The position numbers were made by a program, and so were the translations under genes. Source: an uncultured Desulfurococcaceae archaeon (lineage in GTDB: Archaea > Thermoproteota > Thermoprotei_A > Sulfolobales > NBVN01). Taken from it: a DNA stretch of 64,000 bases. The notes below the pieces were generated by a model. That model searched no databases, was not told the DNA's origin, and was given only the letters and a program-made list of their open reading frames with translations. Location: the NCBI GenBank assembly GCA_964399035.1, contig CAYNPH010000048.1, forward strand, positions 9,685 through 73,684, written 5' to 3'. This document shows positions 1 to 64,000 of the stretch, piece by piece (position 1 is the first letter of the stretch; each line of letters starts with the position of its first letter).

Positions 1-131
1 AATCCGAGCAGAGTACCCTGCTTTGAGGTCAGCGCATCCAACCACACCGTGATACTCAAATCCTAAGCCCTAGAGGAAATGCCGTGAAACAGTTTTTAGT
101 TTATGATCCCGATGATAATGATGTGGTGATC

Positions 132-1505
132 ATGCGCAACAGGCTGTTTGGGACCGACGGTGTGAGAGGGATTGTTAATGAGACCCTAACACCTGACTTC
201 GTACTACGCCTAGCCTTAGCAATAGGGGAGTACTTCTCCCCAGGTAGCAGGATCTTAGTAGGGAGCGATGCTAGAGCCGGGAACGAATACATAGTGAAGA
301 TCGTGACGGGAGCATTGATAGCTTCCGGGCTCAAGGTCTATTACGCTGGAGCGTTACCCACACCCGCACTTCAATTCAATGTTAAAGAACGCGGATTTGA
401 TGGAGGTGTGATGATTACTGCCTCGCATAACCCTCCTCAATATAGTGGTGTGAAAGTAATAATGGCTGACGGTGTGGAGGCACCCCGCGACGTTGAGGAA
501 CGTATAGAGGAATCATTCTTTAACGGTAGGTACAGGAGAGTTCCTTGGCATACCTTCAAGGATCAATACTTCAAATTAAGCGACTCTGTGGAATACTATG
601 TCGAGGGAGTAGTGAAGAAAGTTGACTCGGAGCGGATTAGGAGAAGGGGATTCCGTGTCGTCGCCGACTGTGCTAATAATGTAGGTGCGCTAACAACCCC
701 CAGAATACTTAGGCGCTTAGGAGTTAAGGTCCTCAGCGTTAACGCGCACCTCTCACCAATACCATACAGAGAGCCCGAACCCGTGCCCGAGAACCTGACC
801 GATACTTCAGAGATTGTCCGAGCTATCAGAGCCGACTTCGGAGTAACGCACGATGGTGACGCGGACAGAGCAATATTCATTGACGATACAGGCCGCGTGA
901 TCCCCGGGGACAGGAGCGCGGCTCTACTCTGCCGACACATAGTAGTAAATAGAGGGGACAACGCGCCTAGGAGGGTCGTGACAGCGGTTTCCTCATCAAC
1001 TATAATTGAGGAAGTACTTAAGGACTTAGGGGTTGAAGTGTACTGGACTAAAGTTGGCAGCGTGGGTATAGCGAGAACCATGATGAAAATAGGTGCTCTG
1101 GCAGGATTTGAGGAGAACGGAGGCTTCATGTACCCACCCCATCAATACGTAAGAGATGGGGGGATGGCGTTGGCTTTAATGCTTGAGTACCTATCTTATG
1201 AAGGTAGAAAGTTAAGCGAGATCATTAATGAATTACCCAGCGTGCACCTAATTAAGACTAAGGTTCCACTAAGCGACAGAGGTAAAGCCATAGAGATAAT
1301 TGAGGAAATAAAGAGAAGGTACAGCAATCTGAGAATCATAGACATAGATGGCGTTAAAGGGATCGGCGAGGACTTCTGGTTCCTTGTGAGACCCTCCGGA
1401 ACCGAACCCGTGTTAAGGATATTCGTTGAGTGTAGATCGAAGGATAAGGCAGAGAAATTACTTAACGATATACTCAGCATAGTAAAGGAGGTAGTGGGAG
1501 GATGA
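132..1505 (+). CDS. glmM: alpha-D-phosphohexomutase family enzyme (phosphoglucosamine/phosphomannomutase type)
   Basis: ORF 84..1505. The conserved N-terminus LFGTDGVRG follows the ATG at 132. Active-site loop TASHNPPQYSGVKV and metal site DGDADR are present. Confidence 0.85.
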   Translation: MRNRLFGTDGVRGIVNETLTPDFVLRLALAIGEYFSPGSRILVGSDARAGNEYIVKIVTGALIASGLKVYYAGALPTPALQFNVKERGFDGGVMITASHNPPQYSGVKVIMADGVEAPRDVEERIEESFFNGRYRRVPWHTFKDQYFKLSDSVEYYVEGVVKKVDSERIRRRGFRVVADCANNVGALTTPRILRRLGVKVLSVNAHLSPIPYREPEPVPENLTDTSEIVRAIRADFGVTHDGDADRAIFIDDTGRVIPGDRSAALLCRHIVVNRGDNAPRRVVTAVSSSTIIEEVLKDLGVEVYWTKVGSVGIARTMMKIGALAGFEENGGFMYPPHQYVRDGGMALALMLEYLSYEGRKLSEIINELPSVHLIKTKVPLSDRGKAIEIIEEIKRRYSNLRIIDIDGVKGIGEDFWFLVRPSGTEPVLRIFVECRSKDKAEKLLNDILSIVKEVVGG

Positions 1506-1885
1506 GGTACGCGTTAATGAACTTAATTGCTTGCCCCATGTGCAAGCACTTTCCTCTTAAACTTTACGTGTTCGAGGAGAGGGTATTCGAGAAGGAGTAC
1601 GAGGTTAACGTACCTTTCTGTGACGTTTATTGTGGCAGGAAAGGAAAGAACGTAAGTGAGCTCAAGCAGGAGGAGCTGGACTGTAAAGAATGCGTGAAGC
1701 ATGATGTGGTGACAGGTATTTTAATTTGCCCTAAGTGCGGTAGATGGTACCCAATAATCAACGGCATACCGTTAATGTACCCTGACAGCAAGCGCAAGCA
1801 TCCCAAGGTTAGGGAAAAGGAAGAGGAGTTCCTTAGAAAGTACCGTGAAAAGCTACCGGCGGAACTAAGAAGCATTATCTCCTAA
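1502..1885 (+). CDS. Trm112-like zinc-ribbon protein with a Cys-rich insertion
   Basis: N-terminal LIACPMCKHFPLKL and C-terminal LICPKCGRWYPIINGIPLM resemble the split Trm112/DUF343 zinc ribbon. Start overlaps the glmM stop (ATGA). Confidence 0.55.
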   Translation: MRYALMNLIACPMCKHFPLKLYVFEERVFEKEYEVNVPFCDVYCGRKGKNVSELKQEELDCKECVKHDVVTGILICPKCGRWYPIINGIPLMYPDSKRKHPKVREKEEEFLRKYREKLPAELRSIIS

Positions 1886-2357
1886 ATCTCCTGCGTCGCC
1901 TACGTCTTAAACCCCGTAACAATAACTCAGTAGTTGACTCTTCTGCCTCAATCCTAGGTTTTAGTTCCTCTATAGCCTTCATCAGGGATTCTATCTCGTC
2001 CTCAGGTAGCTTATTCTGCTCCAGGAATTCTTCACCTGTCGACGTTAACCTCAACCTACGCGTTACAGGGTCTGTCTCGAGTAACCCTAAGTATAGCAGT
2101 ATCCTGATGTCCTCTGCCAGCGCTCTACTACTGGGGGTATCTCCTATCATTATGAACTCGTATCCCACGTCAACGTTTTTCTCATTCTTCAACATGTACA
2201 CGAGATTCGTCAGAGAGCGCTCCGAGATTTCCTTCATAGCCTGAACTATGTGCAGGATCCTTAATTTCTTGGGGTCCTTCTTAACCACCTCTACCGTTAC
2301 GACAGGCTTAGTTACTATTCGTAGTTCCTTGCTTCCTCCAGAACCTTTCTGCGACAA
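1875..2357 (-). CDS. hypothetical protein with a C-terminal poly-arginine tail (RRRRRRRFRR)
   Basis: 160-aa ORF with protein-like composition, divergent from the TIP49 gene. No family recognised. Confidence 0.5.
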   Translation of the reverse strand: MSQKGSGGSKELRIVTKPVVTVEVVKKDPKKLRILHIVQAMKEISERSLTNLVYMLKNEKNVDVGYEFIMIGDTPSSRALAEDIRILLYLGLLETDPVTRRLRLTSTGEEFLEQNKLPEDEIESLMKAIEELKPRIEAEESTTELLLRGLRRRRRRRFRR

Positions 2358-2465
2358 TCTATCACCGTTGTTATTTGACCCTTAGGAAAATTAAGCGTTC
2401 CCGATGTTTTAATTAGGCAAAAATTAAATCCCGTGACCCTATCTCATAGATTTTGGGTGATGCTG

Positions 2466-3830
2466 ATGGCGGAGATAAAGGAGATAAAGGTAAGCCGGAG
2501 TGAGTACGGCATAAGCATACATAGTCACATACGTGGATTAGGGCTTGATGAAAAAGGTAATCCGAAACCCGTGGCCGATGGACTGGTAGGTCAGCTAGAG
2601 GCCAGAAAAGCGGCAGGCATAGTTGTCGAGATGATAAGGCAAGGCAAGATGGCAGGGAAGGGCATACTATTTGTGGGTCCGCCAGGGACAGGCAAAACTG
2701 CCTTGGCCGTAGCTATAGCCCGGGAGCTGGGGGAGGACACACCCTTTGTTGCTCTGAGCGGCGGTGAAATATACTCTACTGAAGTGAAGAAGACTGAAAT
2801 ATTGATGAGGGCTGTTCGAAAGGCTATGGGTGTTAAGATAAAGGAAGTTCGGAAAGTATACGAGGGTGTGGTGAGAAGTATAAAAATAGCTTATGCCAGG
2901 CATCCCTTCAATCCCTACGTAAGGGTGCCACGTGAAGCACGAATAACCTTGGCGACGAAACATGACGAACTCACACTAAATGTTGGTGAGGAGGTCACTG
3001 CGCAGTTAGTCCAGTTACGTGTGAGGCGCGGGGATCACATATGGATTGATGCCGAGACAGGAGTGGTCCATAAGGTGGGCAGGGTCCGTGGTGTTGAGAA
3101 GGCTAAGTACTACGACGTTGAACCATGGAGACTGGAAGAGGAGATGCCTAGCGGCCCAGTCAAGCGGGAGAAAGAAATAGTGAGAGTATTCACTCTAAAC
3201 GACCTAGATGTATATGCCGCCAGCCAGAGGCTATCGCTTACAGGGTTATTTGGCATAGAACTTGAGAAGGAGATAGACGAGGAGGTGAGGAAGTCCGTCA
3301 ATAATCAGGTTCGCAAATGGATTGAGGAAGGTAAAGCGGAAATTGTGCCTGGCGTGCTCTTCATAGATGACGCGCACCTATTGGACCTTGAGGCATTCGC
3401 ATTCTTAACGAGGGTGCTGGAGTCGGAGTTCTCACCGATCCTCATACTAGCAACAAACAGGGGCATAACGAAGATCCGGGGCACGGACATAGATTCACCT
3501 CATGGCATACCGCTAGACCTTCTTGACAGGTTATTGCTGATTCCTGTAAGGCCTTACACGAGGGATGAGATACGTAAGATAATAGAAATAAGAGCTGACG
3601 AGGAAGGAGTCGAGTTAAGCGATGAGGCACTTGAGAGACTTGCTGATATAGGTGCTGAGAGGAGCTTAAGGTATGCAGTGCAACTTCTCAGACCTGCAGC
3701 AATAGTTGCTGGCAGGAATGGGCATTCAAAGGTACTCGTGGAGGACGTCAATGAAGTGGTACGCCTATTTGCTGATACTAAGACAAGTGTGTCACTCATA
3801 AAGGAGTACGAGGATCTTTTTATGAAATAG
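2466..3830 (+). CDS. TIP49/RuvB-like (RuvBL1/2-type) AAA+ ATPase
   Basis: Walker A GPPGTGKT and Walker B-like VLFIDDAHLLD, with a long insertion domain between them as in TIP49. The ORF opens at GTG 2433. ATG 2466 (MAEIKEIK) is the likelier start. Confidence 0.85.
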   Translation: MAEIKEIKVSRSEYGISIHSHIRGLGLDEKGNPKPVADGLVGQLEARKAAGIVVEMIRQGKMAGKGILFVGPPGTGKTALAVAIARELGEDTPFVALSGGEIYSTEVKKTEILMRAVRKAMGVKIKEVRKVYEGVVRSIKIAYARHPFNPYVRVPREARITLATKHDELTLNVGEEVTAQLVQLRVRRGDHIWIDAETGVVHKVGRVRGVEKAKYYDVEPWRLEEEMPSGPVKREKEIVRVFTLNDLDVYAASQRLSLTGLFGIELEKEIDEEVRKSVNNQVRKWIEEGKAEIVPGVLFIDDAHLLDLEAFAFLTRVLESEFSPILILATNRGITKIRGTDIDSPHGIPLDLLDRLLLIPVRPYTRDEIRKIIEIRADEEGVELSDEALERLADIGAERSLRYAVQLLRPAAIVAGRNGHSKVLVEDVNEVVRLFADTKTSVSLIKEYEDLFMK

Positions 3831-4149
3831 CTTCCACACCTTCTTCATCGTCCAGAGCGCTAACCAGTGGTATTAGTAGTGAAGGATCATCCACCTCAAC
3901 CTTATCTCCACTAGAGCTACTTTCACTTATAACTAACGTAATGACTAGATAGCTCCCAACCTTAACGGCCTTAACTTTCTTTATTCTCATCCTTGTATGT
4001 GGGTCCACCTCAGCTAGGGAATTACTTGACCCTGGCCGGAAGGTGTGACTTGATGAAGCTAGCGCTTTGGCTCTTATGCGTGTTGCTATGTATTGGTCGT
4101 AGCCAGTCACGGCTAAGATAATCAGCGTAATTGTTGCTATGAACAGCAT
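3820..4149 (-). CDS. hypothetical small protein with an N-terminal hydrophobic anchor
   Basis: It is the only sizeable ORF in the otherwise empty 3831..4219 gap. N-terminus MLFIATITLIILAVTG looks like a TM segment. Confidence 0.4.
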   Translation of the reverse strand: MLFIATITLIILAVTGYDQYIATRIRAKALASSSHTFRPGSSNSLAEVDPHTRMRIKKVKAVKVGSYLVITLVISESSSSGDKVEVDDPSLLIPLVSALDDEEGVEAIS

Positions 4150-4219
4150 TACCTCTAACGTGCGTCATCACCCACGAATGTAAGTGGGGTATTTCAAACC
4201 TTAAAAAACGTAGAGCGCG

Positions 4220-4933
4220 TTACTTCCGTGGTACGCGCGATAACGCGTCAAGCGCGCGTGTCGCTGCCCCGCGCGGATCGGGTGCTTTAGTAATGGCGGA
4301 GCCTATGACAATAATATCAATGCAGGCTCCGACGAATTTCTCAATATCTTCGGGCTTTATCCCCCCGCTAACGGAGATGATCACGTCGCTCAAGTCACTC
4401 TTTATTTTACGAGCAAGGTCTCGGAATGACGTGGCCCTAATACCGAGTCTTCGTTGGACATCAATTCCTGAATGGATATTAATTATGTTAACTCCAAGCT
4501 CATGTAATTCTCTAACGCGTTGAGGGATTATATCGGGTCGCAAACCTATGGTGTCAGCAATGACGTCCACGCCTAGTTTCCTTCCTTCAGTGATGGCGGC
4601 CTCTATAACAGCGTCATCGCTTGATGCAAGAATGGTCACGACATCCGCGCCGTAGCGGGCTGCCATACTGGTTTCGAGGGCACCTACGTCAGCTGTCTTC
4701 ATGTCTGCAAGGATTAAAGCATCACCACTTGTCATGGCCTTAATTATGGCTATGGACCTTATACCCTCAGCCTTGATTAGGGGTGTTCCAACCTCTATTA
4801 TCGGGATTGGAAGACCTCTCAAAGCAGACATGACACGTATGGCTTTTTCAATGTTTGTAAAATCTAATGCTACCTGCAGTAAGGGGTGTTCACATTGTTC
4901 GAGCATTTGAAGTAGTTTTCCCAATGATCTCAA
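4220..4933 (-). CDS. 3-hexulose-6-phosphate synthase-like enzyme (OMP decarboxylase superfamily)
   Basis: LQVALDF, IIEVGTPLIK and ADMKTADVG motifs are typical of HPS/KGPDC barrels. Confidence 0.75.
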   Translation of the reverse strand: MRSLGKLLQMLEQCEHPLLQVALDFTNIEKAIRVMSALRGLPIPIIEVGTPLIKAEGIRSIAIIKAMTSGDALILADMKTADVGALETSMAARYGADVVTILASSDDAVIEAAITEGRKLGVDVIADTIGLRPDIIPQRVRELHELGVNIINIHSGIDVQRRLGIRATSFRDLARKIKSDLSDVIISVSGGIKPEDIEKFVGACIDIIVIGSAITKAPDPRGAATRALDALSRVPRK

Positions 4934-5059
4934 CCAAAGATGTAGTAGATAGGGAAGCTATTAACGCGTTTTCTGCGAGGCTATGGCTTCAAGCCAGCCT
5001 TTATTGAGTGGCCAGGAAAAAAGCACCGAAAGTCTTTAATTTCACTTAAGGCCTGCTAC

Positions 5060-5356
5060 TTACTCCTTCTTAGCAATTACTATTTCGATAGTGGAGACCC
5101 TAGTCTGCCTGCCCTCAGCAGTGGTCACTACCTGGCTACCGATCTTGATGTCCTTGATCTCCACCTTGTCGGGGAGGAACCTGCTCCTCACTATCTCAAC
5201 GGTGTCAACAGCCTTGCTGATGGCTCTGCCCCTAGCCTTTATCACGATCTCTGAGACGCCCTGGTTTAGCAGGGTTAGGGTAGCTAGTACGTAGTTCATT
5301 ACAGGTTTCTTACCTACTAGGACTACATTGCTTGAGATTGGACCTTGGGATGACAT
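5060..5356 (-). CDS. albA: chromatin protein Alba (Sac10b family)
   Basis: Near-full-length resemblance to Sulfolobus Alba ([43 protein letters not shown]). Confidence 0.95.
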
Positions 5357-5445
5357 TGCTCTCTCACCTCATCTGTCTAAATTGCTTTGTTCGCAGAGTA
5401 TTCTTTGCCTCCGCCTTATAAGTTTTGTTGTAGTCCAATAAGAGG

Positions 5446-5826
5446 ATGTTTAGGAACCGCTTATTAGTATTGTGTTGGTTACCTACTCAGGTGAGGATAA
5501 CGGAGGAAAGCCTCCATAAGGTGGAATTCGCTGGGATTGCGAGAATAAGTAAAGTACCTCTGAACATTGCTAAAGGATTAGCACAGGCAAAGATAACTCC
5601 GCAAGACTTAAGTAACCCTGTATCATTTCAGCTGGCCTTTTCAAGACTATATGAAGCCCTCATGAAATCGCTAGAAAAAGGTGAAGGTGAAACTTACGTT
5701 GCTGAAGTTAAGTTTGTTGATAGCTTAGGGAATGAAGTTACGTTCGCAGTAGACATGGGTGAGGAGCCTCCAGCATTCAGTAGTGATACAGTAAGGGTTC
5801 GAGTAATTGTAGAATTTTATGAGTAG
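5446..5826 (+). CDS. hypothetical protein
   Basis: 126-aa ORF. TATA-like CCTTATAAGTTT lies about 25 nt upstream of the ATG, suggesting a leaderless mRNA. No family recognised. Confidence 0.45.
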   Translation: MFRNRLLVLCWLPTQVRITEESLHKVEFAGIARISKVPLNIAKGLAQAKITPQDLSNPVSFQLAFSRLYEALMKSLEKGEGETYVAEVKFVDSLGNEVTFAVDMGEEPPAFSSDTVRVRVIVEFYE

Positions 5827-5922
5827 GGATTTACACATGTTAGCTTAGACCTAACGAGGAAAACCTTAAACAAAGCTGATGACTAACCATGTACATGCGG
5901 CTTCCGAGAGAGGTGTATTCTA

Positions 5923-7578
5923 GTGGTTAATGACGTAGACCGATTGAAGATCTGGGTTAAAGGATGGATTGATTCTGAAGACTTTAAGAAATTACTGCGA
6001 GTAGCCGACTATGTGGGTAGAAGCAAAGGCATTTCTTACTTTCGTTTATCGAAAAATAAAGTATTATCCAGTGGTCTTTCAGTTGATGAGATCCTATCTA
6101 TCTTAGACGATGTAGGCGCTGAGTATGACCCTGAAATCGAGGTCGTGCTTAATAATTACCTTCGTGTAGATAGGGGGTCAGTAATACTTTCTTTCGATGG
6201 CAAGAGAATCTGTGTTAAATTTGAGCGATACCTAGGCAAGCTTTACGACAAACTAAGGGATTTGCTAAGATACGACTCGAAGGACAAGGTATTCTATACG
6301 CTACCGTATAAATATCACGAATTAAAGACCCGCTTACGTGATCTAGGATTCAACATAGAGGACCTCACGGGATTCAGAAGCGATCTTCCTCTGAACATTG
6401 ACGTGGTGTTCACCGGTGAGTTAAGAGACTATCAGGAAGACGCCATAAAGTCTTGGTTAAAGAATGACGGACGCGGCGTCATAGCGCTGCCCACAGGCTC
6501 CGGGAAGACCGTAATAGGTGTGGCTTCAGTAACTAAGGTAAAACAGAGAACCTTAGTAATAGCCTACACCAAAGAGCAGTTAATGCAATGGAAGGATGCA
6601 TTCTTAAAATTCACGAACATTCCGGAATATAGCATAGGTCTCTACTATAGTAAAGAGAAGAGAATCGCGCCCATAACGCTAGCGACCTACCAAACAGCGT
6701 ATAAGCATACAGCAAAACTTGCACCATACTTTAACTACATCATAATAGATGAAGTTCACCATCTGCCAGCAGAGAAGTTCAAACACATAGCTGTGAGCAT
6801 GCCATCCAAGTATAGGTTAGGGCTCTCAGCCACACCCTATAGGGAGGACGGGAAACATGTGGTATTGTTCCCATTGATGGGGGGTATAGTATACTATAAG
6901 ACTCCTCAAGAGCTTGCGGAGAAGGGTTACTTGGCTAAGTACAGGATAATAACTGTCAAGGTGCCATTACTTCCTGCTGAGAAGAAGAGGTATGAGGAAC
7001 TAAAGAAGAAGTTCAGGAGACTAGCAGGTTACGTTGGTTTCGACACGATAGTTGACGCGGCAAAGAGAGGAGACGCTAGAGCCATCCAAGCACTACGTAT
7101 TCACTCCGAGATGCGTCAAATAATACAGAAATCCGAGGCTAAGCTGAGGAAGGTCGAGGAAATAATAAGGAGAGAGCTTGCTGAAGGATCCAAGATAATA
7201 ATCTTCGCCCACTACGTGGATCTAGCAAAAACATTGGCTGATAGGGTGAAGGCATACCTACTCACCGGTGAAATGGATGCGCGGGAACGAAGGAGGGTGT
7301 TGGAGGAATTCAAGAAATGCAGGAGTGGGGTTCTAGTAGTAACCACGGTAGGGGATGAGGGCTTAGATATACCCGACGCTAACGTAGGCATTTTAGTGGC
7401 CGGGACGGGTTCACGTCGACAATTCATCCAGAGGCTCGGCAGATTATTGCGGCCTGGTGAGGGAAAGGAGGCTAAGTTGTATGAAGTAGTTGCCAAGGGA
7501 ACAGCTGAGGAGATTCAGTCAAGGAAAAGGAAGAAGATAAGCATGCAGGACTTTAAGGATTTAACAAACGTAGAGTAA
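5923..7578 (+). CDS. xpb: XPB/Rad25-type SF2 DNA helicase
   Basis: Walker A LPTGSGKT and DEVHH box. Helicase-C motifs VTTVGDEGLDIP and QRLGRLLR. An N-terminal non-helicase domain is present. Confidence 0.85.
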   Translation: MVNDVDRLKIWVKGWIDSEDFKKLLRVADYVGRSKGISYFRLSKNKVLSSGLSVDEILSILDDVGAEYDPEIEVVLNNYLRVDRGSVILSFDGKRICVKFERYLGKLYDKLRDLLRYDSKDKVFYTLPYKYHELKTRLRDLGFNIEDLTGFRSDLPLNIDVVFTGELRDYQEDAIKSWLKNDGRGVIALPTGSGKTVIGVASVTKVKQRTLVIAYTKEQLMQWKDAFLKFTNIPEYSIGLYYSKEKRIAPITLATYQTAYKHTAKLAPYFNYIIIDEVHHLPAEKFKHIAVSMPSKYRLGLSATPYREDGKHVVLFPLMGGIVYYKTPQELAEKGYLAKYRIITVKVPLLPAEKKRYEELKKKFRRLAGYVGFDTIVDAAKRGDARAIQALRIHSEMRQIIQKSEAKLRKVEEIIRRELAEGSKIIIFAHYVDLAKTLADRVKAYLLTGEMDARERRRVLEEFKKCRSGVLVVTTVGDEGLDIPDANVGILVAGTGSRRQFIQRLGRLLRPGEGKEAKLYEVVAKGTAEEIQSRKRKKISMQDFKDLTNVE

Positions 7579-8313
7579 TGCCCTCAGCGCAAGTACCTTC
7601 ATAATTTCCTCGTCATTTATGAGCCCAGTCATAATTATTGACCCATTATATGGGATCTCACTTACTAACACGTGGTCACCAAGGAAGACTAGAGGCTTTG
7701 AAAGTACCATCAATTTCTCGGGAATGTCACATACAATCTCAGCCTCAAGGGTAGTGTTAGAGTACTTCAAACCGTAAAGCATGGGATGGACACGCCATAA
7801 ATGCCATGCTAAACCCCGAACAGGTTCGGTAACTACACCGGTCAATCCAGGTAGTAGGACAATGTGCTTCGTATGAAACACCTTGCTGAAGTAGCCATCC
7901 CACGTAATTCCGGAGTTGGCATCAACTACAAAGCACTTGCCGCCCCAAACAGAGGTTGCCCGCTTACTGACGAGTTGCATTATAGGGTCAAGCAAGTCTT
8001 TGAGAGCGCCTGCTCCCATAACGTCAGGGCGGCTGCTCAGCAAGGATTTTCCATCTACCCAGCACTCCTCTGCAATACGATAATATCTGTAGGCAGTGTC
8101 CAAAGGCTTAGGTGTGATTAGGGTTAATGGAGGTAGGGTAATGTGCCTTGTTACTCCATTAATATCTAAAGGAACAACTGAGGGCTTCATTATTATGTAG
8201 GACTCACCACCTAATCTAAGTGCGTCCATTACTATGTGCGCTTCATTGTCGAACCGTGAGTATTGCCCCACTAGATTAGCGAAGTAGCCTTCCTTCAGCT
8301 TCATCCTACCCAA
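7561..8313 (-). CDS. hypothetical protein (250 aa)
   Basis: Long ORF with globular composition. It is convergent with xpb and overlaps it by 18 nt. No family recognised. Confidence 0.5.
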   Translation of the reverse strand: MGRMKLKEGYFANLVGQYSRFDNEAHIVMDALRLGGESYIIMKPSVVPLDINGVTRHITLPPLTLITPKPLDTAYRYYRIAEECWVDGKSLLSSRPDVMGAGALKDLLDPIMQLVSKRATSVWGGKCFVVDANSGITWDGYFSKVFHTKHIVLLPGLTGVVTEPVRGLAWHLWRVHPMLYGLKYSNTTLEAEIVCDIPEKLMVLSKPLVFLGDHVLVSEIPYNGSIIMTGLINDEEIMKVLALRALLYVC

Positions 8314-8389
8314 CGCCTAGGAGGAGATTTCAACTCATGGGTTAAAGTCTTTGGGGCACATATATTTAGCTAAGGACGATAAGACAGTC

Positions 8390-8463
8390 GGGAAATGATG
8401 AGCTTTGTAAGGGCGGATCCATAGATTCACCTAGGATGAGGAGAACCGGGCTACTGAACTTCC
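8390..8463 (+). ncRNA. candidate C/D box sRNA
   Basis: C box AUGAUGA 8395-8401, then a 12-nt spacer, then D'-like CGGA 8414-8417. Degenerate C' AGGAUGA 8433-8439 and D box CUGA 8454-8457. Terminal stem GGAA 8391-94 / UUCC 8460-63. TATA-like ATATATTT at 8359-8366. Confidence 0.5.
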
Positions 8464-8571
8464 TGGCATCATCAAAATTTGCTTAGTGTGACGTTTTCAC
8501 GTAAGAGGCAGGTTTTACTTCGGCAGTTTCGTTTATTAGGATTGTATACCAGTATATACGATGATGGCGCT

Positions 8572-8814
8572 ATGCCTGCCGCGATAGTTCTCGTAAATAC
8601 CGAGATAGGCGCGGAATCACAAGTTATGGAGGCGCTTTCACAAATAGAGGGCGTCAAGGAAATACACGTAGTATATGGTATGTATGACATCGTGGTTAAA
8701 GCAGAGGCTGACTCCCACGAATCCCTAAGGGAGTTAGTAATAAATAAGATTCGAAGGATACCGCAAGTACGTGGCACAACTACGATGATCATAATTGAGT
8801 CAAAAATAATATGA
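8572..8814 (+). CDS. stand-alone Lrp/AsnC-type ligand-binding (RAM) domain protein
   Basis: AIVLVNTEIGAE..V...L..I.GVKEIHVVYGMYDIVVKAEA pattern. The ORF opens at 8479, but ATG 8572 gives the usual length of about 80 aa. Confidence 0.6.
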   Translation: MPAAIVLVNTEIGAESQVMEALSQIEGVKEIHVVYGMYDIVVKAEADSHESLRELVINKIRRIPQVRGTTTMIIIESKII

Positions 8815-8895
8815 CCTCGGTAGCGAACATTAGGTAGTTAAATTTGAGTTAGGTAAGTTTTTGATGCTAATCCTTCACCTTGATTAAGTAAAAAC

Positions 8896-9549
8896 CTAGT
8901 CTTTGAAGAAGCTCCTCTTTAGCCACGGTAATTTCATATCTTTCCCTCTTATCCTCTCAAGAAATGCGCTAGCTTCCACTAACCCACGCTTAAATATGGC
9001 TACATTAGCCTTTCCGAGATCGGTGCTCGGATAAGGTATCCTATCAGTGCAGCAGTTCTGCATAGGTAAGCCCATGAACTCCAGTAGCCCCGCTAGGAAT
9101 CCCAGCATGAACATGTTAGCTCCTGCAGGGTTACCAAGCTTAATTGCCTCCTCTGAAGCGTTAACTACCACCGTGAGGGCTGAATGACTCTTTATTGCTT
9201 TCAGTATAGTCTCCTTCTCCGGAACCTTCGCACCGGGGATTGACGGTCTCAGTACTTTGTCGTTTACTACGCTGAGCGAGAACTTCGGGTTGACATAATT
9301 TAAGTAACGGGCACCTTCTAGCATTTCTAATGTGACCATTACGTGCGCCTCACGCAGTGGTACGGTGGGGGCGTACACGTCATTACCTACCCTTACGTGA
9401 ACTATCACTGAACCCCCACGCTGACTCATGCCATGGGTCTCAGCAACTAGAGCCTTAACACCTGCTTCGACCGCACACGCGCCAAGGATTTTTGAGAGGG
9501 TGAGTATGCCTTGACCCCCTACCCCAACTACAATTATATTAAGCGCCAA
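8896..9549 (-). CDS. iorB: indolepyruvate:ferredoxin oxidoreductase beta subunit
   Basis: N-terminus IIVVGVGGQGILT is typical of the 2-oxoacid oxidoreductase gamma-type domain. It lies immediately downstream of iorA. Confidence 0.8.
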   Translation of the reverse strand: MALNIIVVGVGGQGILTLSKILGACAVEAGVKALVAETHGMSQRGGSVIVHVRVGNDVYAPTVPLREAHVMVTLEMLEGARYLNYVNPKFSLSVVNDKVLRPSIPGAKVPEKETILKAIKSHSALTVVVNASEEAIKLGNPAGANMFMLGFLAGLLEFMGLPMQNCCTDRIPYPSTDLGKANVAIFKRGLVEASAFLERIRGKDMKLPWLKRSFFKD

Positions 9550-9555
9550 GGTGCC

Positions 9556-11475
9556 TCACCTCCAGAATTTCTCTATCAAGCCTTTCTGCAACTCATATGT
9601 ATCGGGATGATCCACAGGCACTATCGCGTTGACTGGGCATACCTGTACACATGCTCCGCACCCTACACAGAGTCCAGGATCTATGTGGGCACGACCCTCC
9701 TTATCCGGGTAAATCGCGGGACACGCAAAGATGTTATAGCACATACCACATTTTATGCACTTGCTTAAGTCAACTTTGAAGAGTGGCGGCTTTATTCCGG
9801 CTTTCCTTAGACTCCGTAGGGCGCTTAGGGCGCATTTTCGCCTAGCTATTATTACGGCGGGTTCCCTCCGCTTACTTGCGTACTCCATCGCCTTGCTGAG
9901 GGCGTTTTCAACCTGTGACACGTCGAAGGGGTCTATCACCTCGACGAAGTTAACTCCAAGCCCCCTAACAACGCTCTCTAAAGGAATGTAGTTCTCGGTA
10001 GCGTCTGCTCCTCTTGTAGTAGGTGAGGGCTGATGGCCAGTCATAGCGGTGATCTCGTTATCGAGGATTATCGTAATCATGGGTGTCCTATGCCATACGG
10101 CGTTCACCAGCGGGGGTATGCCTGTATGAAAGAATGTTGAGTCACCGATTATGGCGAGTATGACGGAGTCAAGTACGTGCGCGAATCCATTAGCAGTCCC
10201 TATACTTCCGCCCATATTGATAATTACGTCCTGGAGATTATATGGTGGGTTATGAGCTAACGCGTAACACCCTATGTCGCCAGCAGCTACGTAGTTTAGT
10301 TTTCTCCTGTCGAGATACCTTCTTATGGCATAGAAGAGCGGGCGGTATGGGCACCCCGGGCAGAATGTTGGCGGGCGTGGGGGTACCGGTAGGGCTTCCC
10401 TCGCACTACTTGTTGCCAGTACTGTTGGTTTTCTGCCCTCAGTAAATGACTTTAACGCACTATATACTCGCTCGTGACTCATCTCGTAGGGAAGCCCGAT
10501 AAGGTCCTTCCCATGCAGCTCTATAGTAATTCCCTCCTCGTAAAGTGTGGCTTTTACTTCCTTCTCAACAACAGGTTCTAGCTCCTCCACAATCAGGACT
10601 TTCTCGACACCTTCTAGGGCTTTAAGGAGCAGTTTCCTAGGAATAGGGTACGGTGTACTGAGCTTTAGTATTTTCCAACCGTCGCCTACTTTCCCAGATG
10701 CAATTATTTCCTTCACATACGCGTACGCTATTCCTGACGCTACTACTAAGTTCTTTCCGTCACCCTCTATTCTATTAAACGGAACGACGTTAACTTCATC
10801 CATGATCTTCTTCCATCTTGTTAGCATTGCTTCCCGATCTTTCCTAGCGTTCGACGGCGTGAGTACGTATTCCTTTCTCCTGGTGAACTCACCGCGCGTG
10901 ATTAACCTTGGTATCGCTCCTAAGGTAACTGGGCCGCGCGTGTGGCTTAGGCGGGTAGTCGTTCTTAGGATTACTGGGTGCCTTACTTTTGAGCTGAACT
11001 CAAAAGCAAATTTACATAATTCCTTTGCCTCCCCAGGGTCCGAGGGTTCAAACACGGGTATATAGGCGTGCACACCATACAACCTATTGTCCTGTTCATT
11101 CTGGCTACTCCACATACTCGGGTCATCGGCAGTTACTATCACGAAACTCTCCCTTACACCCGTATATGCCGAACTCATCAGCGGATCCGCAGCTACGTTG
11201 AGTCCCACGTGCTTCATCGCGACAAGCGACTTAACACCCGAAATAGCTGCAGCGTAAGACACTTCAAACGCCACTTTCTCGTTGACGCTCCACTCGACGT
11301 AAATTCCCAGCTTGTCCTTTACCTTAAGAAGGGATTCCACGATCTCGGAGGAAGGGGTTCCTGGATACGCGGCCGCTAAGCCCATGCCTCCTTCAAGAGC
11401 TCCTCTGGCTATTGCTTCATTTCCTAGCATTAATATAGAGCCTTCTTTCAACATAATAGTGTCTTCAAACCTCAT
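9556..11475 (-). CDS. iorA: indolepyruvate:ferredoxin oxidoreductase alpha subunit
   Basis: About 640 aa with TPP-binding regions and two ferredoxin motifs (CIKCGMCYNIFACP, CVGCGACVQVCP) at the C-terminus. Confidence 0.85.
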   Translation of the reverse strand: MRFEDTIMLKEGSILMLGNEAIARGALEGGMGLAAAYPGTPSSEIVESLLKVKDKLGIYVEWSVNEKVAFEVSYAAAISGVKSLVAMKHVGLNVAADPLMSSAYTGVRESFVIVTADDPSMWSSQNEQDNRLYGVHAYIPVFEPSDPGEAKELCKFAFEFSSKVRHPVILRTTTRLSHTRGPVTLGAIPRLITRGEFTRRKEYVLTPSNARKDREAMLTRWKKIMDEVNVVPFNRIEGDGKNLVVASGIAYAYVKEIIASGKVGDGWKILKLSTPYPIPRKLLLKALEGVEKVLIVEELEPVVEKEVKATLYEEGITIELHGKDLIGLPYEMSHERVYSALKSFTEGRKPTVLATSSAREALPVPPRPPTFCPGCPYRPLFYAIRRYLDRRKLNYVAAGDIGCYALAHNPPYNLQDVIINMGGSIGTANGFAHVLDSVILAIIGDSTFFHTGIPPLVNAVWHRTPMITIILDNEITAMTGHQPSPTTRGADATENYIPLESVVRGLGVNFVEVIDPFDVSQVENALSKAMEYASKRREPAVIIARRKCALSALRSLRKAGIKPPLFKVDLSKCIKCGMCYNIFACPAIYPDKEGRAHIDPGLCVGCGACVQVCPVNAIVPVDHPDTYELQKGLIEKFWR

Positions 11476-11584
11476 TTCGATATAACCAAATATATTTCGC
11501 GATTAACCAAATTATTTTTAATGTTATACTGATTTATGAAGAAATTTATGGAGATTTATACTGTTTAAGCAATTCATTCTTTCT

Positions 11585-13189
11585 CTATCTCCTCGAAGCA
11601 GCAATGAGTAATCCTTCGAATACCGGTGAGGGGTTGAGGGGCCTACTCTTAAATTCTGGATGCGCTTGTGTGCCTATGTAGAACTTAGAATCCTTAAGCT
11701 CCATTATTTCAGCTATGCAATCATTGCTAGTGCCGCTTACTATGAATCCGTGGTCTTGGAACTCATCAATGTAATCTGGGTTGACTTGATACCTATGGCG
11801 GTGCCTCTCAAGCACTATTTCTGCGCCACCATAGATCTTGTACGCTAGCGTACCTGGAACTAACTTTATGGGTCTTGCGCCAAGGCGCATGGTACCGCCT
11901 AGTACCTCAACGTTTCTCTGGAAGTCCATTAAGTCTACTACTGGGTGGGGAGTGTTAGGATCTATCTCAGTGCTGTTCGCGTCCTTATATCCTAAAACAT
12001 TCCTAGCGAACTCAACAACCATTACCTGTAGCCCGAAGCATATTCCGAGCACAGGTTTGCCCGATTCTCTTAGTTCCCTTACAGCCTCTATCTTGCCCAT
12101 CAGTCCTCTCTTACCGAAACCTGGTAGTACTACAGCGCAGTCTATGTCTTCAGGGATTTCTTTAGGGTCTATGTGGCCCCGCTCTATGTCTGTGGCCTCA
12201 AACCATTTTAGAATGGGCTTTAAGTTTAGCTTTGCGGAGGCGTGTTTCAAGGCTTCAATGATGCTTAGGTAGCTGTCCCTTAACTTAGTGTATTTACCTA
12301 TCATTCCTATTCTTACGGGTTCAGATGCGGTCTTAATTCTCTCTACGAACTCTTTCCAAGCGGTTAGATCCGGCTTATTTAACTTGATCCGTAGCTTGTC
12401 GCTAATTACATCAAGTATTTTCTGCTTATGTAGGACTAGAGGCACTTCATACACAGTCTCAACGTCGGGATCGCTGAATATCGCCCTCTCAGGTACGTTC
12501 CCGAAAAGCGATAACTTCCTGCGAGCCTCAGCGTTGAGGTGTGTGGGTGATCTAGCGATGAGGATATCTGGCTGAATACCTATTCGGCGTAATTCTTGGA
12601 TGCTGTGTTGGGCAGGTTTGGTCTTCAGTTCACCCGTAGTGGTTAACTTGGGTACCAGGACTACGTGAGCGAAGAGCGTGTTAGTTTCTCCTAACTCTAG
12701 CCTTAATTGCCTGGCGGCTTCTAGGAAGGGTAATCCTTCAATGTCGCCTACGGTGCCCCCGATCTCAACTATGGCGACGTCGGTTTCCTGCTCCCTTGCT
12801 ACGTCAAGGATTTCTTTCTTGATCTCGTCGGTGACATGTGGTATTATCTGGACGGTTTGACCTAGGTATTCACCTTTCCGTTCCTTCCTTATTACGGTGG
12901 AGTAAACCTTTCCCGTCGTTATGTTGTTCTTCTTGCTTAGGTTGATGTTGAGGAATCTTTCGTAGTGCCCTAAGTCGAGGTCAGTTTCCCCACCATCCTC
13001 TGTTACGAATACTTCTCCATGCATGTAAGGATTCATGGTTCCTGCATCAACGTTAACATAAGGGTCGATCTTTATTGCCGTAACAGATAGCCCCGAGGCT
13101 TTAAGCAATAATCCTAGAGAGGCTGTTACGACCCCTTTGCCAAGCCCCGAAAGCACACCCCCCGTAACGAATATTAGCTTAAGCGCCAT
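11585..13189 (-). CDS. pyrG: CTP synthase
   Basis: [15 protein letters not shown]-terminus and amidotransferase motif LGICFGLQ. The ORF opens at GTG 13198. ATG 13189 is the likelier start. Confidence 0.95.
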
Positions 13190-13221
13190 CAGCACCACGT
13201 CGTTGATTCTGTTATCTGGGG

Positions 13222-14754
13222 TTATGAGTTTAGTGTATGCTTAAGCTCCCTATATTTCCTAGAAAAACCTAAAGGATCTTTCAAGACCTGAGGAACGTAC
13301 TTCAATATATTTAGCGGTGATGCCTTACCCTCCTGCATGTAAGCGTACTCACCGGCAATAGCATTTGTGAACGCGGCTACGCAGGCAGCCCTAAAGGGAT
13401 CCTTAGTCCTAACTAAGGCAGTCGCCAATATACCGGCCAGCACATCCCCGGTGCCACCGCAGCTCATGTCTTGGTGGCCGACACCAATCCTTAACTTATA
13501 GTTTCCTGTCGGTGTTGCAATAACGTCCACCGGTCCCTTCAGAAGAACGTTTGCCCTATATTTCCTAGAGATTTCCAGGGCTATGGCAACCCTTTCATTA
13601 ATACTATGAGGATGAAGGCTTCTTTGTAGCAGTGCTGTCGCTTCACCTAGGTGAGGCGTAAGCACTAAGGTCACGTCTTCAGGTACATTAATGCTAGGTA
13701 ATACTTTTAGTGCATCAGCATCAAGCACTAAGGGTATGCTTAACTCGCTGGCAAGTTTTAGTAGGTTCTCAACGAAGCCTGCCGTCCCGTCATGAAGGCC
13801 TAATCCCGGCCCAGCAACTATCACATCGACCTTACGTATGAAGCCCTGCTTCTTCAGAATGTTCACGTGATCCGCGTTTAAGTGATCTCCCTTAAGTGGT
13901 ACCCCTAGAATCTCAGGACTGAATCTGTGGCTTAGTACTTCCTCAAGTGATGCGAGGAACACTAAGTCGGCGCCCGCGTACCACGCCCCAAGCGCTGTTA
14001 GCCATGGTGCTCCCACAAACTCTTTTGAGCCAGTGAATACGAGAACGCGCCCTCCATCACCTTTCTTTGCGTTACGCTCCTTAGGTTTAAACCATACAGC
14101 GACATCCCCCGGCCCTACAGCCTCAAAGGCATTCTTCGGCGTGCCTATGTTGACAACTACTAACTTACCCACGTACTCTGTGGCTTTAAGGAGTCCAGGC
14201 TTTACTGCCGCCATTGTTACTGTTATGTCAGCCTTAACAGCATCCCCAGGTACCTCCCCGGTATCTGGGTTGACGCCGGAGGGTACATCTATCGATATCT
14301 TCAAGCCCTGTGACGAATTAATTGATCTTATGGCGTAAGCAACATCCCCGCGGGGTGCGCCACGAACGCCTGTCCCCAGTAATCCGTCAATAATCACGTC
14401 CTCAGAGAACTGCTGTCCTAAGGAGTAACGGGTGATTCTAACTCCCCTAAGGTTTTTGAGTACCTCGAAATTAGCCGCGGCGTCCTCATTCCTAATCACT
14501 TTGCTGGTTAAGTACACGTTAACCTGAAATCCATGATTCAGTAAATGCCTCGCGGCAACGAAAGCATCACCCGCCTTCCCACCAGAACCAGCCACCACCG
14601 CAACAGTGTGAGGCCCCTCCCCTACAGCGTCAACTATCACGCGAGCTACTCCAGCTCCTGCATTTTCCATCAGAAGCCTTGTTGGAACACCCCAGAACTC
14701 CGAATTTAGATCTGTAGCCCTCACCTCGGCGACCGTCAAAACACGCGGGTGCAT
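13222..14754 (-). CDS. nnr: bifunctional NAD(P)H-hydrate repair enzyme (epimerase/ADP-dependent dehydratase, YjeF N+C)
   Basis: A YjeF-N domain is followed by a carbohydrate-kinase-like domain with GGTGDVLAG. Confidence 0.85.
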
Positions 14755-14832
14755 TCAGTATCCCCGCTTTCCTTATGAGGTAGAGGTCTTATAAGGTGCC
14801 TTCAAGTAACAACCTTCACACAGGTATTTAGG

Positions 14833-17800
14833 ATGATCATCAAGGGTATGTGCCCTAACTGTGGAGGGCCAATAACGGAGAAGAGGTTGCTTGCTGGGCT
14901 ACCCTGCAATAGGTGCTTGCCGGAGAGAGAGGCTAAACGCGTAAAGACCTTGGGATTAAGGAAGGTAATCACCGATCTAGGGCGTGTAAAGGGACTAATA
15001 GACGCGTTCCTCCTTGAGGACGAGTTAAGGGACTTTGAAGAGTTCTTCAATAAACTAACGGGGAAGAAGTTCTGGAGCATACAATTGGCGTGGGCCAGAA
15101 GGATGCTAGCGGGAGAGTCCTTTGCACTAATTGCGCCGACGGGTGTCGGGAAAACCACGCTTCTCCAGGTCTATGCGATCTTCAAGGCACATAAAGGTGA
15201 GAGGGTTCTGTACATAGTGCCTACTAGGGAGCTAATGAAGCAAGTAGTATCTTCCCTGAAATCACTTGGTGAAGGACTGGGCGTAATGGTATTCGATTCA
15301 ACGACCTTCAAGAAGAGTGAACAGAACAACGCTGGTAAACGTGTGGATGTGCTGACACACGCATTCCTCTTCCGCAATAAGGACCTATTTCAGGATATTA
15401 GGTATGGGCTAGTGATTGTGGATGACTTCGACGCGCTACTGAAGTCGTCCTCTCTAATAGACCTAATACTAAAAACACTAGGTATAGGGGAGAGAGCAAT
15501 AGAACTAGCTCGTAAGATAGTCGCGCTTAAGTCCGAGCTATTCTTCTACAAATATGCTGGTAACGAGGAGCGTGCCGAGGAGGTTAGTAAGAAGCTCTAT
15601 GATGTTGAGTTAGAACTAGCGGCAGTGTTGGATGTGAGTAGTGTAGGGCAGTTATTAATAGCGAGCGCCACAGGCAGGGCGAAGGGAACTAGGATAAAGG
15701 TCCTCCGGGAGTTACTGGGTTTTGAAGTTGGATCGATAATGGATTACTTACGTAATATCGTTGAGGTAATTACGCCCTACGACGAGGGCAAGTTAGTTAA
15801 GGTACTTAAGGAGCTGGAGGGAGGCACACTAGTATTCGTGAGTAAGGAGATCGGTGTAAGTGGTGCTAAGAAGCTTGTGAGTACCTTAGTAAAACATGGA
15901 ATTAAGGCATCACTCGCGACATCGAGGAAAGCACTAGAGCTACTGAAGAGCGGGGAGGCCGAAGTACTTGTCGGTGTCGCAACATACTACGGAATACTAA
16001 CTAGAGGAATAGATGAACCGCTACTAATATACAATACAGTATTTATTGGTGTCCCTAAGTTCGAGTTCGACTTACGATCAATGCTAGAAAATCCCAGATC
16101 CTTCGTGAGAACACTCATTGAGGCGTCAAGGAGGGGATTCATGCTTAGTGAGGAAGAGAAGGAGCTCGTGAGGATCTTAACTAAGTTAAGCCCAGGGAAG
16201 ATCAAGGTGCTGCAGGCAGGGATAAAAGGGTATATTGAGTTGGAGGGATTCCTAGCAGAGATTAAGGAGAGGATTCAACGCACCATACCTAAGTTAATGA
16301 AGTTCATCTCCACATACATAAGGGAACACGGGAAATTCGTCAGTGAGTCCTACGTCATCATTAGCAAGAGGGGTAAGCTCGTTGTCAGAATACCTGATGT
16401 AATGACGTATATACAAGCATCTGGTAGGTGTAGCAGGTTATTCAGGGGTAGGATGACATTAGGACTGTCAATAATATTTTACCTTGACGAGGACATTCTC
16501 AATATATTTCAGAAGAAGTTACGGAACTATGTTGCCTCCTACAACCCGATCCCATTAGAGGATGCTGACCTTAATGAGATAAAGAGAAAGCAGAAGGAAT
16601 CAAGGAGCGGTGCCAGTGAGGGCATGGATGTAAATAAGATTAAGTCGGTGTTAATAGTCGTTGAGTCACCTACTAAAGCAAGGACTATTTCCAAGATGTT
16701 CGGTAGGCCTGGACGAAGGTACCTAGGGGAATACGTTGCGTATGAGACCGTGATTACGCTAAACGATAAGGTTTATGTAGCGACGATAGCCCCAACTCTA
16801 GGTCACATACTTGACCTACAGATAAACGGCGGACTCCACGGCATAAGGAAAGCCCAGACAGGTTTGACACCTGTGTATTCGACAATTAAAAGATGCGCTG
16901 ACTGCGGTTACCAAACCACGGATGAAATAGATAAGTGCCCTAGGTGTGGCTCTACGAGGATACGTGATAGCAAGAAGATCGTGGATGCGCTCAGAAAGCT
17001 TGCAAGGGAGGCTGACATGGTGTTCCTTGCTACGGATCCCGACGATGAGGGAGAGAAAATCTCTTACGATGTGTACTTACTGCTTCGCCCGTACGTTAAC
17101 GTGTTTAGACGCATAGAGTTCCACGAAGTGACTAGGCAGGGCTTCCTCAAAGCTCTACTGAACCCGAGGGACATAGACCTAAGGAGAGTTGATGCCCAGA
17201 TCGTAAGGAGGGTTGACGATAGGTTAATAGGTTTCGAGCTAAGCGCGGTCCTCAAGGAGAGGCTGGACAGGTACTGGCTCGGCGGAGGAAGGGTGCAGAC
17301 ACCTGTCCTCAAGTGGGTAGTAGACCGATATAGGCAGTACATTGACTCAAAAGGATACCTACTGATAATCACGCTGCCAGAGAGACTACGCATTAAGTAC
17401 TTCACGAAAGACAGGGATGTAGCGGAAAGAATTCTTCGTCACGTTGCATCTGAAGGGGTAACCCTAGAATTAATCGAGGAGTACGAGAAGGAGCAGAACC
17501 CACGACCGCCATATACTACTGACACGCTACTCTTTGATGGGGTAAGGGTACTTAAGCTAAGCCCAGGTAAGGTAATGAAGATTGCACAGAACCTCTTCGA
17601 GCTTGGTTATATAACTTATCATAGAACTGATAGTACCCATGTCTCTGCTACGGGAATCGAGATTGCGAAGGAGTACTTAATTAAAGAAGGGTACGGCTCT
17701 GACATACGTCCTAGATCCTGGGGAGGTGAAGGAACGCATGAGTGTATAAGGCCGACTAAGCCCCTGAAGAGTCTTGACGAGGTCGAAGACCTAGGGTTCA

Positions 17801-18462
17801 TGTCGTTCAGTAACTTAACGTGGTACCATAAGAAACTGTATGAGCTAATATTCCGCAGATTCATAGCTTCGCAAATGACCCCAGCAAAGCTACGTGTCCG
17901 TAAGTTCAGGGTAATGCTTGGTGACATGGAACTCCACGTGGAAGTGCCTGTTGAAATAATCGAAGAGGGCTTCATGAAAGTACTTCCGGAAAGAATCTAC
18001 GAGTACCTCGCACAAGGAAAAGTATTCAGGTTTAGCGAGAACATAGAGTCCAAAGTAGTACGGGCATCAGAGATATCACTCTATACGGCGTCAGACGTAA
18101 TCAGGATAATGAAGGAGAAGAGAATAGGGAGACCTAGCACGTATGCAAAGGCAGTTGAGAATAACATGCGCCATGGTTACGTCATAGCCTCCAAGAAGAG
18201 ACTGTACTTAATACCTACGAAACTTGGCATGGAGGTTGCAGACCTAGTAAGTAGATATTACCCAGAGTTAAGCGATGTAAAAGCTACAAGGGAGTTAGAG
18301 GCGTTACTGGATCTAGTAAGGGAGGGTAAGATAAGCAGGAAGAGCGCCCTAATCCTACTGCTGAGTGATGTTGTACGGATTAGGGTGGGCCGCGAACTCA
18401 TGATGGCCTCAGAAGAGTTGCCGGCAGTATCGGAAGCTCAGACACACGTGGAGGCACTGTAA
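14833..18462 (+). CDS. rgy: reverse gyrase
   Basis: 1209 aa with an N-terminal Zn finger (CPNCGG..CNRC) and a helicase module APTGVGKT. TOPRIM VVESPTKA and type IA catalytic-Tyr motif ITYHRTDS are present. Confidence 0.97.
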   Translation: MIIKGMCPNCGGPITEKRLLAGLPCNRCLPEREAKRVKTLGLRKVITDLGRVKGLIDAFLLEDELRDFEEFFNKLTGKKFWSIQLAWARRMLAGESFALIAPTGVGKTTLLQVYAIFKAHKGERVLYIVPTRELMKQVVSSLKSLGEGLGVMVFDSTTFKKSEQNNAGKRVDVLTHAFLFRNKDLFQDIRYGLVIVDDFDALLKSSSLIDLILKTLGIGERAIELARKIVALKSELFFYKYAGNEERAEEVSKKLYDVELELAAVLDVSSVGQLLIASATGRAKGTRIKVLRELLGFEVGSIMDYLRNIVEVITPYDEGKLVKVLKELEGGTLVFVSKEIGVSGAKKLVSTLVKHGIKASLATSRKALELLKSGEAEVLVGVATYYGILTRGIDEPLLIYNTVFIGVPKFEFDLRSMLENPRSFVRTLIEASRRGFMLSEEEKELVRILTKLSPGKIKVLQAGIKGYIELEGFLAEIKERIQRTIPKLMKFISTYIREHGKFVSESYVIISKRGKLVVRIPDVMTYIQASGRCSRLFRGRMTLGLSIIFYLDEDILNIFQKKLRNYVASYNPIPLEDADLNEIKRKQKESRSGASEGMDVNKIKSVLIVVESPTKARTISKMFGRPGRRYLGEYVAYETVITLNDKVYVATIAPTLGHILDLQINGGLHGIRKAQTGLTPVYSTIKRCADCGYQTTDEIDKCPRCGSTRIRDSKKIVDALRKLAREADMVFLATDPDDEGEKISYDVYLLLRPYVNVFRRIEFHEVTRQGFLKALLNPRDIDLRRVDAQIVRRVDDRLIGFELSAVLKERLDRYWLGGGRVQTPVLKWVVDRYRQYIDSKGYLLIITLPERLRIKYFTKDRDVAERILRHVASEGVTLELIEEYEKEQNPRPPYTTDTLLFDGVRVLKLSPGKVMKIAQNLFELGYITYHRTDSTHVSATGIEIAKEYLIKEGYGSDIRPRSWGGEGTHECIRPTKPLKSLDEVEDLGFMSFSNLTWYHKKLYELIFRRFIASQMTPAKLRVRKFRVMLGDMELHVEVPVEIIEEGFMKVLPERIYEYLAQGKVFRFSENIESKVVRASEISLYTASDVIRIMKEKRIGRPSTYAKAVENNMRHGYVIASKKRLYLIPTKLGMEVADLVSRYYPELSDVKATRELEALLDLVREGKISRKSALILLLSDVVRIRVGRELMMASEELPAVSEAQTHVEAL

Positions 18463-18492
18463 TACGGAACAGAAAACGTTCGATGATATTCA

Positions 18493-18756
18493 CTAATAGA
18501 TTCTCTCTATTAGTATCTCAATAAACGACACTATCCTGCCCCTAACCTCATTGCTTCCTATTCGAACATCCACAAGCTTTAGGGCGTCACCCATACGCTC
18601 CTTTAGGGCATTATACAGCGCCACAGCTTTAGAGATGTTATTGCCTCTCCCACGTATCAACACTTGCCGATATCCTTGGTTGAATAGTATTGCTGCCGAG
18701 ACAATGTAATCCCCTAAAGGCCTATTACCAACGCTTATCTCACCGCGCTCGCTCAT
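18493..18756 (-). CDS. Alba paralog (Alba2-like)
   Basis: 87 aa with LFNQGYRQVLIRGRGNNISKAVALYNAL, matching the Alba core pattern. Confidence 0.8.
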   Translation of the reverse strand: MSERGEISVGNRPLGDYIVSAAILFNQGYRQVLIRGRGNNISKAVALYNALKERMGDALKLVDVRIGSNEVRGRIVSFIEILIERIY

Positions 18757-18870
18757 AAATAACCCCCAAGTATTTTAATGAATAGCTTTAAAAGTCGTGG
18801 CCTGCCCAGTACGGGGAACTCACCTAAAACTTAAATTAGGAGGCATTAGGTTAGACTGTAGGTGTGGACT

Positions 18871-19122
18871 ATGGCAATCCAGAGAAGCGAGAGTCCCTTA
18901 AGGACCCTGAGGTCGTCCGTCAATAAGGACGTATTAGTTAAGATTAAGGACGGGAACTCGTATTACGGTAGGCTAATAATGACTGACCCCACAATGAATG
19001 TAGTCATGACTGATTGCGAGGAAATCTCTGATGAGGGGGGAGAGCCCATAGCTAGGTATGGCACCGTGTTAATCAGAGGAAGTCAGATCCTCTACATAAT
19101 CGTTGACTATCGTAAGCAGTAA
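18871..19122 (+). CDS. Sm-like archaeal protein (SmAP/LSm)
   Basis: Sm1/Sm2 pattern VLVKIKDGNSYYGRLIMTDPTMNVVMTDCEE...VLIRGSQILYI. The ORF opens at GTG 18862, with an ATG at 18871. Confidence 0.85.
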   Translation: MAIQRSESPLRTLRSSVNKDVLVKIKDGNSYYGRLIMTDPTMNVVMTDCEEISDEGGEPIARYGTVLIRGSQILYIIVDYRKQ

Positions 19123-19250
19123 CCCTGCCGATTTTATTCGTCATTGCTATGTGGTGCTGCTTATAGTTCAACGGTAGCGTTAAGTAGTTTCATCAGAAAT
19201 AAGGAAAGCTTTAATTTCATACGTCCCTCCTCTGAAATTAGGTATGTAAA

Positions 19251-20477
19251 ATGCAGGGGAGAAACATACGTGTGGAGGCCGTTTCCTGGACGCCGGTCGA
19301 GGAGCAGATGGTAGAGCTTGTTGAAAGGAAGGGTATTGGACATCCAGACTACATAGCGGATGCGGCTTCTGAGGTGTCTAGCGTTATTCTCTCAAAATAC
19401 TATCTTGAGCACTACGGATACATCCTTCACCACAACCTCGATAAGGTTCTGCTTGTCGGGGGTCAGGCAAGGCCTGTCTTCGGTGGCGGAGAAATCCTTC
19501 ACCCGATATACATAATAGTCGCTGGCAGGGCAACGGAATACGTCATTAGCAGGGATGGTGGAATAGAAAGAATTCCGGTCGGGACACTTGTTATCGGGGC
19601 CGTCAAGAGCTGGATAAAGAAGAACTTCCGTTTCCTTGACCCGGAGCGTCACGTTATAGTAGATTACATGATAAGGAGCGGGAGTTCAGACCTTGTAGGA
19701 GTCTACGAGCTAGGCAAGAAGACCAAGCCATTAGCTAATGATACAAGCTTTGGCGTAAGTTTCGCCCCGCTCTCAACGCTGGAGACTTTAGTCCTAAAGA
19801 CCGAGCGCTTCCTTAACTCTAGAGAATTCAAGGAAAAGCTACCTGAGGTTGGGGAAGACATTAAGGTTATGGGGCTAAGGACAGGGAAGAAGATAACGTT
19901 AACGATTGCGGCAGCCATGATATCTTCGTTAATACCTGACATGGATCATTACCTGTCGGTAAAGGAGGAGGTTCTAAACAAGGTGAGTGATCTAGCATCT
20001 AAGATAGCGCCTGACTACGAAGTCGAGGTTCAGGTTAATACGGCGGATAAGCCTGACAAGGGGATAGCCTACATAACCGTGACGGGAACGTCGGCAGAGC
20101 ACGGGGATGATGGAATGACGGGCAGGGGCAATAGGGCTAACGGACTAATAACTCCCCTAAGACCCATGAGTCTTGAGGCAACAGCAGGGAAGAATCCCGT
20201 CAGTCACGTTGGTAAGATATACAACGTATTAGCTATGAGGATAGCCAACAGAATAGCCAGTGAGATTCCGAAAGTTCGTGAGGTTTATGTAGAGATACTC
20301 TCAAGAATAGGTTACCCAATAGACTTGCCTCAAGTAGCGGTGGCGAAGATACTTCCGGAAGATCCTGCATCATTCCTCTCTATGAAGTCGGATGCGGAAT
20401 CAATAATTAACGAGGAACTTGAGAATATAACGAAGCTAACGGATCTTATAGTTAACGGGCAAGCAATGCTATTTTAG
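19251..20477 (+). CDS. mat: archaeal-type S-adenosylmethionine synthetase
   Basis: [15 protein letters not shown]-terminal motif and about 400 aa length, typical of archaeal MAT. Confidence 0.93.
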
Positions 20478-20496
20478 AAGTCGGCACTTCCAGCCG

Positions 20497-20562
20497 TCAG
20501 TGATGAGTGAAACCGGGTCTGATATCTTAGGTAAAGTGATGAGGGGTCGGTGGCTGAGATTT
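20497..20562 (+). ncRNA. C/D box sRNA
   Basis: All four boxes are consensus. C GUGAUGA 20500-06, 12-nt guide, D' CUGA 20519-22, C' GUGAUGA 20536-42, 11-nt guide, D CUGA 20554-57, then a T-run. Confidence 0.72.
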
Positions 20563-20597
20563 TTAGTTCATTACACCCTTCATTAAAGGGTTGAGGA

Positions 20598-21494
20598 ATG
20601 GAGTTAGCTCTGCTCTATAGGGGCTTAGACAAGGATTGTTTCACCGTCCTCAAAGTCCTAGATTCGATGCTAAGTAAGTACGAATATGTCCCCTTAGAGG
20701 TAATAGAAAGGAGGAGCAAGCTACCGCCTAAGGTTCTGGCACGTGTGTTGACTAGGCTAAACAAGATAAAAGCAATAATACGGACGTTAACCCCTAAGAC
20801 GGGCTACCGCCTTACCTACATAGGTCTAGATCTACTGGCCCTTCATTCTCTTAGTAACGCCGGGGTGATAGCGTATCTCGGGACAAAGGTCGGTACTGGA
20901 AAAGAAAGTGAGATATACATTGCCAAGAACCCTGAAGGGCAATTACTCGCTGTGAAGTTTTATAAGATAGGGCGCGTTAGCTTCCAGAAAGTAAAGAGGG
21001 TGCGATCATACCTAGTAGATGAGACCAATTGGATGATCAGATCTAAAGTCACTGCTGAAAGAGAGTATAAAGCATTGAGAGATCTAATTAAATTCACACC
21101 ATATGTCCCTAAGACCTACGGGTGGAATAGACATGCAGTAGTGTTAAGCTACATAAGTGGGATCGAACTTTACCGCTACAAGGTAGCAATTGACCCTGAG
21201 GGACTCCTTGAAAAGATACTAAGCACTTTGAGGGAAGCCTACCTCCATGTGGGCATAGTTCACGGTGACTTAAGTGAATACAACATAGTTGTCTCCATAG
21301 AAGGTGATGATGAGGTACCCTACATAATTGACTGGCCACAATACGTTTACAGAGACGACCCGAATCACGAGGCTCTTCTCCGCAGAGACGTGGAATACGT
21401 GCTCAAGTTCTTTAAGCGCCGTTACCGAGTCAACATTGATGTCGAGAGGGCCATCAAGTACGTCCGGGGAGAAGCAGAGAAGCTGTGGGCATGA
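20598..21494 (+). CDS. rio2: RIO-type serine/threonine kinase Rio2
   Basis: N-terminal winged-helix region plus a RIO kinase core (LAVKFYK, IVHGDLSEYNIV, IDWPQ). Confidence 0.9.
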   Translation: MELALLYRGLDKDCFTVLKVLDSMLSKYEYVPLEVIERRSKLPPKVLARVLTRLNKIKAIIRTLTPKTGYRLTYIGLDLLALHSLSNAGVIAYLGTKVGTGKESEIYIAKNPEGQLLAVKFYKIGRVSFQKVKRVRSYLVDETNWMIRSKVTAEREYKALRDLIKFTPYVPKTYGWNRHAVVLSYISGIELYRYKVAIDPEGLLEKILSTLREAYLHVGIVHGDLSEYNIVVSIEGDDEVPYIIDWPQYVYRDDPNHEALLRRDVEYVLKFFKRRYRVNIDVERAIKYVRGEAEKLWA

Positions 21495-23541
21495 GCGGAC
21501 ATACGTAGGCGTAGACATAGTTAAGAGTGGCGGCAAAGCCCTTAACAAGTACGTCTACGCTATAGCGCTAGTTAAGAACGGCCGAGTGCTTAAGGTAGAT
21601 AGAGGCAACCTTGGCCGGTTAGTGAGGTACCTGTGGGATTACAGACCCGCAACGCTTGCAACGGACAACATCCTTGAATTAGGGGGCTCCAAAAGGAACT
21701 TAGTTCGAATACTGAAGCTCGTACCACCGGACACGGAGTTCATTCAGGTAACGTTAGAAGGGCAGACCCTCATGAACTTAAGACGTGTAGCCAGCATAGC
21801 GGGCATGGAACTCGATAAAGGTAAGCTGAACCCCGCCAAGACAGCAGTCCTCGTTGCAACCCTAGCATGGAGTGGGTACGGAGAAAGACTAGACGTTTAC
21901 GAAAGGAAGGTCAGGATAAACGTATTCAAGGGTAGGTCTGGTCATGCGGGAGGCTCGCGCGCGGGCAAATTCCAGAGAAATCTTCGGGGAGCCGTAGCGC
22001 GAATGGTTAAGAAGCTTAGGGAGGAATTAGAGCGCCGCGGATTCGATTACGACGTAATGATTCGCCGTAGTAAGGGAGGGGTTGAACAGGCCGTATTTAC
22101 CGTATATGCATCGAGGGAAGAGCTATTCGGTGTTGTAAAGAGAGTTAAAGGCTACGATGTTGAAGTGAGGATAAAACCTGTCATAAGTAGGAAGTTCCTC
22201 AAGTTAGTCGCGCCGCAGGAGATCCCTAAGAAGTACCTCATAGTTGGTTACGATCCTGGAATGCAGGTCGGCCTAGCTGTAATAGACTTAGACATGAAGC
22301 CCCACCTAATAACATCCGGGCGTGAGCTTGATCGAGGGGAGATACTCTCGAAACTCACGAGTATAGGCATACCTGTTATAGTAGCTACCGATAAGAACCC
22401 ACCACCCGAGATGGTCAGAAAACTTGCGGCGATGTTGAACGCCCAGCTATTCGTGCCTCCACGGTCACTCTCTACAAGCGAGAAGGAAATACTGGTGTCA
22501 GAGTACAGCCGCTCGTACAGTGTGGCGGTCAAGAATACACATGAGCGTGACGCACTTTCCGCGGCGTTGAAGGCATATAGGTTCTACCAAGATAAGCTGG
22601 ACAAGCTGGTGAAGAAAATCAGGAGTATGGGGCTCTCCGTAAAGAATCTACAGAAATATAAGGTACGAATACTGATGAATGAGCCCCTAAGCGCGATAAT
22701 CGAGGATATAATTAACGACTATATTAAGCCAGTCGATTCCTCAGTAACTTCATTAAGAAAGCAAGCCCCGCTAACGTTGCCACATCAAGCTCACGAGATC
22801 TCTAAATATACTGAGAAGATCAGAGAGCTTGAACGACGTGTGGATGAATTGCTTCGAGAGCGTGAAATTCTGAAGAGTAAGGTTAGAGATTCTGAAGTCC
22901 GCATTAAGGAACTAGAGCATAGTGTGCGAACGTTAACGGAATCCATGAACGAAAAAATTGCTAGGGATAGGAAGGTTAGCGAGCTCCTGACAAGGCTCAA
23001 GAATGCCTCGCAGAGAATTGAGGAACTAGAGCACAAAGTGCTTAGTTTGAAGGAAAGATTAACCTCCGTGGGTAAAGTTCTTGAACGCGTATTCGCGGGC
23101 GAATTAACGCTCCTACCGCGCTACGGAGTCAAGTACGTAGTGAGTGATGACAAGTTAAGGGCAGTGTTCGTTAACGATCCGCGTCAAATATTTTCGGTCG
23201 GTACTGTAGGTAACCTAGCCTCGAGGGAAGTTGTATTGCCGCCGGGTCATGAGAAAGACTCCAAACTCCTCGTAAAGGAGTACCTAATACCAGCAACAAC
23301 AGCCCGGGAAGTATGGGACGTGAGTCCAAGCTTAGTCGCTGTGGACTCCGAGACACTTAGCAGATTGCGCGCGGCTGAGGAGGAGGTCGCGAGAATTAAG
23401 GAAGAGATGATGAGACAAAGGGAGCTAACCTATGCAGATCTGGAAGCCATCTTGAAAGAATATCGGGAGTCCCGCCTATCAACCTCACTGAATGCGTCCA
23501 AGGTAAAGCACCTTGAAGGTTATGTAAGAGAGCACGATTGA
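21439..23541 (+). CDS. DUF460-like archaeal protein: RNase H/RuvC-like folds plus a long coiled coil
   Basis: YVGVDIV near the N-terminus, a second LIVGYDPGMQVGLAVIDLD motif, and a heptad-rich segment 22790-23040. The start is uncertain: the ORF is open from 21328, and ATG 21439 lies inside rio2. Confidence 0.6.
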   Translation: MSRGPSSTSGEKQRSCGHERTYVGVDIVKSGGKALNKYVYAIALVKNGRVLKVDRGNLGRLVRYLWDYRPATLATDNILELGGSKRNLVRILKLVPPDTEFIQVTLEGQTLMNLRRVASIAGMELDKGKLNPAKTAVLVATLAWSGYGERLDVYERKVRINVFKGRSGHAGGSRAGKFQRNLRGAVARMVKKLREELERRGFDYDVMIRRSKGGVEQAVFTVYASREELFGVVKRVKGYDVEVRIKPVISRKFLKLVAPQEIPKKYLIVGYDPGMQVGLAVIDLDMKPHLITSGRELDRGEILSKLTSIGIPVIVATDKNPPPEMVRKLAAMLNAQLFVPPRSLSTSEKEILVSEYSRSYSVAVKNTHERDALSAALKAYRFYQDKLDKLVKKIRSMGLSVKNLQKYKVRILMNEPLSAIIEDIINDYIKPVDSSVTSLRKQAPLTLPHQAHEISKYTEKIRELERRVDELLREREILKSKVRDSEVRIKELEHSVRTLTESMNEKIARDRKVSELLTRLKNASQRIEELEHKVLSLKERLTSVGKVLERVFAGELTLLPRYGVKYVVSDDKLRAVFVNDPRQIFSVGTVGNLASREVVLPPGHEKDSKLLVKEYLIPATTAREVWDVSPSLVAVDSETLSRLRAAEEEVARIKEEMMRQRELTYADLEAILKEYRESRLSTSLNASKVKHLEGYVREHD

Positions 23542-24417
23542 GAGGGTCAGCGGCAATACCCAGCTAAGCATAATGTACGTCGCTACCCTACGCCTACTTA
23601 TCAACCTGAGCCTCATAGCTAGTGCTGTCCCCAACATGCCGGAAAATATTGAGATAGACATTGGGAGCGGTATGGAGAACTGAGTACCTATCTCGGTCAG
23701 TATTAAAGTTGAAACGTAGGGAGCTACTGAGCTAGTGTACCTTAATCCATAGAATCCGGAACCCAGCTTAGTAACTCCGCGTCGACCTTGAATCACCAGA
23801 ACACCTACAACTATACCGGATATCGTGAGTGCCATGGTGAGCAAGTCACCCGCACTCTGACCAGCAAACGCAACTACAAAGCCTATGGTGTTCGCACCCA
23901 GGGTGTAGGCAGTGATAAACACCATTACTATGCTCGCAAGCTTAAGTGCAAGTAAATTACTGATTACCCCTGTTTTCCGTGAAGCTACAAGCTTAACGAA
24001 GAGAAAGGCTACTATAACAGACGATAGGAAAGTCACGCACCAGAAACCCAGTATCTTAAGGATATCACCCGTCGCTTCGAAACCATATGTGAGCAAGTAA
24101 CCTATGTAAATACCAACAAAGACCTGCGTTATGGACGTGACGAAGCCGCTGACTGTGAGCATCACCAGTATGGTTATTGCCAGAATGAATGATACTTCTA
24201 TAGCGTTCCTCGGGAGGCTCACTCCCCCCAAGAACTTCCAACCCTCGAGCAAGTACCCTAAGCTAAGGCCAGCTATTGCTAAAGCGGAGATCGTGGTTCG
24301 CCTCAATATCCTAGAACCTGCGGCTGGCCCAGCAATGACACCCATATTATTTCCAACAGCTATTGCCACGGTTATTAGTAGCAGTACTTGAAGCACCGCC
24401 TGCATGGTACTCACCAA
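23485..24417 (-). CDS. PiT-family inorganic phosphate transporter
   Basis: Polytopic membrane protein of 310 aa, paired with an upstream DUF47/PhoU-like gene as is usual for PiT. Confidence 0.8.
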   Translation of the reverse strand: MVSTMQAVLQVLLLITVAIAVGNNMGVIAGPAAGSRILRRTTISALAIAGLSLGYLLEGWKFLGGVSLPRNAIEVSFILAITILVMLTVSGFVTSITQVFVGIYIGYLLTYGFEATGDILKILGFWCVTFLSSVIVAFLFVKLVASRKTGVISNLLALKLASIVMVFITAYTLGANTIGFVVAFAGQSAGDLLTMALTISGIVVGVLVIQGRRGVTKLGSGFYGLRYTSSVAPYVSTLILTEIGTQFSIPLPMSISIFSGMLGTALAMRLRLISRRRVATYIMLSWVLPLTLSIVLSYITFKVLYLGRIQ

Positions 24418-24462
24418 CTACCGTATCCGTCATGACGCATCGAATTTCACTGGGGGACTTCG

Positions 24463-25137
24463 CTAGTATCGCATCGAACTAATAACCCTAATCAGTAAAT
24501 GTGAGGCATCCTCGCACGCATCCACGATAGTATCCAGGCTCTTAATCATCTCAAGCAAGTGGTTAAAGGTTATGGCGTTTATCTCAGGACCTAAGCTATA
24601 TAGTTTATCTAGGATAGCGTTCTTCATCTCATCGACCCTATCCTCATAAACGTCAATTATGTCATCTAGCTCCTGGAGCTTATTAAAGTCCTCGAGAGCA
24701 ATTTCTAACTCCTTCTCAAGTGTTTCTAGAGCCTTAGTTGCAATTACAGTTACCTTGAGTATCTCCTTGTACATGCTTCTCGCGTGTTCTGTTCTGTATA
24801 TTCCGGTTCTAAAGGCCCTGCCGTACTCCATCGCTATGAAGTATGTTAGGTCAAGTATGTCATCTATCCTGTCTATTAGGAACTCTATATCACCCAAGAG
24901 CGCCACAGGCACCGCACCATGGGTCACCATTTCCGTTAGTTCAGCCGCTATTTTATCGCCATGTTTTTCGTAAGTTATTACTTCGACTATCAGGGACTCC
25001 ATCTCATGATCTTTTATGTCGCCCTTAAGTAATTTCTCCACAATCAGCATAGACTTTAACGAGAGATCCACATGCTTCGCTAGCTTACTGAACAATTCCT
25101 CCTCGCCGGATAACAGTAGCTTCTTGAATAGCTTCAT
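24463..25137 (-). CDS. PhoU-like phosphate transport regulator (DUF47 family)
   Basis: All-helical 224-aa protein directly upstream of the PiT gene. The repeat-helix pattern is typical of DUF47. Confidence 0.75.
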   Translation of the reverse strand: MKLFKKLLLSGEEELFSKLAKHVDLSLKSMLIVEKLLKGDIKDHEMESLIVEVITYEKHGDKIAAELTEMVTHGAVPVALLGDIEFLIDRIDDILDLTYFIAMEYGRAFRTGIYRTEHARSMYKEILKVTVIATKALETLEKELEIALEDFNKLQELDDIIDVYEDRVDEMKNAILDKLYSLGPEINAITFNHLLEMIKSLDTIVDACEDASHLLIRVISSMRY

Positions 25138-25224
25138 TTCGCCACACCACGCGGTAAAGTATATTGCCTCCTCAATTTATAAAGACGCTAGGGGCCACGC
25201 ATGGGGAAGCGCCGTAGGAAGTTA

Positions 25225-25539
25225 ATGTTTAAGAAAGAGTACGGGGAGGGCATAGTTAAGGGGTCGAAGACATCAACGATAAGACTCTCCAGCACCCTCA
25301 AGAAGGGAGATGAAGTTGAGATAGTTGCTGGCAGGGTTCGACTAGGGGTTGCTAAGATTGAGGATGTTGAAGTAAAGAAGGTTCGTGAGTTAACAGATGA
25401 GGATGCCAGAACCGATGGCTTTAAGAATAGGGAGGAGCTTGTAAAGGCCCTTAAAAGGATTTATGGGAGCAGGATTACAGACAGGACTGAGGTTAAACTC
25501 ATAAGGTTTCGCATGATTAAAGACGATGAAGAACAGTAA
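25225..25539 (+). CDS. ASCH-domain protein
   Basis: GSKTSTIRL...KGDEVEIV pattern of the ASCH/PUA-like fold. TATA-like TTTATAAA at about 25181 favours ATG 25225 over 25201. Confidence 0.6.
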   Translation: MFKKEYGEGIVKGSKTSTIRLSSTLKKGDEVEIVAGRVRLGVAKIEDVEVKKVRELTDEDARTDGFKNREELVKALKRIYGSRITDRTEVKLIRFRMIKDDEEQ

Positions 25540-25560
25540 TTAACTTAATTTACCTTCATT

Positions 25561-25962
25561 TCACATTGTAAACCTTATGTATGCTATACTGGACTTAGGG
25601 ACTATGTACCCCTTATCCTCTACCCTGAATCCTAGTTCGTACTTTGTAACCTTCATTAACTTCCCCTGAAAGCTTAGCCCATTTACTAAGTATACCTCCA
25701 CATCGCTTCCCACCATGTCAGAATCTATGACTGTGTCCCTCAGCTGCTCGTTGCTGTATCCGTGTAGTTCAGTGGCCTCAGCAACGGCATATAGCATTGC
25801 ATGTCTAAAGATCACCACTGGTAAGCCCTCTGACCGAACACCTATTTCGTACCTAGCTACCTCATCTATTAATCCCTTGATTGGCTCATCCTTCCCCATA
25901 ACATAGATAGTTACTTCCCGACCAACGAATCTCGCATCTATCAAGTTCTCTCTGAGAGGCAT
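25561..25962 (-). CDS. tandem Sm/Hfq-like domain protein
   Basis: Two internally homologous halves. Half 2 has VEVYLVNGLSFQGKL (compare Hfq IYLVNGIKLQGQI). Half 1 has VVIFRHAMLYAV (compare Hfq MVYKHAISTVV). Confidence 0.6.
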   Translation of the reverse strand: MPLRENLIDARFVGREVTIYVMGKDEPIKGLIDEVARYEIGVRSEGLPVVIFRHAMLYAVAEATELHGYSNEQLRDTVIDSDMVGSDVEVYLVNGLSFQGKLMKVTKYELGFRVEDKGYIVPKSSIAYIRFTM

Positions 25963-26043
25963 TTCCTAACGCACCACTAGCTATTCTTAAGTCAACTATA
26001 ATAAGCTGTGTTGTTTGCATAGGTATTGGGCTATGCCGGAAAA

Positions 26044-26107
26044 GTCGATGATGAATTGTAGCGGTATGATTAAGTAACTTAATGATTAGGCTGAGCTACT
26101 CTGAGAC
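26044..26107 (+). ncRNA. candidate C/D box sRNA, partly antisense to the 3' end of CDS 26079..26906
   Basis: C AUGAUGA 26048-54, D'-like AUGA 26066-69, C'-like AUGAUUA 26082-88, 12-nt spacer, D CUGA 26101-04. A 3-bp terminal stem GUC/GAC is possible. Confidence 0.4.
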
Positions 26108-26906
26108 TCTCTTGTACTTCCCTGCCAGTTATCATCAGTGTGAGTGAAGTCATAGTTTCGACGAACTTAAACATGAGTTCAGGGTGATGTTCAGAGAAGT
26201 CTGCCGAAATGTTCTTTAGTATTGGGTTGATGCACCCCTCTTCAACTGCACGAATACTGGGTGATGCGCTGTCATTCAAATCATCAAGTATTCCCTTAAA
26301 GAACGCGTATGCGTATACGTCCTGACGTAGTATGTTGCTCATGGGATGTGCTATGACACTCTGCCCAACAACTCTGGGTAACGGACTGACCTCCCTCGTT
26401 AGCGTTACGTCAGCAAGAAGAGATTGGAGCTGAATCTCGAAAAAGTCACTTAAGGTTAGAGGCGTCAGAACAGCGTCAATTCTGAAACCTATGTTCCGTA
26501 GCCACGGTGTAAGGGAGTTTATGATTCCCGGTAAGCTGAAGGGCTTTATTTTCTCTTCCGCCTTAACAGTAAGGTGAATTAAGGGTATCCTTCGTGCTAG
26601 CTTTGCACGCATAGCCTGTGATACTGTGTGATCAAAAACAAGAACTAGTACGTGGCCCCCATGCCTCTCCTCGATTAGGTTAATTATCTCTGCTAACACT
26701 AGACTCTCTACGATTCTTTCCTTTAAAGCAAGTACAGCAACTAATGCGCCGTGCCTTAACCTTACAGACCTGGAGATCCCTTTCCTAACTCTTTTGACTA
26801 AGGACCTACTTAAGCAGTAAGCGCATAACCTCTCTCCCGAGTCCCGTCTACGATATACGGCAGGTCTCCGCTTGCATACGTCACATAGCTTTACGCCAAC
26901 GTTCAA
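26079..26906 (-). CDS. TtuA/NcsA-like PP-loop ATPase paralog with a degenerate PP-loop
   Basis: N-terminal CxxC..CxxC finger and collinear resemblance to tRNA thiolases. LALKER stands where SGGKDS is expected. Confidence 0.55.
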   Translation of the reverse strand: MNVGVKLCDVCKRRPAVYRRRDSGERLCAYCLSRSLVKRVRKGISRSVRLRHGALVAVLALKERIVESLVLAEIINLIEERHGGHVLVLVFDHTVSQAMRAKLARRIPLIHLTVKAEEKIKPFSLPGIINSLTPWLRNIGFRIDAVLTPLTLSDFFEIQLQSLLADVTLTREVSPLPRVVGQSVIAHPMSNILRQDVYAYAFFKGILDDLNDSASPSIRAVEEGCINPILKNISADFSEHHPELMFKFVETMTSLTLMITGREVQESLRVAQPNH

Positions 26907-26913
26907 GAGGACC

Positions 26914-27243
26914 TTATACCTCCAGGATATCTAGTCGATCCTCCTTCAGCACCATACGTAACTTGTTCTTGAACTCCTCAAATGACGCGTCAGTAAGACC
27001 CTGAGCTATTATACTCATTAACTCCATGACGTAGGGATTCAGGTAGTCTGGCCCCTCAATAATTTCCTCCCTTAATGTGTCGAAATACTCCTGCAGGTTC
27101 TCGGCACTCACGAGTCTATGTTTCCATAGATACGCAGCGTAGCCACAAAGCAATGCAATGAAGAAGTTAGCGCTATCTATGTCTCCTTTCTCAAGTACCT
27201 CCCGCTCATATGATTCTAATACTGACTCAATGCTTGGGAGCAT
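26914..27243 (-). CDS. hypothetical helical protein
   Basis: 109-aa ORF 7 nt upstream of, and co-oriented with, the PP-loop-like gene. Confidence 0.45.
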   Translation of the reverse strand: MLPSIESVLESYEREVLEKGDIDSANFFIALLCGYAAYLWKHRLVSAENLQEYFDTLREEIIEGPDYLNPYVMELMSIIAQGLTDASFEEFKNKLRMVLKEDRLDILEV

Positions 27244-27305
27244 GAAATATTCCCGCCACCCCCTACATGGGAGGGGTAATTAAAGCTTTCGGTTACCCTG
27301 TTCCT

Positions 27306-27319
27306 AAAGTTTATATAGA
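27306..27319 (+). promoter_or_regulatory. TATA box of the thermosome gene
   Basis: AAAGTTTATATAGA ends about 22 nt before ATG 27339, which is spacing for a leaderless mRNA. Confidence 0.55.
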
Positions 27320-27338
27320 AGTGGTTCTCCTAGAACTA

Positions 27339-29042
27339 ATGGGTGAGCTCATGACTGCACTCTATGGAGTTCCTGTAGTGATACTGAAGGAGGGAACTCA
27401 GAGGACATATGGGCGTGAGGCCCTAAGGAACAACATCATAGCCGCTAGGGCGCTGGCAGAGGTTCTGAAAACCAGCCTAGGCCCTAGAGGTCTAGACAAG
27501 ATGCTCGTAGATTCATTCGGCGATATCACCGTAACTAATGATGGTGCCACGATAGTTAAGGAGATGGAGGTACAGCACCCAGCCGCTAAACTCCTGGTGG
27601 AATCAGCTAAGGCAGTTGATGCTGAGGTTGGTGACGGTACCACATCAGTTGTGGTTCTCGCGGGCGAGTTACTTGGTAAGGCAGAAGCGTTACTCGACCA
27701 GAACATACACCCGACAATAATAATTGAGGGCTACAAGAAAGCCATGAACAAAGCCCTAGAGATACTTGATGAGATAGGCACTAAGCTAGAAGTTGGCGAT
27801 ATCGAGACGAAAGAAGGTTACGAGAAGACCAAGAAGTCACTATACCGCGTAGTCTACTCAACCTTAGCGAGCAAGTACTTAGCGACACCGGACTTAATCG
27901 ATATGATGATTAACATAGCGATCGATGCTGCCCTTCGAGTAGCTGAGAAGAGATCTGACGGAACCTACAATGTCAGGCTTGACAACGTGAAGATCGAGAA
28001 GAAGAAGGGTGCGTCCTTAGCTGATACTAAGTTGATTTATGGTATTGTGTTGGATAAGGAGGTTGTGCATCCTGGCATGCCTAGGAGGGTTGAGAACGCT
28101 AAGATAGCGCTAATCGACGCACCACTAGAAATAGAGAAACCCGACATAACCGCTAAGATAAACATAACGTCGCCAGAGCAGATCAAGATATTCTTAGACG
28201 AGGAAACTAGGATGCTTAAAGAGATGGTTGAGAAGATTGCTGCTACTGGCGCTAACGTCGTGATTTGTCAGAAGGGCATTGACGACGTGGCACAGCACTT
28301 CCTAGCAAAGAAAGGAATCCTAGCAGTAAGAAGAGTAAAAAGATCAGACATGGAGAAGCTCAAGCGCGCAACGGGAGGAAGGATAGTTACCAGCATAAGG
28401 GACCTATCGCCTGAGGATCTGGGCTACGCAGAACTCGTAGAGGAGCGCCGCGTCGGCAACGATAAGATGGTGTTCATAGAGGGTTGCAGGAACCCGAAGG
28501 CCGTGACAATACTGGTGCGCGGCTCAAGTGACATGGTGCTGGACGACACTGAGAGATCCTTCAACGACGCACTACATGCGATCAGGAATGTGCTAAGGGA
28601 TCCGAAGATTGTGCCGGGCGGTGGAGCGGTGGAGGTCGAGCTAGCGCTAAGGTTAAGGAAGTGGGCTGAAACCGTCGGTGGTAAGGAGCAACTAGCCATA
28701 CAGGCGTTTGCTGATGCGCTAGAGGAGATAGTGTCCGTCCTAGCACAGACAGCTGGTCTAGACCCGCTGGAGACCGTGATGGAGCTAAGGAGACTCCACA
28801 GCGAGGGTAAGCTGAACGCCGGCATCGACGTAATGAACGGCAAAGTAACCGAGGATATAGAGCAGATACACGTAATAGATCCAGTGATTGTGAAGAAACA
28901 GGTGATAAAGGCGGCGACTGAGGCAGCAGCAGCGATACTGAAGGTCGACGATATAATAGCCGCCACTCCGCTTAAGAAGGAAGAAGAGAAAGGCAAGAAA
29001 GGTGGAGAGGAAGAGGAGACGAGCAAATTCAGCTTTGACTGA
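27339..29042 (+). CDS. ths: thermosome subunit (group II chaperonin)
   Basis: [25 protein letters not shown] and VPGGGAVE motifs. The ORF opens at 27267, but TATA spacing favours ATG 27339 or 27351. Confidence 0.95.
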
Positions 29043-29128
29043 AAGCCAAAACGTGTTTTAAAGAGTACATCCGCACACCTCCCATAATGCTTTATTACCC
29101 AAACAGGTAGAATCAGGTAGTGTTGAGT

Positions 29129-29440
29129 ATGAAGGAAAAAAGCGCAATTGTTTCCCTAATCAAGCAGGCTGGGATCAGGACAGGCCCCCTCAAACTGACG
29201 AGGTACGAAAAGGCTCGGATAGTCGCTGCTAGAGCCTTACAACTTGATCTTGGGGCGATACCGTTAATCGACATCGCTAACTTACCAAAAGATCCTATAG
29301 AAATAGCTAAGGAAGAACTAAGGAGAGGGGTTCTACCGATAACTTTAGTCCGTAGGAAACCAAGTGGGGAGGAGGAGCTGATACCTGTCACAAAGTTAAT
29401 AGAGCTTGAAAGGAAGCTCTTTGGATTTATTGAACTTTAG
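29129..29440 (+). CDS. rpoK: RNA polymerase subunit Rpo6 (RpoK)
   Basis: LTRYEKARIVAARALQL and LPITLVRRKPSG motifs. Confidence 0.85.
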   Translation: MKEKSAIVSLIKQAGIRTGPLKLTRYEKARIVAARALQLDLGAIPLIDIANLPKDPIEIAKEELRRGVLPITLVRRKPSGEEELIPVTKLIELERKLFGFIEL

Positions 29441-29539
29441 ATAAAATCGACGTATTTTCTAAAAATTGCACCACCAACGAATATCTAGTGCTTTAACATC
29501 TGTATCCTGACGAAAAGGCGTAACGGGCAAAGCATACTC

Positions 29540-30733
29540 ATGTATAAGGTGGAGGTCTTGGAGAAGGGGAATGACGTATTTAAGAGATTGAGTGATCTTG
29601 AGGCGAAGATCAGCGAGTCATTTGAGTTCACGGAATATGTTCGGGATCCGCGGGGGCGTTATGTTGAATACTTAGTAGATCCCAAACCAGGTGTGGATGT
29701 GGAGGAGGGTTTTTCTAGGGTTTATGATGAGGCGGTTAGGCTAGGATATTACGTGATACTTACTAAGACGGGCTCAACGTTAGTGTTGCGTGCCCTCCTC
29801 AATCCTAGTGGGCTAAGGGAGCGCAGAAGGACGCTAGCTGTAACTTTATTTATTGCCACGGTGGTCTCCGTAAGTGTTACGGGATATATTCAGACAGTAG
29901 CATATAATGACATTGTGTATAGGCTTCATTCCCTAGGAGTGAATGTACCCCCGTTTAACCCTGTCATGGGCGCGCTTGTCTTCACAGCAGCCGTCCTTAT
30001 TCCGATTCTAGCTCATGAGTTAGGCCATTTCCTTATCGCTAGGAGGACTTCGACACCAGCTACTTTTCCGTTGCCAATACCTGCGCCCATAATCTCGCCC
30101 TTAGGAACTTTTGGTGCGATAATACAAATGCGTCACTTGCCGAAGAGATTGAGAGACTTAGCATACCTAGGGATTGCCGGGCCACTTACTGGAGTGATTC
30201 TAGCAATAGTGTTCTTTACAATCTCATACGTGACTTCGCCAGCGATTTCTCTAAGTTCAGCTAGCGTTGCGGTGAAGCATGGGCTCCTAGCACCTGTTCA
30301 GATCGTACCGCTCTCAACGCTTGCAGTGTCTTTCATGGTAGCGCATTTAACAGCCTCAGGCGAGAAGGTAATTATAATGAATCCTGCCGCATACGCAGCC
30401 TTCCTAATACTGCTCATACATTTCGCAAATCTGTTACCTATAGGTCAGCTAGACGGCGGACACGTTTTTAGGTCATTAACTAATGTGAAAGTGCATAGAG
30501 CCTTCTCTTTAATATCCACGTTATTGCTTGTCCTTGCGTCTTTCATAGTGTACCAGCTTAGCTGGCTCGGTTTTTTTGCAATCCTAGCGTTCATGCTCAC
30601 GGGGCTAAGACCTCATTATGGATCAGCGAACATGTTATCGAAATTGAAGAGACGTGATAAATTCTTAGTAGGTCTTACATATGTCGTGCTCTTGGCGCTA
30701 ACCACCCCCATCCCTGTTCCAGCCTCTCTTTAA
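29540..30733 (+). CDS. M50-family (site-2 protease type) membrane metalloprotease
   Basis: HELGHFLIARR zinc motif, NLLPIGQLDGGHV motif and multiple TM segments. Confidence 0.8.
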   Translation: MYKVEVLEKGNDVFKRLSDLEAKISESFEFTEYVRDPRGRYVEYLVDPKPGVDVEEGFSRVYDEAVRLGYYVILTKTGSTLVLRALLNPSGLRERRRTLAVTLFIATVVSVSVTGYIQTVAYNDIVYRLHSLGVNVPPFNPVMGALVFTAAVLIPILAHELGHFLIARRTSTPATFPLPIPAPIISPLGTFGAIIQMRHLPKRLRDLAYLGIAGPLTGVILAIVFFTISYVTSPAISLSSASVAVKHGLLAPVQIVPLSTLAVSFMVAHLTASGEKVIIMNPAAYAAFLILLIHFANLLPIGQLDGGHVFRSLTNVKVHRAFSLISTLLLVLASFIVYQLSWLGFFAILAFMLTGLRPHYGSANMLSKLKRRDKFLVGLTYVVLLALTTPIPVPASL

Positions 30734-30744
30734 GGCTGATTATT

Positions 30745-32790
30745 ATGCCCAACCTCAAACTTAAGCCGGGTTACACATTAGTGATCGCAGAAAAACCTAG
30801 GGCAGCATCTAAGATAGCTACAGCCTTAGGACTCAGGAAGAAAGCAACGTTATCAGGCGTTCCGTTCTGGTATGGCTATTTTCAGGGAAGGTACTACGTG
30901 GTAGCATCATCAGCTGGCCATCTTTTCTCATTGAAGCCTGAGGGACGCGGATACCCTGTATTCGAGTATCGGTGGGTGCCAAGGTGGGAGGCAGAGAGAG
31001 GATCGTCATTTCTAAAGAAGTTCTACTCAGCACTTTCAAGGCTTTTCAAGAACGCCCGTGATTACGTTAATGCGTGCGACTATGATATAGAGGGCTCGGT
31101 GATAGGTTACCTAATAATTAAGCACTTCGGAAACACAACACATGCAAAGAGGGCGAAGTTCTCCTCCTTAACTAGGGAGGAGTTACTGACTGCATTTAGG
31201 AATCTCTCGTCACTAGATATTGACATGGTGGAAGCCGGGCTCTGTCGCCATGAGCTTGACTGGCTATGGGGAATAAACGTCAGCAGAGCACTTATGGACT
31301 TCTACAGGGCTATCTCAGGAAGATTCCTCATACTTAGTGCAGGAAGAGTTCAAACACCAACGCTGGTCGAGGTCCTCAACAGGTACGTGGAGAGGGAGAC
31401 ATTCGTGCCTGACATATCATTTAGCGTTTCAGTAACCGTAAAGATTAATGGTAAGAAGTACAAGCTAGAGAACCTTTTCCCAAGCCCCGTAACTAAAGCG
31501 AAAGCTAAGGAAATAGCTCTTAAGGTAAAGAACGCGAAACGCTTGAAAGTACAGAAAGTGGAAAAAACAGTAAGGAAATTAAACCCTCCCCCGCCCTTCA
31601 ACCTTCCCGACCTACAGATGGAGGCATCGAGGGTCTTCGGGATATCCCCTGCGGAAACATTGAGGATTGCTGAGAACCTGTACTTGGAATCCTTAATAAG
31701 TTACCCAAGGACCAATTCACAGAAACTTCCTCCAACACTAGATAACAGACGCATAATAAGGTCGCTGAGCAGGTTGCGAGGCTTGTCAGCATTCTGCGAG
31801 AAAATCCTGGCTAAAGATAAGTTAAAGCCTGTGCAAGGGAAGAGGGAGGATCCAGCTCATCCAGCAATATACCCTACAGGTTACCTACCCAGGAAGAAAC
31901 TGAGAATTAAGGAGTGGAACATCTACGAAATGATCGTAAGGAGGTACCTTGCTACATTCTATGATGTTGCCGAGGTCGCATCGATCCGTTACGTGTTTTC
32001 AGCCGAGTCGCTGGGCAACATGTCATTTGCCTTAACAGGGCAGAGAATAGTTAGGCCGGGATGGTTAAGCGTCTACAAGTACGTGAACGTAAAGGAATCC
32101 AGCGTCCCTGAATTAAAGGAAGGCGACCATGTCGAGGTGGAACGCGTAAGCGTCGTTCGGACATACTCAAAACCTCCTAGGCTATACACGAAGGCATCAC
32201 TATTGAGATGGATGGAGTCCGTGGGCATAGGGACGGAGGCTACGAGGGCTGAAATAATAGAGACCCTCTTTCAGAGGGGTTACCTGAAAACAACTAGTGC
32301 TGGAATAGTAGTTACGGAGCTAGGGATTAAGGTTGCCTTTATGTTACTTAAGTTATTCAAGGAATTGACGGAGGTTAACTTAACACGTGATTTTGAAGAG
32401 AAAATAGAGCGTGTCAGGAAAGGTGAGATAAGTAGGCAGAGAGTCGTGGACGATGCTAAGGAATTCCTGAAGCCTAGATTACTTAAAGTCAAAGAGATGA
32501 TAGCTTCGAATGATATGAGCGAGTTGAGGAAGCTTGCGGAAGAAGGGTATGATGTTAAATGTGTTGTCTGTGGGAAATATGGGCGTTACGTTGTGGGGGA
32601 TATTTCCCTGTGTGAGCTTCATTGGCGTGCGTACAGAAATTTAATGATGAAATACAGGATTTGGCGCGAGCGGGCTGGTTCAGATTTTAACGAGTATATA
32701 GCGTCGTTGAAGAAGCTTTCGTCCGTAGGCAGATTTTGTAAGGATGTAATAAAGTTACTTTCCGAGGATAGATTTAAGTCCCAAGGTTAG
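30745..32790 (+). CDS. topA: type IA DNA topoisomerase (archaeal TopA/Topo III)
   Basis: TOPRIM LVIAEKPRAA, catalytic-Tyr motif LISYPRTNSQ and a C-terminal Cys cluster. Confidence 0.9.
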   Translation: MPNLKLKPGYTLVIAEKPRAASKIATALGLRKKATLSGVPFWYGYFQGRYYVVASSAGHLFSLKPEGRGYPVFEYRWVPRWEAERGSSFLKKFYSALSRLFKNARDYVNACDYDIEGSVIGYLIIKHFGNTTHAKRAKFSSLTREELLTAFRNLSSLDIDMVEAGLCRHELDWLWGINVSRALMDFYRAISGRFLILSAGRVQTPTLVEVLNRYVERETFVPDISFSVSVTVKINGKKYKLENLFPSPVTKAKAKEIALKVKNAKRLKVQKVEKTVRKLNPPPPFNLPDLQMEASRVFGISPAETLRIAENLYLESLISYPRTNSQKLPPTLDNRRIIRSLSRLRGLSAFCEKILAKDKLKPVQGKREDPAHPAIYPTGYLPRKKLRIKEWNIYEMIVRRYLATFYDVAEVASIRYVFSAESLGNMSFALTGQRIVRPGWLSVYKYVNVKESSVPELKEGDHVEVERVSVVRTYSKPPRLYTKASLLRWMESVGIGTEATRAEIIETLFQRGYLKTTSAGIVVTELGIKVAFMLLKLFKELTEVNLTRDFEEKIERVRKGEISRQRVVDDAKEFLKPRLLKVKEMIASNDMSELRKLAEEGYDVKCVVCGKYGRYVVGDISLCELHWRAYRNLMMKYRIWRERAGSDFNEYIASLKKLSSVGRFCKDVIKLLSEDRFKSQG

Positions 32791-33180
32791 GTAACCCAGC
32801 ACAGGCACTTTAAATACGTCCCCTCCAATACCTGCGACCTTACCGAGTATCCAGCTGTATGGTATGTCCCCGTCAGGCAATGGGTTATTGTCGCCTTTTA
32901 TGAAATACATATATTCATTACCTACTTTATCTATCTTCAGTACTCTGTGTATGACTAACTCCCCACCAGGTCGTTTGTATACCACAACGTCACCAACATG
33001 GATGTCACTTGGCGATACCTTAACGACCAGTACTAAGTCGCCAGTTTGAAGTAGTGGTTCCATGGATTTACCTTCAACTACAGCAAACATTATGCTTCCA
33101 GTCAAGTTAAGGATAAGCATAACGAATATTAACGTAGCCACTATTATCTCGGCAATTAAACCTAAGTTCTTAGGTCTCAT
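32755..33180 (-). CDS. signal peptidase I (archaeal Sec11/S26B type)
   Basis: N-terminal TM segment, GKSMEPLLQTGDLVLV (catalytic Ser box) and GDNN motif. Confidence 0.8.
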   Translation of the reverse strand: MRPKNLGLIAEIIVATLIFVMLILNLTGSIMFAVVEGKSMEPLLQTGDLVLVVKVSPSDIHVGDVVVYKRPGGELVIHRVLKIDKVGNEYMYFIKGDNNPLPDGDIPYSWILGKVAGIGGDVFKVPVLGYLTLGLKSILGK

Positions 33181-33485
33181 TACATTCGCTCCTCTTCATA
33201 TATGTCAGAGAGATCAACCTCAATTACGGTTCCGCCAGTCCTTTCCTCAGTTTTCTCTTTTTTTCGTCTCTTACGTCTAGTCTTGCCCTTAACTACTTCA
33301 ACCTCGCCTTCAGGTCCTACCTTTAGTGTCGAGACCTTTCCACGCCATGAATAGCCACACTTAGGACATCTAAAAGAACCCATAACAGTGATTGTTATCC
33401 TTCCTTCAGCATCAGGTAATGGCGCTACGAGTTGCCATGTTCGCTCGGGTTGCACGTCTGTTCCGCAGCTGGGGCACTTGACCAC
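33180..33485 (-). CDS. zinc-ribbon protein with a basic tail
   Basis: CPSCG...CPKCG pair followed by KTRRKRRKKEK. Its stop overlaps the signal peptidase start by 1 nt. Confidence 0.5.
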   Translation of the reverse strand: MVKCPSCGTDVQPERTWQLVAPLPDAEGRITITVMGSFRCPKCGYSWRGKVSTLKVGPEGEVEVVKGKTRRKRRKKEKTEERTGGTVIEVDLSDIYEEERM

Positions 33486-33560
33486 GATATCACCACTACA
33501 TTTTCTTGACTGAGTTTTTAGAGTTTCCGCGTTATGCGGGGGTAACTTTAGGTTGTGTGG

Positions 33561-33608
33561 TCAGAACCCAGCCTCTAATCATCACTCATCGCTTTTAACC
33601 TTCATCAT
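33561..33608 (-). ncRNA. weak C/D box sRNA candidate
   Basis: On the minus strand: AUGAUGA, 12 nt, AUGA, GUGAUGA, 14 nt, CUGA. Box spacing is atypical because there is no D'-C' loop. Confidence 0.3.
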
Positions 33609-33693
33609 TCCTTTCTGGTAGTAGGGGATGGTAGGGTAAAAACCTTACGTCTTTTAAGTAAGGCGGGCTGGAAGCCTTAAGAGTGGTGGTGAT

Positions 33694-33933
33694 ATGGGCA
33701 TAGAGGTGCTTCAAAACTTGTGGTCCTCAATAGCCTCTGCTAACGTAAATGGTGTGGCTCAGTGGCTTGCAGTGATAGGTTTCGCGTTGATAATAATTGT
33801 TGCAGTGGGGTATGGGGTAGCAGGGTCTGTTAAATTAATTAAGATGATCTCATCAATGAGAATAAAGGAATTCTCATTATTGCTGCTGGCGTTGGGTTTC
33901 GCTTTGATAGGAATAGCCGTGGTTTTACCTTAA
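33694..33933 (+). CDS. small two-TM membrane protein
   Basis: 79-aa ORF with two clear hydrophobic helices. Confidence 0.4.
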   Translation: MGIEVLQNLWSSIASANVNGVAQWLAVIGFALIIIVAVGYGVAGSVKLIKMISSMRIKEFSLLLLALGFALIGIAVVLP

Positions 33934-35205
33934 AAACACTTTTTTACCTGCGAAGACAGCCTCGCCGCCTAGATAGTCCTCGATCCTAAGGAGTTCATTA
34001 TATTTTGCGGTTCTCTCTCCGCGTGCTGGCGCACCTGTCTTTATTAGACCTGTCTCATACGCGACCACTATGTGTGCTATTGTAGTATCTTCGCTCTCCC
34101 CTGATCTGTGACTTATCACGGCCTTACCTCCGGAACTCAGTAGGTACCTTATGGTGTCTTCGGCCTCAGTGAACGTACCTACCTGGTTAACTTTTATTAT
34201 TGCACCGTCGATGTACCCGCCAGCGAAGTACTTCTCGGCAAGATCCTTACGCGTCACTATGATGTCGTCTCCTATGATAATCACCTTCCCAGCAAGCTTC
34301 GTTCTTAACTCCTTGAACGGTTCGGGATCATCCTCAGCAAACGGATCCTCTAAGAGTACTAGTGGGTACTCGTCAACCAACGCAACATAATAATCGATTA
34401 ACTCAGTATTGCTTAGCTTCTTCCCATCTATTTCGTATGTTTGATCACCTCTGTAGAAGTGCGATGCCGCGGCATCCATGGCTAACAGTACTTCATTACC
34501 GGGAATGTATCCAGCCCTCCTAATTGCTTCTGAGAGCGCGTTCAGTGCGTCCCTAGTAAGCTCTAGCGGGGGTGCGAATCCGCCCTCATCTCCGACGTTA
34601 ATTGCGGAGGGACCGTACCTCTCCTTTAGATACGTTTTTAGTGACTTATAGACCTCAACGGCTATGCGTATAGCGTCGCTAAACGTATCCGCACCGGCCG
34701 GGACTATCATGAACTCCTGGATACTTAATTTATTGCCTGCATGGGCACCCCCATTAATAACGTTCATTAGAGGTACAGGCAGGGTTCTAGCCCTTCTTCC
34801 TCCTAGGAACTCGAAGAGCGGTATTCCAGCAGTATCGGCGGCCGCCTTTATGACCGCTAATGACGTTGCCACACATGCGTTGCCTCCAAGCCTCGATTTA
34901 TTGGGCGTCCCGTCAACCTCAATTATCTTGCGGTCAACCTCCCTAAAGTCAGAGGAATCCATTCCGAGGATCGCTGGTGCTATATACTTATTGATGGATT
35001 CAACGGCCTTAGAGACACCCATCCCTCCATAAGCTTTCCCACCGTCTCGTAGATCCACGGCCTCAAGCTTACCTTTAGAAGCGCCAGCTGGTGCTATAGC
35101 CCTACCGTAACCTCCTCCCTCCGTAATCACGAGGGCCTCCACGGTGGGGTTGCCGCGGGAGTCAAGTACTTGTAGCCCTTTCACGTGCACGATGTCATAC
35201 TCCAT
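33925..35205 (-). CDS. eno: enolase
   Basis: SHRSGESEDTTIAH and IKVNQVGT motifs, 426 aa. Confidence 0.95.
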   Translation of the reverse strand: MEYDIVHVKGLQVLDSRGNPTVEALVITEGGGYGRAIAPAGASKGKLEAVDLRDGGKAYGGMGVSKAVESINKYIAPAILGMDSSDFREVDRKIIEVDGTPNKSRLGGNACVATSLAVIKAAADTAGIPLFEFLGGRRARTLPVPLMNVINGGAHAGNKLSIQEFMIVPAGADTFSDAIRIAVEVYKSLKTYLKERYGPSAINVGDEGGFAPPLELTRDALNALSEAIRRAGYIPGNEVLLAMDAAASHFYRGDQTYEIDGKKLSNTELIDYYVALVDEYPLVLLEDPFAEDDPEPFKELRTKLAGKVIIIGDDIIVTRKDLAEKYFAGGYIDGAIIKVNQVGTFTEAEDTIRYLLSSGGKAVISHRSGESEDTTIAHIVVAYETGLIKTGAPARGERTAKYNELLRIEDYLGGEAVFAGKKVFLR

Positions 35206-35362
35206 TTACTTTCACCGTTGTTTAGGTGTTGGCTTAGTTATTAATTCTGCTTCATTATACTGCTTCAAGCTTCTGCTCTCGACTGGTAAGGGATTACGTC
35301 TTGTTGAGTTGTAGGCTTTTTAAGCATAACATAGACTGAGACCTTAAACGTGGTGTGGAGTA

Positions 35363-36070
35363 ATGGTCGTCACTATTGATCAGATTGAAAAGTTCATGGG
35401 TCAAAACGTAAAAGATGAGTACGGCAGGATTATGGGTAAGATTCTCACGGCATTTACTGATGTGTCAGGCAATGTTGAATCCATTGAGATTGCCTTAAAT
35501 GATTTCAGCTTGGAGAGGATAAGCTCTGACAGGATTAAGCTTACTCCTGACGGAGTTATAGTTCTAGCTGAGTGGAAAGTTAAGGCAATAACCACGGAGA
35601 ACAAGCTTGATAGAGTGAGGAAGAGGATACGGGCTGTTGAGGAACTTTACAGGAAGGGAAGCATACCTGGCCACGCTTACGAGGAAATAAAGACGAAGCT
35701 AGAGGCTCAGTTCAAGAGCGTTAAGGATGAGGTTCGGAAGGTAAAGGATCTACTTAGGAAGAGAGCTAACGACCTAGAGGACCAGATAATCAGGCTGGAG
35801 AAGGACATATCGAACTTAATGGTACTCTACATGAGCAATGAAGTGAGTGAATCCGCATACAAGGCAGCCATAGACTACCTGAGGGACGCGAAAGCCCGGA
35901 ACGCAGAGGAGAAGAAAGACGTTGAGAAGCACTTGGATCTAATAACAAAGCTTGAGTCAGAGGCAACCAGTGCGCACAGGCCTGCGCCAATCCACACGCC
36001 CGTTAAGGAGTCCAGCGAGCCTGAGGTTCAGCATGAGGGACCGATACAGGTCCAGATAATCGAGGCATAA
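35363..36070 (+). CDS. cdvA: cell division protein CdvA
   Basis: An N-terminal PRC-barrel-like region is followed by a coiled coil. It is first in a cluster with ESCRT-III and Vps4 homologs. TATA-like TTTTTAAG at 35317-24. Confidence 0.8.
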   Translation: MVVTIDQIEKFMGQNVKDEYGRIMGKILTAFTDVSGNVESIEIALNDFSLERISSDRIKLTPDGVIVLAEWKVKAITTENKLDRVRKRIRAVEELYRKGSIPGHAYEEIKTKLEAQFKSVKDEVRKVKDLLRKRANDLEDQIIRLEKDISNLMVLYMSNEVSESAYKAAIDYLRDAKARNAEEKKDVEKHLDLITKLESEATSAHRPAPIHTPVKESSEPEVQHEGPIQVQIIEA

Positions 36071-36114
36071 ACAAACCACTAACAAAACCCAACAGGTGAG
36101 GGGAGGGTTGGAAG

Positions 36115-36984
36115 GTGAGTTTTACAATAGGTGAGAAAGGGGGCGGGCTGAGGAGGCTGCTCTTCCTTATTAGATGGGGAGCTAAGAGTAAGGGTGATGC
36201 CAGAAGCAAGAGGAACGTGATAGCGGGGCTTATCTCGAGCATCGAAATAGTAAAGACGGACCTGGAGGAGAGCATAACTAGGCTCAAGAAGAGACACGGT
36301 CACCTAGTGAAACAGGCAATATCGTCTATGTTAAGGAAGGAGAACGATAGGGCTCTCATATACGCTAACGAAGCAATACAGGTCCGACGCGTAGTAAAGA
36401 AACTCCTTGTAGCTGAGAAGGTACTAGAGCAGGTTAAGCTAAGGCTGGAGACTATAGAGAACATAAGTAACTTACCTGGGTCGATGGTTGAGGCAGTTAA
36501 TCTGCTCATGGCTGCTAAGGACTATGTGCAGGGAGTCATGCCAAGCATGGCGTACAGCTTAGAGAACCTAATTTCCAAAGCAAGAACTGTGGTAGCTGAA
36601 ACCACGGACGCCGTCGATATAAACGCTGAGGCAGCCATAGAGTACACTCCTGAGGCAAAGAAACTTCTAGAGGACATCGAGAGGATAGCGGAGGAGACCG
36701 TAAAGAATCAATTACCCGAAATCCCGTTAGGACTCATGACCCCAGGACAGAGTAAGGGTCTAGAAGTGCGAATTAAAGAGAACGCAATGAAGGTGAGTGC
36801 CGCACCAAAGATAAGCGTCAGGAAGCCAAGGCCTGACGAGATAGACAGGGCAGTACTGGAGTATATACTCACACACGGGGGCTTCGTCGATATTGGCGAC
36901 CTAGCGACTAAATTAGGGGTTGGGAAGCAGGACATAATGTCATCTCTCCACAGGCTAAAGGAACAGAATAAGATAACGTTCTAA
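36115..36984 (+). CDS. cdvB: CdvB (ESCRT-III/Snf7-like with a C-terminal winged helix)
   Basis: Helical Snf7-like core plus C-terminal wH (ILTHGGFVDIGDLATKLGVGKQDIMSSLHRLKE). It sits between cdvA and cdvC. Confidence 0.8.
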   Translation: MSFTIGEKGGGLRRLLFLIRWGAKSKGDARSKRNVIAGLISSIEIVKTDLEESITRLKKRHGHLVKQAISSMLRKENDRALIYANEAIQVRRVVKKLLVAEKVLEQVKLRLETIENISNLPGSMVEAVNLLMAAKDYVQGVMPSMAYSLENLISKARTVVAETTDAVDINAEAAIEYTPEAKKLLEDIERIAEETVKNQLPEIPLGLMTPGQSKGLEVRIKENAMKVSAAPKISVRKPRPDEIDRAVLEYILTHGGFVDIGDLATKLGVGKQDIMSSLHRLKEQNKITF

Positions 36985-37009
36985 ACGGCGGGCCTAAAGG
37001 GTGGGGGCA

Positions 37010-38158
37010 ATGAGCAGCAACGCATTGCCTTACTTAGAGGATATGGCCCGCCGTTACGCTATCCAAGCGGTAATGCATGATAGGGAGGGAAACTTCGGCG
37101 AGGCCGTCAAATACTACAAGAACGCTATAAGGGTATTAACGAAAATAATACAGCTATATCCCGACAATGGTTTAAATGCCATATACAAGGACTGGATAAG
37201 GCAGTACAAGAAGAGGATAAAAGATCTCGAAAGCTTGCGCACGACCCTAGTCCCGGCAGGAGGTCCCAAGCCACCAGGAAGTGATGAGGAAGACGTTAAT
37301 GAGTTAGTGCTTAAGGAGAAGCCTGAAGTCACGTTCAATGACATAGCTGACCTTGAGCATGCCAAGAAGGCGATAAGGGAGGCGATAATATTCCCAACAA
37401 AGAGACCAGATCTCTTCCCACCACAGCTCGGATGGCCTAGGGGGATACTGCTCTTTGGACCACCTGGTTGTGGTAAGACGTTACTGGCGGCTGCCGTGGC
37501 GAACGAGATAGACGGTGTATTCATGCAAATAGACGCAGCATCCATAATGTCGAAGTGGTTAGGTGAGGCTGAAGGTAAAGTAGCTAAGTTATTTAGGAAA
37601 GCTAGGGAGTTGTCGGCTCAAGGGAAGCCAGTCATAATATTCATAGACGAGGTAGATTCGCTCCTAGGAACCTTCAATACTGAGGTGGGTGGGGAAGTCA
37701 GGGTTAGGAATCAATTCCTACAGGAGATGGACGGACTGTTGAGTAAGTCAAAGAAGACGTTCATATATGTTATTGCGGCCACGAATAAGCCATGGAAACT
37801 TGATAAGGCCTTCATTAGGAGATTTCAAAGGAGAATATATGTTCCACCACCTAATAGAGAAGCTAGGGTTCAGCTACTGAGGTTACTCACCAAGAACATA
37901 AAACTAGCGCCTGACGTTGACTTTGAGCTACTAGCCGACATGCTGGAGGGGTACTCGGGGAGTGACATAAGAGACGTCGTCATGGCGGCACACCTCAGGG
38001 TAATAACGGAGTTGTTTGAGAAGAACGGAGGAGAGGGGGATCCAAGACCAGTAACGCTGGAGGACTTTAAAGTAGCTCTTGAGAGTATAAAGCCAAGTAT
38101 CAACAAGGATCTCATTAAGGTATATGAGGCATGGTATGAGAAGTTTAAGGCCGAGTGA
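37010..38158 (+). CDS. cdvC: CdvC (Vps4-type AAA+ ATPase with MIT domain)
   Basis: MIT-like N-terminus, Walker A GPPGCGKT and Walker B IIFIDEVD. The ORF opens at GTG 37001, with an ATG at 37010. Confidence 0.92.
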   Translation: MSSNALPYLEDMARRYAIQAVMHDREGNFGEAVKYYKNAIRVLTKIIQLYPDNGLNAIYKDWIRQYKKRIKDLESLRTTLVPAGGPKPPGSDEEDVNELVLKEKPEVTFNDIADLEHAKKAIREAIIFPTKRPDLFPPQLGWPRGILLFGPPGCGKTLLAAAVANEIDGVFMQIDAASIMSKWLGEAEGKVAKLFRKARELSAQGKPVIIFIDEVDSLLGTFNTEVGGEVRVRNQFLQEMDGLLSKSKKTFIYVIAATNKPWKLDKAFIRRFQRRIYVPPPNREARVQLLRLLTKNIKLAPDVDFELLADMLEGYSGSDIRDVVMAAHLRVITELFEKNGGEGDPRPVTLEDFKVALESIKPSINKDLIKVYEAWYEKFKAE

Positions 38159-38276
38159 GCCCCCACCTAAAATTTAATGAACGCCACACTCACCCCATGA
38201 GTGAGAAAGCTCGTTTTTCCCTGTTAAAATCGTTTTAAGGTGGGATGCCGGATCTAAGCTTACTCGTTGTTTCTTT

Positions 38277-38969
38277 TCAATACTTGGCATGTTTAAGTAT
38301 TCTGTCTAGTAGCTGATCCTCTGTCGGCGGACCTACGAACTCAACGGATCTATTTATGGCGACAGTAGGTACTGTCATTACATTATACATGTCGGCAATA
38401 TCAGGGTTCTCGTAAGCCTCTATGGTCTTACTTACTATGGATTTCTTGCCGCTACGATAGGATTCATATGCAAACATGTTCGACAGTAAAGATGCATATG
38501 GACAGTAGGGACATGTGGGAGTCACTACAACATCAATGATCATTTTCCTAGAAATTTTTGAGAGCATGGATTTCGTGCGCTCACTAAGACCGGAATCCCC
38601 TGTCCCTATTCTGATAATAGTTTCAATGAACCCCCTAACCTCTTCGCCCGCTGGCATACCCACGTATCTTATGTATCCGTCCAATAGTATCACTGTTGGC
38701 ACCCTATCTACGCCATATTTTGCGAAAATCTCTCTCTTATCTTTGCTATACCTAACTACTTCATGCTTTACTAGAGGTTCTCCACCCTTTCGGGGACTAG
38801 CTCTAACTACTAACTCAATTAAGTCAACAGTGTTACCACAATATCTACAGTTTTCAGCTATAAACGTTACTATCCTAACAGGGTTACGTATTTCACTAAG
38901 CACATTCTTTAGCTCCTCGATATCGGTCTCACTTAACGGTACCTCAAACATGCTGTCTATGTTATACAT
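38277..38969 (-). CDS. pdo: protein disulfide oxidoreductase (two thioredoxin folds)
   Basis: Two halves carry CRYC and CPYC active sites, in about 230 aa. Confidence 0.85.
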   Translation of the reverse strand: MYNIDSMFEVPLSETDIEELKNVLSEIRNPVRIVTFIAENCRYCGNTVDLIELVVRASPRKGGEPLVKHEVVRYSKDKREIFAKYGVDRVPTVILLDGYIRYVGMPAGEEVRGFIETIIRIGTGDSGLSERTKSMLSKISRKMIIDVVVTPTCPYCPYASLLSNMFAYESYRSGKKSIVSKTIEAYENPDIADMYNVMTVPTVAINRSVEFVGPPTEDQLLDRILKHAKY

Positions 38970-39066
38970 TCCTGTTCACCTTAAGGACTTATGTTTGCTG
39001 GAGTTATAAATATTAAGTTTAGACTAGTAAAAATTAATTAACAGTAATAGTGACTGTATGTTCAAG

Positions 39067-40047
39067 TTACGGCGATAAGGAAACTATGAAATTAGTAATC
39101 CTTGACCACCACCTCTCTATGGAGGTATCTACTACCATGTATGAGGCTCTGCTATTATAGTATGGAGGACCTAATCTACTAAAAAGAGTAACAACTCTAC
39201 CTCCGTGATTAAGCTTAAAGCCTCGATCTACCGCCTCATGTCCTCGAATGACAACATTAAACCTAAATGTGTGCAAGAACCACTCTGTGACGGGCTTGCC
39301 GAATAAGTACCCAACTCCTCGAGGAGATGGGATTCTGCTGTGGTTAGATTCTATGGGGTCATTCCAGAGGATCTCAGTCATGATCTTGAAATATTCACTA
39401 TGTGATTTGCCCATGAAATACTCTACTAAGCTAACCTCTTTTTTAAAGGTCTCCGTAGGCAAGCCCCCGTGAAGTGCCACGAAATTATTCCTAACTATAA
39501 ACACTAATGGAAGACTATCGAAAATTTCTAAGGATTTCTTGTAAACCTCTAAGCCTCTGATATACCCGTACCTAGACCGCAAAACGCTGGGGTAGTCATG
39601 TGGGTAAGGTTTTAGGTTCTCGGGTGGTTCGTGATTGCCTCTAAGCAAGATAACTGAGTCGGGAAACTCTCTCTTAAGCATTAGTACGGTCAGGAACGTC
39701 TCTACTTGATGATCTCCCCGATCTACGTAGTCCCCGAGGAAGACAAGTGTAAGTTCACCCTTAGCAAGTCTCTCGTGGGATGTTCTTGAGAGTATAATCC
39801 TTAACGTACTTAGATCCCCATGTAAGTCTCCGATAATTAAGAAAGGCGTGTTTGGTGGTGCTTCAACGATCCACCGACCGTTGCGGCTTTTTTGTTCAGC
39901 CTCAAGCGTTGTCAGCGCTTCCTCTAGGAGCTTCATAACGGAGTTATATTCCGTCGATATTTCTTCAGCCCTCCTGACGACCCAGTCAAGGTTTCTCAAG
40001 ACTATCGCCCTCCCGGGTGATGTGTTTTCTAAGCGTAAACAATACAT
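39067..40047 (-). CDS. PPP-family Ser/Thr protein phosphatase
   Basis: GDLHGD, GDYVDRG, RGNHE, HGG and RGHE motifs occur in order. Confidence 0.85.
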   Translation of the reverse strand: MYCLRLENTSPGRAIVLRNLDWVVRRAEEISTEYNSVMKLLEEALTTLEAEQKSRNGRWIVEAPPNTPFLIIGDLHGDLSTLRIILSRTSHERLAKGELTLVFLGDYVDRGDHQVETFLTVLMLKREFPDSVILLRGNHEPPENLKPYPHDYPSVLRSRYGYIRGLEVYKKSLEIFDSLPLVFIVRNNFVALHGGLPTETFKKEVSLVEYFMGKSHSEYFKIMTEILWNDPIESNHSRIPSPRGVGYLFGKPVTEWFLHTFRFNVVIRGHEAVDRGFKLNHGGRVVTLFSRLGPPYYNSRASYMVVDTSIERWWSRITNFIVSLSP

Positions 40048-40155
40048 GAATAATTAAAACGTTAGGCTTTTATTAATTCGGGATGAACCTCCGGATCCAA
40101 AAGATGAAGGAGGTTAGTTCACGTTAAGTACTAGCCAGGAGTGTGACGGAAAGGA

Positions 40156-40650
40156 ATGGGTAACTGGAGCTTAAGAAAAATGAGTTTGACAAAGTTCATG
40201 AACGTCATGGAGGGAGTGATTAGTAGTGACTCCCTAGCCACGATATTCGCTATGGCGGATGAGGAATGCACTAGAAGAATTGTGTTGCACTTCAAGGTCT
40301 CTGGGTGCGAGCCCTTGAACGAGGCTAGTTTACTTATAACGTACGTTCCATACGCAGACATTGTGGAGCCGTTGCGCTTGGAAATAAGGATTAACCCAGA
40401 TAAGGTATCGGCACGGGAATTCATGAGTAACCAATATAACGAGCTAGTAAGGCTGGGAGCGCAAGTAGCTATAGATAAGGATGGCGTATATGCTACATTC
40501 AAAGTGCAGGAAGGGGAAGACCTAGTAGGATTCATTCGTAGGACTCTGGATCTGGTTTGTGAGGTTTTTAACGATAAGAAAGGTAACAAAGAACCCAACC
40601 TAACTTATGATGGTTTCACGCTGGTGAGAGAATGGGTAAATTGTACTTAG
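40156..40650 (+). CDS. hypothetical protein
   Basis: 164-aa ORF with globular composition. It overlaps the dph5 start by 19 nt, and I prefer it to the antisense ORF 40131..40598. Confidence 0.45.
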   Translation: MGNWSLRKMSLTKFMNVMEGVISSDSLATIFAMADEECTRRIVLHFKVSGCEPLNEASLLITYVPYADIVEPLRLEIRINPDKVSAREFMSNQYNELVRLGAQVAIDKDGVYATFKVQEGEDLVGFIRRTLDLVCEVFNDKKGNKEPNLTYDGFTLVREWVNCT

Positions 40651-41417
40651 TAGGATTAGGGTTATGCCCTGACCTTATTACATTAAGAGGGCTTGAGAAA
40701 GTCAGGGAAGCACGTAAAGTATACCTAGATGTCTACACGAGCTCCTTCCCTGGCTCCATAGATGATATTAAGAAGATTGTCGGACGTGACGACATAGCAT
40801 TAGCTAATCGAAGCATACTCGAAGAACGGAGCTCTGAAATCATACAGGAGCTCGAGTATGGGGATGTCGCGTTACTAGTTATAGGGAACCCTCTACTAGC
40901 GACTACCCATGTATCCTTACTTATAGAAGCGAGAAGTAAGGGATATAGCTTTGAGGTTGTGCCCGCACCCGGTATCATACCCAATGCCCTGTTGCTTGCT
41001 GGCTTAATGATATATAAGATCGGTAAGCCAGTTACGCTAACATACCCTCGGGAAGGTATCGTTTCAGAGTACCCGTATGACGTCATCAAGGACAACGACT
41101 CACGGAATCTCCACACCATACTGTTGCTTGAGATGGACATGGAGAAAGGCATAATGATGACCATACCCGAGGCAGTGAAGCTACTATTCAGATTAGAGAG
41201 CATAAGAGGGGAGGGCGTCATTAGCGACGACCGTAAGGCAGTCGCTGTTTCTGCACTGGGTTCTCCTAAGCAACGTATATGTCCACGTAAGCTTAAGGAA
41301 CTCCTTAACTATGAGGGGGAGGGTCCGCACACACTAATATTAGTATCCCCTAAGCCCCACTTTATGGAGGAGGAGGCGCTCACGGTGATAGGAAATGAGT
41401 TCTGCAGAGAACCTTGA
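40632..41417 (+). CDS. dph5: diphthine synthase
   Basis: KLYLVGLGL N-terminus of the tetrapyrrole-methylase fold, with length and pattern typical of Dph5. Confidence 0.9.
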   Translation: MGKLYLVGLGLCPDLITLRGLEKVREARKVYLDVYTSSFPGSIDDIKKIVGRDDIALANRSILEERSSEIIQELEYGDVALLVIGNPLLATTHVSLLIEARSKGYSFEVVPAPGIIPNALLLAGLMIYKIGKPVTLTYPREGIVSEYPYDVIKDNDSRNLHTILLLEMDMEKGIMMTIPEAVKLLFRLESIRGEGVISDDRKAVAVSALGSPKQRICPRKLKELLNYEGEGPHTLILVSPKPHFMEEEALTVIGNEFCREP

Positions 41418-42120
41418 GGAAACACTTGCATCAAGGATTAGGATATACCTGAGAATGGTCTCTAAGGCTCTTGAGCAATTAAGTGTTGATTCGTTAAAGC
41501 ACCATTCGAAAGCTTTAGAAGTTCTGAACCTAGCTAAGTTATATCGTGATGATGCCGAGTACTACTTAAATACTGGCGACCTGCCCACCGCACTAGCATG
41601 CATATCGTACGCTGAAGGACTGCTTGACGCCCTAAAGGTTATGGGTTTAGTAAACGTTTCATGGATCCGGGAAAGGCCCAAGAAAGTACTTGTTGCCGGC
41701 ACCTTCGACATAATACATGCTGGCCATATACGCTTCCTAAGGGAGGCATGGAAACTTGGATTAGTTTACGCTGTGGTTGCCAGGGACAAGAACGTCCAAA
41801 AGTTCAAGGGAAGGCTCCCAATAATGCCTGAGAACATGCGGCTGGAGGTAGTGTCCTCCATAAAGTACGTGTATAAGGCACTCCTAGGCGATGACACCGA
41901 CCTGCTTAAGCCCGTAGAGCGTGTGAGGCCCGACATAATATTCCTGGGCCCGGATCAGCCTATGGACGAGAAGTTCCTAAAAAGGGAGCTCGAGCGAAGA
42001 GGCATAAAAGCTGAAGTTAGGAGAATGTCAAGAAGGGAGGGCCCTGAGATCGCGTCAAGCACCTCAATAATAAAGGAGATTCTAAGGAGGTACTGCAACA
42101 GCGACGTTACTAGTAAATAA
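41395..42120 (+). CDS. ribL: RibL-type FAD synthase (cytidylyltransferase fold) with an N-terminal helical DUF357-like extension
   Basis: VLVAGTFDIIHAGHIRFL, VARDKNV and IIFLGPDQ closely parallel Methanocaldococcus RibL. About 95 extra N-terminal residues are present. Confidence 0.75.
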   Translation: MSSAENLEETLASRIRIYLRMVSKALEQLSVDSLKHHSKALEVLNLAKLYRDDAEYYLNTGDLPTALACISYAEGLLDALKVMGLVNVSWIRERPKKVLVAGTFDIIHAGHIRFLREAWKLGLVYAVVARDKNVQKFKGRLPIMPENMRLEVVSSIKYVYKALLGDDTDLLKPVERVRPDIIFLGPDQPMDEKFLKRELERRGIKAEVRRMSRREGPEIASSTSIIKEILRRYCNSDVTSK

Positions 42121-42181
42121 CTAAAATAGCCTGTATTATGTAGGTGATAAGTTTAAGCGACGCGTGCCTTAGAACGTAAAA

Positions 42182-42898
42182 TTACCTCTTTCTCCTACCG
42201 GTTCTTCTGGCAGCGATGTGGCCTACCTTCCTACCAGGCGGGGCGTTCCTCGATACTGTGGATGGTATTGACACGCTCTGGTGTGAGCCACCGCCGAACT
42301 TGTGGCTGACGGCATTCATAGCAACTCCACGCACTTTAGGCCAGATATGTGCTTTGGGCTTCCACTTGTAGTACGCTAGCCCGGCCTTCAACAGAGGCTT
42401 CTCAGTGCGTCCAGCGCCTGCAGGGACACCTATAGTAGCCCTAGCTGTGCTAAGTATGTTCTTCTGTCTCCCGCTGGGTAACTGAACTATCGTGTACTTT
42501 CCGGACCTACCTAAGATTATGGCGTAGCTACCTGACTGTCTTGCTAGTTTGCCGCCGTCTCCTGGTCTTAACTCTATGTTGTAGACCTTCGTACCCTCAG
42601 GGATCTTGCCTAAAGGAAGGGTGTTCCCTACGGCTATTGGTGCGTCGGGTCCTATAGCTACTTTCTGACCTACGTACATGCCCTCCGCTGCAGGCACGTA
42701 GTACTCTGTACCGTTCTCTAGCTCTATGCGGGCTAAGGGTACCCACCTACCGGGGTCGTGAACTAACTCAGTTACGACGCCCGTTAACGTGACATCACTT
42801 AATGGCGGATACTTAGCCGGCGCTACCCTTAGGTGTCCCCTATTCCTGAACTGTTGACCTCCACGGCCAGCCCTCTGTTGCCTTATCCTCTTACCCAT
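42182..42898 (-). CDS. rpl2: ribosomal protein uL2
   Basis: GRRIRQQRAGRGG N-terminus and MNAVSHKFGGG motif. Last in the L3-L4-L23-L2 order. Confidence 0.97.
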   Translation of the reverse strand: MGKRIRQQRAGRGGQQFRNRGHLRVAPAKYPPLSDVTLTGVVTELVHDPGRWVPLARIELENGTEYYVPAAEGMYVGQKVAIGPDAPIAVGNTLPLGKIPEGTKVYNIELRPGDGGKLARQSGSYAIILGRSGKYTIVQLPSGRQKNILSTARATIGVPAGAGRTEKPLLKAGLAYYKWKPKAHIWPKVRGVAMNAVSHKFGGGSHQSVSIPSTVSRNAPPGRKVGHIAARRTGRRKR

Positions 42899-42917
42899 GG
42901 GTCACACCCCACCCTGA

Positions 42918-43181
42918 TTAGATTATGCCTAGGCGAGTTGCTACCTCGCTGGCCTTGTACTCCGGGGCGAGCCTGACGTAGGCTTTCTTTTCGCCCTTAG
43001 GAGTGATTAGCGTACGGACCTTTTCAACCTTAACGTCGAAGAGCTCCTCGACTGCCCTCTTAATGTCGTGTTTAGTAGCCTTTAAGTCAACTATGAAGGT
43101 TAAGGTATTGGCGGTCTCAATGTAACTCAAGGCCTTTTCAGTAGCTACAATCCTCTTTATTACAGTAGCTGGGTCCCTCAT
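42918..43181 (-). CDS. rpl23: ribosomal protein uL23
   Basis: TEKA...[21 protein letters not shown] pattern. It sits between uL4 and uL2. Confidence 0.92.
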
Positions 43182-43999
43182 GCTGAAATCACCTCAAACT
43201 TCTCCCTTATCTTTGATAAGGCTGAAAGGCTATACACGGTTAACCTACCTGGAACTCCACCGGGTGCGAGGTGTAGCACACTTAGGTTGTCGGCAGAGAT
43301 TACGTCTACACCAGGCAGGTTTCTGAAGGCCTTTACTGCAGGGACATCGTGGCTTGACACGACTATGAGCAAGGATTTGGGAACCTTATACCTCCTCCCC
43401 CTCATCTTACCTTTCCCGCTCCTCACCCGCTTCCTTGCTGCGGTCCTTTCAACATCTTCCCAAAGACCTAAGTTCTGCAGCACTTTCTTAGCCTCGGCAG
43501 TGCTGCCCACGCTCTCTAAGTCATCCACAACAACCACAGGTAAGGTTTCCACGCTGAACTTATGGCCTCTTGCCCTGACTAGCTCCTCTCTAGACGTTGC
43601 GGCAATGGCTGAAGCTATCGCTCTAATGCGTTCCTTCTTGTTTATCTCCTCATGAAGTACCTTCTCAACCCTTGGCGGATGGGCGAGTCTTCCGCCGCGA
43701 GTCATTGGAGCTATTACAGCGCGTCCGTTGTCGAGCCTCGGAACCCTTGCGACGCTGTGGTGGATACCCCATGACTCGCCAGCCCTCCTCATGCCGGCTA
43801 GGGGGTCTCTGCCCTTAGGCTGGAGCCTTGCTGTGTGGGCAGAATGGAATGCCCTTCTTATTAAGTCCTTCCTCACTGGTAGGCTAAAGACTGAGGGTAG
43901 CTCAACTTCCTTAACGGGGGTTCCATCTAGCCCGTAAACAGGTACTCGTTTCCCTGGGTCCTCCCTTAATCCGAGCCACACTATCCTGTACGCCATCAC
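43178..43999 (-). CDS. rpl4: ribosomal protein uL4
   Basis: Position and sequence pattern ([15 protein letters not shown]). Confidence 0.92.
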
Positions 44000-44011
44000 T
44001 TACCACCCAGC

Positions 44012-45064
44012 TCAGATTTTGCTTTCTAAGCTCACATAAATTACCTTAGGTGCTTGTTCGGGCACCCACTTGGGCGGCCTTACGGGCCATCGTAGTACGA
44101 GCGGACGTTTGGGCGTTCCTTGCACGCTTCCTCTAACAACGATGTAGTCGGTTCTTAGGAGGCCGTAGTGCGGGAATGCGCTCACTGGCGTGAACTCGCG
44201 TAGGATCCTCTCCGCTTCCTCGGCAGGCTTATCGCTTACTATTCTCATAGCTATGATCCTCTTATTGTATTCTGTCCTTCTGTGCATACCCATTTGGCCA
44301 GCCTGTGGTACGGGGCTAATCGCGCCAATGCCTGGGCTCCTAGCGCCTATTCTTCTTGATCCTTTCCTCTGTTTGTTCCATTTCGGTAGCTCCTTGACGC
44401 CGAACCTTTTCACTACACCCTGGAATCCTTTACCCTTAGTTACTCCTATTACGTCTATGAACTGTCCTTCACGAAACACGTCTGAAATCTTCAAGGGGTT
44501 TCCGAGAATGTTTAACGCGTATTGCACTTGATCATCTACGTTTCCTCCACCCACCTTAACCTCTACAATGTCGGGAACCTTCTTACTGAGGCCTCCCGTT
44601 AACCGTGGTTGTGATGCCAGAATTAAGGAAACCCTAGCGACGTAGTCCTTGTTATTCTCTAGCTTCTTACGTGCCTTCTCAACGCCCTCTTCATTCACCT
44701 TCAATGACTTTATTCTTCGCTTTATCTGTAGCTCCTCCGGGGGCTGTGCCCAGACCTCCGTAAGTGTCCGTAGCCCACCGACGGTTGCTTCATAGAATCT
44801 CGCCGCAACAGGGATCATTGGAGGCGTTTCAATTACGGTTACCGGAACGAATACCTCCTTTCCATACGTTGGTGTTCCAGGTCTATCATCAATCATTATT
44901 ATGTGGGTCATCCCAACCTTGTAACCTAAGAACCCCAGAGGTCTGGGCTCATCGAAGTCCACTTCTGGCCAAGTCTTTACTCTAGGCACAAACTTAGATG
45001 CCCTCTTCCTAGGCCTTACCCCTAGGCTACCCCTACGTGGCGCTGAGTGCTTCCGTCGTGCCAT
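44012..45064 (-). CDS. rpl3: ribosomal protein uL3
   Basis: PRRGSLGVRPRKRA N-terminus, GYKVGMTH and GKGFQGVVKR motifs. Confidence 0.95.
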   Translation of the reverse strand: MARRKHSAPRRGSLGVRPRKRASKFVPRVKTWPEVDFDEPRPLGFLGYKVGMTHIIMIDDRPGTPTYGKEVFVPVTVIETPPMIPVAARFYEATVGGLRTLTEVWAQPPEELQIKRRIKSLKVNEEGVEKARKKLENNKDYVARVSLILASQPRLTGGLSKKVPDIVEVKVGGGNVDDQVQYALNILGNPLKISDVFREGQFIDVIGVTKGKGFQGVVKRFGVKELPKWNKQRKGSRRIGARSPGIGAISPVPQAGQMGMHRRTEYNKRIIAMRIVSDKPAEEAERILREFTPVSAFPHYGLLRTDYIVVRGSVQGTPKRPLVLRWPVRPPKWVPEQAPKVIYVSLESKI

Positions 45065-45135
45065 ACCTCCACACCACTACCTCCAAGTGTCTGCTATCTG
45101 GCTTTAAATCCTTAGCTTATAACGCTTTTGAAGGT

Positions 45136-45192
45136 TGTGTCAGCCTATGTCCCTACATCACCCATCAGAACTCGGCAAATACATCATTCACT
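45136..45192 (-). ncRNA. C/D box sRNA
   Basis: On the minus strand: C AUGAUGU (45187-81), 12-nt guide AUUUGCCGAGUU, D' CUGA (45168-65), 3-nt loop, C' GUGAUGU (45161-55), 11-nt guide AGGGACAUAGG, D CUGA (45143-40). AT-rich TATA-like elements lie 20-35 nt upstream. Confidence 0.68.
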
Positions 45193-45246
45193 TTCACACT
45201 TACCTTAATAAGGCGGGTAATAAGCTATGAGAGGAGGTTGGTAAGA

Positions 45247-45363
45247 ATGGGAGGACGCCAGAGAACGACGCTCTTCATGGGTGTTGGCGGAATAAAGGAA
45301 GAGAAGAAGAAGGAGCAAGAAAAAGGTAGGCAGAAAGGTAAGGGTAAGAGAAAGAAAAGGTAA
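45247..45363 (+). CDS. candidate 38-aa Lys/Arg/Glu-rich small protein
   Basis: GAGGAGGT (45231-38) lies 8 nt before the ATG. The ORF MGGRQRTTLFMGVGGIKEEKKKEQEKGRQKGKGKRKKR is followed by the T-run TTTTGTTTTT. It is below the ORF-track cut-off when started at this ATG. Confidence 0.35.
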   Translation: MGGRQRTTLFMGVGGIKEEKKKEQEKGRQKGKGKRKKR

Positions 45364-45445
45364 ATGCACCATAGGTTTTGTTTTTATGTTATTAAGTTAG
45401 TAAATCGGCGAGGTATATTAGCAATAGTCTTGGAGTTGGGGTGAA

Positions 45446-46321
45446 TTGAAGGCTTTTGAGTGGCCTCCTCGGAAGCATCCGGTACATGTTGTGGTGGTCA
45501 TACCCGCATCCAACTTATCAATCCTACCCACACTTCGGGAGAAGACGGAATTCGCGGGTGAGCTCGGGCGTACCTTAGCTATATACAAGGTTAACGACGT
45601 CATAGTATACGATGACGAATTTGCTGAGGAAGGTGATGCTGACCTCCTGGCAACCTTGCTGAGCTACTTGCAGGTTCCACCATATCTCCGAAAAAGGATA
45701 GTCCCGATAACACCTGAGTTAAGGTACGCAGGGCTTCTGCATCCGCTTAACATTGTTACTCACAATCCCGCCAACAAAGCACCTACTCGTGGCGATCTCA
45801 GGGAAGGAGTTGTAGTAGTCTCATGGGGTGCGACAGCCAAGACATTTGTGGGGTCAAAGAACCTTTGCTTTACCGAATCATCTCGGGAACTCAAGCCGGG
45901 GGAAAGAATCTTAGTTAGGATCGAGCGTGCTAAGCCTATGAAGTGCCGTGAGGTAAGGCCGGAAGAAATAGAGGAGTATGTGGGTTACAGAGTGTTGAAG
46001 GCGGGAGACGACATAGTTGACGCGATAAGGTACTTCAACGGCGTAGTTGTTCTAACGTCTAAACACGGTGAAAGCTTTTCCAAGCAGGGATTAAGGAAAA
46101 CCCTGCTAAACGAGGCGTTGCGGAGCAAAGGATTGGTTCTGTTATTCGGTAATAGCAAGCTAGACTTTGATGAAATCCTCGGTAAAGAGAGGTTCGCAGC
46201 TCTTGAGCCAGTGTGGAGAGTGAACTTCATCCCGGGTCAAGGGGTACTCTCAGTGAGAACTGTTGAGGCTCTGCATGCAGTTTTAGCTCAGATAAATACA
46301 GAGCTATGGTCTAGGAAATAG
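45446..46321 (+). CDS. SPOUT-superfamily putative RNA methyltransferase (DUF171/COG2106 type)
   Basis: VVVIPASNLS..L.EKT...G.LGRTLAIYKVNDVIVY N-terminal pattern and C-terminal LLFGN...NFIPGQGVLSVRTVEAL. TTG start with TATA-like GTATATTA about 30 nt upstream. Confidence 0.7.
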   Translation: MKAFEWPPRKHPVHVVVVIPASNLSILPTLREKTEFAGELGRTLAIYKVNDVIVYDDEFAEEGDADLLATLLSYLQVPPYLRKRIVPITPELRYAGLLHPLNIVTHNPANKAPTRGDLREGVVVVSWGATAKTFVGSKNLCFTESSRELKPGERILVRIERAKPMKCREVRPEEIEEYVGYRVLKAGDDIVDAIRYFNGVVVLTSKHGESFSKQGLRKTLLNEALRSKGLVLLFGNSKLDFDEILGKERFAALEPVWRVNFIPGQGVLSVRTVEALHAVLAQINTELWSRK

Positions 46322-46381
46322 CCTTAAGCGTTGCGCAGGATAAGAGAGGAAAACTAATAAAGCTCGCAAAGTAAAGACGGG

Positions 46382-46867
46382 TTGGTGCGTAGAGTGGCGC
46401 TCGACATTGAGGTACCACCAGAGTGGAAGAAGTTCAGGTATAGGGGGAAGACCCTCGAGGAACTGCTGAATATGCCTATGGATCAGTTACTAGAGTTACT
46501 GCCTTCGAGGGCAAGGAGATCACTACTTAGGGAATCCTCCCCTGAGATACAGCAGAGAAGGATGGAGATGGGTATTAAGGAGTCTCCCAGACTAAAGTTG
46601 CTTAGGAAGGTCATGGAGGCTAGGGAACTACTAAAGCAGGGCAAGAAAGTCCGCATAAGGACACATGTTAGGGACATGGTGATACTGCCGGTAATGGTTG
46701 GACTCACAATTGAAGTGTATAATGGTAAGGAATTCATACCGGTGAGAATAACGCCCGAAATGATAGGGCATTACCTGGGAGAGTTCGCGCCAACAACTAG
46801 GATAGTGCAGCATGGAGAGCCAGGCCTCAAGGCAACGAGGTCAACACTGTTCGTCGCGATGAAGTAA
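46382..46867 (+). CDS. rps19: ribosomal protein uS19
   Basis: [23 protein letters not shown] and [22 protein letters not shown]. The exact start is uncertain (TTG 46382, GTG 46385 or GTG 46394). Confidence 0.92.
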
Positions 46868-46879
46868 GTAGTTCTTGCC

Positions 46880-47275
46880 TTAACCAATATATTTCTTCAG
46901 GCTTTTTACGAGCCTACTAACGTCCTTCTCGAGGAGGATTAAGCAAATTTCCTTGCCATTCTTTAGCCTTATTAGTACCTCCGATACGTTCCCGCTAATT
47001 TCGTCAGGAAATAGGTCAGCAATGTCTCTCCGTGTCCTCCTTAGGGGGTACTTACGGATGTTGAGGACATCACTTGCGCCGACCTCCAGTTCCGTGATAC
47101 CTTTACTTGATAGGATAGTGTGTAGCTCCCTTATTGAGAGTTGTCCCTTTATTTTAACAAGTCTGTTACTTATGTCTGGATAAACTATGATGCGTACCTT
47201 TCCTGGGGACGCCACAATCTTGCATTTATGAAAAAACCTGTCCCTACGCACATATGCTGGCTTAATTACTGGCAT
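46880..47275 (-). CDS. hypothetical protein co-oriented with rtcB
   Basis: 131-aa ORF beginning 5 nt after the rtcB stop. No family recognised, and it lacks archease-like features. Confidence 0.5.
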   Translation of the reverse strand: MPVIKPAYVRRDRFFHKCKIVASPGKVRIIVYPDISNRLVKIKGQLSIRELHTILSSKGITELEVGASDVLNIRKYPLRRTRRDIADLFPDEISGNVSEVLIRLKNGKEICLILLEKDVSRLVKSLKKYIG

Positions 47276-47280
47276 CGTGC

Positions 47281-48732
47281 TTAACCTTTGACAACCCCAA
47301 TTGGTCTGAGCCTAGCGACCAGCGCGGCTATTTTTACTTGGTGAGTTACCATCGCTACCTTATCTACGTCCTTGTACGCACCGGGTGCTTCCTCACTTAT
47401 TACTCTCCTAGTTGCTGCGTGGAGGTATATGCCCTGCTTAGCTAGACTGGAAGTGACTTCATGAGGTCTATACGTTCTTATCGCTGCGTGTCTCGACATC
47501 CACCTGCCAGCCCCATGTGCTGCTGAGTAGAACGTGCGTTTCCCTTCAGGCACTCCCACCATGACGTAACTAGCCGTCCCCATGGAGCCCGGTATCAGTA
47601 CTACCTGCCCTACTGACTTGTGGTCCTTCGGTATCTCTGGGTGACCAGGCGGGAACGCTCTTGTCGCCCCTTTCCTATGGACCACGAGCTTCATTCTCTT
47701 CCCGTTCACTTCGTGTTCCTCGAGCTTAGCGATGTTATGTGCCAGGTCGTATATTATTTTTAACCCTAGCTTGTCTGGGTCGGTGTGGAAGACCTTACCG
47801 AAGGACTCGCGGACCCAATGCGTTATTATTTGCCTGTTGGCAAAGGCGAAGTTTGCTGCTGCGCCCATGGCCTTGAAGTAGTCTTGCCCTTCCTTACTGT
47901 TGAAGGGGACTGAAGCAAGTTCCCTGTCTGGGGGCCTTATTCCGTACTTGCGCATTGCCCTCTCCATAATTATTAAGTAGTCGCTAGCTACCTGGTGTCC
48001 AAGACCCCTTGACCCTGTGTGAACCATTACAGTGACCTGCCCTTCCTCATAAATCCCCAGCACCTTAGCTACGGCGGGGTTGTAGATCTTATCCACTATC
48101 TGAATTTCCAGGAAATGATTCCCAGCACCTAACGTGCCTAGCTGAGGAGCGCCCCTCCTCTTGGCGGTGTTACTTACTTTGCTTGCGTCAGCCCAAGGTA
48201 TCCGGCCTTGGGCCTCTATATGCTCGGTGTCGTCGGCCCAGCCAAAACCATTTCTTACAGCCCACTGGGCCCCCTCATTAAGGACTTCATCGAGCTCACC
48301 GAAGCTTAACCTAAGTTTCCCTGTACTCCCAACGCCAGATGGCACGTTCCTGAAAATTGTGTCAACGAGTTCCTTCAGCCTTGTCCTTATATCATCGACC
48401 CTTAACTCAGTTGAAAGTAGCCTAACGCCGCAGTTTATGTCATAACCAACGCCACCCGGTGAAATCACACCCTCGTCAGCTACCATGGCAGCGACGCCGC
48501 CTATCGGGAAGCCATAGCCCTGGTGACCATCGGGCATCACGTAAGTTGCTAAGACGACGCCGTCGAGACACGCTATGTTGGCTGCTTGAACTAGCGTTAA
48601 GTCGGTCTTCATTTTGCTTAGGAGGTACTCATCAGCAAATATTATTGCTGGTACCTTCATACACGGCTTGGTTCCTTTCGGTATTTCCCACGTGTACTTA
48701 TCTACCCTTCGCAGTGGGATGTTATGACTCAT
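47281..48732 (-). CDS. rtcB: RNA-splicing ligase RtcB
   Basis: MPDGHQGYGFPIGGVAA, GGVGYDINCGVRL and HGAGR motifs. ATG 48732 matches the N-termini of known RtcB proteins. The ORF is open to 48759. Confidence 0.95.
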   Translation of the reverse strand: MSHNIPLRRVDKYTWEIPKGTKPCMKVPAIIFADEYLLSKMKTDLTLVQAANIACLDGVVLATYVMPDGHQGYGFPIGGVAAMVADEGVISPGGVGYDINCGVRLLSTELRVDDIRTRLKELVDTIFRNVPSGVGSTGKLRLSFGELDEVLNEGAQWAVRNGFGWADDTEHIEAQGRIPWADASKVSNTAKRRGAPQLGTLGAGNHFLEIQIVDKIYNPAVAKVLGIYEEGQVTVMVHTGSRGLGHQVASDYLIIMERAMRKYGIRPPDRELASVPFNSKEGQDYFKAMGAAANFAFANRQIITHWVRESFGKVFHTDPDKLGLKIIYDLAHNIAKLEEHEVNGKRMKLVVHRKGATRAFPPGHPEIPKDHKSVGQVVLIPGSMGTASYVMVGVPEGKRTFYSAAHGAGRWMSRHAAIRTYRPHEVTSSLAKQGIYLHAATRRVISEEAPGAYKDVDKVAMVTHQVKIAALVARLRPIGVVKG

Positions 48733-48861
48733 AACTACACACCTACGCTTAACTACCATTAAGCGGTTTTAAGAATTCCATGGTTTCTGCACGCGTGGGT
48801 AAAACTTATGAACTTATAAGCCCCACCTAAAAAGGTCTTAGGCAGTGGGGAAGGTGGGACG

Positions 48862-49347
48862 ATGCCAGTATGGCACTACTCCGTGAAGGTGAAGAAGGAG
48901 GATGAAGATCGCGTAGCTAAGGCTATGGTTTGGGATGCACCGGTCTCACTTAAGGAGACCTACGAGATATTCAAAATAATCCGGGGCATGAAGCTGAAGG
49001 AAGCCGAGAAATTGCTTGAGGACGTTATAGCGCTTAGAACCCCTATTCCTTATGTTAGATATAAGCTACAGGTTGCCCATAAGCGGGGACTGCCCCAGAG
49101 ATTCCCGCGGTGGAAGACACCAATAGGTAGGTACCCTGTCAAAGCCGCTAAGGCGGTTCTCAAACTCCTGAAGAACGTTGAGAACAATGCGGAGCAGAAG
49201 CAACTGGATATCGATAGGCTGGTCATAATTCATGCAGCTGTCCATAAGGGTAGGTACCTTAAGAGGTGGATACCTCGTGCCTTCGGCCGTGCAACTCCGA
49301 AGGTTGGGACCATGGTTAACATGGAGGTAATAGTTAAGGAGGTGTGA
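48862..49347 (+). CDS. rpl22: ribosomal protein uL22
   Basis: Sequence pattern and position upstream of uS3. Confidence 0.92.
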   Translation: MPVWHYSVKVKKEDEDRVAKAMVWDAPVSLKETYEIFKIIRGMKLKEAEKLLEDVIALRTPIPYVRYKLQVAHKRGLPQRFPRWKTPIGRYPVKAAKAVLKLLKNVENNAEQKQLDIDRLVIIHAAVHKGRYLKRWIPRAFGRATPKVGTMVNMEVIVKEV

Positions 49348-49979
49348 TGCGAATGGTCGACATAAAGTCTCACTTCATAGGCTTGAATATTCTCCGAATA
49401 AAGATTGACGAGTACCTAGCAAAGAACTTCATGAGGGCAGGGTACTCCAGGGTGGAGCTGATTAAGACACCCCTTGGAACCAGGGTAATTATATACGCTG
49501 ACAGACCAGCCCTAATAATAGGTAGGAGAGGTCAAACCATAAGGAGATTAACGGAAATCCTAGAAAAGTACTTCAAGCTAGAGAACCCGCAGATAACAGT
49601 GACCCAGGTTGAGAACCCAGACCTTGACGCCAGGATCGTAGCAACCCGTCTCGCGTTAGCCATAGAGAGGGGTTATCACTTCAGGAGGGCGGCATTCGTT
49701 GCCCTTAGGAGGGTTCTTGGTGCGGGCGCTGTTGGTGTGGAAATCGTAATCAGCGGTAAGTTAACCTCAGAGAGGGCTAGGTACGAGAAAATACGTGCCG
49801 GCAAGGTCTACAAGACCGGGCATCACATCGAACACCTCACTGATAGGGCAGTCATACACTTACTACGGAAACCAGGTATCTATGGTATAGAGGTCTTAAT
49901 AGTGAAGCCAGGTGAACCGGACGACATAGTTAGGATTAAGGAACCAGGTGAGGAGAGCGTAGGTGGTGAAGCGGCATGA
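49347..49979 (+). CDS. rps3: ribosomal protein uS3
   Basis: KH-domain pattern (RVELIKTPLGTRVIIYADRPALIIGRRG). The TGATG overlaps the uL22 stop. Confidence 0.95.
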   Translation: MRMVDIKSHFIGLNILRIKIDEYLAKNFMRAGYSRVELIKTPLGTRVIIYADRPALIIGRRGQTIRRLTEILEKYFKLENPQITVTQVENPDLDARIVATRLALAIERGYHFRRAAFVALRRVLGAGAVGVEIVISGKLTSERARYEKIRAGKVYKTGHHIEHLTDRAVIHLLRKPGIYGIEVLIVKPGEPDDIVRIKEPGEESVGGEAA

Positions 49980-50203
49980 CTTTGAAGCCTGATGAGATAA
50001 GGAAGATGAGCCGGGAGGAAAGGATGCGTAAGTTAAGGGAGCTTAGGGCGGAGCTGATAAAGTTAAGGACCCAAGCATACCTCGGGACATTAACAAATGT
50101 TGGGAGAATAAAGCAGGTTCGTAAGGACATTGCAAGGATACTTACGATAATGCGGGAAGAGGAACTAAAATCAACTCAAGGCAAGAAGGGTAGTAAGTCT
50201 TGA
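49976..50203 (+). CDS. rpl29: ribosomal protein uL29
   Basis: LRELRAELIKLR pattern, 75 aa, conserved position. Confidence 0.9.
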   Translation: MTLKPDEIRKMSREERMRKLRELRAELIKLRTQAYLGTLTNVGRIKQVRKDIARILTIMREEELKSTQGKKGSKS

Positions 50204-50484
50204 GGAGAAGTAAGAAGAACATCGTGTACCATGAATTAATAGGGTTGGAAGTAATGGTGAAGGACCATACGAGCAAATCCTTCGTCGGTATGAAGGGGAG
50301 AATTATCGACGAAACTATGAACACGTTAGTGATCATGGACAGCAAGGGTAACAGAAAAGTCGTGCCTAAACTGGGCGGGGTATTCCTTTTTAAACTCGGT
50401 GATCATCACACTGTAGAGGTCAAGGGTGACCGGATAATGGGTAGGCCTGAAGACAGGTTGAAAAGGTACGGGGGTGTGATGTGA
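50200..50484 (+). CDS. rnp1: RNase P protein component 1 (Rpp29/Pop4)
   Basis: HELIGLEVMV...GMKGRIIDETMNTLVI pattern. It occupies the canonical archaeal slot between uL29 and uS17. Confidence 0.8.
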   Translation: MRRSKKNIVYHELIGLEVMVKDHTSKSFVGMKGRIIDETMNTLVIMDSKGNRKVVPKLGGVFLFKLGDHHTVEVKGDRIMGRPEDRLKRYGGVM

Positions 50485-50485
50485 T

Positions 50486-50839
50486 ATGTCAAGCAGAGTT
50501 AGGAACATAGGAATAAAGTATGAAGGGTTAAATCCGCCGGAGAAGGAATGTGACGATCCTCTATGCCCATGGCACGGGCACCTAAAGGTGCGTGGCGGGT
50601 TACTTGTTGGTAAGGTACTTAAGGCTAGGATGAGGCGAACTGTCGTTATTGAGAGGGAGTACCTCGTTTACATAAAGAAGTACATGAGGTATGAACGAAG
50701 GAGGTCACGTATTCACGCTCACCTCCCACCATGTATTGACGCTAAACCTGGAGACGTTGTGTTAATCGGGGAGACACGCCCACTAGCAAAGTCGGTGTCT
50801 TGGGTAGTGCTAGGTGTGCTTAAGAGAGGGGTGAGCTAA
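50486..50839 (+). CDS. rps17: ribosomal protein uS17
   Basis: DPLCPWHG...G.V...M..TVVIEREY pattern and position. Confidence 0.92.
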   Translation: MSSRVRNIGIKYEGLNPPEKECDDPLCPWHGHLKVRGGLLVGKVLKARMRRTVVIEREYLVYIKKYMRYERRRSRIHAHLPPCIDAKPGDVVLIGETRPLAKSVSWVVLGVLKRGVS

Positions 50840-50840
50840 G

Positions 50841-51260
50841 ATGCCAGAGAAGAAGGGTGGTGCTGCATATAGTAGGGTTCGCAGGGTTCCTGGGATAGTT
50901 GTCGGTACAAGACTCAAAGTGACTGACAATAGCGGTGCCAAGGAAGCCATGGTAATAGGTGTTCCAGGTCTCAAGACCAGGTTAAGGAGATTACCCTTTG
51001 CCACAGTGGGTGACATGGTTGTAGTAACGATAAAGAAGGGGAATGCCGATCTAGTTGGTCAGGTAATGAACGCCATAATAGTAAGGCAGAAGAAACCCTT
51101 CAGAAGGCCTAATGGTGTGTGGGTTGCTTTCGAGGATAATGCATGCGTCATAGTATCGCCAGAGGGGGCACCCAAAGGCACCGAGATAAGGGGACCGATA
51201 GCTAAGGAAGCCGCTGAACGTTGGGCTAGGCTATCAACGATAGCGTCAATGGTTGTTTGA
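50841..51260 (+). CDS. rpl14: ribosomal protein uL14
   Basis: [12 protein letters not shown] and [14 protein letters not shown] motifs. Confidence 0.96.
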
Positions 51261-51273
51261 GGTGGGGATAGCG

Positions 51274-51747
51274 ATGGCACCAAAATCTAAGAAACCTGGG
51301 AAACAGCGTCTTGCCCAAATCAATGCTCCTCACCACATTAGAAGGAAATTCATGACCGCGAAGTTAGTGCGTGAGCTTAGGGAGAAACTAGGTATTAAGA
51401 GGCTGCCTGTTCGTAAAGGCGATGTCGTACGCGTGGTAAGGGGAGAGTGGACAGGGCATGAAGGCAAGGTAGTGGCGGTTGACTACAAGAAAATAGCTTT
51501 GCACATTGATGGAGTAACGATAAAGAAGGCTGACGGCACGCCCGTTTATTACCCAATACACCCCTCGAACGTAATGATAGTTAAGCTCGACCTTAGCGAT
51601 AAGTTCAGGAAAAAGATCATCGAGAGGCGTAAAGGAAGGCCTGAAGCAGTGGTTGAGGAAGAGGTGACTGAGGAGAAACCTGAAGAGGAGGCTAGGGAAG
51701 GCCTCGAGGTTAAAAAGGAGGAAAGCACACCTCAAGGAGGTGAGTGA
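51274..51747 (+). CDS. rpl24: ribosomal protein uL24
   Basis: KOW motif [23 protein letters not shown] 51274 is preceded by GAGGTGGGG. Confidence 0.9.
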
Positions 51748-51758
51748 GAGTGGCGCGG

Positions 51759-52508
51759 ATGGGCTCAAGGAGGCACCTGAAGAGGCTCGCTGCACCTGAG
51801 TTTTGGCCTATTCTTAGGAAGGAGCGCACCTGGACTGTTAAGCCGTCAGCGGGTCCCCACCCAATAAGCCGCTCATTACCGTTGCTTATTATTGTGCGTG
51901 ATATCCTAGGCTTGGCCGACACGGCTAGAGAGGCGAGGAGAATCATTGCTGAAGGACACATCAAGGTCGACGGCAGGGTGAGGAGGAACTACAAGTATCC
52001 TGTAGGCATAATGGATGTTGTGGAAATTGTCGACACCCAAGAGTACTTCAGGATGATTCCAGTTCCTGTGAAGGTAATGACTTTAATACCAATACCCAAG
52101 GAGGAAGCCTCATTTAAGATCTGCAGGATAGAGAACAAGACCACGGTTAAGGGAGGTCACATTCAACTCAACCTACACGACGGTAGAAACGTGTTAATCA
52201 GGGTCAGCGACCCCACGAATCCTGAGGAGGACACGTACAGAACCATGAGTTCTGTCAAAATAGGCTTACCGGGCAGTGAGCTGCTTGAGTATTACCCGTT
52301 AGAGGAGGGAGTAACAGTAATAGTGATTGGCGGTAGGAACGTTGGCAGGGTAGCTAAGTTCCTAAGCGTTTCCGAAGGAATGAGGCACTACAGAAAGCAG
52401 GTTGCTCTAGAGGACTTCAGGGGTAACAAATTCTACACGACCCTTGACAAGATCATGGTTATAGGGCGTGAAAAGCCTGAAATAACGCTGCCGGAGGGAG
52501 CGGTATGA
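51759..52508 (+). CDS. rps4e: ribosomal protein eS4
   Basis: MGSRRHLKRLAAPEFWPI N-terminus is typical of S4e. Confidence 0.93.
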   Translation: MGSRRHLKRLAAPEFWPILRKERTWTVKPSAGPHPISRSLPLLIIVRDILGLADTAREARRIIAEGHIKVDGRVRRNYKYPVGIMDVVEIVDTQEYFRMIPVPVKVMTLIPIPKEEASFKICRIENKTTVKGGHIQLNLHDGRNVLIRVSDPTNPEEDTYRTMSSVKIGLPGSELLEYYPLEEGVTVIVIGGRNVGRVAKFLSVSEGMRHYRKQVALEDFRGNKFYTTLDKIMVIGREKPEITLPEGAV

Positions 52509-53077
52509 GCCCGAAGAGAACAGTAACGTTCACAGAGGATGAGATCGAAGCAGTGGTTGAGAAGTGGAGTAAGAACCCGATGCTTAAGCCTAGGATAGCT
52601 AAGGTAGTCGTCAACATCGGTGTGGGTGAGTCCGGAGAGCGCCTCCAGAAGGCTAAGCAAGTGTTAAAGGAGTTGACTGGGCAGGAACCATCCATAAGGA
52701 GAGCTAAAAGAACCATCAAGGAATTCGGCATCCGTAAGAGGGAGCCGATAGCCGTAGTTGTTACCCTGCGTGGCGAGAAGGCATTATCATTCCTTAACAG
52801 GGCTTTAGAGGCTATAGGACGCAGGGTTAAGGCGTCAAGCTTCGACGACTTCGGGAACTTCTCATTCGGGATAAGCGAGCACATAATACTTCCTGGCGTA
52901 AAGTACGATCCCAACGTAGGTGTCTTCGGGATGGACATATCGGTGAAGCTCGAGCGCCCAGGGTATAGGGTGATGAGGCGGAGAGTTAAGAGGTCTAAGA
53001 TACCGCGTAGGCACCGGGTTTCCAAGATAGAAGCGATAGCTTTCTTCATAAAGGAACTGGGAGTTAGGGTGATGTAG
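52505..53077 (+). CDS. rpl5: ribosomal protein uL5
   Basis: [21 protein letters not shown] pattern and position. Confidence 0.95.
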
Positions 53078-53078
53078 C

Positions 53079-53243
53079 ATGGGTAAGTTCAGGAAGCCTA
53101 TAAAGAGGAAGTATGGGAGAGGCGTACAGGTCTGCAGGAGATGCGGTAGTAGGGATGCGGTCATACAAAAGTACGGGCTATACCTATGCAGGCAGTGCTT
53201 CAGGGAACTCGCAGGTGAGTTAGGCTTCAAGAAGTATAGCTAG
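53079..53243 (+). CDS. rps14: ribosomal protein uS14 (zinc-binding type, 54 aa)
   Basis: Absent from the ORF track because it is under 60 aa. Translation is [54 protein letters not shown]. It occupies the canonical slot between uL5 and uS8. Confidence 0.9.
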
Positions 53244-53254
53244 GGGTGTAAGCC

Positions 53255-53656
53255 ATGGTGACGATGGATCCATTAGCAAACGCGCTTTCCACGATAATGA
53301 ATAATGAAATGCGCGGACACAAGGAGGCTGTGATAACACCAGCATCAAAGCTCATAGCCATGGTACTTAGAGTTATGCAGAAATACGGGTACATAGGTGA
53401 GTTCGAGCACATCGATGACGGCAGATGGGGTAAAATAAAGGTACAATTACTTGGCAGGATAAATAAGACTGGCGTTATAAAGCCCAGAGTGCCCGTGAAG
53501 TATAAGGAATTACGAGAGATGCCGCACTGGCTAAGGAAGTACCTACCCTCTAGGGACATAGGAATATTAATTCTGTCAACACCTGAGGGAGTGATATCAC
53601 ACAGGGAAGCCCTCGAAAGGCGAATCGGGGGTGTGCTCCTAGCGTACGTATACTGA
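53255..53656 (+). CDS. rps8: ribosomal protein uS8
   Basis: [16 protein letters not shown]-terminus and position. Confidence 0.95.
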
Positions 53657-53679
53657 AGTCATTCCAGAGGTGATAGCTG

Positions 53680-54228
53680 ATGGTGAAGGAGGTAAGGGTG
53701 CGGGACGAGATTGAGGTTCCCGAGGGCGTCGAGGTAAGTATTGAGGGGAAGACCGTACGGGTGAAAGGACCTAAGGGAGAGATTGTCAGGGACTTCAGCC
53801 ATGCGAGGAAAGTACGTATCTACTTAGAGGATAATAAAGTGGTTGTGGAGACCTTCTTTGCGCGGAGGAAAGAAAAAGCCGTAGTTTACTCCATAGGTGC
53901 GCACATAAGGAACATGATAACGGGCGTAACCAAGGGATATAGGTATTGGTTAAAGATCATTTACTCACACTTCCCGATATCGGTGAAGGTGCAGGGAGAT
54001 AAGGTTTTAATAGAGAATTTCCTTGGTGAACGTGCTCCTAGGGTAGCCAAGATAGTCGGTAACGTTAAGGTGAAAGTGCAGAAGAACGACGTAATAGTTG
54101 AGGGCGTTAACATAGAGGAGGTCGGCCAGACAGCAGCAAACATAGAACAAGCAACAAAGATTCGGGGCTTCGACAGGAGGGTATTCGTTGATGGAATCTA
54201 CATATACAAGAAGGAATTGATGGAGTAA
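53680..54228 (+). CDS. rpl6: ribosomal protein uL6
   Basis: Tandem-repeat fold pattern (VRVKGPKGE...) and position. Confidence 0.95.
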
Positions 54229-54238
54229 GGGGTGAGTA

Positions 54239-54625
54239 ATGATGGCCGCACTAGATAGGGAGAGGATAAAGCGCATGATCCAGAAAAAGAAGAAAATAGT
54301 GTTCCTGCGCAATAAGTGGTGGAAGTTCGAGAAGTTCAAGAACGATCCCAAGTGGCGCAGGCCTAAGGGCAAGGACAACCCAATGAGGTTAAAGTTGAAG
54401 GGCCACCCACCAGTGGTTGGTGTGGGGTATAGGACTCCGCGAGTAATACGTGGGCTTCATCCCCAGGGACTAAAGCCTGTGGTGGTGCACTCGGTAAGGG
54501 AGCTTGAGGGCTTAGACCCGTCAAGTGTTATTGTGTACATAGGCGCCACTGTCGGCGCACGGAAGAGGGTAGAGTTAATTAATAAGGCTAAGGAAAGAGG
54601 TTTCCTCATAGCTAATGCAGGGTGA
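54239..54625 (+). CDS. rpl32e: ribosomal protein eL32
   Basis: WRRPKGKDNPMR and GYRTPRVIRGLHP motifs. Confidence 0.9.
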   Translation: MMAALDRERIKRMIQKKKKIVFLRNKWWKFEKFKNDPKWRRPKGKDNPMRLKLKGHPPVVGVGYRTPRVIRGLHPQGLKPVVVHSVRELEGLDPSSVIVYIGATVGARKRVELINKAKERGFLIANAG

Positions 54626-54632
54626 TGGGAAG

Positions 54633-55085
54633 ATGACGGACCTAAGCATGCAGAAGAGGCTTGCGGCTGAAGTGCTTGGAGTAGGTGTGTCAAGAATAAG
54701 GATCGATCCCGAGAGGATAGAGGATGTTGAATCAGCGCTACGTAGGGAGGACATACGACGCCTAATAAAGGATGGAGCTATCTATGCGCTTCCAGCACGC
54801 CGTAATTCACGCGGTAGGTGGAAGGAAAGGCACCGCAAAAGGAAGAAGGGACATAGGAGGGGGCCAGGCAAGAGAAAGGGAGCGCGCGGTGCTAGAGTGG
54901 ACGAGAAGCGCCTGTGGATGTACACGATCAGGAAGATTAGAAGGTACCTCAAGTGGCTTCGCGATAACGGTGTTATCGATAGGAAGACGTACAGGAAGCT
55001 ATACCTGCTGGCGAAAGGCGGGACCTTCAGGAGCTTATCAGACTTAAAACGCCACTTAACGGATATGGGTATTCAGGTGAGGTAA
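54633..55085 (+). CDS. rpl19e: ribosomal protein eL19
   Basis: LSMQKRLAAEVLGVGVSRIRIDP N-terminus. The ORF opens at 54615. Confidence 0.92.
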   Translation: MTDLSMQKRLAAEVLGVGVSRIRIDPERIEDVESALRREDIRRLIKDGAIYALPARRNSRGRWKERHRKRKKGHRRGPGKRKGARGARVDEKRLWMYTIRKIRRYLKWLRDNGVIDRKTYRKLYLLAKGGTFRSLSDLKRHLTDMGIQVR

Positions 55086-55086
55086 C

Positions 55087-55689
55087 GTGGCGAGAGGACC
55101 TAGGTATAAGGTGCCGAGACGCAGGCGGAGGGAGGGCAAAACCAACTACTACAAGAGGTACAGAATGATTAAGTCAGGACAGAAGATAAGGGCAGTTATC
55201 CGTAAGACTAACACCCAGATAATAGTGCAGATAATAGAGTTCGCACCTAACGGTGACAAAACCCTGGTCGGGGTCACCAGCAAAAAGCTTAGGCGGTTCG
55301 GCTGGAAAGGTAGCTTGAAGAGTACGCCAGCCGCGTACTTAACGGGCTTAATTGCAGGATTAAAGGCCAAGAAAGCAGGCATAGAGTACGCGATACCCGA
55401 CATAGGTCTTCACCCTTCAGTCCGTGGCTCACGGATATATGCCGCAATCAAGGGTCTAAGGGACGCTGGTGTTGAGGTGCCTGCTTCCGAGGAAGTGCTC
55501 CCAAGCGAAGAAAGGATACAAGGTAAGCACATAGCGGAATATGCGAGAAAACTGGCTGAGGAGAACCCGGAAGAGTTCCAGAGAAGGTTCTCTCAACTAC
55601 TCTCTAGGGGCTTAGACCCACGCGAATTGCCTGACCACTTCCTCAAAATACGTGATATCATAATAGGTTACTTCCAGGCAGGTGATTAA
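55087..55689 (+). CDS. rpl18: ribosomal protein uL18
   Basis: [20 protein letters not shown]-terminal pattern. GTG start. Confidence 0.93.
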
Positions 55690-55691
55690 GA

Positions 55692-56327
55692 ATGTCGCGC
55701 GCGATTACCTCGCTTGAGGAATGGGTTCCCAGAACTCGTTTAGGCTGGATGGTTAAGGAGGGCAAGATTAGTAGCATCAAGGAAATCTTCGATATGAACC
55801 TAGTCATACAGGAGCCAGAGATAGTTGATTACCTACTCCCCGACTTACAACATGAGGTCGTAGACGTTAATATCGTCCAGAAACAGACCGACGCAGGCGA
55901 GATGACGCGCTTCCGCGTACTTGTGGTAGTAGGTAACTTCGACGGATACGTAGGTATAGGGCTCGGTAAGGCGAGGCAGGTAAGGCAGGCAATAAGCAAG
56001 GCAATAAGGAATGCGAAACTAAACATAATACCTGTGAGGCGAGGGTGTGGTAGCTGGGCATGCTCGTGCACGGAACCACACAGCGTGCCCTTCACAGTGA
56101 TGGGTAAGTGTGGAAGCGTTAGGATTAAGTTAATACCGGCACCCAAAGGCACAGGTTTAGTCGCAGGGGACGCAGCTAAGGTCGTGCTAAGGTACGCAGG
56201 AATAAAGGACGTTTGGACATGGAGCCGAGGTGAAACAAGAACAACCATAAACTTCGTCGGCGCTGTTTACGACGCCCTCAAGAACACCTATAAGTTTGTC
56301 ACAGTATACGACTGGACTAGGAGGTGA
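55692..56327 (+). CDS. rps5: ribosomal protein uS5
   Basis: [17 protein letters not shown] and [12 protein letters not shown] motifs. Confidence 0.95.
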
Positions 56328-56806
56328 GTAACATAGTGACATTATACGCCATCATCAGGATACGGGGAACGGCGGACGTGCCACCAGACGTTAAAGCAAC
56401 GTTAAGAATGCTCAGACTAACAAGGAAATTCACAGCAGTAATCTACCCGAAGGATCCCACGATAGACGGCATGCTAAAGGTTGTTAAGGACTGGGTCACG
56501 TGGGGAGAGATAGACAGAGAAACACTCAAGGAACTAATACTAAAGCGAGGAAGACTCATAGGAAATAAACCAATAACGGAGGAGTCCATAAAGGAAGTCA
56601 CTGGAATGAGTGTAGACGAACTTGTCGATGCCTTACTTGCCGGAAAGGTAAAGTGGCATAAGTTAGACAGCAAAGTGAAACCAGTGTTCAGGCTACACCC
56701 ACCGCGAGGAGGCTTTAAGAGAAGCATAAAGAAACCTGTGAAAGCTGGCGGTGAGCTAGGGTACCGTGGTACAGATATAAACAGCTTAATTCGCAGAATG
56801 ATTTAG
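56324..56806 (+). CDS. rpl30: ribosomal protein uL30
   Basis: YAIIRIRG...TLRMLRL pattern and position. Confidence 0.92.
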
Positions 56807-56823
56807 AGAAGTGGTGAGAGGCA

Positions 56824-57276
56824 ATGGTAGTTAGGAGAAGGAAAAAGAGTCGCAAGCAACGTGGGTCCCGAACCCACGGATGGGGCTCGATCGGCCAACA
56901 TAGGAAATCCGGTAGCAGAGGCGGTGTAGGTGCTGTCGGCTACTGTAAGCATAAATGGACATGGGTAGTGAAGTACTTCCCTGACTGGTACGGGAAGCAT
57001 GGCTTCACGAGACCCCCTGTGATAAGGACAGAGGTAAAAGCCATTAACGTAGGGCGACTCAACGAGCTAATCAATGAGATGATGTTACGTGGTGAAATAG
57101 AGCCTGTTGACGGTGTCTACGAAGTCGATCTCTCAGCTCTAGGAATAAACAAACTACTTGGCGGAGGCAGAGTAGATAAGAGGATAAGGGTTAAGGTGGC
57201 GTACGCTAGCGAAACAGCAATAAACAAGATAAAAGAGGCGGGCGGAGAAGTAATTTTACTCGGTGGTGAGGAGTAA
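56824..57276 (+). CDS. rpl15: ribosomal protein uL15
   Basis: RKQRGSRTHGWG N-terminal pattern and position upstream of secY. Confidence 0.92.
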   Translation: MVVRRRKKSRKQRGSRTHGWGSIGQHRKSGSRGGVGAVGYCKHKWTWVVKYFPDWYGKHGFTRPPVIRTEVKAINVGRLNELINEMMLRGEIEPVDGVYEVDLSALGINKLLGGGRVDKRIRVKVAYASETAINKIKEAGGEVILLGGEE

Positions 57277-57341
57277 CCTAGCACCAGTCCCCAGAAAATA
57301 AGCTTTTAATTACCTCCTCTTAACCGATACGGGATTGGACG

Positions 57342-58736
57342 ATGGGTTGGCTTGAAGCGTTCGCAAAGCTGGGTGATTACTTCCCTTCGCCGCCGAAACC
57401 GGCGAGGAAACCTGACCTTAAAAAACGATTAATATACACGGCCCTCGCGCTAGTCGTTTATTATATGCTTGCCTCGACTCTAGCTTTTCCGCTAGTTAAG
57501 TTCCCAAACGTTCCAGGCCTGAACCTGCCGCAGATAGTTAACATAATATTCGCGTCAACTAGGGGATCCATAGCACAGCTAGGTATAGGTCCCCTAGTTA
57601 CGTCAGGCCTAATAATTCAGATACTCGCCGGTGCTAAAATCATTGACTTAGACCTAACAGACCCCAGCGACAGGAAGCTATTCACTCAAGCCGAGAAGGG
57701 TATGGCAGTAATCATAGCGGCAGTCGAGGGATTCGGCTTCGCCATGTACTATAGGCTCAACATATTCATCACCCTAGCCCTCTTCCTGCAGTTCATGGTC
57801 GGAGCATTCATACTGATAATACTTGACGAAGCCATACAGAAAGGATACGGCATAGGCTCCGGTGTGAGCCTGTTCATCCTAGGCGGGGTTGCTAGGCGGA
57901 TAATCGTCGATATGTTCAGCCCGCTTAAGGTGCAAGGAACTAATGAGTACTTCGGGTTCTTCCCATACATAATTCAAGCAATTCAGAACGGAACACTGGA
58001 CATAGAAAGGATCCTCTACGGAAAGTATTTACCTGGTGCCGGAACACTACCATCATTGACAGGGTTAATAGCATTCATAATGCTTGTCTCGATCCTTGTT
58101 TACCTGCAGCAGATGAAGGTGAACATACCTGTTACGATGCAGAGGTTACCAGGAATAAAAAGCAGGGTTCCCCTGCAGTTCCTCTACGTAACTAACATTC
58201 CTATCCTACTAGTCGGCATAGTATTCTCGGACTTAATACTATTCAACAACCTTGCCTCAGCTTACCTCATGGATAAGGCGCCGTGGTTAGCAAATGCGTT
58301 GAGGACCATGGTTTACTACATGGCGCCACCGCGAACCATGCTAGAATTAATTTATGCTCCAGTAAGAATAGCTGTCTACTCAGCTCTGCTAATAGGGCTA
58401 TCATTGCTCTTCGGCCTAATGTGGATTGAGGTAGCGGGCCTAGGTCCGGAGGCTCAGGCAGAGAACCTAGTTAAATCGGGCCTGCAGATGCCTGGGCACA
58501 GGAAGAGTCCTAAGCTGCTGCAGAACGTATTGGCTAAGTACATCTACCCACTGACAATCCTGAGCTCACTGATAGTCGCTGTGATAGCGCTCGTGGGTTA
58601 CATATTCAACGTCTACGGCTCGGGAATGGGGATACTACTAGCTGTCGGTATAGTGTACCAGCTATACACGCAGATAGCGTACGAGAGGGCGCTAGAAACA
58701 TATCCGCTGCTGAAGAGACTAATAGGTGAGGGATAA
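57342..58736 (+). CDS. secY: preprotein translocase subunit SecY
   Basis: 10-TM protein. GIGPLVTSGLIIQILAG motif and canonical position. TATA-like CTTTTAAT lies about 30 nt upstream. Confidence 0.95.
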   Translation: MGWLEAFAKLGDYFPSPPKPARKPDLKKRLIYTALALVVYYMLASTLAFPLVKFPNVPGLNLPQIVNIIFASTRGSIAQLGIGPLVTSGLIIQILAGAKIIDLDLTDPSDRKLFTQAEKGMAVIIAAVEGFGFAMYYRLNIFITLALFLQFMVGAFILIILDEAIQKGYGIGSGVSLFILGGVARRIIVDMFSPLKVQGTNEYFGFFPYIIQAIQNGTLDIERILYGKYLPGAGTLPSLTGLIAFIMLVSILVYLQQMKVNIPVTMQRLPGIKSRVPLQFLYVTNIPILLVGIVFSDLILFNNLASAYLMDKAPWLANALRTMVYYMAPPRTMLELIYAPVRIAVYSALLIGLSLLFGLMWIEVAGLGPEAQAENLVKSGLQMPGHRKSPKLLQNVLAKYIYPLTILSSLIVAVIALVGYIFNVYGSGMGILLAVGIVYQLYTQIAYERALETYPLLKRLIGEG

Positions 58737-58740
58737 AACG

Positions 58741-59364
58741 ATGAGCGAAGGGAAAGAAGCAAAAATAATCGTAATAGCCGGCCTGCCCGGGGTCGGTAAA
58801 TCTACGGTACTAGGTATAGCGCGCAAGAAGCTAGAAAACGAAGGAATTGAAGTTGAAGTAGTAAACTTCGGTGACTACATGCTTAAGTACCTTCTGGACA
58901 AGGGCCTAGTTAAGGACAGGGATGAAATAAGGAAGCTACCCTTACGCATCCAGCAGGAGGCGCAGGCAGCAGCAGGAAGAATGATTAGGGAGCATTTCAA
59001 CGAAAGGGCGCGTGAGTGCGAGAAAGAATTCGTGGGCTTTGTTGACACGCACGTTTTGATAAAGACGCCCACGGGTCTCTGGCCTGGACTACCGCTTCAC
59101 GTGATAAGTGAGTTAAAGCCAGCAAGCATATTGCTCGTTGAGGCGCCGCCCGAGCAGATCGTGGCTAGACAGTTAAGGGATAAGACAAGGTTCAGGAAAG
59201 ACTATGCTGACGTGAACCTGGTTAAGGAGTTAATGGACTTAATGAGGGTGTATGCGATATCAGCAGCGACCTTAGTGGGCGCGTCAGTGAACTTCATAAT
59301 TAACGAGGAAGGAAAACCTGATGTGGCTGCGGATCACGTAGTTAGTATTGTGAGGAACTTATGA
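58741..59364 (+). CDS. adkA: archaeal-type adenylate kinase
   Basis: P-loop GLPGVGKST and position after secY. The ORF opens at 58726. Confidence 0.9.
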   Translation: MSEGKEAKIIVIAGLPGVGKSTVLGIARKKLENEGIEVEVVNFGDYMLKYLLDKGLVKDRDEIRKLPLRIQQEAQAAAGRMIREHFNERARECEKEFVGFVDTHVLIKTPTGLWPGLPLHVISELKPASILLVEAPPEQIVARQLRDKTRFRKDYADVNLVKELMDLMRVYAISAATLVGASVNFIINEEGKPDVAADHVVSIVRNL

Positions 59365-59365
59365 G

Positions 59366-59827
59366 ATGTTAGTACTGCTCTATGTCGTCGCGGCAGTAGT
59401 GGCTTTTTTACCCTGGACATTCCTAGTAAGGACTTACGCCCGTAAAGTAAACATTGATGGTGTAGTCAAGGAACTTAAGGAGGTTGCTGATAGGCTATCT
59501 AAAACGCCACCGCGCAAGGAGAAAAAGTTCAGGTTGCTTCAAGCGAGGTACAAGGCACTGCGTGGACGCGTGAGCAGGTTCTTCCTCTTCAATTTGATGG
59601 GGTTGTGGGCAGGAATATTCACGTCCCTAATCGCTGCTAGGGCTGTGCTTTACTATGCGTCGGTAGAGTACGGTTTTCCTTTCCCGCCATCTCCGCTGAA
59701 CCTTCCAGGAATATCGATAAATGGTCAACTAAATGATCTGATACTGTACTTAGCAGTGATACTGGGGTACCAGTACATACATAATGAGTTGACCGGCGTG
59801 AGTAAGCTAAGTAAGCTTAAGCAATAA
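59366..59827 (+). CDS. DUF106 / EMC3-Oxa1-like membrane protein
   Basis: TM1, then a basic coiled segment, then two TM segments. It occupies the conserved archaeal slot after adk. Confidence 0.6.
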   Translation: MLVLLYVVAAVVAFLPWTFLVRTYARKVNIDGVVKELKEVADRLSKTPPRKEKKFRLLQARYKALRGRVSRFFLFNLMGLWAGIFTSLIAARAVLYYASVEYGFPFPPSPLNLPGISINGQLNDLILYLAVILGYQYIHNELTGVSKLSKLKQ

Positions 59828-59883
59828 CGCGTATATAGCGATAAAGGTTTTTAGCTCGCTCATATCACCCCTCAATGGGGTCG

Positions 59884-60153
59884 ATGATGGTTCGGCCGGG
59901 GCTAAGGTCTCATGCCAAGAAGAGGGTGGCAAGGAAGCTGCCTGGTGGTGGGACCAAGGTGTTTTACATCGGGAGGAAGCATTACAAGGCACGGTGCGCA
60001 ATATGTGGCAGGCTACTGAGTGGAATACCAGTCGATCCCGACATCATTAGGAGGGGGGCGAAGACCCTGAAGAGGCCGGAAAGGCCTTACGGCGGTGTAA
60101 TATGCCCGGACTGCCTAGCCCGTGCCTACAGGATAGCTGTAAGGAGTAGTTAG
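59884..60153 (+). CDS. rpl34e: ribosomal protein eL34
   Basis: RSHAKKRVARKLPGGG...ARCAICGRLLSG..   pattern. The ORF opens at 59875. Confidence 0.9.
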   Translation: MMVRPGLRSHAKKRVARKLPGGGTKVFYIGRKHYKARCAICGRLLSGIPVDPDIIRRGAKTLKRPERPYGGVICPDCLARAYRIAVRSS

Positions 60154-60171
60154 ATGACGAGGCGGTAATTT

Positions 60172-60771
60172 TTGACAGTCAGCAACACCTCAAGGTATTG
60201 TGAGGAGAAAATAGTTATTGCCGTTAGCGGCCCGCCAGGTTCCGGGAAATCGACTCTAGCTAAACTTCTAGCTAAGGAATTGCGATTAAGGTACGTTTCA
60301 TCGGGTGCCCTCTTCAGAAAGCTAGCTAAGGAAAGAGGCATGTCCTTACTGGAGTTCACAAAACTCGCTGAGAAGGACTACAGTATAGATAGGATGATCG
60401 ACAATGAAGCGAGAAAAGAAGCTATGAAGGGTTGCGTGGTGGTGGATGGACATATAGCAGGGTGGATCCTAAAGGACTTAGCCCATATTAAGGTGTACCT
60501 TTACGCCCCTAAGGAGGTTAGGGCATCTAGGATAGCCGCGCGAGACGGTAAAACTCTTGAGGACGCGTTGAGAGAGGTGGTGGAACGTGAGAGGTCAGAG
60601 TCTAAACGATTCAAGGAGATATACGGAATCGACGTTAGTGACTTAACGGTTTTCGATGTCTGCATAAATACAGCAACGTACGGCATAGAGGAAACGTTAC
60701 GCATAGCCCTCGAGGCCGTTAAGGAGGCTACAAGAAAAAAGCTTAAAGACCGAGCCCCTAAACAAGGGTAG
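60172..60771 (+). CDS. cmk: archaeal cytidylate kinase
   Basis: P-loop VSGPPGSGKST. It occupies the conserved slot between eL34 and eL14. A TTG start is assumed. Confidence 0.88.
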   Translation: MTVSNTSRYCEEKIVIAVSGPPGSGKSTLAKLLAKELRLRYVSSGALFRKLAKERGMSLLEFTKLAEKDYSIDRMIDNEARKEAMKGCVVVDGHIAGWILKDLAHIKVYLYAPKEVRASRIAARDGKTLEDALREVVERERSESKRFKEIYGIDVSDLTVFDVCINTATYGIEETLRIALEAVKEATRKKLKDRAPKQG

Positions 60772-60781
60772 GTGTTAAGGA

Positions 60782-61108
60782 ATGCCGGCAATCGAGGTAG
60801 GAAGGATCTGTGTTAAGGTATTGGGTCGCGAGGCAGGACGTAAGTGTGTTATCGTCGACATAATAGACGAGAATTTCGTGCTTATAACAGGACCTAAGTC
60901 CCTTACGGGCGTCAAGAGAAGGAGGGTGAACATTAATCATATAGAGCCGCTCGACAAGAAAGTGAACATAGAGAAAGGTGCTGACGACGAAGCTGTGCTT
61001 AACGCGATTAAGGAAGCTGGTCTCGAGGACTTCATGAGGCAGAAGGTTAAGATATCGCGCAGGGTGTTCCTGGAGACGAAGGCGCTTAAGCCGTCGGTGA
61101 GCGCGTAA
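60782..61108 (+). CDS. rpl14e: ribosomal protein eL14
   Basis: [38 protein letters not shown]-like pattern. Confidence 0.9.
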
Positions 61109-61189
61109 TTTTCTTTCTTCACTTCTTCTTAGCGGTTTTAGTAATTCCTTTTTAAACTAACACACGCTTCGAAGTAAGGGTATGGTTGC

Positions 61190-62272
61190 ATGTCGTCTGT
61201 AGGTGAGGAGTTAGTAGAGAGGGGTTTGGACTTCATAAGGAAGTTAGACGAGTATGCGGGACTAAGACGTAGGCTCGTGTTAGTGAAGCATGAGGTCACG
61301 ACGAACCCAGCTTACGGAAAAGTACCAAGCGAGAGAACGTTAAACGAGAAACTTAGGCTAGGCATTATAAACCTCGATAAACCCCCTGGACCAACAAGCC
61401 ATGAGGTCGTGGCGTGGATCAAGAAGATGCTGGGCCTAACGAAGGCCGGGCACGGCGGGACCCTAGTTCCCCGGTGAACGCCGGGGAAGGGACATCCCAA
61501 AGTGTCCGGCGTCCTGCCTGTGGCATTAGAGTCTGCATCGAAAATCATAGGCTACTTAATGCTCTCAACTAAGGAGTACGTAGCGGTGATGCAACTACAC
61601 GGACATGTAGGTGAGGAGCAGTTGAAGGAAGTTATCAAGAGCTTTGTTGGGCGCATATATCAGAAACCGCCCGTCAGGTCTTCAGTAAAGAGAGCCCTTA
61701 GAATAAAGGAAATCTACAATATAGAGATCCTGGAAATACAGTACCCGTTCGTACTTATGCGCATTGAATGTGAGCACGGAACGTACGTAAGGAAGTTAAT
61801 TCATGATATAGGGGACGTCTTAGGAGTTGGAGCGCATATGAGGGAGCTCAGGAGAACACGTACAGGTCCCTTCAAGGAGGACGAAACCTTAGTTACCATG
61901 CATGAGTTATCCGAGGCCGCCTACATGTGGAAACAGATGAATGACGACAAGCCTCTAAGCGACATAATCCTTCCCGTGGAATTCGGCGTTTCTCACATAC
62001 CTAAAGTGATAGTAATGGACGGTGCAGTATCTGCGATAACTCACGGTGCGGACCTAGCTGTTCCGGGAATAGCAATGCTTCACGAAGGAATTAAGCCAGG
62101 TGATTCCGTGGGGATATTCACTCTAAAAGGCGAGCTAGTGGCTACGGGCATAGCCAAGATGAGTACTGAGCAAATAATTCAGTCAACGAAGGGAATAGCC
62201 GTAAAAACAAAACGCGTTATAATGAGAAAAGACACATACCCGAGGTTATGGGGGCGTCGAAAGGGTCAGTAA
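61190..62272 (+). CDS. cbf5: H/ACA RNP pseudouridine synthase Cbf5, interrupted by a 27-nt intron: join(61190..61466,61494..62272), 351 aa
   Basis: The two ORFs (61190..61477 and 61502..62272) together span Cbf5. Removing 61467..61493 restores KAGHGGTLDPKVSGVLPVAL (TruB motif II). A C-terminal PUA domain is present. Confidence 0.9.
61467..61493 (+). other. bulge-helix-bulge (BHB) intron within the cbf5 mRNA
   Basis: Canonical hBHBh' fold. h GGGA/UCCC, H CCCU/AGGG, 3-nt bulges AGU and ACA, h' UCCCCGG/CCGGGGA with loop UGAACG. Both junctions fall after the 2nd bulge nucleotide. Confidence 0.85.
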
Positions 62273-62307
62273 GCTTAATTTATTCCTCAATAATTCCTAA
62301 AAATGGA

Positions 62308-62395
62308 GCCGGGGTGCCCGAGCGGCCCAAGGGGCCGGCCTTGAGAGCCGGTGGACGAGCCGTCCGCGCGGGTTCGAATCCCGCCCCCGGCGCCA
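62308..62395 (+). tRNA. tRNA-Ser (anticodon UGA), class II with long variable arm, genomically encoded CCA
   Basis: Acceptor GCCGGGG/CCCCGGC. Anticodon stem CCGGC/GCCGG with loop CUUGAGA. Variable arm GGACG-AGC-CGUCC. T arm GCGGG-UUCGAAU-CCCGC. Discriminator G followed by CCA. Confidence 0.93.
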
Positions 62396-62420
62396 CAACC
62401 TAAGTAATTGACTAGGAAAT

Positions 62421-63380
62421 TCATGACATCGTAAGTATTTCTTGCGCTAGGCGTTCTGCCCCATCGGGGTACGATGGAGGCTTGCGTGATTCGGATTTCT
62501 CGAGGGCCTTCAAGATGTTTTCGGGGGTTATGTCCTCAATGACTACAGCATTGATTTTCTTTGCAAGTATTCTGGCATCTTCCCATCCGGCGGTGAGTGT
62601 CCACTCGGGGTTAGGGACTATTATGACTGGCTTACCGTACGTTAGTGCCGCGTCTATAACGGTCTTCCCTAAATGGCTCACAACGATCCTCGCACCCGCG
62701 ATCCAGCGGCCGAAGTCCGGGTCGAACTGAAACACTTCCCAGTCTGGGTGTGCCTTCCTGTAAGGTTCGGGATTAACGCGGCCGGTCTGGAGGACTACGT
62801 TCTTTAGATCTAGCTTGGAGAAGGCGTCAAATAATATTTTGTGGCCGTATGTCCCGCCAGTGACTAATATGTAACCCTTATCTTCAGGTTCATACTCTGG
62901 GAGTTCATAGAAGGGACCATAAACCCTTCCCTTAGGGTGGATCTTAAGTTGCTCCTCCCACTGAAGCACGGTTACGTGGCTAAAGGGCCTTAACCACCTA
63001 GCGCTTAAGCTGGGCCTCGTGAATCTAACAGAGCTTTCAATGTTGTAGACTTTGAGCCCTTTCATCCAAGCTATTATTGCTGGTGGCACGCTATGATTAC
63101 TACCAGTACTGACAAGCACGTCATACGAACCCTTAATCTTCCTAAGACTCTCGATGAAAGCTCCGGGCATGCGTGCCAGCAGTTTTGCCGTGGAATCCCT
63201 GGGCCCGCGTGGTTTAGATACCTCGATAACCCTCCCGTACTTGGATACCTTACTTTCGGTCCATCGATCCCCTCTAGGAATTATGAACACTAACTCGGCG
63301 TGGCGATACAATCTCTGTGCAAGAGCCACAGCGTAACCAGTGTGCCCACCTCCACTAGCGGTTATTAGCACCCTGACCAT
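62421..63380 (-). CDS. MurG/Alg13-Alg14-like GT-B glycosyltransferase (Agl24-like)
   Basis: N-terminal VLITASGGGHTGYAVALA (GGxGGH-type motif) and C-terminal Glyco_tran_28_C-like half. Confidence 0.6.
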   Translation of the reverse strand: MVRVLITASGGGHTGYAVALAQRLYRHAELVFIIPRGDRWTESKVSKYGRVIEVSKPRGPRDSTAKLLARMPGAFIESLRKIKGSYDVLVSTGSNHSVPPAIIAWMKGLKVYNIESSVRFTRPSLSARWLRPFSHVTVLQWEEQLKIHPKGRVYGPFYELPEYEPEDKGYILVTGGTYGHKILFDAFSKLDLKNVVLQTGRVNPEPYRKAHPDWEVFQFDPDFGRWIAGARIVVSHLGKTVIDAALTYGKPVIIVPNPEWTLTAGWEDARILAKKINAVVIEDITPENILKALEKSESRKPPSYPDGAERLAQEILTMS

Positions 63381-63619
63381 TACTTAAGCCCAACGTAGAC
63401 TAACATAATTAAGATAATAACTTAATGTCTCATCTAGACACGCGCCATACCTGACTGGAGTAAAGCGTAGTGAATGCGCTAGGCTACCTAGATTCCGGTC
63501 ACATGCGATGGAATATAAGATAATGCAAGAGAAATTCCGGTAGTTATTAAGGATTTCTGAGGTAACTTTTTGACTGAAGGTGAGGAGTAAGTAAGAGGCA
63601 GAGGAGGTGATTAGGCAAA

Positions 63620-64000
63620 ATGTTCGTAAGAGTAAATCATGCGAGGATGTTAAGGAAACTAAAAGAAGAGAAAAACGCAAGTAAGTTATCAACGTCAAAC
63701 ATCATTGCTAGAAGAGAATTCTCCAGGGTAGTGATGGAATTACACGTAATGGGTCTAGCGAAAATAAGCGGGGATGACATCGTAATAACATCTGCTGGTG
63801 AACACATAGTAAAGGCATTCGAAGCAATCAACGTGCCAGAGGATAAAATACCGGATCCCTGGATAAACTCGGCGGTGATCTACGCCCTTGAGCTTGCTGA
63901 GCTAACCGGGTATGTGCCTAAGCTGTGGGAAGACATGCTTGAAGCTAGAGGATTATGGAGTAACGGACTAACCAAAGCAGCTACTGAGGTACTAGAGGCT
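63620..64000 (+). CDS. hypothetical protein, 3'-partial (runs off the window)
   Basis: ATG 63620 is preceded by GAGGAGGTGA at 63601-10. The frame is open to the window end (MFVRVNHARMLRKLKEEKN...), so it is not listed in the ORF track. Confidence 0.5.
   Translation, partial: MFVRVNHARMLRKLKEEKNASKLSTSNIIARREFSRVVMELHVMGLAKISGDDIVITSAGEHIVKAFEAINVPEDKIPDPWINSAVIYALELAELTGYVPKLWEDMLEARGLWSNGLTKAATEVLEA

Follow-up and report, generated by a model that had tools for sequence, protein, structure and literature searches.

The DNA analysed here, a 64-kb stretch from an uncultured Desulfurococcaceae archaeon that is referred to as the window, contains a gene for a 133-aa protein that is best explained, taken as a whole, as a cellular and chromosomally inherited protein of two fused and diverged Hfq-type Sm barrels. 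Three chains of this protein would associate into a pseudo-hexameric ring that binds RNA, and this reading is considered probable, with some reserve. The ORF at 25561..25962 is on the minus strand; the initial annotation had given the same ORF without a strand, and the protein sequence that it quoted is exact, letter for letter. The features of the locus are collected in Table 1.

Table 1. Features of the tandem Hfq-like locus and related genes in the window
Feature	Coordinates	Strand	Basis
Canonical SmAP (LSM domain), separate paralogue	18862..19122	+	Pfam LSM, E 2.7e-18
AdoMet synthetase, after SmAP	19251..20477		Pfam AdoMet_Synthase, E 9e-176
ASCH-domain protein, 112 aa, convergent neighbour	25201..25539	+	Pfam ASCH, E 3.4e-17
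Tandem Hfq-like gene, complete	25561..25962	-	ATG 25962-25960, TGA 25563-25561; ORF list and sequence
C-terminal Hfq-like domain, residues 81-133	25564..25722	-	AF2, hhalign, PDB profile and Pfam matches
Inter-domain linker and domain-2 head, residues 63-80	25723..25776	-	Column conservation, dN, pLDDT
N-terminal Hfq-like domain, residues 1-62	25777..25962	-	AF2, hhalign, PDB profile match
Putative own promoter and leader	25963..26010	-	Sequence only

Sequence relationships of the two domains

The two halves of the tandem protein are homologous well beyond chance. Residues 3-58 align with residues 74-129 with 29 % identity, 59 % positives, and one gap (BLASTP, single comparison, E 4e-8), and profiles built from 22 N halves and 22 C halves of the family match each other in hhalign with a probability of 98.9 % and an E value of 1.3e-17 over 61 columns. 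The self-alignment of two homologous halves is as the initial annotation wrote it, and the covalent tandem duplication of an Sm-superfamily barrel that it proposed is supported by this alignment, by the half-versus-half profiles, and by AF2 models. All N halves cluster together in a rough neighbour-joining tree without support values, and all C halves do likewise. One ancient internal duplication would have placed two Hfq-type Sm barrels in one chain, which would later have diverged in sequence and charge.

Both halves are Hfq-like and not SmAP-like, and they are nearest to the Methanocaldococcus jannaschii (M. jannaschii) type. An Hfq alignment matches the N and C halves with hhalign probabilities of 97.4 % and 95.7 %, whereas a SmAP profile built from the same genomes reaches 0.4 % and 10.7 %. 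Among single sequences, M. jannaschii Hfq is the best relative of each half (97.3 % for N, 95.8 % for C), and Escherichia coli (E. coli) Hfq gives only 6 % and 15 %. A profile search of the PDB matched only Hfq proteins at E<0.01: the C domain matches M. jannaschii Hfq, 2QTX, with an E value of 1.2e-4, which is the best PDB sequence match, and the N domain matches Staphylococcus aureus Hfq, 1KQ1, with an E value of 3.6e-4. The top Pfam match is Hfq (PF17209), found in two stretches, one of them at 87-129, with 26.6 bits and an E value of 4.6e-6, which is 0.4 bit below the gathering threshold of 27 bits. As single domains, 3 of the 22 N halves and 8 of the 22 C halves match Pfam Hfq at E<0.01, and precomputed database Pfam assignments (version.10) place PF17209 on 15 of 19 homologue clusters. 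The Hfq equivalog model TIGR02383 gives 30.7 bits (E 2e-7) against a curated cut-off of 61.7 bits and, because this cut-off is missed, the protein is classed from its sequence as an Hfq homologue rather than an equivalog.

No match of the window protein to LSM (PF01423) was found in a Pfam search at E<10, and a divergent family member, P0024, scores 22.1 bits on LSM, under the 23.4-bit threshold. SmAP and LSm chains are absent from the best 50 Foldseek matches of either of two AF2 models. The Hfq-like rather than SmAP-like character that had been proposed is therefore borne out by the hhalign comparison, the PDB profiles, and Foldseek. The resemblance to bacterial Hfq that had also been claimed holds as to the Hfq type, but it is the archaeal M. 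jannaschii type, and not that of E. coli, to which the protein is closest, and the Pfam and TIGR02383 cut-offs are missed. The quoted likenesses to E. coli Hfq, IYLVNGIKLQGQI and YKHAISTV, are visible in the alignment. The two outcomes named beforehand as contrary to the proposal, a profile assignment to PRC or another barrel and a missing self-alignment, did not occur. The separate canonical SmAP is also present as described, with an in-frame ATG at 18871. The archaeal Sm proteins (SmAP1/2/3) and the tandem protein share the superfamily and the fold.

M. jannaschii Hfq (MJ1435; PDB 2QTX, 4X9C, 4X9D, 5DY9) has been described as forming hexamers, featuring a short N-terminal helix, and binding sRNA (PMC3710371). 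In the chains that fit best, its single barrels superpose on those of the tandem protein at ~0.9-1.0 Å, the short N-terminal helix is also found in the AF2 model of the tandem protein, and MJ1435 and the N domain have an aromatic residue and the Sm2 motif [FY][KR]HA in common. However, MJ1435 has only one domain, of 71 aa, and assembles as a homohexamer in a methanogen of the Euryarchaeota, whereas the tandem protein has two diverged fused domains, the second without the histidine, a conserved linker motif, and hosts in the Thermoproteota (Desulfurococcales). Bacterial Hfq (PF17209, TIGR02383) shares with the tandem protein the Sm1/Sm2 pattern and, to within ~1 Å, the geometry of the barrel, and its F/Y42 and K56-H57 have equivalents in the N domain, with Lys changed to Arg, and in part in the C domain; unlike bacterial Hfq, the tandem protein has two domains, lacks a disordered C-terminal tail, does not keep Q8, and scores below the cut-offs.

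Two-domain Hfq proteins are also found outside the family. NF010691/PRK14091 is a 176-position Hfq model for what we take to be sphingomonad tandem Hfq proteins; residues 27-126 of the tandem protein align to model positions 47-156 and span both domains, with 12.5 bits and an E value of 0.078 against a cut-off of 270 bits. The metagenomic proteins P0029, P0028, P0026, P0030, and P0036 likewise have two Hfq-like barrels per chain, and P0029 has two Pfam Hfq stretches, but all five are very distant from the tandem family (E 1e-7 to 1e-4 in an exhaustive search of representatives). These other tandems are independent duplications; in the rough tree the halves of P0029, and likewise those of P0028, pair together and not with the N and C groups of the family. 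A literature search on tandem or duplicated Hfq returned nothing relevant.

Predicted fold, and proposed nucleotide pockets and assembly

The AF2 model of the window protein has a pLDDT of 93.3 and a pTM of 0.88, and that of a 36 %-identical family member has a pLDDT of 89.4 and a pTM of 0.84; the two models are not independent because one alignment underlies both. The models show two predicted five-stranded barrels per chain in one fixed mutual orientation. Each chain is predicted to have the Sm fold twice, with a short helix at the N terminus and then five antiparallel, strongly bent strands, and with strands b1-b5 of the N domain at residues 16-21, 28-35, 39-44, 47-52, and 56-60 and those of the C domain at residues 87-92, 97-105, 109-114, 117-122, and 126-131. 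Single barrels of both models fit Hfq chains at 0.9-1.3 Å over 45-55 residues (Foldseek). The only match that covers both barrels is 2X4J, with a TMt of 0.81 for the window protein and 0.77 for the second member. This entry is ORF137 of Pyrobaculum spherical virus (PSV), an uncharacterised protein, and the initial annotation made no mention of it although it is a solved two-barrel structure and the best whole-chain match. Between the barrels lies an acidic linker with a near-invariant motif, L-H-G-Y-S-x-E-x-L-x-D-T-V-I, that is specific to the tandem family. Within it H67, G68, D76, and V78 are invariant, L66, Y69, S70, E72, L74, T77, and I79 are nearly so, and the pLDDT of the linker and domain-2 head is 81-88.

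Judged from the sequences, the N and C domains have diverged, with uridine-pocket residues and a basic head in the former and Tyr, Lys-Ser, and an acidic head in the latter. Column counts in the N domain give Y38 in 22/22 family members, R53 in 22/22, and H54 in 21/22. Y38 aligns with F/Y42 of Hfq and R53-H54 with K56-H57, positions that make up the proximal uridine pocket of Hfq, so that the Sm2 motif reads F-R-H-A/S-I where Hfq has [YF]-K-H-A-[IV], with Lys replaced by Arg. The C domain features Y108 in 20 of 22 members, K123 in 21, and S124 in 20; its Sm2 motif is P-K-S-S/A-I and the Sm2 histidine is replaced by Ser in 20/22. Members of the Ignisphaera type have lost the Sm2 histidine from both domains. 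Gln8 of Hfq is not conserved: its counterpart in the N domain is R4, and that in the C domain varies. The N-domain head is basic (R4, R11, R/K15), the domain-2 head has a net charge of -2 to -7, and the whole protein is acidic, with a net charge of about -4 counted from the sequence. Broad RNA binding is not favoured by an acidic protein with a strongly acidic C-domain head.

The assembly of three chains into a pseudo-hexamer that binds RNA, which the initial annotation had proposed with two non-equivalent RNA-binding faces per chain, is plausible. The chains would join by the usual edge pairing of strand 4 and strand 5 of Sm proteins into a six-barrel ring. In such a ring, the nucleotide pockets between adjacent barrels, lined by Y38 and Y108, would alternate, three having the canonical R53-H54 of the N domain and the other three having K123-S124, the altered pair of the C domain. 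Along the rim, N-domain heads with basic residues (R4, R11, R/K15) would take turns with C-domain heads that have acidic ones (D76, D/E82, D/E87). The RNA bound by the ring would be single-stranded and probably U-rich, and the symmetry of binding would be three-fold instead of six-fold; the protein may be an RNA-binding or chaperone factor that works beside the SmAPs.

In the model of the window protein, the two barrels are held in a fixed position against each other (pTM 0.88), which fits a side-by-side ring segment and a closed module outside a ring equally well.

A rather unlikely alternative, which nevertheless deserves weight, is that the protein is a closed two-domain module, a monomer or dimer that forms no ring, as may hold for PSV ORF137, and that a composite surface between its domains, with the linker LHGYS..L.DTVI as a part of it, binds a nucleic acid or a protein. 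No other segment of the protein evolves as slowly or is as invariant as the linker, which suggests a role beyond that of a tether, and a closed module would also agree with the acidic character of the whole protein, the fixed relative position of the domains in the AF2 monomers (pTM 0.88 and 0.84), and the listing of 2X4J, the only whole-chain match, by Foldseek without a chain suffix. However, all the Hfq structures among the matches are ring-formers and the hydrophobic strand-4/strand-5 ring edges are kept in both domains. Y38, R53, H54, and Y108 are kept as well, and their Hfq equivalents form a pocket only between adjacent barrels of a ring, as is reportedly the case in the Hfq-RNA structure 1KQ2.

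Genomic context, viral relatives and distribution

The tandem family is small: of 1.84 billion representatives, 6 clusters match at E<1e-10, and 19 homologue clusters were found for the tandem protein. The initial annotation had proposed mapping the phyletic distribution as a check, and the family was found to be confined to Desulfurococcales-type MAGs, where 33 genomic loci correspond to 33 species-level genomes. The hosts are uncultured hot-vent archaea and include Zestosphaera, Ignisphaera-like, and vent MAGs. A word-indexed search with a half-domain profile for single-domain relatives gave no more than two gene calls, both from the tandem family and both truncated at the N terminus. Purifying selection acts on the two domains and on the linker, with dN/dS of 0.05-0.15 where dS is unsaturated. 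Of the three regions, the linker has the lowest dN in 10 of 11 pairs and the C domain has the highest in 10 of 11. Several homologues are named 'sRNA-binding regulator protein Hfq' by JGI, and the NCBI/UniRef names seen are 'hypothetical' or 'uncharacterized'.

The neighbourhoods of the gene are chromosomal, RNA-rich, and variable. Synteny is conserved with thermosome, ASCH, DUF47/PHO4, DUF460, Rio2, MAT, and SmAP genes. The most often retained neighbour is the ASCH gene, which is convergent and either adjoining or within a few hundred bases in 22/33 loci (tblastn); in the window its stop codon is 21 nt from that of the tandem gene. The AdoMet synthetase gene follows that of the SmAP in the window, and an Sm-MAT gene pair has been described (PMC3710371). 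Depending on the clade, the RNA-related neighbours are a TtuA-like protein, LigT with the CCA-adding enzyme, a KH/Pno1-like protein, ASCH, or SmAP. The gene of the CCA-adding enzyme ends 35 nt upstream of the tandem gene, and in Zestosphaera an SmAP gene is 55 nt upstream. The neighbourhood suggests a role in the maturation of stable RNA (tRNA/rRNA). All-against-all clustering of the neighbours at the 33 loci found no operon partner common to every clade, and because no neighbour is kept in all clades the functional context is only suggestive. A search for structured RNAs near the gene (Rfam gathering thresholds, ARAGORN) found a single one in all of the window, a tRNA-Ser at 62308-62395. The tandem gene has a putative promoter of its own: its ATG is preceded at ~35-42 nt by a TATA-like element, TTATTATA, and at ~12 nt by a Shine-Dalgarno-like GGTG motif. 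Orthologous loci from each of the four neighbourhood types also show an A/T-rich box (30-40 nt upstream) and GGTG/GAGG (6-12 nt upstream). In one clade (loci L013-L015) the gene has no canonical start codon.

The viral structure 2X4J calls for comparison with the tandem protein. ORF137, of 136 aa, superposes on it with a TMt of 0.81 and an rmsd of 2.6 Å over 122 columns, and its C domain features an Hfq-like VTVYLANG..G.L......YEV pattern. Its N domain is degenerate, without the RH or KS motif, and ORF137 is the gene of a Thermoproteales virus whereas the tandem protein is cellular. The two sequences are 16-19 % identical, with a weak collinear profile alignment (hhalign, E 9e-4, probability 23 %). 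On the Pfam models DUF5607 and DUF5608, ORF137 reaches 162 and 141 bits; the tandem protein gives 14.3 bits (E 0.041) on DUF5608 and is not listed for DUF5607, where the cut-offs are 25 bits. Among BFVD matches, PSV and PSV2 proteins take ranks 1 and 3. In the SSPF paper 2X4J appears solely in a table, and a literature search for '2X4J' returned nothing beyond that listing.

That the gene belongs to a mobile element or virus is very unlikely; it would then be a recent acquisition or lie in an integrated element, akin to globulovirus ORF137 or to archaeal plasmid Hfq-like genes, and would serve the element. The viral identity of the best whole-chain matches (2X4J and the PSV/PSV2 models) and the weak collinear similarity to ORF137 agree with such an origin, as do the Hfq-like genes carried by plasmids of Thermococcus and Methanocaldococcus (PMC3543421) and a distant match, P0038, that has the zinc-finger-Hfq architecture of the plasmid genes. 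However, the gene has housekeeping neighbours, conserved synteny in more than 30 species-level genomes, and strong purifying selection, and the ORF137-based families DUF5607/DUF5608 are not matched. Searches of 2.9 M viral contigs (IMG/VR), of plasmids (tblastn), and of PHROGs gave no relatives, and a phage collection gave only matches with E of 5 or more (tblastn). Present-day membership of a mobile element is thus unlikely, and an ancient exchange of the tandem gene between virus and host is possible.

The least credible reading is that of a small beta-barrel outside the Sm/Hfq group (PRC, Tudor/Agenet, KOW, or the SH3-like C-terminal domain of RimP) that resembles Hfq by chance: there are sub-threshold Pfam matches to DUF150_C (RimP C-terminal SH3, E 0.018) and SM-ATX (E 0.06), and tandem Tudor and Agenet chains occur in the Foldseek lists, but tandem Tudor fits with a TM of ~0.3 and an rmsd of 10-14 Å against ~1 Å for Hfq chains, the Hfq profile-profile probability is 96-97 %, and the Sm1/Sm2 motif positions align, and the TM, rmsd, and profile evidence led to the rejection of PRC, Tudor, and similar barrels.

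Implications for archaeal Hfq

Reviews have confined archaeal Hfq to M. jannaschii and some plasmids (PMC10221803, PMC3710371). The tandem family puts an Hfq-type protein in the Thermoproteota, alongside canonical SmAPs, as a fused and diverged two-domain form. It is possible, as a tentative proposal, that a lineage of the Desulfurococcales possesses a genuine Hfq-type RNA chaperone besides its SmAPs, in the form of a trimer of fused, differentiated barrels with three canonical and three altered pockets, an alternating basic and acidic rim, and an ancestry shared with globulovirus ORF137. If so, the confinement of archaeal Hfq to M. jannaschii would be overturned, and the shared ancestry would imply that a two-barrel Hfq module was exchanged between virus and host. 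The orphan viral structure 2X4J (DUF5607/DUF5608) gains a cellular relative and hence a functional lead. Annotation pipelines disagree on tandem Hfq-like proteins, for which a dedicated profile is the remedy.

The hetero-heptameric Sm rings of eukaryotes are thought to have arisen when a homomeric ring gave way to one with differentiated subunits. If the proposal is true, the tandem protein would be a natural example of such a transition. If it forms a ring, it would provide a single-gene natural model for the passage from identical to differentiated Sm subunits, in which the pockets and the rims could be mutated separately.

Gene, internal duplication and selection

The tandem Hfq-like gene encodes a protein of two related halves, and BLASTP aligns residues 3-58 to residues 74-129 (29 % identity, one gap, E 4e-8). 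Twenty-two diverse members were cut at the conserved L-H-G motif to give alignments of the N halves (A2) and of the C halves (A3), and comparison of the two profiles returned a probability of 98.9 % over 61 columns (E 1.3e-17). Because of these two results, the internal duplication is real at the level of sequence, as the initial annotation had proposed for the homologous halves of this 133-aa protein. All N halves cluster and all C halves cluster in a rough neighbour-joining tree of the half-domains without support values, which indicates one duplication that predates diversification of the family.

Homologues form 19 clusters at 90 % identity in a 5.8-billion-protein set and occupy 33 species-level genomic loci. 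Pairwise Nei-Gojobori estimates give dN/dS of 0.05-0.15 wherever dS is unsaturated, and the linker has the lowest dN in 10 of 11 pairs and the C domain the highest, likewise in 10 of 11; judged from these sequences, the gene is real and selected, with both domains constrained. Two sequence features recur in orthologues from each of the four neighbourhood types, an A/T-rich TATA-like box 30-40 nt 5' of the start codon and, at 6-12 nt, a GGTG/GAGG motif. They suggest that the gene has its own promoter.

In three related orthologues (L013-L015), the stretch from the preceding stop to the conserved N-terminal codons (TVKENIIDERFEGKSIK...) contains no in-frame ATG, GTG or TTG. Gene callers pick a downstream GTG, and the resulting 112-aa products (P0079, P0080) would be missing the first strand of the N domain. 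Translation may begin at a non-canonical codon in these orthologues, since ATT, GTT and ACG codons follow a GGGTG Shine-Dalgarno-like motif in this clade.

Coordinates of the features discussed (window positions unless a locus or residues are named)
Feature	Location	Strand	Detail
Tandem Hfq-like ORF	25561..25962	minus	ATG 25962-25960, TGA 25563-25561; 133 residues
N-unit strands	residues 16-21, 28-35, 39-44, 47-52, 56-60		AlphaFold2 model
C-unit strands	residues 87-92, 97-105, 109-114, 117-122, 126-131		AlphaFold2 model
SmAP	18862..19122	plus	Pfam LSM E 2.7e-18
SmAP-AdoMet synthetase block	18862-20477	plus	AdoMet synthetase directly 3' of SmAP
Rio2 kinase	20598-21494	plus
DUF460 ORF	21328-23541	plus	mechanically called; TTG start 21328
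TtuA-like protein	26079-26906	minus	275 aa, upstream of tandem Hfq gene
SmAP and tandem Hfq gene, Zestosphaera tikiterensis NBVN01000003.1	L011:5683-6408		same strand
Start regions of three orthologues	L013:5980-6040, L014:5965-6040, L015:5067-5130
ORF of Ignisphaera-type contig	L035:2686-3237	plus	183 aa; no Pfam match
ORF137 of PSV	L034:6420-6827		Pfam DUF5607 + DUF5608

Hfq-type classification and predicted fold

The top Pfam match of the window protein is Hfq, in two stretches (26.6 bits; gathering threshold 27), and no Pfam match to LSM was obtained. Against NCBIfam TIGR02383 the protein reaches 30.7 bits (E 2e-7), short of the cut-off of 61.7. Searching all PDB sequences with the family profile returned only Hfq proteins below E 0.01, with the C half matching M. 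jannaschii MJ1435 (2QTX, E 1.2e-4) and the N half matching S. aureus Hfq (1KQ1, E 3.6e-4), and no SmAP even at E 10. The hhalign probabilities for the N and C halves were 97.4 % and 95.7 % against a three-sequence Hfq alignment, 97.3 % and 95.8 % against M. jannaschii Hfq alone, 5.8 % and 15.1 % against E. coli Hfq alone, and 0.4 % and 10.7 % against an SmAP profile from the same genomes. Every sequence test thus favours Hfq, and the local hhalign comparison settles the choice between Hfq and SmAP. The initial reading of an Hfq-like rather than SmAP-like protein holds, but the nearest relative is the archaeal M. jannaschii type and not enterobacterial Hfq.

AlphaFold2, run with a 17-sequence alignment, models the window protein (pLDDT 93.3, pTM 0.88) as two units of a short helix and five strands linked by residues 61-80, in line with the expected Sm fold. 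The model of P0019, a member with 36 % identity, agrees with this (pLDDT 89.4, pTM 0.84); built from the same alignment, it is not independent. Foldseek searches of the PDB superpose single barrels on dozens of Hfq chains (rmsd ~0.9-1.3 A, 45-55 residues), and the sole entry at E<0.001 is the Pyrobaculum spherical virus (PSV) protein ORF137 (2X4J), which spans both barrels (TMt 0.81, rmsd 2.6 A, 122 columns; TMt 0.77 for P0019). In a viral model library the PSV2 protein ranked first and the PSV protein third. In sequence, ORF137 aligns collinearly with the family but resembles it weakly (hhalign E 9e-4, probability 23 %). Hits to tandem-Tudor chains can be set aside (TM ~0.3, rmsd >10 A).

Profile and fold evidence both confirm the classification, and a tandem Hfq-like protein of Sm fold is very strongly favoured. 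The family falls just short of the curated Pfam threshold for Hfq and well short of the NCBIfam equivalog cut-off, and it does not reach the thresholds of the Pfam families built on ORF137 either. The most fitting description is therefore a new tandem variant, restricted to one lineage, in the Hfq branch of the Sm superfamily, rather than an Hfq equivalog.

Genomic context

The window neighbourhood is of housekeeping character (thermosome, M50 protease, DUF47/PHO4, DUF460, Rio2, MAT, SmAP). Four neighbourhood types precede the tandem Hfq gene: orf109 and the TtuA-like gene, with ASCH convergent (A, the window); aminotransferase, LigT and the CCA-adding enzyme, the last separated from the tandem Hfq gene by 35 nt, with DUF61 convergent (B); an MGMT domain and a radical-SAM protein, with ASCH convergent (C); and a KH/Pno1-like protein, with diphthamide synthase convergent (D). 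An Ignisphaera-type contig has CysRS upstream. No universal partner is found across these types; the recurrence of RNA-related neighbours is suggestive. Relatives are absent from IMG/VR, phage and plasmid collections and PHROGs, so the gene is cellular today.

The canonical SmAP proposed to be encoded separately was recovered, and its pairing with AdoMet synthetase agrees with the Sm-MAT gene pair conserved in crenarchaea (PMC3710371). Rio2 kinase and the DUF460 protein follow in the window, and many loci keep this block together with the tandem Hfq/ASCH pair. SmAP lies ~6.4 kb from the tandem Hfq gene in the window and 55 nt upstream of it in Zestosphaera tikiterensis, where the two may be co-transcribed. 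Rio2 and the DUF460 ORF overlap by 167 nt, and tblastn shows the same overlap at orthologous loci; either the two genes genuinely overlap or translation of DUF460 begins downstream of the called TTG.

The sole Pfam match in the 275-aa TtuA-like protein is an N-terminal TtuA LIM/zinc finger (E 3.7e-4); a PP-loop domain is not recognised. Its divergence is unusually rapid, with identity falling from 77-81 % among the closest MAGs to just 23-30 % one clade further out, against 75-100 % for the thermosome there. The protein may be a degenerate tRNA-thiolase paralogue. The 183-aa ORF of L035 begins 3 nt past the tandem Hfq gene, with which it is probably co-transcribed, and has no counterpart adjoining that gene in the window.

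Domain divergence, proposed assembly and distribution

Alignment with Hfq proteins and column counts over 22 members show a diverged, conserved pair of fused Hfq-type barrels. Hfq F/Y42 aligns with Y38 (22/22) in the N domain and Y108 (20/22) in the C domain, and Hfq K56-H57 aligns with R53 (22/22) and H54 (21/22) in the N domain and, in a P-K-S motif of the C domain, with K123 (21/22) and S124 (20/22). The head segment carries R4, R11 and R/K15 in the N domain (net charge -1 to +3) and D76, D/E82 and D/E87 in the C domain (-2 to -7); the whole window protein is acidic (~ -4). In contrast to Hfq, Gln8 is unconserved. The linker motif L-H-G-Y-S-x-E-x-L-x-D-T-V-I is near-invariant and family-specific.

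The models predict that the two barrels hold a fixed mutual orientation, matching the solved viral protein. Function and assembly are inferred as follows. Three chains would close a six-barrel ring through the usual strand-4/strand-5 pairing, its pockets alternating between Y38/Y108 with R53-H54 and with K123-S124, its rim between basic and acidic. Single-stranded RNA would be the ligand of such a ring, bound with three-fold symmetry. RNA binding is likely, and the case for the trimeric ring is evenly balanced. The main rival, in which the two barrels form a closed module and no ring, is unlikely.

Against all 1.84 billion 50 %-identity representatives, the HMMER family profile finds 19 proteins at E<1e-3 and six at E<1e-10. 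The weaker matches are single-domain archaeal-type Hfq-like proteins, the plasmid-type zinc-finger-Hfq P0038 and further Hfq-like proteins of two or more domains. All 33 loci are in MAGs labelled Desulfurococcales, Desulfurococcaceae, Zestosphaera, Zestomicrobium, Thermoprotei or 'Sulfolobales archaeon', with divergent members in MAGs labelled Ignisphaera aggregans. The exact window protein is absent from the protein collection; its nearest relatives, in vent MAGs (L001-L003), are 96-97 % identical and fully syntenic. Some members are named 'sRNA-binding regulator protein Hfq' (JGI), and the NCBI/UniRef names examined are 'hypothetical' or 'uncharacterized'. Two Hfq-like stretches also occur in metagenomic P0029, P0028, P0026, P0030 and P0036, and six in P0034 (996 aa). 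In the same rough tree the halves of P0029 pair with each other, as do those of P0028, so by sequence grouping Hfq-like barrel tandems arose independently several times.

A literature search found no paper describing the tandem family, and a 2023 survey limited archaeal Hfq to M. jannaschii (PMC10221803). The family extends Hfq-type proteins to Thermoproteota, offers a naturally occurring candidate for a fused ring and connects with the orphan viral structure 2X4J.

Follow-up and report, generated by a model that had tools for sequence, protein, structure and literature searches.

The minus strand of the gap between the genes for ribosomal protein uL3 and a SPOUT-type putative RNA methyltransferase carries a short run of motifs that resembles an archaeal box C/D sRNA. 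Is this run an sRNA gene, and if so, does it act on rRNA or on the ribosomal protein genes just downstream? We analyzed the motifs, their occurrence in the window (the whole 64-kb stretch of DNA that was analyzed), the equivalent loci of relatives, and the complementarity of the two guides to rRNA. Based on these results, we consider it very probable that the locus is a functional dual-guide archaeal box C/D sRNA gene of ~55-60 nt, one that would guide 2'-O-methylation of 23S rRNA. The host, represented by a contig from an ENA metagenome assembly, is an uncultured archaeon of the Thermoprotei, related to MAGs of Zestosphaera, Desulfurococcales, and Sulfolobales.

Anatomy of the sRNA

The minus strand contains every part of a dual-guide box C/D sRNA, in order, over a length of 55 nt with both stem strands included (45137-45191). 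The 5' stem GUG (45191-45189) pairs with the CAC of the 3' stem (45139-45137) and is followed by the bulged A of the k-turn (45188) and by box C, AUGAUGU (45187-45181). The D' guide, AUUUGCCGAGUU, is 12 nt long (45180-45169), is the complement of AACUCGGCAAAU in 23S rRNA, and adjoins box D', CUGA (45168-45165). The spacer UGG (45164-45162), the loop of the internal k-loop, separates box D' from box C', GUGAUGU (45161-45155). The 11-nt D guide, AGGGACAUAGG (45154-45144), has candidate targets only and runs into box D, CUGA (45143-45140). This reading is identical to the layout given in the original prediction (C AUGAUGU, 12 nt, D' CUGA, 3 nt, C' GUGAUGU, 11 nt, D CUGA).

The size of the RNA and the form of its boxes are those of archaeal C/D sRNAs. 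The guide spacers of 12 nt and 11 nt and the total of 55 nt, including the 3-bp stem, fall within the sizes accepted for such RNAs. Inspection of C/D and C'/D' as k-turns showed that G3A4 and U5 are present and that G6 faces C1 of CUGA. The D' and C' boxes are well formed, 3 nt apart, and their cores are invariant in orthologues. The seventh position of box C is U, where the consensus RUGAUGA has A; the U form is found in most members of the family described below, and both ATGATGT and ATGATGA are common as box C among the at least 61 distinct members.

The motif does not appear to occur by chance. A regular expression for the whole dual-guide layout matched the 64-kb window once, at this site, and matched none of 200 dinucleotide-preserving shuffles. 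At gathering thresholds, a tRNA was the sole Rfam match in the whole window, which thus showed neither an rRNA nor a C/D sRNA family. In a permissive scan of the whole window, the sRNA was the top non-tRNA match, to snoPyro_CD (RF00095; 45137-45191, minus strand) with 30.8 bits against a gathering score of 45 (E=1.8e-4 on a 600-nt region and 0.019 on the whole window), and, with matching coordinates and strand, to sR11 (RF01150) with 26.6 bits against a gathering score of 39. The sRNA aligns end to end with both models over boxes C, D', C', and D, but it is below their gathering scores and so is not a member by Rfam's criterion. The scores are below threshold because the archaeal C/D families in Rfam are narrow and based on Thermococcales, and a sub-threshold score therefore says nothing against identity as a C/D sRNA. 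The consensus D' guide of sR11, gUUUGCCcagUUAC, resembles that of the sRNA but is 2 nt longer and differs in sequence, and by the N+5 rule it would presumably point two nucleotides away from the site of the sRNA. RNA folding gave the sRNA a self-structure no better than that of shuffled controls (z=0.20), as expected of a guide RNA for which proteins provide the scaffold.

The D' guide and its predicted 23S rRNA target

The D' guide is perfectly complementary to a single site in archaeal 23S rRNA. We scanned genome contigs with the predicted target and a downstream anchor. The matches listed were mostly bacterial 23S genes, and among them were two archaeal 23S genes confirmed with Rfam (L026 and L028, from a Thermofilaceae MAG and Archaeon HR02); rRNA was absent from the other archaeal loci fetched. 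Each had one 12/12 Watson-Crick site for the D' guide, in the context GGGAACUCGGCAAAUUGGCCCCGUAACUUCGGGAGAAGGGGUGCC; the chance that a random 12-mer would match in ~4.6 kb of rRNA is ~3e-4. The complementarity was read in the 23S rRNA of related archaea rather than the host's own, in a segment that is very conserved, and in these rRNAs the guide has at least 10 nt of complementarity with the N+5 nucleotide inside the duplex. In a published alignment, GGGAACUCGGCAAAUU is the sequence of the segment in each of the 23S rRNAs of S. acidocaldarius, P. calidifontis, T. tenax, and I. hospitalis (PMC4644070). The original proposal that this guide is complementary to a conserved LSU rRNA segment was confirmed by a perfect, unique 12-nt match in the proposed context, GGGAACUCGGCAAAUUGGCCCCGUAACUUCGGGAGAAGG.

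The nucleotide predicted to be methylated is the C of AACU[C]GG. Counting five nucleotides upstream from box D' (U1 U2 G3 A4 G5) leads to this C, in agreement with the position originally proposed, and the C aligns with A1670 of E. coli 23S rRNA. The E. coli numbering was taken from one rrl gene, in which 23S starts at locus position 376 and the aligned block is at 2001. Helix 61 of domain IV has been named as a methylation hotspot (Dennis et al. 2015, PMC4644070).

The target sequence is not confined to archaea. The segment AACUCGGCAAAU followed by GUAACUUCGG was also present in many bacterial 23S rRNAs among the matches listed (loci L007-L126), from Actinomycetota, Proteobacteria, Acidobacteriota, and Bacteroidota. 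Bacteria do not have the C/D machinery. The predominance of bacterial 23S genes among the matches listed itself reflects the strong conservation of the target segment, which extends well past the organisms in which it is methylated.

Published sRNAs with the same guide

Earlier catalogues already list this pair of guide and target for other Crenarchaeota and for Nanoarchaeum, and the target is therefore not new. Four RNA-seq-derived sRNAs assigned to this 23S segment carry the guide: P. calidifontis sR38 (AUUUGCCGAGUG adjoining CUGA, D position), T. tenax sR151 (UUUUGCCGAGUG adjoining CUGA, D position), I. hospitalis sR169 (GUUUGCCGAGUG adjoining UUGA, D' position), and N. equitans sR21 (GUUUGCCGAUUA adjoining CUGA, D' position), the last of which fits its own 23S variant (PMC4644070). 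The published 23S alignment marks P38, N21, T51, and I169 in the target segment (Dennis et al. 2015, BMC Genomics 16:632, PMC4644070). Of the four, sR151, sR38, and sR169 were seen as abundant small RNAs (PMC4644070).

The sRNA described here is, by its guide and its site, a further member of this known family of guides. Like the sRNA, all four published RNAs are compact dual-guide archaeal C/D sRNAs, and in all four the N+5 rule leads to the same AACU[C]GG nucleotide. Three of them (sR38, sR151, and sR169) have the guide core UUUGCCGAGU exactly as in the sRNA, one nucleotide before the D or D' box, and N. equitans sR21 has a one-base variant, UUUGCCGAUU, that fits its own rRNA, AAAUCGGCAAAU. 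The guide is at the D' position in sR169 and sR21, as in the sRNA, and at the D position in sR38 and sR151, unlike the sRNA. The partner guides of all four differ from AGGGACAUAGG. The last guide nucleotide is G in the published sRNAs, a mismatch at position 1, and U in the sRNA (the junction reads UUUGCCGAGU-U-CUGA here and UUUGCCGAGU-G-CUGA or -UUGA there, within what defines the guide family), and the duplex of the sRNA therefore reaches 12 bp. The C1670-equivalent had already been predicted as a C/D target in several Crenarchaeota and in Nanoarchaeum; the new part is the sRNA gene itself.

Eukaryotic box C/D snoRNAs share the box C/D k-turn and the N+5 rule with archaeal sRNAs, and the eukaryotic machinery has equivalents of fibrillarin, Nop5 (Nop56/58), and L7Ae (Snu13). 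The archaeal form differs from eukaryotic snoRNAs in its length of ~55 nt, its well conserved C'/D' boxes, and its symmetric 12-nt guide spacing, and it differs from the intron-encoded ones in being a free-standing gene with a TATA promoter.

Conservation upstream of uL3 and in a wider family

The boxes and the D' guide core are conserved at the equivalent place in relatives. The regions upstream of uL3 were fetched through the uL3 protein, a route that makes no use of the sRNA sequence. Among named relatives, the nearest in uL3 were MAGs labelled Zestosphaera, Desulfurococcales, Sulfolobales, and Ignisphaera. In an alignment of five relatives with 95-74% uL3 identity (alignment A1), the four boxes (in box C', its UGAUG) and the guide core were invariant, while the D guide, the D'-C' spacer, and the flanks all varied. 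A Zestosphaera MAG and a Desulfurococcales MAG, both with 69% uL3 identity, also have the sRNA at the equivalent place, and the guide core and four boxes are kept in 7/7 uL3-retrieved orthologues (95-69% uL3 identity). At 58% uL3 identity, a C/D sRNA is present at the equivalent place in a Sulfolobales MAG, and the D guide of this sRNA, AUCUCCCGAAGU, matches the adjacent 23S sequence ACUUCGGGAGA. In an Ignisphaera MAG (56%), an sRNA encoded on the other strand, 349 nt away from uL3, has the guide at its D position. No such sRNA was found within 600 nt of uL3 on a Stetteria-like contig.

The terminal stem covaries. The pairing is GUG/CAC here, CGGG/CCCG in L005, GCG/CGU in L006, and UUG/CAA in L247. 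We tested the stem by permutation because the register of the helix differs by one nucleotide among members. Among the 66 distinct members listed, pairing extended over 2.41 consecutive positions, compared to 1.40±0.14 (maximum 1.83) in 1000 permutations. The helix is short and is absent in some family members. The D'-C' spacer ranges from 3 to 14 nt among relatives and is variable in sequence. The view that this is the compact archaeal dual-guide architecture of about 55 nt holds: the spacing fits, and orthologous loci keep both the boxes and the covarying stem.

The guide is found in a large family. A metagenome scan for box C/C', the D' guide, and CUGA gave at least 119 stretches, and at least 81 of these have the full D'-type dual architecture (61 distinct sequences). 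Many other listed stretches have the guide at the D position, and a few are coincidences in bacterial coding sequences. In at least about 24 stretches (58-95% uL3 identity), the sRNA precedes uL3 by 84-245 nt, both are encoded on one strand, and the SPOUT gene is divergent. The guide to the C1670-equivalent is thus very widespread in thermophilic archaea, with many partner guides and at either the D or the D' position, that is, with guide shuffling. Partner guides of listed members matched the Thermofilaceae 23S rRNA in 40 of 68 cases, compared to a mean of 24 and a maximum of 32 for shuffled guides, and the sites fell into classes at +19 to +22, -195, and +270 nt from the C1670-equivalent.

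In three members located upstream of uL3 (L141, L160, and L198), the D guide, AUUUGCCGAAGA, closely resembles the D' guide of the same RNA, AUUUGCCGAGUG. The resemblance suggests duplication of a guide inside the gene followed by divergence.

Gene context and putative promoters

The sRNA is located between an operon for ribosomal proteins and two divergent genes. The uL3 gene (PF00297; 44012-45064, minus strand) is the first of the uL3-uL4-uL23-uL2 operon and begins 75 nt downstream of box D. On the other side, the gene for the SPOUT-type putative RNA methyltransferase (PF02598; 45446-46321) is on the plus strand, and a 38-amino-acid ORF, MGGRQRTTLFMGVGGIKEEKKKEQEKGRQKGKGKRKKR (45247-45363, plus strand), lies between it and the sRNA, divergent from the latter. 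This small ORF is called by gene callers in most orthologous loci, and its variable alignment columns are third codon positions (GGC/GGT/GGA and ACG/ACA/ACC/ACT); it therefore looks like a real gene. It had no match in Pfam, NCBIfam, or PDB and falls in a cluster of nine unnamed proteins.

The surrounding ribosomal protein cluster (~43000-56000) is split, with uL3-uL4-uL23-uL2 on one strand and uS19, uL22, uS3, and onward on the other. The SPOUT methyltransferase gene lies between uS19 and uL3, and genes for an RtcB RNA ligase and a 131-amino-acid ORF lie between uS19 and uL22.

The sRNA appears to have its own promoter. TATA-like elements had been noted at 45203-45224, upstream and on the same strand, and two are present there: CTTATTA (45218-45224), centred 34 nt upstream of box C, and TTATTAA (45205-45211), centred 21 nt upstream. 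Among the 66 distinct members listed, A/T content rises to a sharp peak of 0.86 at 29 nt before box C, compared to ~0.55 in the background. The -29 position is where an archaeal TATA box is expected for a transcript that starts just before box C. CTTATTA is likely the sRNA promoter, possibly shared with the divergent small ORF; its centre at -34 is ~5 nt farther from box C than the family mode. TTATTAA is conserved in alignment A1. It seems too close to box C to be used by the sRNA and might instead belong to the plus-strand small ORF; in L005, an 8-nt insertion places its equivalent at about -28 from box C. A third element, TTTAAA (45103-45108, minus strand), is between the sRNA and the uL3 start codon, ~40 nt upstream of the ATG at 45064, and is likely the uL3 operon's own promoter; in alignment A1, the closer orthologues keep GGATTTAAAGCC at this element, and L006 has one substitution in it.

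Archaeal C/D sRNA genes are found in variable contexts, and only ~20% have independent promoters (PMC7994747). Judged from the loci compared, the arrangement of SPOUT gene, sRNA, and uL3 is unusually stable for an archaeal C/D sRNA gene, and the place upstream of uL3 is kept over a wide evolutionary range, unlike the variable contexts of most such sRNAs.

The D guide

The D guide has candidate targets in rRNA, none of them established. No site with two or fewer mismatches to AGGGACAUAGG was found in the Thermofilaceae 23S rRNA, the 3' half of its 16S rRNA, or the 5' part of the HR02 23S rRNA. One candidate is UA[U/C]GUCCCG in domain I of 23S rRNA (fuller context CUAAAUA[U/C]GUCCCGAG); S. acidocaldarius has U at the U/C position, which gives 8 contiguous pairs including N+5. 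The other is UACGUCCCU in 16S rRNA (context GAAUACGUCCCUGC), with which the Zestosphaera guide forms 9 pairs. Chance alone would give each guide ~0.3 matches of 8 nt, and neither site is therefore established. Host sequences that would give at least 9 contiguous pairs including N+5 are, for example, CUAAAUAUGUCCC in 23S and GAAUAUGUCCCU in 16S rRNA. It is possible that the D guide is an orphan, as are 28% of Pyrobaculum guides (PMC6009581), or that it pairs with an rRNA variant specific to the lineage. The Zestosphaera orthologue carries a related D guide, AGGGACGUAGAGA, and the core GGGAC(A/G)UA is therefore older than the immediate clade of the window.

Three other proposals for the D guide were rejected. 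A target ~30 nt downstream of the D' target had been suggested by GGGGUGCCUAUCGUGG in S. acidocaldarius and by the double labelling of I. hospitalis sR169 in the S. acidocaldarius row of the alignment, but the pattern GTAACTTCGGGAGAAGG N{1,30} YYTATGTCCCT had no match in JGI metagenomes, leaving the nearby target unsupported. Assignment of the whole GGGAC class of partner guides to one rRNA site also failed: members fit three different GUCCC sites, near nt 498 and near nt 1202 of 23S rRNA and near E. coli position 1378 of 16S rRNA. Last, the complement of the D-guide 11-mer is over-represented in the window (8 sites with one or no mismatch, compared to 1.45 expected), with exact complements at 53552-53562 and 54847-54857, antisense to uS8 and eL19, and five one-mismatch sites. 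The uS8 and eL19 mRNAs carry the guide-sense string (codons AGG-GAC-AUA and GGA-CAU-AGG) and were rejected as targets because guide-sense mRNAs cannot pair with the sRNA. The excess is most likely due to codon bias.

Probable function of the sRNA and alternative explanations

We favor a function in 2'-O-methylation of 23S rRNA. A TATA-type promoter of its own would drive transcription of the sRNA, close to the start of the uL3 operon and co-directional with it. L7Ae would bind at two places, the k-turn of the terminal C/D and the k-loop of the internal C'/D', and two fibrillarin subunits would join through a Nop5 dimer. The D' guide AUUUGCCGAGUU would pair with 5'-AACUCGGCAAAU-3' in domain IV of 23S rRNA, just upstream of the CCGUAACUUCGGGAGAAGG hairpin, and fibrillarin would methylate the C that faces the guide nucleotide five positions before box D' (AACU[C]GG). 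The binding of these proteins to C/D RNAs, the N+5 rule, and the methylation that results are established for C/D RNPs, and it is from this knowledge that we expect them at the predicted C.

Could the motifs be a chance constellation, or the remains of a decayed, non-functional sRNA gene? The boxes are short, the Rfam scores are below gathering thresholds, and the D guide is without a confirmed target. However, none of the 200 shuffles yielded the motif, the rRNA match is a perfect 12-mer, the terminal stem covaries, and the four boxes and the D' guide are invariant while the neighboring non-coding sequence diverges. The conservation data effectively refute this explanation, which we regard as extremely improbable. 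The element might instead act mainly in cis, for example as an L7Ae-bound k-turn that modulates transcription or translation of uL3-uL4-uL23-uL2, or might be cut out of a uL3 leader transcript made by read-through. In favor of this, the uL3 start codon follows after only 75 nt on the shared strand, the linkage is kept across 58-95% uL3 identity, L7Ae is reported to bind k-turns in mRNA (PMC5539422), and many C/D sRNAs of archaea arise by processing of longer precursors (PMC7994747). A fixed cis role is disfavored by the variable distance to uL3 (84-245 nt) and by Ignisphaera-like loci in which the sRNA is on the opposite strand and ~350 nt away. In addition, the family shows an A/T peak of its own 29 nt before box C, a separate conserved TTTAAA lies between the sRNA and the uL3 ATG, the most strongly constrained part is a guide with a perfect match to 23S rRNA, and the same guide occurs in abundant small RNAs of T. 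tenax, P. calidifontis, and I. hospitalis. We consider a mainly cis-acting element very unlikely.

Equally unlikely, in our view, is that the RNA is chiefly a folding chaperone for rRNA that masks or tethers domain IV of 23S rRNA, perhaps using the D guide as a bridge to another site, and that methylation is of minor importance or does not occur. Chaperone and bridging roles have been proposed for dual guides (PMC7994747), and partner guides of the listed members often match near the C1670-equivalent, at the excess over shuffled guides given above. Such a role is compatible with methylation and does not exclude it; guides competent for methylation need just such spacing (12 nt and 11 nt) and such a perfect duplex around N+5, and no second target was found for the D guide AGGGACAUAGG in the rRNAs searched. 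A combined proposal, to which we assign a low probability, albeit slightly higher than that of either of these two, is that the deep linkage of the sRNA to the SPOUT gene, the small ORF, and the uL3 promoter region reflects a functional module and not hitch-hiking, with the sRNA and the uL3 operon co-regulated through a shared or bidirectional promoter and its guides bridging domain IV of 23S rRNA (C1670) to a distant site, for example UA[U/C]GUCCCG in domain I, as an assembly chaperone.

With 23S methylation as the preferred function, the locus provides a correctly delimited C/D sRNA gene with a confident predicted 23S target. Such genes are unannotated in this lineage and are missed at Rfam thresholds, and the finding has little importance beyond annotation.

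A second candidate C/D sRNA in the window

The window has a second plausible dual-guide C/D sRNA, at 33561-33608 on the minus strand, in a gap between ORFs. No clean match to this candidate was found in the two archaeal rRNA loci searched, and the Rfam model sR1 scored it at 20.9 bits (E=0.45). It has a GG/CC stem and reads AUGAUGA AGGUUAAAAGCG.. GUGAUGA UUAGAGGCUGGGUU CUGA.
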